A stretch of 64,000 bases of DNA, taken from Mizuhopecten yessoensis. Lineage: Eukaryota. Position 1 is the first letter of the stretch, and each line of letters starts with the position of its first letter. Positions 1 to 64,000 of the stretch are shown one piece after another. The notes under the pieces are model-generated. The model saw nothing but the letters and a program-made list of their open reading frames with translations. It was not told where the DNA came from and searched no databases. Where the stretch lies: positions 7,381,173-7,445,172 of the forward strand of contig NW_018404492.1 in NCBI RefSeq assembly GCF_002113885.1, in the 5' to 3' direction. Made by a program: the position numbers and the translations under genes.

Positions 1-250
1 GTATCACAATACCAGTACTTACAATACATGTACCCTCCTCCAAAGTATCACAATACCAGTACTTACAATACATGTATCCTCCTCCAAAGTATTACAATAC
101 CAGTACTTACAATACATGTATCCTCCTCCAAAGTATTACAATACCAGTACTTTCAATACATGTATCCTCCTCCAAAGTATCACAATACCAGTACTTACAA
201 TACATGTACCCTCCTCCAATGTATCGCAATACCAGTACTTACTCCTCCAA
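1..250. repeat. 44-bp tandem repeat (minisatellite), ~5.7 copies, truncated by window start
   Basis: Unit GTATCACAATACCAGTACTTACAATACATGTA(C/T)CCTCCTCCAAA repeats directly; explains the three repetitive ORFs 28-346. Confidence 0.95.
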
Positions 251-577
251 TATGATAACAGTACCTTTTTCTGTATCCTTAAAACTCCATTATCTTTACT
301 TAGATTATATCTACAAATCATATTGAAGCAATTCGTTAAAGAGTAAAATTGTATACTTGCCTGTTTCGTAGGATGTTTATCTTGAATGTTAGAAAATAAT
401 TACTAAAATGTATCATTTGATCTGTAGGTTTATTTTGTAGTCAATCTCTGAGCAGTTCTTCTCTCGACCTATCAGGTGAAACGCCCCCATCTAATGTACA
501 GTTTGAGGTTAGAGACAGGTAGATATACCTTTTTTATCTACTTGGTAAAATGAATGATATACACATTTACCTGGTGT

Positions 578-1956
578 TTTATTAGCCCACTATCATCAAA
601 TCGCCCTTCGTCCGTGGTCCGTGGTCCGTCCGTCTTACCGTCATTCCGTCCGTCCTGAAACAATTCTTGTTAGCGTTATTTATCAGAAAGTGCTGGAAGG
701 ATCTTTCTTCGAATTTTACATTAAGTTCCCCATGGTCCCTAGTTATGCATATCGTTTTTTGGACTGATAAAAACCCAAGATGGCCGACAGAAAGCCATAT
801 TTAATTTTAGAGTTAAAGTTCGTTAGAGCTATTTATCAGAAAGTACTGGAGGGATCTTTCTCAAATTTCATATTTAGGTTCCCCATGGTCCTTAATTATG
901 CATATCGGATTTTGGGACTGATCAGAAAACCAAGATGGATGACAGGCACTATTTTGAGTTTTAAGGGTTAAAGTTCGTTAGAGCTATTTATCAGAAAGTA
1001 CCGGAGGGATCTTTAACAAATTTCACGTGAAGGTTCCCCATGGTCCTTATAGTTCTGCATATCATTTTTTGGGGATGATAAAAAAAACCGAGATGGCCGA
1101 AAGCCAGCCATTTTTAATTTGGGAGTTAAAGTTTGTTAGCGCTATATATCAGAAAATGCTAGAGAGATCTTTCTCAAATTTCATATTTAGGTTCCCCATG
1201 GTCCTTAATTATGCATATCGGATTTTGGGACTGATCAGAAAACCAAAATGGATGACAGGCACTTTTTTGAGTTTTAAGGGTTAAAGTTTGTTAGTGCTAT
1301 TTCACAGAAAGGACTTAAGGGATCTTTCTCATATTTAACATGAAGGTTCCCCATGGTCCTTATTTATGCATAACTAATTTTGGGACGGATCGAAAAATCA
1401 AAATGGCCGATAGGCGCAATCTTGAATGTTAAGAGTTAAAGTTTGATAGCGCTATAACTCAGAAATTACAGAAAGAATCTTTCTCAAATTTGATATTTAG
1501 GTTCTCCTTGGTCAGTAGTTGTGCATGTTTACCTTTGAGCTTGATTGGATAAACAAAATGGCCGACAGGCGTCCATCTAGGATTTTGAAAGAAAAAGTTG
1601 TTAATTCTCAGAAACGACCTGAGGGATCTTTCTCAAATTTGCTATGTAGGTTCTACTTGGTCCTTAATTTGGCATGTTTTATTTTGAGAGTTTACATAAA
1701 ACAAGATGGCCGCAGGAAGAACTTTCTCATATTGCAATGATTGGTGCTATGACTTAAACATTAAGTACTGTACTAATAAATATGTGAAAAGACAAACTCA
1801 CTTTGAAGGTTGTATTTTATACACAGCAGTATGATTTACCTCAATATGCATTTACTGTTTCCATGCCTCGATCAAACAAGATAATAAGAGAGAAAAAGGA
1901 GAACTTATGAAGATGTTACAATGGTGGGCGCAAAGATCACTCTGCGATCTCTTGTT
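578..1956 (-). mobile_element. Non-autonomous Helentron/HINE-like element with ~7 diverged ~155-bp central repeats
   Basis: Reverse complement of its right end (AACAAGAGATCGCAGAGTGATCTTTGCGCCCACC) matches the 5' end of the element at 17046. GTCC-type microsatellite at ~610-655, TAGCCCAC terminus, and repeat landmark GATGG at ~779, 934, 1091, 1247, 1402, 1558, 1706. 'Strand' means orientation relative to the 17046 copy. Confidence 0.85.
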
Positions 1957-3217
1957 ATGAAATTATTGTCATTTTTAAAAGTTCAAAATATAATGGCTAA
2001 TTTTGATAATGTGAACTTGCATACAACTTAAGTAGTATCCACATTTAAGGGCCTTCGTTGCGCACTCAAGTTGAATTTGACTTACGATTCATAAAGAGAG
2101 ATACTAGGGGTCTCCCAAACATGAATACATCATAGCAAAAATAAGTATTTTAACTCTAATTGTACATGGGAGAAGTATAAATCACACGAGACAATACAGC
2201 TTTCACAAAATCAGTAACTCTAACTCATAATCGATGGAATTTTGACTATGAACCAAAGAAAGACTTGCAAAGAAACATCGAAAACAATATTCATACATTG
2301 TACCAATAACCAAATTTGCACTACTTTTTGATCTGCTAATAATTAAATTTCATGAAAGGTAACAAGCTTGTTAAAAAGATGTACAGAAGTTCTGGTTATT
2401 CCGTAGCTCCTGTATTGTATGTGAGTACCTACCAATTGCGATAGATGAGGTCTAGTATCGGAGCTTTCGAGCATTTATCCGTATAAAAACTACTTCATTA
2501 AACTTGTTTTCCATAAGGAAATTATATCTTATGTTTCACGTTATTTAGTCGAAACGGTTTGCTTAATATGTTCGAAACAAAATATATAATAGCATAAAGT
2601 ACTCGAATGATTTTGTGAATCAATAAATGTTTGAGTGTCGAATTTGTCTCAATTTTGCCCTCGTGCTTTGTAAAAGACACATGAACAATATGTTAACAAG
2701 GAATGCAGAGGTCACACGGTTTATTTGGTGTTGAACGTTTTGCTGTTTGTTTTGTATCAAATCGATAAAAGACGAGTTTACGAATTTATTGTTGTTATGA
2801 TGACAGCTTTGCTCCCCTGCATCAAGCGTCTTTGTCTGGCTAGTATTGTCTTTCTCAGAGATGCAGATTGACAAAGGAGATTACGATCATGACGTATACG
2901 GACCACCTGTCGTTGATGGTTTCCCTTGTCTGCCTTAGTTCTACAGTATACAGGTGATTTTAAAGAACTACGAAATCGATTCAGGTATAACAAAACGATG
3001 ATGGCCCTTGAGCCAAACACACATTACAACGGTGGATATAAGACACACTTGACCTCTGCACAAGCAGATAATGGTTTGAGCGACAAAACATCTTAAATCT
3101 TAAATAGTATAAAATAAGAACTTTCTCTCCATCACCAACATATGCAATTCGCTTCTAACGGCAAGAGATTACTTATTTTCGTCGTTTAACACTAATACTC
3201 TTTTTAAGGAAGCCGAA

Positions 3218-5733
3218 ATGCAAGGTGGGTGTTTTGCACTTGCCGTTTGTTTTGCCATTTTTCCTGACAACGAAGGTCATTACAGTGGTGACAAATATGA
3301 CCTGACTGATTACAATGGCCTCTTCTTTTCCAACGATGAAATAAAAGGGCTGAAGGAGGACATGGGGTCCCTGTTGTTAGCAACCATCAAGGATAAAGAC
3401 CGTTCCTTCCGCTTCACTCCTGGAAAATGGAAGAGAAGGCTACCCAAGAGCAGAAAGGAGAAGGTGGAAGAGGAATGTCCCGAACGATCAAAAAGGCGTA
3501 CGTGTCCGTCTTGTTGTCAAACGTAAGTACAGTTCATAGCACCATAAATTGATATGGACGGATTTTAAGGCTGCTAAATGCATGTGATAATCTTTTGTAC
3601 CAGTAAAACTGAAACGAAACAAATTAATTAATGATGAACGTAACATACATACAGAGGTGATTGCTCCTTTAAAATGTTGTTATAGATAGCAGTAAAAAGA
3701 CAAAGTTCAGCCATTTGGAAACGTGATATGAAAATAACCAGGATGCTTTGTAGCCTGACCTAATTAGCAAAACGCTTACTGGTATCGTTGTTTACTCCAC
3801 TATAACATACCAAAATCACCTTTACCGACGCAATGAAATCACGTCTTAAAAAATGTTCGTTCATTAGATAAATGTTTTACATGAACTCGTACAGATCTTA
3901 TCCAAAGTAGAAATATTTCAGTTCAATGGGTTTTTTTCTTTTCCCTTTGTATTTCTAGTGATTATTTTACGTAGCAAGGTGGTTGACTATCAGTTCCCGA
4001 GGTTGTCCGTGCCTTTGCTGAAATGTATTCTGTCTGGGTTTACACGATATACTAGTTAAAGTAAAAATATAGTACATGTAACGTTATAAAGAGTTTATAG
4101 GCACATTTTATTTATCACTGTATTTTACATGTTTCAGAATTTATTAGTTGCGGGGTTTTGTCATTCTTTGACCTTCAGTACCAGAGATATTCTTTAATTG
4201 ACGAAATGGCCTCATGTGTTCTTCGTTTGTCTTTCTGCATCTACAAACAGACTTTTCCAATAGGTCTTGCATGTCCTCCTATTTCTAGTATTTTTTGTTA
4301 TTTTCTCTTGTGCAGGGGAATATTTCAAAACATTTCTGTATTTCACAGACAATGGGTGGCAGACCGCGTATGGAAAGTGATGTACAACAACACTGAATAC
4401 AACGTTGTGCAAAAACATAACAAGTACCAGGTCATCTTCCAAGGCGTCTGTTCGTAAGTATACAGAAAACTGACGTTTAAGTGTGCCATTTTGACTAAAA
4501 CCTATTAGTTCGGCCTATTTGTGGTTTAACCTCTGACTTATGGCGACAGATTGCTATTCATTATAGACAATGAACGTGTAATATAACGTGTAAAATTCGG
4601 CCAAAATCCATCTTTATTGTATGTTGTACATTATCGCTGTGTCCAAGATATAAAAGTACAATAAAAGAACACACTTTTGTCCATAACCGATATAAATTCA
4701 GAGGATTCATTGGATTTGGATTTGTAAAAATATCGTTATCACCATCTGATGAATACGCACATGTACGTATATTGATGACAAATAACAAAAGACGGTTACA
4801 AATGAACTGGTATATGTGTATTTACAGAAGAAGTTTAGACGGCAACCTATATAAAATCTCCGTTTGTGAAGCAATAAAAATGTATTTTGTTGCAATCAGT
4901 TTGGAAAAAATAGCTGTTTTCATAATTTGAAGTGTCAATCTCTTGGAAATCATTTCATATTTAACTAGCTATACATACCGGGAGTGCCAGAATGTATTAT
5001 AAACATCACTTTTTGGAATGTTACTGCATTATTTTTTTAACTGCTTATCCATCGGAGTACTATTTATTGCCGTTTATTCTGGTGTTATGTTTTGCCAGAG
5101 ACGAACTGCAATATGTAACGTGTTTAGCATATTTTGTATATATATATACTAGTGAAATGCCCTTTCAGTGGCATCGGCAAAAACGGTACATTATTGAATA
5201 AGTTTTATATAAACATTTATCAAATGAACCTCATTGAAAGGGTATGGTCTCTCAGGGATAAATACGTTTACGGTGTAGGTTATTTGCCAGCAATAATTAT
5301 CGGAGACCGGTTCATTTCTTTTCATATCTATGTAACTGTTGTCCTACATGAATATAGACAACAATACTTTTGCAGTAGTACCTGGAAAATAACAAAACAT
5401 GCGAAAAAATTACTTTGGCAGAAAGTAATAACTTTAAATATTACTAAGTGGGATAGTTTTGTTTCAGGCATATCGGTTTATGATGGATGGTAAATGGCAG
5501 CTACAGTCTTTTATGAAACTATTATAGTACACCCATAAACATTCTTTTCTCTCTTGCACAGCTGCAGCAATTGTGGGCCTGTGATAACGTGTGGTGAAGA
5601 GGATTTGTTCTTCACGCCGATCTTGGTGGAAGACAGCGAACGTCCAAAGAACGATTCTCGCCCCGCCACCCACTTCCTTCCCCTGCGAATATCCCGCTTC
5701 TGTCAGTGTTCCAAAGGGTCGTGGATCGTGTAA
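3218..5733 (+). CDS. Secreted cystine-knot precursor, Spaetzle/neurotrophin-like, 193 aa; exons 3218-3522, 4349-4453, 5562-5733
   Basis: Both introns are phase 2 with GTAAGT donors and pyrimidine-rich CAG acceptors, and the frame is preserved. Hydrophobic N-terminus MQGGCFALAVCFAIFPDNEG, furin site RSKRR, then TCPSCCQTQWVADRVWKVMYNNTEYNVVQKHNKYQVIFQGVCSCSNCGPVITCGEEDLFFTPILVEDSERPKNDSRPATHFLPLRISRFCQCSKGSWIV with C-terminal CxC. The family call rests on cysteine spacing and the 'VVQ...Q.I...C' pattern. Confidence 0.8.
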
Positions 5734-5861
5734 ACGTCGATATCCTCAGAAAAGTTGATGTTGTAAGATTGTTTTCCTATAAGAACGAAATAATGTGAAA
5801 GTTGGTTTAAAGAACATTGTGTTTTGTTGTTTTGGGCACACCATTGTAGGATTTGTTGTAA

Positions 5862-6030
5862 GTACTAGATTTACTAAAATGACTAAACCTATTCTTCTTT
5901 CTCTTGTGCTGATCAATTGTACGAGACTTGATAAAATGACTAAACCTTTTCTTCTTCTCTTGTGCTGATTAATTGTACTAGATTTGTTAAGATGACTTAA
6001 CCTATTCTTCTTTCTCTCGTCCTGATCAAT
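5862..6030. repeat. ~56-bp tandem repeat x3 in the putative 3' UTR of the cystine-knot gene
   Basis: GTACTAGATTT...AAATGACTAAACCT(A/T)TTCTTCTT...CTTGTGCTGAT(C/T)AATT repeated three times; AATAAA follows at ~6090. Confidence 0.8.
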
Positions 6031-7821
6031 ACTCTGTAGTGGCATATTATTATGTAAAGTGTTCTTTGATAAAAAGCTTATTTTTCACTAATAAATAGTT
6101 ATTGAGTTCTTTTGGTTTCAACTACTTCGACTTTTTGAAATCCATATAGAACAGATGATATCATGTGTAATTATAGAATTTCGATACGTAAAAATAAGAA
6201 GAAAATATAAAGGTTTTTGTTTTTCTAAGTACATGTATGGCATGATATCATGTTGGTTTTACTTGTTGTGAAATCTTGAAAGTCTTCAGTTTTTCAGTCA
6301 CATTATTCATTATCATGGTGTTAGATGATAAGAACAATACCTGGTTGATGTGTGTCGTTGTGCGCTCAGCGTTTAGATTTATTCATTGAATTCAGTTTGT
6401 TAGTTTTTTCATGGTATTCTATTTTCTTAGTTATTTGTTCAGTCTATTGCGAGTCTGACAGAGTACCGTAAAATGTTTTGTTTTGGCAATAATAATATGC
6501 ATGTTTCTATTTTCTGAAGTATACAATCCTAACAACGTAAGATGACTTCTATAAAGTAAAAATATTTGGCATATCCGTAGTCAATACCAATAAAAATAAT
6601 AAGTTTACTGTCTAGCAAATTTTGAGAGGACATTTCATCTTCCCACTGATCCATATACAATTCGCGTTATTTCTATCGCATGTATAACTATAAACGTCCT
6701 ACGTTTTAAGTCAATGACTAGACTTGATAACATGCAAATTACTTAAAGATTTGATTTTTTTAAGAAATATGAAACTATACGAATGTTTTATTTGAAAACA
6801 TTATATAAAAAGCTATTTACCTTCATTTTAGGTAGATAAAAGCACCATCTCAAAAATCGTAAATGCTAGCACATCTTATCGCGAATTTTGTAGCCGTTCC
6901 TATATCGTCTTATCGTCAAAATACAGTAAAGAGACCTTTAGTTCCGTCCGCATACATGTACCTTATCGATCAAAGCATAATCTCGGTTGATGATTTTGAA
7001 AACTGAATTATACACGTAATTTATTTTGTTAGTGTTTTCACTAACAGATTTCATAATAACAACAAAGGCATTGTAAAACGTAAAATACAAATATTCATTT
7101 CATTGCTGTTATGTTCATCATTCATTCAGTATTTGGCATGGTAATTCAACTACTGTTTATTTTTCAACACATTCATTTAACATTCAAGTTCATATAGAAC
7201 CAAGACAATTTGGTTCACACAAATTACATATTGCAATGGAAGCATTGAGCACAAGTGAACCTTGATTAGAAATGCACACAAATTTAAATGTACGCAATAT
7301 GTATTTTAGTCCTAATACTTGGATCACAATTATATAAACATTTTCTCCGGATTATTATCTGTCCCAGCTTAATGAAACACAACTGTAACTGACTTCAGCC
7401 TAACTTACGGTCAAGTTGTACATGCATCCAACAAACAATAGATTTTATGAAATTTCCGATTCCACAAATTCCACTGTAATGGACTTATCTTACTGTTGTT
7501 TATGTACGAAAATCATATATTTTTGGCAGTAAATTAGTATGCATGTTCATATGTCGGCAGACATTGCAATCGTACATACACTTAGTAAACAAATTTCATT
7601 CGTATTAAGTAATTAAAAGCTTAGCACAAAATCTTAATAATTAAACGTAGACACTCTCTGGCAGCCTATTGCCTATTGACGACGAGTAAACGCTAATCAG
7701 CTTGAACACACTGTTTTGAATAGCAAAACCAGAATAACGTCGCTGTCAATGTGATGACATGGCACTCTCCAGATGATTTTTATGTTCGTGGCAGATGATC
7801 AGTTTGGTTTGGGTATGTCGG

Positions 7822-8535
7822 TCAGTTGAAGCCCTTCCATGCGTACGAACTGACAACACCCATAGAAGAGTTCATTGATTTCACCACCCTGCGATCACTA
7901 TCCGGGACGTGGGTCCGTTCTGTTAGCGTGCTTAGCCTTGTAAACTGCGAAAAGGGAAACTGGATATCATAATCTAGTTTGATATCAACTTACTGGAAAC
8001 ATTTTAATATAAAATGAAAAGGCAAAAATTTTGTATACAAATAAAAAAGAAACATGAACAGCACACACTATAGCAGTACCATTACAAGAAAAGGAATAAC
8101 ATATTTACGTATCCAACTTCTAACATCATTTGAAGGGGTGCAAAAGAAGACCGACTTCATAATGTAATTATTCGAAATATTAGTGTAAAGCTAACAATCT
8201 TATAAACACATGCATTCGTGAGCCTAAAATTTCAAATACATAACATAATTTAAAAAACTTTTAACAAATGAATATTGAAATTAATAATTATAAAAAGTTT
8301 CAAAACGACTTGGGCATATACTTACAATTTGGTCTGCCTCCTCAGAAGGCAGTTTGGGTCCTGGCCTTTCGTAGACCCTCTCCTTCATTGGCTGTACTTT
8401 GTATAACCGCTCTACCGTCTGGTCTATCTCGTAACCCGTCATCTTTTGGTGCCCCATCTCAAACTCTGGCTTTATGATCGTACCCCAGGGCATCTTCGGG
8501 TGAGGAGTCCTCACTGAGGAACGTATAACTGACAT
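7822..8535 (-). CDS. Uncharacterised 110-aa protein; coding exons 8535-8326 and 7944-7822
   Basis: Phase-0 intron, donor ATT|GTAAGT, acceptor TTTCGCAG|TTT. Protein MSVIRSSVRTPHPKMPWGTIIKPEFEMGHQKMTGYEIDQTVERLYKVQPMKERVYERPGPKLPSEEADQI|FTRLSTLTERTHVPDSDRRVVKSMNSSMGVVSSYAWKGFN. Upstream acceptor CTTTCAG at 8550. Both exons are GC-richer than their flanks. Confidence 0.75.
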
Positions 8536-10094
8536 GTCTTCCCACTTATCTGAAAGTAGCACAACTTAAATCGGTCATCGCCAGAAAATATAAGATATAA
8601 AGATAAGGCATATTAGTAATTATAAAACCCAAAAGAAATGTTTTCTGAGAAGTTCCTTTGTGTCTTAAAAGGATTACAACGTTCCGAATTCGTTCAGTGG
8701 TGCATTGGGTTTGTTTTGGCCCGATCTTTTTCGAAACACAATGTAGCTTGAGGTGTATTGTAATTCCCAAAGACTCGACTACACTCGAGCTGACCGTGGG
8801 GTATTATGTGTATTACACAAGGAACGATAACGTAGATTAGAACTAATCCTCTTGTAATTAATAGTCTGCAATTCCTGATTAAAAGCAATCTGACGATCGG
8901 CATGTTTCCAAATGCCTGTTAATTCATCAATGATCCGTATATGTTATACGTATATCGAGTAACAAGGCACGTGCCGCCAGTCGTAGCAAAATACGGTGTG
9001 GATATTTAAAAAGTATATCTCACATTTAAATTAATATCAAACCTAAAATAAACGCGCTTTCTTTATAATGCAATCGGAAGGTTTTATTTTCTGAATACAT
9101 TTTATTTAAAGCTAAACATATTGTGCATTCAAAACGATAAAAAAGCATGATGAATAATTTGGATGGTGACTAAATAGTTAAGCAGGTTTTCAAGCCCAAT
9201 CAGTATCAACTTGCCACCTACTCCAACTTCAGCATACCAGTGTTTGATGTGACTCTTTCTTGTACAATGAAGAGAGTATGTTCACACAAAGCGGGCGTTA
9301 TCTATGAATTGTACATTACGCGACCTAGTAATAAGTTTACAAAGTGTTAGAGTGTGAATTCAATTATCAAGAAATAAACTTAACAGTGAACATCATATCT
9401 CAAATCCATGCATTCAGTTATACGTTAAGTCACATGTCAGCGTAAATAAAATAAATAAATTATTTGATTACAACGACATCATAATCTTCTATTTTTCATA
9501 AACATGTATATTCACATACGAATCTGATTGTCAGATCGTTGCCATTAACAAATAAGCACTAGAAAAGCAACAAAAGGAGGCACGTAATTGAAAATCATGA
9601 CAATTGAAAAAACAAACATTAAGGAAGCAAACGTATGGTAGGTGTAGAAGAATGTGTTAGATCAACAATGTTTAATGAGCTAGCCAATTGGTCTGTTTAA
9701 ATGTCGTACATACATGAACGCGTTGTTAATTTATTGAATATCGGCTAGTGTGTATGAGGATCTTTTAATATTTCCTATAAAGGAATCATGGTTGAATGCT
9801 TACACTCTGTACTTGACTGAAGATACATGTACACATTTCAATAAATTCTAGATATTTTAACAACGTGGGTATGTAAATGGACAAATACTATATCTTTTTA
9901 ACGGCAATGCTAATACGTTTATAAGTCTACAGGATATGACAATTCGATTCAATGCCTCGTACTACGAATTTTATATGAAGTTTATATGACATGCACTATT
10001 AAAATAAATTGAAATAAGCCTATTGCTATATACATTATATATATTACACGAGTAAAATTGATATTACACAACCCGAGTCGTGAACGTGACTTAC

Positions 10095-10151
10095 CTGTAC
10101 AGCACGTGTTCTAAATGTCGTATATATAGGTCCTCCTGGAGAATTCTGATG
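10095..10151 (-). other. Candidate 57-nt upstream (5' UTR) exon of the 110-aa gene
   Basis: Bounded by TTACAG acceptor and CAG|GTAAGT donor on the minus strand. If spliced to 8549 it places an in-frame TAG upstream of ATG 8535. Confidence 0.45.
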
Positions 10152-13100
10152 CTGTAATTAACACCTGTTTCCCTGTCTACATCATTACATACTAATCACT
10201 ATGCTGGCGATGTTCACGACTAAACACCTATATCCCGTTCCCCGGATAAGTCCAATACCTGTAATGCGATTTTCGTGTTTTGTTTTGATTAGCGACAAAG
10301 TCGGATCAGTCTGACGTACAACATCGATAGATCGATCAACGTTAACGGTATACGCTCTTCGATATGTAATGCATACTACTTCAAAATCAAACCATATTCT
10401 AGAGGAACGCGAGACTGTATTTCACTATTTCCACATACCATTAAATATATATATATATATATACTCCAGCACTTTTTGTTTTTAAGTTCCGTGCATGTGT
10501 TTAACGTTGCATTGTATAGCATGTATCAAATAACACATATGCTATGTGATAACGACTGTAGAAAGCATGGCTCAATTTGACAAATACTTTGCAATAGTCT
10601 GAGCGGTGTAGGTCGATAAGGATCAAAAGTGTTAAGGTGGATTATACGAAACGTACGGTGTACACTTAGTGTTTGTATTTCTATACAATGAACAAAATAA
10701 ATTAGGTCTTAACTAAAACAAACAGACCAACAGGGAAACGCCAAGCGCAACATGTACACATAAAACCTATATATGCAGTGGTACATTGTAATAAATATGA
10801 ACTAAGGAGGATTATCCTATTTTCTGGTGGCTGAACTAACTAAGCACATCGATATCCATGCCTATGTATATAACTATAGAAATACTAAGGAGAAAATGTT
10901 TGACTTGGGCGGTACGTCTGTCAAAGGAGCATGCATGTGTGTTAATGTGAACTCTACGATAAATATAGCACCCTTTGAACTATTGGTAATCAATCAAAAT
11001 ATCTGTGTATATCCAGATTAAAATAAGTCACTTGTATATCAGCTGAAGCAACACATATTCAAAAAATATACCATTTTTGGGTAACTATGATATCCGTATA
11101 ACCCTGCACTATTGCTCCATAAAAACCATATGCTATCAGTTTTATTGGTTTACAATGTTTTTATAAGATGTGTTTTTATATATTTTCAATAAGATGCATC
11201 AGTTTGGACATACGTAATATCAACGCTTTATTTGATACACAAACAATGTACGTATCAAACGTGTCGCAACGTTTCAAGACCGACTGGCCTATTATTAAGC
11301 TGTTTGTATTGTTTAAGTATACAACGATGTAATGAAATTGTAAGTTTCATATTTCACGTGTCACTCGACACAAAACGTTTCGCCTATCGATAGAGAGTGT
11401 ATATTAATCACCGTTAGTGGTTGGGTGTAGATCTAGCCCCCTCTCCCGTTTAGGTCAGTAGTGGGTCATACATGTACTACACAGACTTAGATAACAAGGT
11501 ATACTCTAATGCATAGGTCATACAGTATTAATATATATGCGAAAGACGAAAATGGTACATTACTTATCAATATTTTAATTGATATTTCTTAAAGTATATT
11601 CAAAACCCTTTCTAAATTACTATATTGTGTACATGCACGTGAGGATTGATATAAGGCTTTTTTAAGAGTCTTGCCTTTACAAACGCTTTATGTGAAGTCA
11701 CGAAATAAAATGTGCTTCGTCTTTAAGTTGACGCTTACGGTTTTAACAACATTTCGATACCCAGTAGTTTATATTTTGCCATTATAGAAATGTCTACACA
11801 AAGACTGTGAACATTACTTCTATCTCGAGTAGTTATAGGTTTCTGGGTCGGATCACTTGGTGTACTTTAAGTTTAACTAGCATAGCGGAATAGCCTATAT
11901 TTATTTATTGAAACGATTTAAACATGTCCTGTCATTCTGTTAGCCTTTAACAGTCCACCATACAATCACCAAACAAATTAGAATAAGAAAGGGTGAGTGT
12001 GTGTAAGCTATATTGGGTGGTGTTATATAGATAAATCTCCGTGAGATTACTACCTGTGTTTGACACTTGGGCACTATCAGTGTCGGGACACTAAACTGCC
12101 AATATGTTGTCGGCCAAAACATCAAAACAATAACTCAAAACTATCCCAGACTCTATCTACAGGTACTTCAAAGAGGTTTTAGAGTGAACCTTCGGTATTT
12201 CGACCTCTGTCGAATACATCGTGTATTTGTATAGCTATAATATGGCCTTCACATCTCTATACCCAGGTACATGTACAATGTACATTGTATATTGAATGCA
12301 TCGTATGCCTACATGGTGCAAACAAATCGACATAATAAATCTAGTGGTAATTTAAAACATAGTCAATTTTTACAAAGGACTGTGACCAGAATATGACGGA
12401 ATAAACACTGTTTTTTTCTTGGTGAGATAATGTTTTATAGACAAAAATGTATAACAAAACAAGATCGGTAGAAACAAATTATCGGTCTATAAGATGGTTT
12501 GTTACTATCATAGCTATGGTATCACTGTGATAAAGTTACTACGCAACTTCAAAAACACGAAATAGTATAAAACGCAGAAGGTCATAATCTAACGTTGTCA
12601 TAACATGAAGGAATGAAAGAAATGTGAAGATCGATGGTAAAAGTCAATACTACATCTAAATGGCGTTATCGATCAGCCAGTACTGTGTGCATGAGCACAG
12701 ATCCTCCTGATGATAAACGTCTGGTTAGATCAATCAACTTAGCGTAATCAGTTACCTTATACCATGGATTTATACGACATATTTGTAGTTAAGAACTATA
12801 CAAAAGATATAAATCATGGTGATCACTCAGTAAGCATAGCTTACATCCTGTTGTTGCACTGCCATAAATATCACTGTTATATGCTAGCAAATACACTTGT
12901 TAGCTGTTGATATCGCATTAAATACTGTTCAAGCTGACGACAACGCAACCGTACACGTGGATAATCGTTTACAGAAAACACTAGGTTAGAGACTCAATTA
13001 GTGAGATAGGATCAGTTACCATTGACACCAACCAAATCTCACTACACGGTTTACATAGGCTATTGTTACAGATGCAAAAAGGCAATAACATTCATCTCAT

Positions 13101-14179
13101 TGACATGACTACTATATACAAATACCTGAACACGAACGGTTAATAAAACATAGTTAGACCATATTTTATTTAAACCGTGTCATGTATAGTACTACCTCAA
13201 TATAACTACCACATTTCATTTTATATCATGTAAATACACCGCAGTACTGCCTCACTAGTATATTTATAGCATCATATACAGTACCCTTGTGAAATGACAC
13301 TATAGTAAATATGATGTGACATTATGTTAAGTCAGTATGATAGTACATATCCTATATAGTTAGTATGAAACATCTCTTACCAGTTAGCACGATGACTTCC
13401 CGAACTTCCCTGCCACACACACCAGGTACAAGCAAATGACAGAGCTACACAAGCACCTTTAAATTTAACTATTCCATCTACACAATAATCTTTACACCGT
13501 GTCACAAAACAGTATGTATTATCAGGATATCACAAAGGGTCTGACAATAGTATCGTTAACATGTTCAACAAGTTATCGCCTTGTATTTGTATAGGAACTG
13601 TACACATAGGGGAACTATATAGAACTACGAATGGGGTAGTGTAAGCCCCAGCTACCCCCCACATCTCACGTAAGACAGAATACTTACCTCACCGGAGTCT
13701 CCAACTCTTGGGCAGAATGATGTGTTGTCGTGTGCTGGGCAACGAATAAAAGCAAAGGACGGGGTTATTATGTAAACACATTGACAGATAAATCGAATCC
13801 TATATTTAAACTGTCACTCCAGAGGGAGACGTTTACAATCAGCTCGTGTAAATTCCTTAAGTCTACATAATGTAACCAGCATAATATCATGGAAGTACCT
13901 AAAGCTTTTAAGAAACTTGATTATAAATCTTATAAAGCGTGAACACAACGATTAAGTAAATGCCACGGGTGCACATGTACATCGGGCTGAGCTCCTGTAC
14001 TATTTGCTCTGCGTACTAAATGTCTTAATACACATGTTATATCAATTTGCAAATACCAATTGAGTAGGCACTATACAAAGCAAAACTTTCTTTTTTTGAA
14101 TCAAATTTCATGTATATATTCCTCCTTTGCATTAAACGTATATTGTAAAAACAAAAAGAAATAAAAAAAAATGCATCTT

Positions 14180-14298
14180 ACATTAAGCATTAACTTAAAA
14201 CTTCACGAATTTCACAGCCTGTAACACTAGGAAGTGTACATGTATTATCGAATGACATAAGACATAGAAACCATAGAAATGTATTTCTTTGTAATATA

Positions 14299-14329
<31 letters not shown>

Positions 14330-14468
14330 CAACCGAATGACATAAGAGATGGAAATTATAGAAAAAAAAGGAAAGAAAAAGTTTCCTTATATTAAGCATT
14401 AACTTGTAATATTCACGAATATCACAGCCTGGAATACTGGAAAATGTATAATCGAATGACACAAGAAG
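14180..14468. repeat. Diverged local duplication (~210-bp spacing) around a poly(A) run
   Basis: ATTAAGCATTAACTT...TTCACGAAT.TCACAGCCTG..A.ACT.G.AA.TGTA...ATCGAATGACA.AAGA at ~14182 and ~14391. Confidence 0.65.
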
Positions 14469-15382
14469 TAGTTTCCCTTTCGTGATTCCATGTATAACCT
14501 TTGCTTCAGTTCAGTGATCCTGTGTGTTGCATATAAATTTTATTTGTTCTAACTTTTTGTATATGTGCTGCTGCCACGTGCACTAAACAGTACTATGCCT
14601 TAAAGGAAAAGTTCATAAAATACAACATATATATATATTATGTCCGAATCGAATATATTATTTGCTAACACCTGCTTGGTATATTTCAAGTCATTTGTTA
14701 ATCAATGAGCTAAAAGCGTCTTATTTTCAATGAATATTTACCTACAGGGTGCCAATAACAATCACCTCACTACCTACATGTACCTATGGTTGGTGATCAT
14801 AGAAAATGCCTTTCCCAAGCAAAAACGTGTACCGTATATATTTTCCTCATCATTACATGTTTCATTAAAATTATTCGGCCATATGATTCGGCTTTTATAA
14901 GGAAACGAGAGAATGAAGCAACAGAGCAGATCAAATAACATTTAGTTGTCCAGGCCCTCAGAAATAAAAATATATTGACTTATCGATACTTTGTCGTTCA
15001 AAGAACTGCCAGGTTATATTTTTATTGATTACTCGTCTCTGTTTCATATACTAACGATTAAAATATTTGTAAAAAACGTAAATAACATAAATGCGAGTAT
15101 TCGTAGGTGTCATGGTTCTATACGATATAAAGTACTTGCATGCAAATAATTTCAGAGTTGCTAAATAATCGATTGCATAGAGTATAAAACTTGTATAAAC
15201 TAAAGTTTTGACGGAAAATGGAAAATAAGAAAAATGTCCAATAAATTTGATTAGAAGTCGTTGTCATCGGTTAACACATAATTATCACTCATCGAATACG
15301 GCATTAGTATTGATGGGTATAGTAATTATATAAGTTCTAGTCGAGGAAGTACCCCATATGCCTGACACTGATCTTGAGACAC

Positions 15383-15525
15383 TAGCCCGAGTTTCCTCTG
15401 GCCCTAACATCAGACTTAGACTATTTGACATATCTAGTTCTTTATTAACTTTAAGTCTTGCGTCTTATGACATACGATGTCTAGTTGTCAAAGTCTGGTG
15501 TTAGCGCCAGAGGAAACTCGGGCTA
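15383..15525. mobile_element. Palindromic MITE with TAGCCCGAG termini
   Basis: ~35-bp TIR TAGCCCGAGTTTCCTCTGGCCCTAACATCAGACTT / AAGTCTGGTGTTAGCGCCAGAGGAAACTCGGGCTA; second copy at 32711. Confidence 0.85.
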
Positions 15526-15532
15526 TTCAGAC

Positions 15533-15667
15533 CACAGGAGCATGAAGTTCTGTCATAAAATCTTAATAACAATAATACAAAAAAATACCCCTAATAGGCT
15601 TAAAATAATAGGTATTTTTTTGTATTACTGTTTTTATTACTTTTTGACAGAACTCCAGGCTCCTGTG
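15533..15667. mobile_element. Palindromic MITE (CACAGGAGC.TGAAGTTCTGTCA...), intact copy
   Basis: Near-perfect fold-back; same family as the split copy at 28770-28841 + 30110-30175. Confidence 0.8.
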
Positions 15668-15799
15668 ATTCAGACACCTGCGGGAGCACCTTGTCCACAT
15701 GAAGGTGTTTAACCATCCCCAGTGTTACTACGGCGCATTGCCGTCCGATTATCGGAGACGACTTTTCACCTTGAAGACAGTGTCGGAAGCATAAATGAC

Positions 15800-16370
15800 A
15801 CGAGGAGAATTTGATGCAGTTCTACTTCATTTTTGAATGCGTTCAACAAAGGTTTACCAGGGACGTTAGTGCAAACTCAACGACCAGTTTGTTACTTCCT
15901 TACTGACTGTCACTGTTACAGATCGAACCTTACATCGTCCATGGCCGTTACCCTTCAGCAGAACCATACACGGAACAAATATCTTCAGGAAGGCAAACTC
16001 CAGCAATACTTACATCTACAATAACCTAAATAGTCTCCTACTAACACCAAGGTAACCTACATTAGTTTGACCGATTATTGAATACGGATCTGTCGTATGG
16101 AACCCATATAAAGCAAACAAACAATGTGGAAAGGGTCTAAGGTAGAGCTCCCGCTATGCGTTGGGACTTTTACACATTCAGAAGCGGTGCGTGGGTAGCT
16201 TTTTTTCTTCAAGAGTGTAGACACTCAAAGCCAAACTACTGTAAAAGATCCTTCAGGGCCTTGCAAAATCATTATCAACTCAGAAAACCATTTCTAGGAG
16301 ACCACATCGACAAGAACTAAAAGAGACCAACAACGATACTTCCTGCCACAGACTAAAGTTCTGGCCCATC
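15800..16370 (+). mobile_element. Decayed CR1-type LINE reverse transcriptase fragment
   Basis: Frameshifted remnants: DAVLL.F..AFNK (cf. D.F.KAFD.V.H) at ~15813-15850 and PIIEYGSVVWNPY...VERV*GRA at ~16070-16150, typical of the CR1 ORF2 C-terminal region. Confidence 0.65.
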
Positions 16371-17045
16371 AGCATTTCTCTTTTTCCATTGGCTGTGATT
16401 GTATGACACCTTTTCCCATCATCAGATAGGCAGAATACAGCCGCAGATGCTTATTCTCACAACATCTGTAATGCATATATGTCACTAATTCAAACGGGGC
16501 CTGTGTTTTCTCCCTTTTACTTCTAACTTTCCAGTGTTTATAACTGATTAAAAACAATCTTGTTTGCTTTGAAGTCATGGATTGACTTATGACAACATCC
16601 CCGAAAAAAAATATTCATACAAGAGCAGTTAGCGGGACAAATTACATGACGTCATGATAAACAACAGCACAAAACATGTTTAATCACACGTACTCACATT
16701 GACAATATAAGCATACATGTCTGCCACAATGATAACTAGCCTAAAGTGTACACATTGGTAATGGTTCATCAGTGTAGATATCAAAGTTACATATTCAATG
16801 TCCTTTTTTTTAACATAGTCATGGTTCACCTCATCATGATCAAACGTGGGATTTACAAATTGAGCAGAATACACAGTAAAATACTACATTGTACAATTAT
16901 CTCACTTTTGATGAATTTCATAACTTTGATCTGAAATAGGAAAGCCACTTCAATGTTACTTCAAAATGTTAAGAAGAGTGTCTTTAAAGTCCTACTGTTT
17001 TTTTAAAGGACTGTCTTTTATCTTCCACTTAAAACTTGTTAAGTA

Positions 17046-20000
17046 AACAAGAGATCCCAGAGGGATCTTGGCGCCCACCTTTGTACCATCTTCATAAGTT
17101 CTTTGTCAGTTCGATCTTTTCCCTTCTTTCCTCTAATCTGTTTGATCGAGTAATAGTAAATGCACCTTGAGGTAACTTTTGATCTTAACTTTATACTGAT
17201 GTGTATGAAAGTCAACCTTCAAAGTGATTTTGTCATTTCACATTTTTACTAGTACAGTACTTAATGTGAAAGAAATAGAATCGATCATTGCAATATGAGA
17301 AAGATCTGTTTAGTTCTTCTTTTATTCCATTTTGTTTTTATGATCAGTCTCAAAATATACCATGCACAACGAGGGATGAAGGGAAACCTTCATTTAAAAT
17401 TTGAGAAAGATCCCTCCCATACTTCCCGAGAAATAGCGATAACAAACTTTCACTATCAAAATACAAGATGGCTGCCTGTCGGCCATGTTGTTTATCCGAC
17501 CAGTCTCAAAAAATGCCCTGCACAGACTAGGACCAAGGGGAGCCTATATATAAAAGTTGAGAAAGAGCGATAACAAATTTTCACTATCAAAATCCAAGAT
17601 GGCTGCCTGTCGGACGTGTTGTTTATCCGATCAGTCTCTAAAATTGCCCTGCACAGCTAGGACCAAGGGGAACCTACATATAAAATTTGAGAAAGATCCC
17701 TATGGTACTTCTTGAGAAATAAAAGATAACAAACTTTCAATATCAAAATCCAAGATGACTGCCTGTCGGCCATGTTGTTTATCCGATCAGTCTCAAAAAA
17801 TGCCCTGCACAGCCTAGGACCAAGGGGAGCCTATATATAAAAGTTGAGAAAGAGCGATAACAAATTTTCACTATCAAAATCCAAGATGGCTGCCCGTCGG
17901 CCATGTTGTTTATCCGATCAGTCTCAAACGTTGCCCTGCACAGCTAAGGACCAAGGGGAACCTACATATATAATTTGAGAATGATCCCTCTGGTACTTCT
18001 TGAGAAATAGCGATAACAAACTTTCACTAACAAAATCCAAGATAGCTGCCTGTCGGCCATGTAACTAATCCGATCAGTCTCAAAAGTTGCCCTGCACAGC
18101 TTAGGGCCAAGGGAAACCTACATATAAAATTTGAGAAAGATCCCTCCCATACTTCCCGAGAAATAGCGATAACAAACTTTCACTATCAAAATCCAAGATG
18201 GCTGCCTGTCGGCCATGTTGTTTATCCGATCAGTCTCAAAAGTTGCCCTGCACAGCTAAGGACCAAGGGGAACCTACATATAAAATTTGAGAAAGATCCC
18301 TCTGGTACTTCTTGAGAAATAGCGATAACAAACTTTCACTATCAAAATCCAAGATGGCTGCCTGTCGGCCATGTTGTTTATCCGATCAGTCTCAAAAGTT
18401 GCCCTGCACAGCTAAGGACCAAGGGGAACCTACATATAAAATTTGAGAAAGATCCCTCTGGTACTTCTTGAGAAATAGCGATAACAAACTTTCACTATCA
18501 AAATCCAAGATGGCTGCCTGTCGGCCATGTTGTTTATCCGATCAGTCTCAAAAGTTGCCCTGCACAGCTAAGGACCAAGGGGAACCTACATATAAAATTT
18601 GAGAAAGATCCCTCTGGTACTTCTTGAGAAATAGCGATAACAAACTTTCACTATCAAAATCCAAGATGGCTGCCTGTCGGCCATGTTGTTTATCCGATCA
18701 GTCTCAAAAGTTGCCCTGCACAGCTAAGGACCAAGGGGAACCTACATATAAAATTTGAGAAAGATCCCTCTGGTACTTCTTGAGAAATAGCGATAACAAA
18801 CTTTCACTATCAAAATCCAAGATGGCTGCCTGTCGGCCATGTTGTTTATCCGATCAGTCTCAAAAGTTGCCCTGCACAGCTAAGGACCAAGGGGAACCTA
18901 CATATAAAATTTGAGAAAGATCCCTCTGGTACTTCTTGAGAAATAGCGATAACAAACTTTCACTATCAAAATCCAAGATGGCTGCCTGTCGGCCATGTTG
19001 TTTATCCGATCAGTCTCAAAAGTTGCCCTGCACAGCTAAGGACCAAGGGGAACCTACATATAAAATTTGAGAAAGATCCCTCTGGTACTTCTTGAGAAAT
19101 AGCGATAACAAACTTTCACTATCAAAATCCAAGATGGCTGCCTGTCGGCCATGTTGTTTATCCGATCAGTCTCAAAAGTTGCCCTGCACAGCTAAGGACC
19201 AAGGGGAACCTACATATAAAATTTGAGAAAGATCCCTCTGGTACTTCTTGAGAAATAGCGATAACAAACTTTCACTATCAAAATCCAAGATGGCTGCCTG
19301 TCGGCCATGTTGTTTATCCGATCAGTCTCAAAAGTTGCCCTGCACAGCTAAGGACCAAGGGGAACCTACATATAAAATTTGAGAAAGATCCCTCTGGTAC
19401 TTCTTGAGAAATAGCGATAACAAACTTTCACTATCAAAATCCAAGATGGCTGCCTGTCGGCCATGTTGTTTATCCGATCAGTCTCAAAAGTTGCCCTGCA
19501 CAGCTAAGGACCAAGGGGAACCTACATATAAAATTTGAGAAAGATCCCTCTGGTACTTCTTGAGAAATAGCGATAACAAACTTTCACTATCAAAATCCAA
19601 GATGGCTGCCTGTCGGCCATGTTGTTTATCCGATCAGTCTCAAAAGTTGCCCTGCACAGCTAAGGACCAAGGGGAACCTACATATAAAATTTGAGAAAGA
19701 TCCCTCTGGTACTTCTTGAGAAATAGCGATAACAAACTTTCACTATCAAAATCCAAGATGGCTGCCTGTCGGCCATGTTGTTTATCCGATCAGTCTCAAA
19801 AGTTGCCCTGCACAGCTAAGGACCAAGGGGAACCTACATATAAAATTTGAGAAAGATCCCTCTGGTACTTCTTGAGAAATAGCGATAACAAACTTTCACT
19901 ATCAAAATCCAAGATGGCTGCCTGTCGGCCATGTTGTTTATCCGATCAGTCTCAAAAGTTGCCCTGCACAGCTAAGGACCAAGGGGAACCTACATATAAA

Positions 20001-21366
20001 ATTTGAGAAAGATCCCTCTGGTACTTCTTGAGAAATAGCGATAACAAACTTTCACTATCAAAATCCAAGATGGCTGCCTGTCGGCCATGTTGTTTATCCG
20101 ATCAGTCTCAAAAGTTGCCCTGCACAGCTAAGGACCAAGGGGAACCTACATATAAAATTTGAGAAAGATCCCTCTGGTACTTCTTGAGAAATAGCGATAA
20201 CAAACTTTCACTATCAAAATCCAAGATGGCTGCCTGTCGGCCATGTTGTTTATCCGATCAGTCTCAAAAGTTGCCCTGCACAGCTAAGGACCAAGGGGAA
20301 CCTACATATAAAATTTGAGAAAGATCCCTCTGGTACTTCTTGAGAAATAGCGATAACAAACTTTCACTATCAAAATCCAAGATGGCTGCCTGTCGGCCAT
20401 GTTGTTTATCCGATCAGTCTCAAAAGTTGCCCTGCACAGCTAAGGACCAAGGGGAACCTACATATAAAATTTGAGAAAGATCCCTCTGGTACTTCTTGAG
20501 AAATAGCGATAACAAACTTTCACTATCAAAATCCAAGATGGCTGCCTGTCGGCCATGTTGTTTATCCGATCAGTCTCAAAAGTTGCCCTGCACAGCTAAG
20601 GACCAAGGGGAACCTACATATAAAATTTGAGAAAGATCCCTCTGGTACTTCTTGAGAAATAGCGATAACAAACTTTCACTATCAAAATCCAAGATGGCTG
20701 CCTGTCGGCCATGTTGTTTATCCGATCAGTCTCAAAAGTTGCCCTGCACAGCTAAGGACCAAGGGGAACCTACATATAAAATTTGAGAAAGATCCCTCTG
20801 GTACTTCTTGAGAAATAGCGATAACAAACTTTCACTATCAAAATCCAAGATGGCTGCCTGTCGGCCATGTTGTTTATCCGATCAGTCTCAAAAGTTGCCC
20901 TGCACAGCTAAGGACCAAGGGGAACCTACATATAAAATTTGAGAAAGATCCCTCTGGTACTTCTTGAGAAATAGCGATAACAAACTTTCACTATCAAAAT
21001 CCAAGATGGCTGCCTGTCGGCCATGTTGTTTATCCGATCAGTCTCAAAAGTTGCCCTGCACAGCTAAGGACCAAGGGGAACCTACATATATAATTTGAGA
21101 AAGATCCCTCTGGTCCTTCTTGAGAAATAGCGATAACAAACTTTCACTATCAAAATCCAAGATGGCTGCCTGTCGGCCATGTTGTTTATCCGATCAGTCC
21201 CAAAGTTGCCCTGCACAGCCTAGGACCAAGGGGAGCCTACATATAAAATTTGAGAAAGATCCCTCTGGTACTTCCTGAGAAATAGCGATAACATGAATTG
21301 TTTAAGGACGGACCACGGACGCAGGGTGATTTGAATAGCCCAACATCAGATGATGGTGGGCTAAAA
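17046..21366 (+). mobile_element. Non-autonomous Helentron/HINE-like element carrying an expanded 156-bp satellite array
   Basis: 5' AACAAGA + hairpin GATCCC-AGA-GGGATC + subterminal GCCCACC. 3' GGAC microsatellite + hairpin GCCCAACATC-AGAT-GATGGTGGGC + TAAAA. No coding capacity. Confidence 0.9.
17385..21292. repeat. 156-bp tandem array, ~25 units
   Basis: Sequence lines recur exactly every 780 bp (5 units; e.g. 18181, 18961, 19741, 20521). The unit contains ATCCAAGATGGCTGCCTGTCGGCCATGTTG. Variants occur only at the array edges. Confidence 0.98.
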
Positions 21367-22846
21367 TTGGCCAAATACTGAAAGTTCATTCTGAGTAGGA
21401 TAATCATTGTACCTTTGATGTTCAATATCATCCAATTTATTTTTGTATGAACAAAAGTTTCATGCACAATTGAAGCATCAGCTTTTGAAAGACAACTTAA
21501 CATAGTTCAGACTGTCCTTATTCTTTATCAAAAGGTAAAACTATGGATTCAATAACAATCTGCACCTGCCAGGTACCTCATAACATGCACACTAATAAAT
21601 ATATATATATATATAGCTAATAACGTAAGAGCATAACGGTAAAACAGATGGCAAAGAACTCTTTCTCAGTGAAACAGTTGCAATGACCAATGGTATTCTT
21701 TCCTATTTAACATTTTGTTATTTGAGTATAAAATGTTATGGTATACAGGTATGCAATTTTGATTAGATCAGATTCAAAATATCAGAAGAATGTGTCATAT
21801 ACTTATATACCATCAGATTTTTCACAATTAAACTTATATGATTGTGAAAGTGCTACATTCCTGAGATATATTTTAATGGAAAAAGATTATTCTGTCCTCC
21901 AAAACACTCGCTGAGTAGTGTGACAACCAGATTACTGGTGGCTAAATTAACCAAGCTCAATTTTTTAATCACATAATAACGTAATCTTCCAATACATGAA
22001 CAATTCCTCTAAAATTTCCATTTTGTTACAAATTTATAATTTCCATTTTGTTACACATTTATAATTTAACACCTAATAGAATATAAGAATTTTGCTGCAA
22101 CTTAAAACCTAAGGGAGGTAATGCATGAGCTAAAAAGAGATATTATTTTACAGGTGTATTGATGTCTTAGTTAACAGTCAAAATGTGTAGTGCATACAGC
22201 AGTTGGGAATCACACCAATAGGAAAACAATTTCTTATCATCAATGATAATTTCCAAAGGCAGTATATTTTTTCAAGAATATTTTTAATGTGAAAAGAATG
22301 TACATCATAATTGTGTTTTACATGATGTATTATTTTGTCTCTCTAAATACCAAACAGCAGATTTAAATGGCATTCTAGACTGACTGAAACTGTGGACTAG
22401 ATAAGAGATTGACGAAACGTTCATACAAGATATCCCATTGCACAGTTATATACATGTACCTTAATTGTATTAGGTACAAGTTGAAACTCAGAGTTCCAAT
22501 TCTTATGAAGAATGCATAGTTCTATTATGATTGACACTTCATGGAAATCTAATCAAAAGTGTATAAATAAAGCATGTCATGTAAAATATTTTATTACAAT
22601 GTATAAAGCCCATGCCTCTAACAAATAATCTTTTTTTCAATTCAAATCATTTTTTGAAGGAAAGATGTAGTATCTTATAAAATTAATAAAATCTCAAAGA
22701 CACAAAATGAATCATGTTCTAAAAACATGCATAACCAATATTTATAGTAAATTTTATTTTCAGAAATTTAAGTTACACAGAACCAACTTTTAGTCTTTTG
22801 GTTCAATTACCATTATGTAAATTATATCCCCTGTAGAACAAAATTA

Positions 22847-23087
22847 TTAGGCAAAACACAAAATATTAGGTGTTTCCGGTAACTCTACCTACCCTTATTT
22901 GTTGTGCCTACCCTGAACTTTGAAGACAATTTTCAAAGAAGCACTGTTAAAGTCAAGATCACTCTCGGGGCAGTCTCCTATATGAACCAAATAAAATCTT
23001 TTTTTTTTAATAAAATCGGTTACCTACCTACCTTCCCAAACTTCAATTATGTTAACAGGAAACACATATATTTTTTGTCTGGCCTTA
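22847..23087. mobile_element. Diverged MITE with (T)AGGC...GGCCTTA terminal inverted repeats
   Basis: TAGGCAAAACACAAAATATTAGGTGTTTCCGGTAAC vs reverse complement of GTTAACAGGAAACACATATATTTTTTGTCTGGCCTTA. Confidence 0.65.
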
Positions 23088-23805
23088 GTACATCTAGTAC
23101 AACAAGTAGTAAAACAAATGTCTACACTGGTTAAGTAGCCTTAACAAAGGAGTCGCACCTCACTTATCCATCATGTTATATATTTGATGATCCCTTCACC
23201 ATTACATTCACATATATGTTTTTGAACATATAAATTGAACTACAGTGGAACCTATAGTTAGTAATGAAACTTTTGTTTGAAAGTTATGAAAACAAACATA
23301 ACTAATGATTTAGTTCACTGGAAAATAATGAGTTGACAGGAAAGGTGCCTCAAGTGACTTCAGCAAGTAAATGTATCTCTTTCATAGTACATATCTCTAT
23401 AAAACAAGTTAGAAAATCTTCAGATGTCCATTTTAACATGTATATATTAACAGATTTAAACAGAAATTCCTCAGGGTCCATTTTGCCCCACTAAAGTAAT
23501 CTCTTACCAAGCTGACAAACACTAAAGCAACTCCACCAACTCCAACTCAACAGGGACTTATTCTATAGAATCGAGGTAAACAAGCGTTTAAATATCTACA
23601 GACTAGGAAACTTACTAAACATGATAAAGTTGGAACATATATTCATTGCAGAGATTAAAGTGCTTTTAGCTCTACAAAATTTGGAAAGCCAACTTTAAAG
23701 CAAGGTCGACTTGGTTCTCCTGTACACGAAATGGAAGGGATACACAAACTGCACTGTCACTAAAAACAATGTACACAACAAATTACCACTAGGAATATTT
23801 TGTTA

Positions 23806-31905
<8,100 letters not shown>

Positions 31906-32072
31906 GTTGTTTGTGTGTCTAATGAACATGCGCAGTGATAATAATTTACCGGAAGTTTAAAACCGAAAACGGAAGTAAACAACATGTTTGGGTTTACCAA
32001 ATCAACGTCACACTTAAATATGGCTTAGGACCAAGAAGTACACGTACATTTGACAGCTTTTTGGGTGCAACC
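31906..32072. promoter_or_regulatory. Bidirectional promoter AK6/PARP16
   Basis: 167 bp between divergent ATGs. ETS/GABP-type CCGGAAGT (~31949) and ACGGAAGT (~31969), NRF1-like CATGCGCA (~31928), YY1-like AACATGGCGGC over the AK6 ATG, and a further ACCGGAAGTG at ~31613. Confidence 0.8.
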
Positions 32073-35000
32073 ATGACATCCAGAACAAGTCTCAGGCAGC
32101 AGATAACAGAAGATCAATTCGCAACTGACATTGTTTTGAGTTTCTTCGTTGCAGCGCTGAAAAGTTACAAATTTGACTCGTTACTGAAACCATTTCCTCC
32201 CCTTTTCAGTAAAGAAGATGGAGAAAAGGATATGAAATCACTGGTACATTCTTTTCAAACTCTAATACTGTTTTTAACTTTTCATGAGAAAATATAAATG
32301 AATTGACATAAATGATTTTTACCGTTATTTAGCCCATCCCTATGGCAGATTTTATAAATACTTCGCTTTCTGCCATCATGACCTTATTAATATTAATATT
32401 ATAATTATTATATTAATATTATTATAATTACTCACTGTTGATTTTTTTTGATTTGGAACTCCCAATAAAATACAAAATAATTTCACAAACGTTTTATTAG
32501 GGTTTCCTGTCATCACAGTCAAATTCCAGAATAGGACTACATGTACAATGTATGGGTTTGAATGGATTTACATGGATCATCCTTGGTACTCGGGGAGTAC
32601 ATTTACTTTCGCTCTCTGCACCCCTGGAATACGTCAGAGCAAAATTAAAAGCATGAGGCTATTTGATTGGTCTCAGGTAAAAAAACCTGAATCAATTGCT
32701 AGGCTGAAACTAGCCCGAGTTTCTTCTGGCCCTAACACCAGACTTCGACATTTTGACATATATAGAGGTCTGGTGTGGGGCCAGAGTGCACTTCTATATT
32801 AAAACGTAGAATTCTCTGACACCGTTTGGTATTTGAAGATTACAGAGGAGCTACGCTCGACTTCAAAGACAGTCAATCTTACTGATAATATCACAAGATA
32901 ATGTGCTTGGTGTTTAAACTTTGCAAATTACTAAAAATTCTAACAGATATGTCAATAAGCACAAAGCAGGCTTTTATAATAGTACAAGTTTGTAATCGAT
33001 GGTTGGTTTGACAAAAATCTCAAATCTTTATAATCCATATCATATATGATTAAGTTTGATAACATTCTGACCTCAACTAATTTTAAAATTGAGCACATCC
33101 TTCCTATGACATATCGGGATACGTATCACAATATACTCATTCTGTATTGCAATATATCGTGATATACTCTTGGCGTATTGTGACACCCCTGATATGTACA
33201 ATGTTGCTGTCAATGACATCGCTTAGTGATGTTATATCATATGTTCTAATAATGATGCAATTTCTTCCATATTAGGAAAAGACAGTGGAAGAAATACCTG
33301 CATTGAGACATCTAGCTGCCAATGGAATTCATACAGGAGAATGTGCTCTTGGACTACTGCAGTGGGTCTTGGATAGAGGTTCATTTTCTATTAAGACTGT
33401 GAAATCCTCCCAGGTAAGCATTGCATCGTTTCTGCGATTACTGATCATTTCAAGTTGGATCATTTTACCAGTGATATTTAATATATTAATCTAAAACAGG
33501 ATGTAATTACATTGTATTTCCTGTGTAATTGTATATGTTAAATATACTTACATTCTATTTTTTTGTTAATGAAATATGATAACGATATACGGTAGAAACA
33601 AAAGACTTCTTTGATGAATCAACTTTGTTTTCATCCACCGGCCCTAATAACAATAATGAGGGGCCTGTCTGCTTTTAATACTCCTCCTTTTTTTTACCCA
33701 CTTCTCAAAATTGTATAATGTCCACTCCCTCGTCCTCCCAATTCCCCAAACGGGTCTGCTCTGATTAACAAAATTAAGCACTACCTGTATATATTTTAAC
33801 CATAATAATTTGTCATGATATCCATCCTTTGTTAATTCATGAATACATAATTACATAATTACATAATTCTTTATTAAAAACCAATACAGAATCACAGTAG
33901 AGTACATGACACTCTAGTATTTACCATTGTGCAATTCAGTGACACAATTATTTGCAGAATTTTAACTTGGGTTAATTTTGTATTGCATCCAGATAGCTAA
34001 TTTCCTTATGTTCAGAGACAAAAATTAACATAATATTTTTTTAATAGAGACAAAATTAAGGGGGGGGGGGGGGCTTATTTTTGAGTGGGGGCTTATTTGA
34101 GGTCAAATACGCTAAACTGGAGCCATCAAGATGAAGGTACATATTATTTAACTGACACTCTATATCAGAGACTTCTGTCTCAAAAAATATGACACTACTT
34201 CCAGCACTGCCAGTGTTATAGAATGGGTAAACAATTTTGGGACACTACATGCCAAACAGGTATATTGTGCTCCTAAACACCAATTTACAGAAGTTATGCT
34301 TTGTTATGTAAATGAACATCCCCGTTAATCATTTTTCAAGCAGTCTTAATTAAGTTTTGGCACGAATTAGGAAAAATATGGTAAGTTGGTTGCGTAAATA
34401 GGATTTCTACAGTATACATTTATAAAGAAAGTCCTGAAAAATTAGCAAGCCATGTATTTCACATGTAACAATGTTTGCAGGATGCTAGTACTAATATTAA
34501 TAGCTGGCTTCCTCGTCTTTGTAGCTCTGACGACGTAATATATATAAAAAAGACTCTCGTCGTCAGAAAGCTACGTTATCGCAGTGCTCTAGCAGGATGC
34601 ATGTATAGTTATGTTCTTTTTTTTATTAATCGACCCCAAAGGAAAGTCAGCTGCATATTATATTTGTCTCATAGGATAAGGTACAGTAACAATAGGCTTA
34701 CAAGAAAGTAGAATTAAATCTTGTCATTTTGCCACCCTTTGTCAGTTTGAAGAGATTAAGAAGCAGACCGGAGATACTTCGCCAGCCACAAACCCAGACT
34801 TTGTGTTTGAAGTGATACGCAGTGAAGCTGATGATGCCAAATTTGAGGAAACTCGTCGCCAGAGAAAAACAATGTTTGCCTACCATGGTAGTCGACTGGA
34901 AAACTTCCACTCTATCCTGCATAATGGACTGGCATCTCATATGAACAAGGTAAAATGGAGGGATATTTTTTCTGGTAATGGTTTAATACTGTACTTGTTC

Positions 35001-45938: not shown

Positions 45939-48900
45939 TAAGATAGGGTCGACGCAGCGAGGCAAACAAGGTAAACGTTACACTGCACCATATGGCTATT
46001 CCGTCCATACCGGACTCATCAGAAGAACTTTAGGTCTTATAAAATAGTAAATAAAACAAAAATACTAAAACTTTCCGAAACATGTGGAAATACTGTGAAT
46101 GGGGACTGGTGCATACAACCCCTTTCTAATGTTACAAAGGCTAAACGTTTGGCTAAAACAGAAAATGAATTCTGAAACTAACATTTCATGCAGATCGACC
46201 AGAAAAAAAATTGCCATTCCAATAAGATAATGGATCAAGAACATTCCAATTGACTACATAACCCATACAAAATCAATCGTGCTTATCGAAGGTGTTACAG
46301 GTGAGGTAGGATAGTCTCGGTGTGAACAATGCCTTGGCAATAACACAACGTTCCCATGTGAATTTTAATCTACATGGAGATACATATCTCATCATGTGCC
46401 ACTCATAAATGTATTTTCTGCTCATAGAACCCTGCTTCGCGTATGGAACAGGAAGTTTATTTGCATAGCTCGGTCAGAATATTTGTCTGCTTCATAATGT
46501 ATCTACAACGTGTAGTAAAGACTTATATCATGTGAGGTATTTATACCGATTATCAACGACATGTTCTTATAGTAACAACAATGTTTAACAATGAACAGCA
46601 CAGAATTTGAACGATTTCTTTTTCCTATTTCCAGTAATTTAAGTAGACTATGTATAAACGTTTTTGAAAATTACAATTAATGAAGACAGAACAAAATATT
46701 TAAAACATTAGTATAACAAAAGGTACGATAGGTTTTGAAACAGATTCATAGCACAGAATTGGAGCCGCTTTTAACAGAGTTACTTGATAGTGCCACGCTC
46801 TAGTGATTTACCACTCATGTGCATCAACTTTCGTTCATATAGCGTACCAGAAGAGACACTTCACCGTATCTATTTCATATACATAATTGATTATGATCCA
46901 TTTTCAATTGCGATCGGAGAGTCCGGCATCATACGGTCAATTAGTAAATTTATACATTATACAATCATGCTTCACCACTCTATCAAATACGTACCAATGT
47001 GAATATATACAGTGCAAATTATACAGAACATATATATACAAATAAATAATTCAACACTCCGACCATGCATACATGATAAACTTAAAGCGATAGTGTAGAG
47101 AGTGATTCCGTTCAGCTTAAACAGTATTGAATCTCCTTTTATGACTTTGGCTCAGAAATGTTGCTAACTTAGACAGTTAAACCGTGAAGTCTGCCAGTTT
47201 CAATGTTTAACGCATGCGATGACAACCGAATTTTAACAATTTGTTTTATATTTTGGAAACCAACAGGTTTAATTAAATACTGTCTTTAACATAATAGATC
47301 GCAATGTCGTCCCGTTTCATACTACTGCAAAAGAAAGAAAAACATATTTTAATTAGTCTAATTGTGTGATTCAGGGAACTCCAGTGTGACGTTTTATAAC
47401 CTATTATGTAATGAAACAACAATATCTAGACAGCACAAACTAACAAGATTATATATGTTACACTTCTTGAGATTCATTATTTTTGGAAGCATTTTCTGAT
47501 AAACCGTTTAAAATACTTAAAGGTAATCATTGATTTTTGTCTGTAAAAACAAAACATACATAAAATGTTTAGGTTAAATAACTAATATCTAATAATGTAA
47601 TTGCTCCAGGTTGAATTATCTTCTTATTGGAAACCAATTAGATATAATCAGTTTTAATATTTAAATTTCTTTCCTGCAAAACACTATCAGAACACATAAT
47701 GTAAAGAATGACAAACTCGATAAAGAGACAGTATTTATTTTAGTAAATCAGTGTGTAATCAAACGATACAAATTTTGTGTCACAAAGAAAATTACATAAC
47801 AACGCCACAACCAGAATAATGCAAGCAATTTGGTTCGTCGTCGATTGCAGTGATTATAGCTACAAGGCTTAGAATATACTTAGGTATCTACTTTTACTCA
47901 ACTAATGTAGGGAAATCCAGCAGAGGTTAGAATTAGTGTCTGTGCCCTCTACCTCGGCACACAAAAGCGACCAAAATATATCCGCGCACCCATTGCAACA
48001 TTTGGAATCTTATAGTATATTTCTCTCTCCTTCCTGACACTATTTTTGTTTACTAACGCCTCTCTTGGCAAAACCTCGCTTTTGGCCATATTGTTGAACG
48101 TTTGCCCAAATAGGGAAGGCAATGGGTTCTGTCCACAGGCTTCAAAAACTGGCAGTTCTTATTCCCTCCTAAAGTTCAGTAGTCGCAACAACGGATAAAC
48201 CTGTAGTCAGTATAGACTGACCAAGTGGGATACTGTGCTGGGTGTTTTTGGCATGGTATTTCAGCGAGGTAGCTCTCTACTGTGGGCAGTATATCCGCAC
48301 TCTTGCAAAGGAGGCAGATACACCAACATACCGTCTCAAGCAAACATACACGCATACAGTACACACATGCAGTCATATCCTTAGATTACCTTGGATTTTG
48401 ATTGGACACTAACCTAATCAACCCAAATCAAAATGGCCGAATAAAGGTATTCTATTATTCTTTCCTGCGAAAAAAAAATCAGTAGTTACCAATAGCCTGC
48501 TTGATTTCATGTGGTTATAGTTTTCGGGATTGTACAGAAAAGGTGGATGTGTATGCGTTTTCTAGTACATGTGATTATGAAGATTGTCTAGGACCATGAC
48601 AGGAAACGATATTTGTGTTATGAGCAATGTGTTACGTATCTGAATCACGGTAGTTAACATCAAACGAAATTGCCGTGCAGTTTACCTGTACACCTAATTA
48701 GACTCATGAATTCAATCAATGGCGACACAATTATTAGGTTTATGGCGGGAGAAGAAATAGTGTGCAAGAAACCTTGGAGTCTGACGTCGCTATGCCGGCT
48801 CTGCATGGGGTTTTCTTTGATAACGGTAAAACAGTACAAAGTGAGTTAGCCCCGGTAAACCCTATCCTTCTAGGTACTCGAAGAGGTGTGGCTATATCAT

Positions 48901-51061
48901 AGGAATATGTGTTCAGCCTTGTTTTGTAACGTTTATGCATCGATTCAACCGCCGCATCAATTCTAACAGGATTCTAATACATGCGTCGGCATTAAAATAC
49001 CGCGCACACACGTATAGAACACAGCTCTATGTGGACAGGTAATGTTTGTATACATAACCGCTCTGTTGTTCATTGTCTAACATGACCACATTTATACGTC
49101 GGTGTCATCGACAACCTATTTGGCTTTTTTTTGGCTTTTTTTAGGGGTTTGATAAATGTACAGTCTGGGAACGATAAAGATACATTAAGCTTGAAAATCT
49201 AGAGCAGTACTGCTTAGTCGATCACTTGAGGCATGTTCAATGAGGAATGCATCTCATAATAACAATTAACAATTTAGCTACTCCATTTCATAGATACAAA
49301 CAACAGGCCAAAGTTGGTGCTCCTGAAAATACACATGCTACTCTAGTATCAGTGATCCGAAATATTAAGTAATGTAAATAAAGCTATCCAGAAACTCATT
49401 CACATGGATCATATTTTCATGGATACGACATGATTATTTTGACGTTATCATAAAAACTCCATAGCAAGTGGACAGGCTGAAATATTTGACGAGTTTATAA
49501 AGGCAGATGCCAAAATCCTGGCCACTACAATTACACGTTCGGGCTTATCGACGACGAAACCTCTTTAAATAGCAAGAAATACACTGACTTTCTGTGGTAT
49601 GAAGGTCGATGTTTTTTAATATGCTCATTAGCGTATCTTGTTTATTTGTCAGTATCTCGGTTTTTACTTGGCGGATGTGACTTCGACATTTAACCTTTTT
49701 ATACTTGGATACGACCTAGATTTACATGTTGAGTGTCGTCGATGAGGTAAAAGACGCTGACCTTTCCAACATGCAAGGTTTTATTCATCTTAGATACTGT
49801 TTTAATGAGTTCCAAGTTGATCTTTCGTTTGTTCAAATTTTGCCCTAGAGTATTGTTTGGATTTATTTTTTTAACATTTTCAGAGAGGGAGACCATATTT
49901 CCAATGTCTGAAATTTGCTCCATAAAGTCACATGAAAAGCCCATAGTTCGACATCATTTTATTTGAATGGTAACGATCTGACATCGAAATGCTTGAGTTA
50001 ACGTTGTAACTCGCTTCTTCTACAGAATCACTTCAATGAAAACAAGAATGATTCTACCCAACTGTCAAACTGTACGATAGGTTGAATTCAAATAATTCAA
50101 TTCTTTCCATCTGACGTCACACACTTACAGCGTGTCACTACTCTAGCGGTTGACATATTTTTTTCATTATTTAAATGGGAGACATCTCTATGAAGGATGG
50201 GAGAGTCAACATCCGGTCAGTATGAATGATACAATTGAATGTCCATATCTATTGATCAGTTCATGCACCATGTAGAAATCAATAAAGTATCATTGATACA
50301 TCGGATGTAAAAATAGTATAGAAATAGACACTATGGAATACAAAACCAGTCGGTGTCCGAATTCTGAATGCCGTCGTGTGCTTATCGTGTGATATGATTC
50401 TTTATTTATTATCGAATTCTATCAACATAATAAACCTGATATCTTTCACATTATGACATATCTCAAAACGTATCTTTTTTCACAGTCTAAAACTATCCCA
50501 TTTGGCATTGACCAATTAGAAGGTACTTTTCACTGCATTCGAAGTCTGACATTTTCTGTTTAAAAGCATATAAATCTTAAATATATATACACTATTGTGC
50601 GTATGTAATTACAAAGTTGTAAATAGTTTTATCAACAAATTTTACCACATTATAGCAGACAACAGTAGAATTGTTTGGAGTAGCCCATGTAATATGACCC
50701 AAAGACTTATTGTTAAGTGTGACGTTATCACAATATGGCGCTAAAGATTACGCTATAAAATATCGTATAATAGAATATATTGTTACCTGACTCGCTATAT
50801 AAATGCATATTAATCAATTTCGACTATTTCCCAGATAATTCACCAAACGAACTATAGCTAATGTGGGCTACCGTAAAACTGTTGACTGGTCATGTGCAAC
50901 TGTTGACTGGTCTCATGTTAGGTAATCGAACGCACCTACAATTACAAGCACCGCGATGACCAAGCGTTTTTGGTACTGGATTGTTGACGGTTGTCTGTTG
51001 GTAGATCTAAACATCACATTCGACATAGAACTTTTTGGTTTTTCATTGGTCAAGTAACAAA

Positions 51062-51236
51062 ACAGTTGTTTCATGCCTCATCAGTCAACAGACAAAGGTA
51101 TTTTCCCGAGGATTTCGGACCCACCAGATGAACTGTTTCCCTCGGCCTGCGGCCTCGGGAAACAGTTCATCTGGTGGGTCCGAACTCCTCGGGAAAATAC
51201 TTTTGACTGTTGACTGATAAGGCATGAAACAACTGT
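51062..51236. mobile_element. Near-perfect palindromic MITE with CCTCGGCCTGCGGCCTCGG centre
   Basis: ~80-bp arms ACAGTTGTTTCATGCCT.ATCAGTCAACAG... / ...CTGTTGACTGATAAGGCATGAAACAACTGT. Confidence 0.9.
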
Positions 51237-52539
51237 ATACTGATATTTTCACTCGTGTCTTCTCTCACCAGAATTAATATCAGTATTCTACCATGCTGGT
51301 GAAATGTAAATATGTCTATAACATTCTACGGGAAACCATCAAATATGGTTATTCTGATGTACCGGAATTCTCAAAACGAGCTCAAATGAGTCACACTTTT
51401 AAGTCGACTCTTAACACGTATCGTCTTTGGACACCATCTTATCTTGGAAAATATTATTTCTGTATACATTTTGTATATATATAAGACACACGTTCGCTAT
51501 ATGTTTAATAAGGGTAACGAATGCTAATATTTTCGATGTATATATCATACCATCATCAAATATTTACCCGTGTTTAGCCTGTTCAAACTTCAAGATATAA
51601 TTATAATAGCTCCCAAATGAGTTTTAAAGGGAACTAAGTTAGATTTTGAAATATAATTTTAAAACAGCACTTGACTATTCTACTTGCAAATTAAAACATT
51701 CCCGCTAACTGTACGTTTCTAAAATGGTCTCTGCCTTCACAGATGTAGTTATGATCGTGACATATTTACAATAATTTCACGAGTAAATATGTGGATGTCG
51801 GTCGACGTAATGAGCCCGCGGCATATACACGTCCATCTTCAACTCTATTGATTGTCACCAGCTTATAACACGCCACGGTCGCTACCTTCATTATATGACT
51901 ACCGAGCACTCCTACCTGTAGTTAGGGTACCATATTATACATGCTTATATGGCATTTGACAGTATGCAGGTCAATTACACACATACGACGTCTCTGTTAG
52001 AATATCTGCGATCAGGATCGCAATGTTAAACACATTTTTCACGTAAAAACTCAAGATGGATCTGGCATATCGGATATTTTACTGGGTTGAATGGTTGGAT
52101 GGTTGCTGTGCCAATGCACTTGAACGTTGACAGTTTTCAAGTTTTAGGATATGATTCACAGCAGATCGTCAGGTGCCTTATCACGCTGGAATAAAATATA
52201 ACGCTTCTTACGGCTATACAATTTAAGCGGAACTTTTTCAGCATCGGAAATCACGATTCATGAAAAATTTAAGGTGGAATTGAGACTTATGGGATATGTA
52301 ACCTTGGGTGACTCAACACCGTACGACAACATATATAACACAGTGGATTGAGAATGTTGAAGCGTAGGTTTTAGGTTGGCGCCCGTTTTCGTACAGGTTA
52401 TCTCATGACATTCCAGGAAACGAATCAATGATTGGGCCAAGTCGATGGTAACACAGATCTAACATTACTGTGAGCGTGGACAGTATGACGAAACGAGCAT
52501 AAACCATTGAAAGCACAAAATGCGTAAACTTTTTTCAGG

Positions 52540-52657
52540 ATGGCGAAACTAAAGAGCTTTAATGTAACTTTTACAAATACCAATGGAGTATGTTTTGCCG
52601 GGAGAGAGCTTGGTGGAGCTATTGTCCTGGACGTGGCAAGCAAATATAAGATGAAAG
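52540..52657 (+). CDS. Probable first coding exon of an arrestin-domain-containing protein (alpha-arrestin/ARRDC family); remainder not found in window
   Basis: TTTTTCAG|G-ATG start; MAKLKSFNVTFTNTNGVCFAGRELGGAIVLDVASKYKMK then phase-1 donor G|GTTAGT. Fits the Arrestin_N start pattern M.KL..F.I.F....GVY.AG..V.G...L......M.G. Absent from the ORF track because it is <60 aa. Confidence 0.65.
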
Positions 52658-53961
52658 GTTAGTGATTATTATGACATCAATTCTAAAGAAATTATAAATT
52701 GTACTATATAACTAAAGTTCATACGTTACTTCATAAGATATGATTCCGTACGCAGACTTTGTGTTGTGTTGGTGTGTCGTTCGTAATATACTAAATGTTT
52801 ACCATATTACTAGTGTATTTTGTTGGTGTACTTCATGTTCAAAATGTTCTCCAAATCATGCTGTTTTCTGTTGGTTCACCAAGTCCCTTTGAGTTATATT
52901 GCTGTGACCTAGACAATTTAACAGCCGCAATGCTCGTACTCTAGAGATGTTCTAATTGGTTTCTGGTACTGAACATATTTATATAATACAGTCGACAAAC
53001 ATTAGTTTTATTTGACAGAGCGTTTGGCGTGTCCCTTCGGCAATTTCTACATTTATATGTTACATCATCTCAATCAATGCCACTCCAACAGGTTCAATGC
53101 CTGTAATAGCATCACTTCCGCGCAACTATTTTAACGTATTAATATTCAATATATTCATTTGATTCTATTACGGGGTCAGCAAGTTTATAACGTAAACTGT
53201 TCGGCGCCAAGCATCATACACTATCATCTGTGCTTTGGATCAAATGATGATCTCGTGATAGTTTTACCAACAGCAAATCCAGTGCTTTCGTTGATGTGTA
53301 ATATCGAAGTTAAGGATATCCACTGAGTATAACGTTGGCCGCATATCTAACGCCAAAACTAGTATCTTGAATAATGTAGAAATCTTGAAACTCTCTGATA
53401 AGGAAAGTACAATTGGTTATTAATCAGGTCTATCAGTTCATGGTTGCTTTCTCCATGTTCCCTGAGCTGATGAAAATTCCGATTTCCGAAATATCTTTTG
53501 GACAGTTACCCCTGTGAAAATTATGTGTCATAAAGCTAATAAAAGTTGAAGAACAGTAACCTTAAACAATACCTATGCGGTCCATTTGACTTAACTTAAA
53601 GGTAATCTATGGTTGTTTTCGTATTATATTCTGTTCATATTGAGGCTTTGGTAGATCCCGCGACCCTTTTTATTTGAATTTAGCAAATCCTTTAGCAATC
53701 CAAGGAATCTGTGGCCCTGGCAAACTTACAATCCATTGGTATGGGAGTTTGAAACTAAATAAAAGACAATTAGATTGTTTTACATATTGAGCATGTTTTT
53801 CAGATATATAGTGTACTCAACTTCTGTTATTACAGCAAGACAACATGATAATACTGTTTTAAAATACCGAAAATATGCAACAAGATATATTTAAACATTG
53901 TGAACGACTGGTAGTTTGGTCAATTAAATAGAGTACACAGTAATACAGGGAATTTGATATT

Positions 53962-54803
53962 ACGAGATAGGTGCGCATTGGATGTTGGTTATTTCTAAAG
54001 ACATTATTACGGGACAGGTGCGCGTTGAAGGTTGGTCATTCCTAAAGACATTATTACGGGACAGGTTCGCGTTGAAGATTGGTTATTCCTAAAAACATTA
54101 TTACGGGACAGGTGCGCGTTGAAGATTGGTCATTCCTAAAGACAATATTACAAAACATGTGCGCGTTGAAGGTTGGTCATTCCTAAAGACATTATTACGG
54201 GACATGTGCGCGTTAAAGGTTGGTCATTCCTAAAGACATTATTACGGCACATGTGCGCGTTGAAGGTTGGTTATTCCTAAAGACATTATAACGGGACATG
54301 TGCGCGTTGAAGGTTGGTCATTCCTAAAGACATTATTACGGGACATGTGCGCGTTGAAGGTTGGTCATTCCTAAAGACATTATTACGGGACATGTGCGCG
54401 TTGAAGGTTGGTTATTCCTAAAGACATTATTACGGGACATGTGCGCGTTGAAGGTTGGTTATTCCTAAAGACATTATTACGGGACATGTGCGCGTTGAAG
54501 GTTGGTTATTCCTAAAGACATTATTACGGGACATGTGCGCGTTGAAGGTTGGTTATTCCTAAAGACATTATTACGGGACATGTGCGCGTTGAAGGTTGGT
54601 TATTCCTAAAGACATTATTACGGGACATGTGCGCGTTGAAGGTTGGTTATTCCTAAAGACATTATTACGGGACATGTGCGCGTTGAAGGTTGGTTATTCC
54701 TAAAGACATTATTACGGGACATGTGCGCGTTGAAGGTTGGTTATTCCAAAAGACATTATTACGGGACAGGTGCGCGTTGAATGTTGGTTATTCCTAAAGA
54801 CAT
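53962..54803. repeat. 47-bp tandem repeat, ~18 copies
   Basis: Unit GGGACATGTGCGCGTTGAAGGTTGGTTATTCCTAAAGACATTATTAC (e.g. starts 54481, 54528); diverged at both ends. Confidence 0.97.
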
Positions 54804-57800
54804 TTGTTCTTTGTGTCGTCTTACATTTTCACAGTTAGTGGTACATGTTATCCCTTAATGTGCAAAACACAATAAGGGGTGAAGAGTTTTAAGGGGACAT
54901 CGAAGACTCTCTTATTTATCTGCTGCATTTATTGTGAACTTCCTTCACATTTTCTGCATTTATTACTTCAGCGGTTCTCTTGAGGCACCTGCTATTTACG
55001 CACTGTCCCTCTTGTGATTCGGAATAGCATTATTTTGTTGATAAATCGAAGACTTATTAAACATAAACATATACATATATCTTCTTCTAGTACATCTCTT
55101 TGCGGGTGTTTTGTTTTGTCATTTGATCGGTAGATCAGCTCTAGCTTAGATAATGTCTGGTCCTCGGCGACTCTCGCAAACCCTTCTACCTATTTACTCG
55201 TTAGTAATTCATGGAATATTATTGAAGTGGTAATGATTGCTTGTTAATTACTGGTGATGAGTGCAATTTATTGTGTTCACGTCCGGGAACTCCTGAAACT
55301 CATCTTCAGAAATGACTATTGACTAACGATATCCACGATTGTGGACATACGATTTCCAATACTTAATTGACAACGTTGCATCTTTGAACTCGAATCAACT
55401 GTAAGGAATAAAGTAATTTTAATCACCTTTTCTCGAGGATTGTCAGCAGCCAGAAGTTTTTTTCCTCATCAGTGTAAATGAGCGGATCGCTTATACGACT
55501 GAAATGGAAAGCGTTTAACTTCTTAAATCCCATGGATTTTTAATGAATCGCCATTTTGCTTTTGAATATTTTGTCATTATATAGAATAAGTGTTTTGAAA
55601 GAAATCAATATGAATTTGAAAACATGAAGACATTACTTAGTAAAATTGCGAAACGAAAACAATGTACATTTGTATTAACATGGATAAGTTTACCGTGCCA
55701 ACGGTAATCAACAAAAAACACACAAATAGAAAGCGCTTAATTATTGATTGTGTTAGGTTTGAAGTCATGCGAAACTGAATAAAGTGTTTGTACATAAAGC
55801 TGATAAGAGTTATAGTAACACTTTTGTAGAATTAAAATGTGAAATCAATCGAACCGTCCAGATTATATTGGGTTTGAAGCTTCCTATAACAGCCGTTATA
55901 ATGGCTGCTTCCAAAAACATGTCTATTCTATTACGTCCTTATCACCAGCCATTATTGACCAAATGATAAAGACACGGAGAAACTGGAAGGTTACCAAGGG
56001 TACATTTATACCTGAGAAGAGCGGACAGATAGCAAAATGAAATATTGAAAACTGCTTTTTTAGGCCTTTCCTTTTTCCAATGAAAAATGGAGCTTTTTTG
56101 TTAGGATTTTGTTTTCTTGTCACATATTGTTTGTGGTCTTTTTTCATCCTTATTCTTCACTTCTGCCATATCCAAAAAGTTGCTAACAAGTTACTTAGTG
56201 GACCGTAATAACGCTTTACATGACTACTGATGATTTGTTGTATTTTAACGACTAAACATCAAAGATGGCGAACGCGCTTTCTGATTGGTCGAAACATTTA
56301 TCAGGTTCTATTAGTGGATTGAAATGAAATTGAAAGGGATGCTACATTTCCATTGACAATTGATCATTGTGTTTAACTCTGGCATTATTTAGCCCCCTTT
56401 GATCGTATCTTGTTAGAGTATGAATAAGGTATCCTTTATGTTTAACAACTGAACAACCAACTCTGGCTTTAGAGATTCAAGTTTGGAGTTATTGCTTTAG
56501 ATTTGCAGAACTATTTACAGTGTACATTTTTTCTTCGAGTTGTGATGAATCCACTTTCTTTGTATTTTGTTGGAATGTTAGATAGGTGGTGCTCTCATTC
56601 ATCATTCTTGTACGTTTTCCCCCCGTTTTGTAGGATAATTGCCTTTGAGATGAAACGTTTCATTTTCTCACATCTCATTCATCAATGGACCGATCGACAT
56701 GGGGCGAATTCCATAATGTTTTGAAATTTCTTTTGACGCATTTGCCTTCACGTTTATCTTCTCCTTTTTGTCGTAAGTAAGACCATAGAATACTGTATAT
56801 GTCGAATAAGGGGTTCGTTTCAGTCCCGTTGAAATGTGTAGGCAGTGCAACAAATAACTGTCGGTTGTCGAGTTGGTGGTTTTTTTTCGAAATAAAAAGA
56901 ACAGGTTTTATGTATGTTGTTTAATATTTGGTTTTGCCGTTGTATAAGCATCTCACCTTTAATTGGATAGTTTCCTTCTAACAAAATTGGTTTTGCTTTG
57001 CAGGTGAATTCGATTTAATCAATAATCCATGTACGTGTACATATTCAAAGAATTAAAAATATTACCAATCATACGTATAAGAAAAAATCAATCTCATTAT
57101 GTAACAGATTTTATTAGACCGGTACAAAGCTAGAAATGTAATAAGACAGAGGACAACATAAGTTCTCACCTCTCCAACAAATCTATGTTCAGATTCCTTG
57201 TTGAAATATACCAGAAATCTAATGCAAACTTACTTGGGGAATACAAGCAGACACGTGACACATTCAGTTTACCGCCTAACTGTGCTGCGGAAGCTACATG
57301 TACGACTAGGAAGGTCAAAATATTTCAGGTGTAATTTTTCAGAAAATATGAATTCAAAAACGACATTTCCCTGCGTGTTCTGTTCAAATAACTAATGTTG
57401 TTATTGGGATCGTTTGTTTAGGCATGTAACGAATGATACAGCTATGTCTGTCATCCGCGTGTTTGTTGGCTTCAAATATCAGTTCTATGCACAACATTTT
57501 GTATATATCGATAAGCTATAAATTTACATTTTTGACGTGCCCGGTCCCGTGCATGTCTCTTGAGATTTTGCGACATTGTGCTTTTTGAGGCGTGTCAGAA
57601 AAATGAGATTCCAGTCATGTTGCATATGTGACAAATGACATCAATAAAACAACAATATGAAATATATACCCATACCTAAAATAAACCTCTTAATGAACCA
57701 AACAGGAAATAAACCGTGTATGTATCAATTTTATAACGACATGGTGTACATTTCATGGATTAAAAATATGTAACCATGGAAACATGTGGCAAACTTTACC

Positions 57801-57805
57801 ATGAC

Positions 57806-57969
57806 ATTTAAGGACTGACCTTCATTTTGACTGCGTATACGGTAGTATGAACGCAGGTGGCAACGAACATATTCTATGGAGCGCGTTAGCGCTCCATAAA
57901 GAATATGTTCGTTGCCAACTGCGTTCATACTACCGTATACACAGTCAAACTGAAGATCAATTCTTATAT
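57806..57969. mobile_element. Palindromic MITE-like element
   Basis: Arms CTTCA.TTTGACTG.GTATACGGTAGTATGAACGCAG.TGGCAACGAACATATTCT.TGGAGCGC fold back around GTTA. A related short palindrome ACTGCGTATAC...GTATACGCAGT lies at ~58183-58210. Confidence 0.85.
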
Positions 57970-60900
57970 TTACATATTTTCGTACTATGATGGTACACTC
58001 AGAATAAAGCTAACTCCAATACATTTGCTTTTTTAATGGTACAGAGCCTCCGTAACGTGCGTAAATCCAAACAAATGAACAGCCTACAGCCTTCGAGCAG
58101 CGATGGATCTCCAACGTTACCATTATGACGTCACAATGTAAATTACGTCATCAATAGGAAACAATGGTCTCCAAGGAATCTCACTGCGTATACGGTAATG
58201 TATACGCAGTCACGGTTTACACAGGTTCAATGGGAGCGAATGTAAATATTATGAAATAACTGATTTATCGATCACTTAAAATATACATCCACATTACACA
58301 TGTGTAAAACGTCTAATCTTATCTAAGAATATTTTCGTCCACCTTATTCTTATCCCTGTAATGTTATCCCCGACAGCGCCGAGGGATAGAATGTCGATTG
58401 TATCTCGTGACATGATAGTGTAATGATACGTACTCTCTGAATTAGTTGATATGATTTTTAATGGCATTACATATTAAATGCCTTCACTATATACAGTGTG
58501 CATCGTAGTCCAGTTGGCATACAAACTGCAAAAGCAATTTCATTACGAGTTGTTGCTTGTTATAGCAAGATAAACAGCGATACAAATGTATGGTTGTGCA
58601 CTTTCTGGATATATGTTTTGAAAACACGACAGAGGCATAGGTGAAATATATTACGGACGGAATGGTAAGAATTGTCGACTATATCTGTGCTGAGTTTGAT
58701 GGAAGACTGACGTCTTATCCAAGGGTACAAAGTGTACCCGTCTTCTCTCCGTCTTTCTTCTTGTTTTTATCTTACACAATGACCCTGGAAAACTAGTATT
58801 ATTTCAACCCGCAAATGTTTTTTCCGTTACACTAACATCTTATTGACATTAAACAACATGTATATAACTTCTAAACTGCAACGTACACAACCAAACCGCA
58901 TGTGTATACACATGTATCTTTTTATCATTCGCCAATCATTAAGATTATCTTTTATTGTTTGCGTAATCAACACAATGAACGCGCAGAAGTCAGTATTGAG
59001 CAAATAACTAATATACGATAGCTCTACTTACCAACAAGGGGTACTACAAATGTACTAGACTAAATTATGCCGGCCGGTCAATCGTTGTCCTGTGATGTTC
59101 TCTGTCCAACATCGTAATCCAAGGCGGTTTGTCAAATACTGGCCAGTTGGTCATCGTTTGTGTGTGTGCCGGAGACGTATATGTTGGTTTATTTGACTCC
59201 TTGCGATGGCGTGGATCTGATTTTTGTAGGTGTTATTAATTGATAAAAGGTATATATCCATGCATACGTGATAGACCTTGTACTCATTCATAGACATGAC
59301 GTGCAGGTTATCGGGGACAGTATTGAGCGTTAGCGAGAGAGATACTTGTAAATTCTCGAATGGAATAGTTGTAAAAATGAATCCACATAAATAGATCGCT
59401 GACGTCACCATTGCAGAATTAAAAATTCGTGGAAACTAAGTAATTGATGCATATTTGTTAGCATTTAAGTGTTTTGTCTGTATCTTTTCTTTGGTACTTT
59501 ATGGGATTTAGGTATTCATGAGAAATGGTTTCGTGTTAATATGTACCCCAATTGATTTATACTACAGTTATTTCAATTAATAAAATGATTTACGGAAGGT
59601 TTGTCAATGAGACGCATACAATGTAAACAACGTATGCCTGCTTTAACGTAAGCGTAACGGAGAGGTCGATATCAGCCTTCTTTGTCTAACGTAATTCACA
59701 GATGTAGCCGACCTTAACTTTGCCTGACCACAGCATTGTTCGTGAAAACTGTGACCACACACAGCATTCATATATCACAAGGATTTGTCTCTAAAAAGTT
59801 ATCACGAATTGATTATATTCGATACCTCACCATTTCGATGAACTTCGATTATAACAAGTTACATCATCGTTAATTGTATATACGTAAATATCTATACCCT
59901 TTCTGATATTTGATATTATAATACCGCATAAAGTGTTTGTTACTTTAAAAACTTGTATGACGGTACATAACCTAACATTCTTAGGACACCTTTTTACAAT
60001 GGTCCATTATATTACGTAACAGATTGAGTGTAATAACAGTTTAGCACACTGTTTTCTGTGCTTGTCGCTCGAGTCCACCTGATGTGGCCTCTCGATTTTT
60101 TCCACGTGCGAGCGATGAAAATTGTTCTCACAACAAGCCCTGAAAACAGCTTGATACTGTAATCTATAATTATACTAATTCTGAAATTACTGTGTGATTA
60201 ACTGTTTATCATCTATATACTACTGCCTTATATATTCCTCTATTTGTATAAAAGTCAACAATGCATTGAAACACATATGTAAAACAAATATACAATGATA
60301 ATATTCGATACGATCTGTTTAATTGATCTGCATGGATTATGGAAAGGAAAGAATTTTCAAATGGTTGAAAACCTCTTCATTATAAAGTAATCATAGTTTA
60401 AAAACACAAAGAAAAACGCGAATCTTACATTTTAATGTATTTTCACTCCTGTGTAATGTAAATAATTACCGATACATTAGTACGGTATGCCATACATTGC
60501 TATTGTATGACAGCACCCAACATGTATGTACTTTACTCTACGCATACCCTTAACTGATTGCACGGTGCAATTGTTAATTAAAATGTATCCCATAGGTCTC
60601 ATTTATTTTAGCTAGGCATTCTTGTTACATTGTATATTCACCACCGAAGCTAGTTCTGACCTTGGACTTTATTTCATTCAAATATTGATGTCACTGTGCA
60701 GATGACAACAGATAAAGTTTGGGGTGACTACGAGCACGGGCATGTACAGGTTATCTACCTCATCTGACTTTGCACGCTTGCAAGAAACGGGACTTGGTAC
60801 TGTTCTCTCATGCTACGGCAAATAAGAGTTTAAGTCATGCATAACTACCAAACTAAATGTCCTAATCAACGCCCTTCATATTCCCATTAACCGTCACCAA

Positions 60901-63900
60901 GTTAATTCATAATTAACTGTTCTCGTCAATACATTGACGAGTGTACTTTAGCAGTGTCTTGCGATCCCTTGGTGACAGGCTCCAACTGTCCAACGTTTGC
61001 CATTGTATTTTTTATCAACCTTTGAATCATGCTTATCTAATACTACCTTCTTTAGTTAAAAAGTATGCGTCATCAATTTTCGAGCAAGATAGTTACGTTA
61101 CATTCATCTACAAAATGTTTATCAAAGAAAAATAAACAATAGAAGTAAATACACAAATATTTGACTTCATCATCAGTATGATTGATCACTTAGGCAGACG
61201 CTTCTCCGGTCATTTCATTTCACATCCAGATATGTTAATTATGTTCTTTCCTAAACTAACAAGCGTGTTGATGATACCACACCTCTCGTTTATAATCAAG
61301 AGCTTGAATCAAAAGATACAAAATACTTATTTGAGCATCTAGCGGCAAAAAAAAACCGTGTACCTTACCCTCAGACAACCTGGTGTAGGAGACACGTCAC
61401 TTTTATTCTAATATCAAATTATTTACTTCATTTCTGTAACATACAATGTACCGGTGTCTGTATAAAAAAACACTTTTTGAACACTTATTTCAAAAGATAC
61501 AGCCTGTTGACCAGGGGATACCGAAGTGTTCACAAAACCCTGATTTGATCTCAAAACCGATAATTTACATCGAAACCCTCGAAAAAATGCAAATAGAATA
61601 GGACCAGGCGTTCCGGTAGAGTACGTACGTGTCTTCATTGAATACACGTGCAATATGTACATTTCGGTCAGGTACAATTAGTGTCACATCCTCAGAGTGA
61701 AAACACCACTAGTCAAAACAAAACCACATGTCAATCTCATATTTCCCAATTATACTTTGATGTCGACCATGACATTTGCCAATAGTGTTCATAATCCTGC
61801 ATTCTTCAAAACCGTGTGGTTTAATTTTGTTCGTCAGCCGTCAGCACCGTTTAACTTGTAGCGTTTGGTTTGCTCCAGGTATTTTTTTTATTTGTTTACA
61901 TATTTCAGTCTACCAAAACAATGTGAGGGGCATTTTAATGGTCTTATTCCGTTTTTATTATTTTGTTGATGTTACGGTATTTTTTTGGTCCGGGGTTTTT
62001 ATCCTGTGGTATATGTTGACCTGATGTGTTGTTGATGATGTGACCTATACATTTGTTTATTTATTTTCAAGGGTTTATCGACCTTCGCTTTAATTAGCAA
62101 ATTGGTTCTTGTTGCTGTGACGTCGTAGTGGAGTGTATCATTTGTATGCTTCACAGAAAAATAAATCATACAACTGTTAAAAGTCGATCACGGCTTTATT
62201 TGTTCTTTCGCAATAAACCCAGATGTCCTAATCATGTACATGCAAGAAACAAACAGCAAAAAACCACAGTATGACATATTAACAATTTGTCTGTAACTGA
62301 AACAAATGCTTGCATGCGCGGGTTTGTGAGAAGGATGTTTATAATTACCTGCCGAAATATTTTGATGTTTACACGTTGGATACCAACCTACATATAATTT
62401 ATATACTGTAAAGATGCGAATACAACGTAGAATGTATATCATAAATAGTATATAAAAATGTCATTTTCCACTAACAGTCTGTTGATCACTTTTTTGTATT
62501 GGACTAGTGTGGTCCAGGTGGATTTTCTGCATACATTGTGGCAGGTGGCGTTTCGGCTATATCGATTACTTCAATATACAAATGTTGCCTAGTGGAATAG
62601 ATGTTGTTTGTTGACGACTGAAAAGTTTTGTGGTCTTTCGTCATTTCAAAACTATTGAACATCGCGAATTATACAGTATTGCAATTTAAAACACAGCGTG
62701 TCATATTCCGTGTCAGGGGATAGATCGTGTTTGTGCATTCTATCATGTCATACACACAATAGTGTCGCTTTTACTGGAGGAAACAATGTATGTGCTCGAT
62801 GCCATTATGTAGATGGCACGTGTGATTCAATTATCGAACCAATTTTTAATAGTTTAACATTTTATTCACTGTGGATTCAATATCATATTAACTACACCAT
62901 TTCTTTTTCGCCATAAAATGTGACGTATTGGATTCGTTTTTCGATTATTATTCATGCAGTCAAAATGGTAATTGACTGGACAGAATAAGGCATAGTGTTA
63001 TGTGTGTCAGAAAACCAGTTAAATACGATAAATGACCGGTAATGACTTCTCCTCACAGTCATTGTTATGGCCCTAATAGGTACAGCGTACGTTTCCTTTT
63101 ACGTGGAGGTACAAAAAAGGAAATAATTTGTTTGCTGTATTCCAACGACTTGGTCGTCTGAGGCAGCTAATCGGATCCTTTTAGTTCTCAATTTAAACGA
63201 CATTGAAGAATCTAATATTGATTTTATATCCTTCTTGGCAAGAGTTGAAACCTTTTGATTCTGATCTTACGTTATTATTGCTTTGGTGTCTGACAATGAC
63301 GTCGTTATTTTATGTATGTGTTGCCGTGGTACAAACTCTAACAAGCCGGCATGATGTCCGTTTGTACTTTAAATGAAGTAGCCTCGTATAAATGTGTTGG
63401 ACAATGAAAATGATGGTGTCTGATTTGAGTTCAATCATAATGCGCGCCACCTAGCTCCTCGATCCTGCGAAAGCGAGGAGGCGAAAAAGAGGCATGATAA
63501 AGCGAGAATACGAGAGAGTAGAATTAAACCCTCTCCTCACGATCACAATGTCAATTTCTCACACCCTTTTTTCGTCTTCCTGTTTCCTTGCTGGTGTTGC
63601 ACCGCTGGCTTTAGGTTGACGAAATGAGGAGGAAGCGATAACGGTTTGTTTACCCTTACGTCAAGCAACAGAAGAACTTGTCTTTACACACAAACACCGG
63701 CGCCATTACGGAGAGGTCACTCAGTGCGAAAGACTCATCTGGCGATTACCTCAGGCTCAATGCCAGTGCATTTCAATTATTTATCCGCCGTTATCATAAG
63801 ATTATTGGTTATTTCATGACAGGGACATTACTTCATAGCGGTAACGTCAGACTATGGCATCAATGCAAACAAATGCATTAATGAAACAAATGTAAAGTAA

Positions 63901-64000
63901 TGTTTTACTCAATGAGAATTCGACATTATATCACGTAGTTTGTACTTTTCACGGTTTTGAGCATTTTTGGTTCAACTGTAATTTAAATATTGAGAAAAGA

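What the first reader, a model, noticed from the sequence alone, without database searches (positions are those of the whole stretch)
3218..5733. Hidden 3-exon Spaetzle/neurotrophin-like cystine-knot ligand precursor
Seen: exons 3218-3522, 4349-4453 and 5562-5733 join through two phase-2 GT-AG introns into a 193-aa protein. It has a signal-like N-terminus, a pro-region, an RSKRR furin site and a ~99-aa mature domain with 9 Cys ending in CxC. The third exon is invisible in the ORF track. Established: Spaetzle (the insect Toll ligand) and neurotrophins are prodomain + cystine-knot proteins activated by cleavage, and an odd Cys count permits a disulfide dimer. Inference: this is a divergent molluscan Spaetzle-like cytokine or growth factor processed by furin rather than by a serine-protease cascade, and so a candidate ligand for bivalve Toll-like or Trk-like receptors. 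It is the best candidate here for a poorly described signalling system.
Basis: partly seen in the sequence, partly recalled or inferred. Interest (0 to 1): 0.78.

Follow-up and report, generated by a model that had tools for sequence, protein, structure and literature searches.

The report
Scallop-only secreted cystine-knot-like cytokine gene
The three-exon gene is real, transcribed and already listed in public databases as an uncharacterised Yesso scallop protein; it encodes a small secreted cysteine-rich protein found only in scallops. That protein probably belongs to the cystine-knot cytokine group and looks at least as much like interleukin-17 as like Spaetzle or neurotrophin, but no test here proves either.

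Summary
OBSERVATION: confirmed. One 979-nt transcript contig skips exactly 3523-4348 and 4454-5561, both GT..AG. The three exon translations are 100% identical to a 193-aa database protein, P0007. P0007 is LOC110445556 of Mizuhopecten yessoensis, "uncharacterized", so the gene is annotated, not hidden.

RELATIVES: only four scallop orthologues (78-100% identical) and one exon-1 fragment turned up. The gene is single copy in its own genome.

INTERPRETATION: partly supported.
- Pfam gives no hit at E<=10, so not Spaetzle, NGF or IL17. PDB sequence searches give nothing relevant.
- Both AlphaFold models are unusable (pLDDT 34 and 40), so the fold is untested.
- Language-model features place the C-terminal domain among IL17 (0.92), Spaetzle/IL17 (0.91) and NGF/Spaetzle (0.90) clusters.
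- A profile of the scallop's own IL-17 paralogues aligns weakly but in order (P 0.001-0.003). The scallop's neurotrophin plus Spaetzle gives P 0.3.
- It shares the CPS motif and the C-x4-C...C-x-C spacing of IL-17.
- The genome also holds canonical Spaetzle and neurotrophin genes elsewhere.

VERDICT: a divergent, lineage-restricted cystine-knot-like cytokine, family unresolved, function unknown. Interest is moderate.

The parts
3108..3114 (+). TATAAAA, a candidate TATA box
   Evidence: It starts 27 nt before the 5' end (3135) of the spliced transcript contig. A contig end is not a mapped transcription start, so this is inference.
3135..3217 (+). 5' UTR (minimum extent), with a 15-codon upstream ORF at 3142-3189
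   Evidence: Transcript contig X1; uORF MQFASNGKRLLIFVV; in-frame stop at 3206-3208 before the ATG.
3218..3522 (+). Exon 1 coding part, residues 1-102 (last codon split). Signal-like 1-15 (3218-3262); conserved N-region 16-69 (3263-3424); variable basic linker 70-86 (3425-3475); invariant C87 (3476-3478); RSKRR 90-94 (3485-3499); TCPSCC 95-100.
   Evidence: Identity to orthologues by region: 40-73% signal, 72-80% N-region, 18-41% linker.
3523..4348 (+). Intron 1 (826 nt, phase 2, GTAAGT...CAG)
   Evidence: Joint 3522|4349 in the X1 contig; splice-site sequence. The same 'ac|gtaagt' donor occurs in the distant relative L008.
4349..4453 (+). Exon 2, residues 102(3rd base)-137(first two bases): QWVADRVWKVMYNNTEYNVVQKHNKYQVIFQGVC
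   Evidence: 100% to P0007 103-136.
4454..5561 (+). Intron 2 (1108 nt, phase 2, GTAAGT...CAG)
   Evidence: Joint 4453|5562 in the X1 contig.
5562..5733 (+). Exon 3 coding part, residues 137(3rd base)-193 plus TAA. It holds C138, C141, C147, C184 and C186.
   Evidence: 100% to P0007 138-193.
5734..6047 (+). 3' UTR (minimum extent)
   Evidence: The X1 contig runs to 6047.
6090..6095 (+). AATAAA, a candidate polyadenylation signal
   Evidence: It is the first AATAAA after the stop codon, 43 nt beyond the end of the contig. Inference.

Best explanation
WHAT IT IS. This is the single-copy, transcribed gene LOC110445556 of the Yesso scallop. It encodes a 193-aa secreted protein that is so far seen only in scallops (Pectinidae).

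PROPOSED FOLD AND MECHANISM (inferred). The C-terminal cysteine-rich domain (about residues 87-193) is most likely a highly divergent cystine-knot cytokine, closest to invertebrate interleukin-17.
- Knot disulfides proposed by analogy: C96-C147, C136-C184 and C141-C186.
- C87, C99, C100 and C138 would be extra cysteines.
- I expect it to leave the cell through the secretory pathway, probably to dimerise as these cytokines do, and to act as an extracellular ligand. An IL-17-receptor-like (SEFIR) receptor is the first candidate.
- The invariant RSKRR(90-94) fits the furin consensus and may be cut. It also overlaps the IL-17 'R-S-x-C-P-W' motif and lies between two conserved Cys, so cutting could leave a disulfide-linked two-chain form rather than release a pro-domain.

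SHOWN: gene structure, splicing, conservation and restriction to scallops. INFERRED: fold, disulfides, processing, dimer and receptor.
For: GENE AND TRANSCRIPT. A spliced contig carries both joints, and the exons match P0007 at 100%.

CONSERVATION. The C-domain is 83-86% identical among four scallop species, against 18-41% in the linker. The intron-1 position is kept in a relative only 57% identical overall (60% over the matched stretch).

SUPERFAMILY. For residues 85-193, the best ESM Atlas feature clusters are IL17 (0.92, 199 of 256 features, 8 of 30 hits), Spaetzle/IL17 (0.91), NGF/Spaetzle (0.90) and Noggin (0.85). All ten best named hits fall in one clan.

IL-17 PROFILE COMPARISON.
- hhalign of the family alignment A2 against a profile of the scallop's own IL17-domain paralogues gives score 22.7, P 0.00098 and 77 columns in order. 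It pairs C96, C136, C138, C141, C184 and C186 with the IL-17 Cys.
- Only 1 of 150 full column shuffles and 4 of 150 Cys-fixed shuffles reach that score. Reversed controls score 13.
- The tool's own hhalign gives P 0.0031.
- The best single comparator is L019 at 22.7. The scallop neurotrophin scores 12.1 and the scallop Spaetzle 12.9. Cross-family controls score 12-15.

SHARED MOTIFS.
- 'R-x-T-C-P-S' against 'R-S-T-C-P-W/S'.
- 'Q-G-V-C-S-C-S-N-C' against 'Q-A-E-C-R-C-S-N-C' in L019.
- An upstream 'C-P' Cys, as in L012, L017 and L018.
- A terminal C-x-C.

LITERATURE (PMC8353272). Invertebrate IL-17s are 126-221 aa with a C-terminal domain, 6-8 Cys, a CPW/SPW motif with a variable third residue, and 1-7 exons.
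Against: - Pfam IL17 (and every other Pfam model) gives no hit even at E<=10. The IL17 model run over the genome finds 40 loci above cut-off but not this one.
- hmmsearch with the scallop IL-17 profile scores about 0 bits after bias correction.
- Pairwise BLASTP gives nothing beyond a 23-residue patch.
- hhalign probability is only 10-22%. The neurotrophin and Spaetzle comparators were 1-2 sequences against 14-15 for IL-17, so the contrast is not fair.
- Two invariant positions of scallop IL-17s (the P of 'R-x-P' and a loop Tyr) and one IL-17 Cys are absent.
- About 15 extra residues follow CPS.
- The domain is split by two introns, whereas the scallop IL17 domains are single-exon.
- Feature scores of 0.9 or more occur for 4-10% of shuffled proteins.
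- No usable structure model exists.
Confidence: 0.45

Rival explanations
1. One reading: a Spaetzle/neurotrophin-type pro-protein. A chaperone-like pro-domain (residues 16-94) is removed by a furin-type convertase at RSKRR. This releases a 99-aa cystine-knot domain that dimerises through its odd cysteine and binds a Toll-like, Trk or p75-like receptor.
For: - The polybasic site is invariant and lies immediately before the first knot Cys.
- The N-region 16-69 is itself well conserved (72-80%), as a functional pro-domain would be.
- Its best feature clusters are NGF/NTF3_N/Spaetzle precursors, but only at 0.79-0.80.
- The C-domain clusters at 0.90-0.91 include Spaetzle and NGF.
- The distance from the first Cys cluster to C136 (35-39 residues) resembles what I recall for NGF and Spaetzle rather than IL-17 (about 22). 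A 'C...WV.D' motif recalls neurotrophins, e.g. the scallop neurotrophin 'CTSMSDWV'.
Against: - No Pfam Spaetzle or NGF hit at E<=10, and the locus is not hit by either model in the genome scan.
- hhalign against scallop neurotrophin plus Spaetzle gives P 0.3, and against each alone P 0.16-0.24.
- The II-III Cys spacing is x4 as in IL-17, not the x9 (NGF) or x6 (Spaetzle) I recall.
- Scores near 0.8 arise for a third of shuffled proteins.
- The invariant C87 upstream of the site argues that the domain starts before RSKRR.
- The genome already has canonical Spaetzle and neurotrophin genes.
Confidence: 0.22
2. A lineage-specific secreted cysteine-rich protein of another fold and role. Examples are a prohormone cut at its basic sites into an N-terminal peptide and a Cys-rich C-terminal peptide, or an extracellular matrix or defence protein. 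Its resemblance to cytokines would be only a matter of cysteine spacing and beta-rich composition.
For: - No significant sequence match to any family.
- Relatives are known only in scallops.
- There are several basic clusters (residues 72-82 and 90-94), and two separately conserved blocks lie either side of a variable linker.
- Cys-fixed shuffles recover part of the hhalign score (mean 14.9 against 11.5 for full shuffles).
Against: - All ten best named feature clusters fall in the cystine-knot cytokine clan, with 199 shared features.
- The hhalign alignment to IL-17 is in order and beats 146 of 150 Cys-fixed shuffles.
- The low-confidence models predict an all-beta C-domain with long paired strands.
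Confidence: 0.3
3. Not a functional gene: a chance ORF chain, or a transcribed pseudogene.
For: Low read support in the one raw poly-A library examined: 2 reads in about a quarter of run X22.
Against: - Exact canonical splicing in a transcript contig.
- An intact frame of 193-196 aa in four species, with 83-86% identity in the C-domain and all ten Cys invariant.
Confidence: 0.03

Closest known systems
Invertebrate interleukin-17 (Pfam IL17, PF06083), e.g. the scallop's own paralogue at G000:C4827 (L019:292-543:+, IL17 48.9 bits)
   Same: - Secreted protein of about 190 aa with a C-terminal Cys-rich domain.
- 'C-P-S' start motif preceded by Arg.
- 'Q-(A/G)-x-C-x-C-S-N-C', giving C-x4-C.
- A Cys just before the third strand, a terminal C-x-C, and an upstream 'C-P' Cys.
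- Weak but in-order profile-profile alignment.
   Different: - Fails the Pfam IL17 model.
- Lacks the invariant 'R-x-P' proline, a loop Tyr and one IL-17 Cys.
- Has about 15 extra residues with two extra Cys after CPS.
- Has a polybasic RSKRR and a well-conserved N-terminal region.
- The domain is split by two phase-2 introns.
- It is not in an IL-17 tandem cluster.
Spaetzle (PF16077) and neurotrophins (PF00243), e.g. the scallop genes at G000:C4063 (L003:511-864:-) and G000:C1786 (L004:532-945:-)
   Same: - Signal peptide, then a conserved N-terminal region, then a polybasic site directly before a roughly 100-aa Cys-rich beta domain ending in C-x-C.
- Similar length between the first and second knot Cys.
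- Language-model neighbours at 0.90-0.91.
   Different: - No Pfam hit.
- hhalign P 0.16-0.3.
- C-x4-C instead of the wider II-III spacing.
- 9-10 Cys rather than 6-7.
- First Cys only two residues after the basic site.
- The scallop already has bona fide members of both families.
PTTH / Trunk / Noggin-like cystine-knot ligands
   Same: - From my own knowledge: a precursor with basic cleavage sites and a mature chain of about 100 aa with an odd Cys count forming a disulfide dimer.
- A Noggin cluster appears at 0.85.
   Different: No sequence or profile evidence here. From memory, the distance from Cys I to Cys II is shorter in PTTH. Not tested further.

Membership tests
Spaetzle (PF16077) | Match to the family profile above the gathering score (27 bits) | tested here: not met
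   No Pfam family at E<=10 for P0007, P0001, P0005 or P0006. The genome scan with PF16077 hits C4063 (36.6 bits) but not this locus. The positive control L003 scores 36.8 bits.
Spaetzle (PF16077) | Cystine-knot fold with three knot disulfides plus an inter-chain Cys | tested here: inconclusive
   AlphaFold2 pLDDT is 34.2 (full length) and 39.7 (residues 84-193). Fold searches on the latter return noise.
Spaetzle (PF16077) | Activation by proteolytic removal of a pro-domain, and binding to a Toll receptor | not testable with these tools
   Only the conserved RSKRR motif is visible.
Neurotrophin / NGF (PF00243) | Match to the family profile above the gathering score (27 bits) | tested here: not met
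   No hit at E<=10. The genome scan finds C1786 (76.3 bits) and C4373 but not this locus. hhalign A2 against scallop neurotrophin plus Spaetzle gives P 0.3.
Neurotrophin / NGF (PF00243) | Six knot Cys with the family's spacing | tested here: inconclusive
   The I-II distance and the terminal C-x-C fit. The II-III spacing is x4 here against x6 in the scallop neurotrophin (C-VDAGAP-C). Nine Cys are present instead of six.
Interleukin-17 (PF06083) | Match to the family profile above the gathering score (24 bits) | tested here: not met
   No hit at E<=10. The genome scan lists 40 loci above cut-off, none at this locus. A scallop-specific IL-17 HMM gives about 0 bits.
Interleukin-17 (PF06083) | CPW/SPW motif at the start of the domain (PMC8353272) | tested here: met
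   C96-P97-S98. The same CPS variant occurs in the scallop IL-17 paralogues L006, L018 and L019.
Interleukin-17 (PF06083) | Four-Cys motif C-x4-C ... C-x-C, plus the two extra invertebrate Cys | tested here: met
   C136-x4-C141 and C184-x-C186. C96 and C147 sit at the positions of the extra invertebrate pair in the hhalign alignment, with C147 one column off.
Interleukin-17 (PF06083) | Other invariant positions of the scallop paralogues (P of 'R-x-P', loop Tyr) | tested here: not met
   The A3 invariants P19 and Y68 have no counterpart.
Interleukin-17 (PF06083) | Significant profile-profile similarity | tested here: inconclusive
   hhalign P 0.00098 (probability 22%) and P 0.0031 (probability 10%). 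1 of 150 full shuffles and 4 of 150 Cys-fixed shuffles reach the score.
Cystine-knot cytokine superfamily (clan level) | Consistent similarity to several member families | tested here: inconclusive
   ESM Atlas features score 0.92 / 0.91 / 0.90 for IL17, Spaetzle and NGF clusters, and all ten best named hits lie in one clan. The tool's own calibration says such scores also occur by chance in 4-10% of shuffled proteins.

The most novel reading that the evidence does not exclude
The protein founds a new scallop-born family of cystine-knot cytokines. It would combine an IL-17-type knot (CPS, C-x4-C...C-x-C) with a neurotrophin/Spaetzle-type conserved pro-region and a furin switch, giving a convertase-activated IL-17-like ligand. 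That mode of regulation is not described, to my knowledge, for IL-17 cytokines. It would act on one of the expanded bivalve IL-17R or TLR receptors.
Probability: 0.15. Interest if true: 0.65.

Novelty: new variant of a known kind. Interest (0 to 1): 0.4.

Why it matters
- Bivalves have very large TLR and IL-17 repertoires, and almost no receptor has a known endogenous ligand. A conserved, secreted cytokine-like protein that domain scans miss shows that catalogues built on Pfam domains undercount such ligands. One example is the count of 31 IL-17 genes for this species in PMC8353272.
- If the RSKRR site is used, this would be a protease-gated IL-17-like signal, which would link two branches of the cystine-knot cytokines.
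- As it stands, the gene is one uncharacterised, lineage-restricted gene with no functional data. For the Toll-ligand question, the canonical Spaetzle-domain and neurotrophin genes found elsewhere in the same genome are better candidates.

Tried and rejected
1. Pfam exon by exon and on the full-length database proteins: nothing. The one Baculo_VP39 hit at E 0.058 in a single orthologue is noise.
2. PDB sequence searches with exon 3, P0001 and the profile A2: nothing, or a chance 23-residue match to ribosomal protein L32.
3. Word-index protein search with exon 1: blank, because the length window excluded 193-aa proteins.
4. Exhaustive phmmer with exon 1: only scallop relatives. P0003 and P0004 are low-complexity chance hits.
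5. Word search on residues 84-193: the same four scallop proteins.
6. tblastn of the exons against the window, and exon and profile searches of the own genome: no paralogue and no tandem cluster.
7. AlphaFold2 twice: pLDDT below 40. Foldseek against the PDB and VIA-align wide returned metallo-beta-lactamases and the like at E>0.4 or Z<=2.3. I treat these as meaningless, not as evidence against a knot.
8. hmmsearch of A2 against the scallop neurotrophin, Spaetzle and IL-17s, and of a scallop IL-17 HMM against the family: about 0 bits.
9. Pairwise BLASTP: nothing significant.
10. The bacterial promoter/terminator scan does not apply to an animal gene.
11. Literature searches by locus and accession numbers: no paper.
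12. Earlier findings of the scan: nothing relevant.
Full report
WHAT IS IN THE SEQUENCE

- Exon 1 CDS is 3218-3522: ATG after an in-frame TAA at 3206, 305 nt.
- Exon 2 is 4349-4453 (105 nt).
- Exon 3 CDS is 5562-5733 (TAA at 5731-5733).

Both introns begin GTAAGT and end in a pyrimidine tract plus CAG, and both split a codon after its second base, so they are phase 2.

Laying public runs on window:2600-6600 gave one 979-nt contig in run X1. It covers 3135-3522, 4349-4453 and 5562-6047, with GT..AG joints exactly at 3522|4349 and 4453|5562. X1 is only guessed to be RNA. However, the own genome (987.6 Mb) holds no second, intron-less copy of any exon, so a contig lacking both introns must come from spliced RNA.

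A TATAAAA at 3108-3114 lies 27 nt before the contig's 5' end. An AATAAA at 6090-6095 lies 43 nt after its 3' end. Both are suggestive only.

HOW THE FULL-LENGTH PROTEIN WAS HANDLED

The exhaustive phmmer search with exon 1 returned a 193-aa protein, P0001. The word-index search with P0001 then returned P0007. P0007 is 100% identical to the three exon translations: residues 1-102, 103-136 and 138-193, with S137 the split codon. All full-length analyses used these database proteins.

P0007 is OWF54128.1 / XP_021345896.1 / XP_021345897.1 / A0A210QZC9, [quoted passage not shown], on a 7.50-Mb scaffold. The gene is therefore not hidden: GenBank and RefSeq carry exactly this model. No paper in the library cites it.

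DISTRIBUTION

Only four full-length relatives exist in 5.8 billion clustered proteins: Pecten maximus, Ylistrum balloti, Argopecten irradians and M. yessoensis. They are 78-100% identical to the Pecten maximus query P0001.

There is also one exon-1-only fragment, P0002, which is 57% identical to P0007 (60% to the exon-1 query over the matched stretch). It comes from a 1291-nt Logan contig and ends at the same 'ac|gtaagt' donor.

There is no paralogue in the window or in the genome.

ANATOMY OF THE PROTEIN
- Residues 1-15 are hydrophobic and signal-like. The sequence varies between species but stays hydrophobic.
- Residues 16-69 are well conserved (72-80%), including in P0002.
- Residues 70-86 form a variable basic linker (18-41%).
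- C87 is invariant.
- Residues 89-94 read ERSKRR in the four full-length orthologues and ERTKKR in P0002.
- Residues 95-193 are 82-85% identical and carry nine invariant Cys: 96, 99, 100, 136, 138, 141, 147, 184 and 186.

With C87 the conserved non-signal Cys number ten.

The X1 allele differs from the reference at 10 coding positions in 9 codons. Five of those codons change the residue, and four of the five lie in the N-region or linker.

FAMILY TESTS

Sequence profiles.
- No Pfam model hits any member even at E<=10. PDB sequence searches are blank or noise.
- The Pfam Spaetzle, IL17 and NGF models, run over the whole genome, find one Spaetzle-domain ORF (36.6 bits), 40 IL17 loci above cut-off and one clear neurotrophin (76.3 bits). 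None of them touches this locus. The domain here is split over three exons, which handicaps that particular scan.

Fold.
- AlphaFold2 with the shallow family alignment gave pLDDT 34.2 (full length) and 39.7 (residues 84-193).
- Foldseek and VIA-align on the latter gave only noise.
Both models do draw the C-domain as long beta strands.

Language-model features.
- For residues 85-193 the nearest ESM Atlas clusters are IL17 (0.92, 199 of 256 features, 8 of 30 hits), a Spaetzle/IL17 mix (0.91), NGF/Spaetzle (0.90) and Noggin (0.85). All ten best named hits lie in one clan.
- For the N-region 16-86 the nearest are NGF/NTF3_N/Spaetzle precursors, but only at 0.79-0.80, a level a third of shuffled proteins reach.

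IL-17 AGAINST SPAETZLE/NEUROTROPHIN

I fetched the scallop's own canonical genes as comparators and confirmed them by Pfam: L019 IL17 48.9 bits; L004 NGF 76.3 bits; L003 Spaetzle 36.8 plus NGF 27.8 bits.

HMMER and BLASTP see nothing.

Profile-profile comparison gives a weak signal for IL-17.
- hhalign of the family alignment A2 against a profile of 15 scallop IL-17 domains gives a 77-column alignment in order: score 22.7, P 0.00098, probability 22%.
- It matches C96, C136, C138, C141, C184 and C186 to IL-17 Cys, with C147 one column off.
- 1 of 150 full column shuffles and 4 of 150 Cys-fixed shuffles reach the score. Reversed controls score 13.
- The tool's own hhalign against 14 of these sequences gives P 0.0031, probability 10%.
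- Against the scallop neurotrophin, Spaetzle, or both aligned, P is 0.16-0.3.
- Known cross-family pairs score 12-15.

The contrast is unfair in depth: 14-15 sequences against 1-2.

Motifs visible.
- 'K-R-R-T-C-P-S' here against 'x-R-S-T-C-P-W/S' in IL-17s.
- 'Q-G-V-C-S-C-S-N-C' here against 'Q-A-E-C-R-C-S-N-C' in L019. This gives the IL-17 C-x4-C spacing.
- An upstream 'C-P' Cys, as in L012, L017 and L018 (our C87).
- A terminal C-x-C.

Features missing here: the invariant Pro of 'R-x-P', a loop Tyr and one IL-17 Cys. Features extra here: about 15 residues with two Cys after CPS, and two introns inside the domain.

The general description of invertebrate IL-17s in PMC8353272 fits: 126-221 aa, C-terminal domain, 6-8 Cys, CPW/SPW with a variable third residue, 1-7 exons. 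That survey, which relies on the IL17 domain, counted 31 genes in this species and would not have seen this one.

READING

Shown:
- a real, spliced, conserved, single-copy gene restricted to scallops;
- a product with a signal-like start, two conserved blocks, an invariant polybasic site and ten invariant Cys.

Inferred:
- a cystine-knot cytokine fold (my odds about 0.7-0.75);
- within that, IL-17-like rather than Spaetzle/neurotrophin-like (about 0.45 against 0.22 overall);
- secretion, dimerisation and receptor binding.

RSKRR fits the furin consensus. It also overlaps the IL-17 'R-S-x-C-P-W' motif and sits between C87 and C96. Whether it marks a pro-domain boundary, produces a two-chain disulfide-linked form, or is not cut at all remains open.

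The claim that this is the best candidate Toll or Trk ligand is weakened by the canonical Spaetzle-domain and neurotrophin genes elsewhere in the genome.

VERDICT

The gene is a divergent variant within a known kind (cystine-knot cytokines). Its family is unresolved, its function is unknown, and it is already annotated as uncharacterised. Interest is moderate.

Noticed in passing
G000:C4063:3486443-3486724 (-), = L003:511-864:-: A single-exon ORF with a canonical Spaetzle domain (Pfam Spaetzle 36.8 bits, also NGF 27.8 bits) lies elsewhere in the scallop genome. A 2020 paper (PMC7773633) states that spaetzle homologues are undescribed outside arthropods except in the clam Paphia undulata.
   Followed up: partly
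G000:C1786:434882-435187 (-), = L004:532-945:-: A canonical neurotrophin gene (Pfam NGF 76.3 bits) in a 288-codon open frame, with RKRRRR before the knot domain. A second, partial NGF-like hit lies at G000:C4373:1823269-1823391 (26.9 bits).
   Followed up: partly
G000 contigs C4753, C1230, C4651, C4652, C76545, C5064 and others: Forty IL17-domain loci score above the Pfam cut-off, mostly in tandem clusters and each with the domain in one exon. The published count for this species is 31 genes (PMC8353272).
   Followed up: partly
window 3142-3189: A 15-codon upstream ORF (MQFASNGKRLLIFVV) lies in the 5' UTR of the gene, inside the transcript contig.
   Followed up: no
window 5386-5648 and 4809-5110: Contigs of runs X2 and X4 lie inside intron 2, and the X2 contig runs unspliced across the intron 2 / exon 3 border. 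They are unspliced precursor RNA or genomic DNA carried over in those libraries.
   Followed up: no
window 3304-3443, 5606, 5688, 5876: The X1 transcript allele differs from the reference at 11 of 979 positions, 8 of them in exon 1. Five of the nine affected codons change the residue, and four of those five lie in the N-region or linker. This is high allelic diversity, as is usual in bivalves.
   Followed up: partly
L008 (Logan contig of SRR27895283), 662-1042: An exon-1-only relative (P0002), 57% identical to P0007 (60% to the exon-1 query over the matched stretch), from an unnamed sample. It has a classical signal peptide after an over-extended start and the same phase-2 'ac|gtaagt' donor. 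The family therefore reaches beyond the four named scallops.
   Followed up: partly
window 25136-25925: A run of 790 N (assembly gap). The long 'ORFs' at 25061-26026 on both strands are artefacts of it.
   Followed up: no
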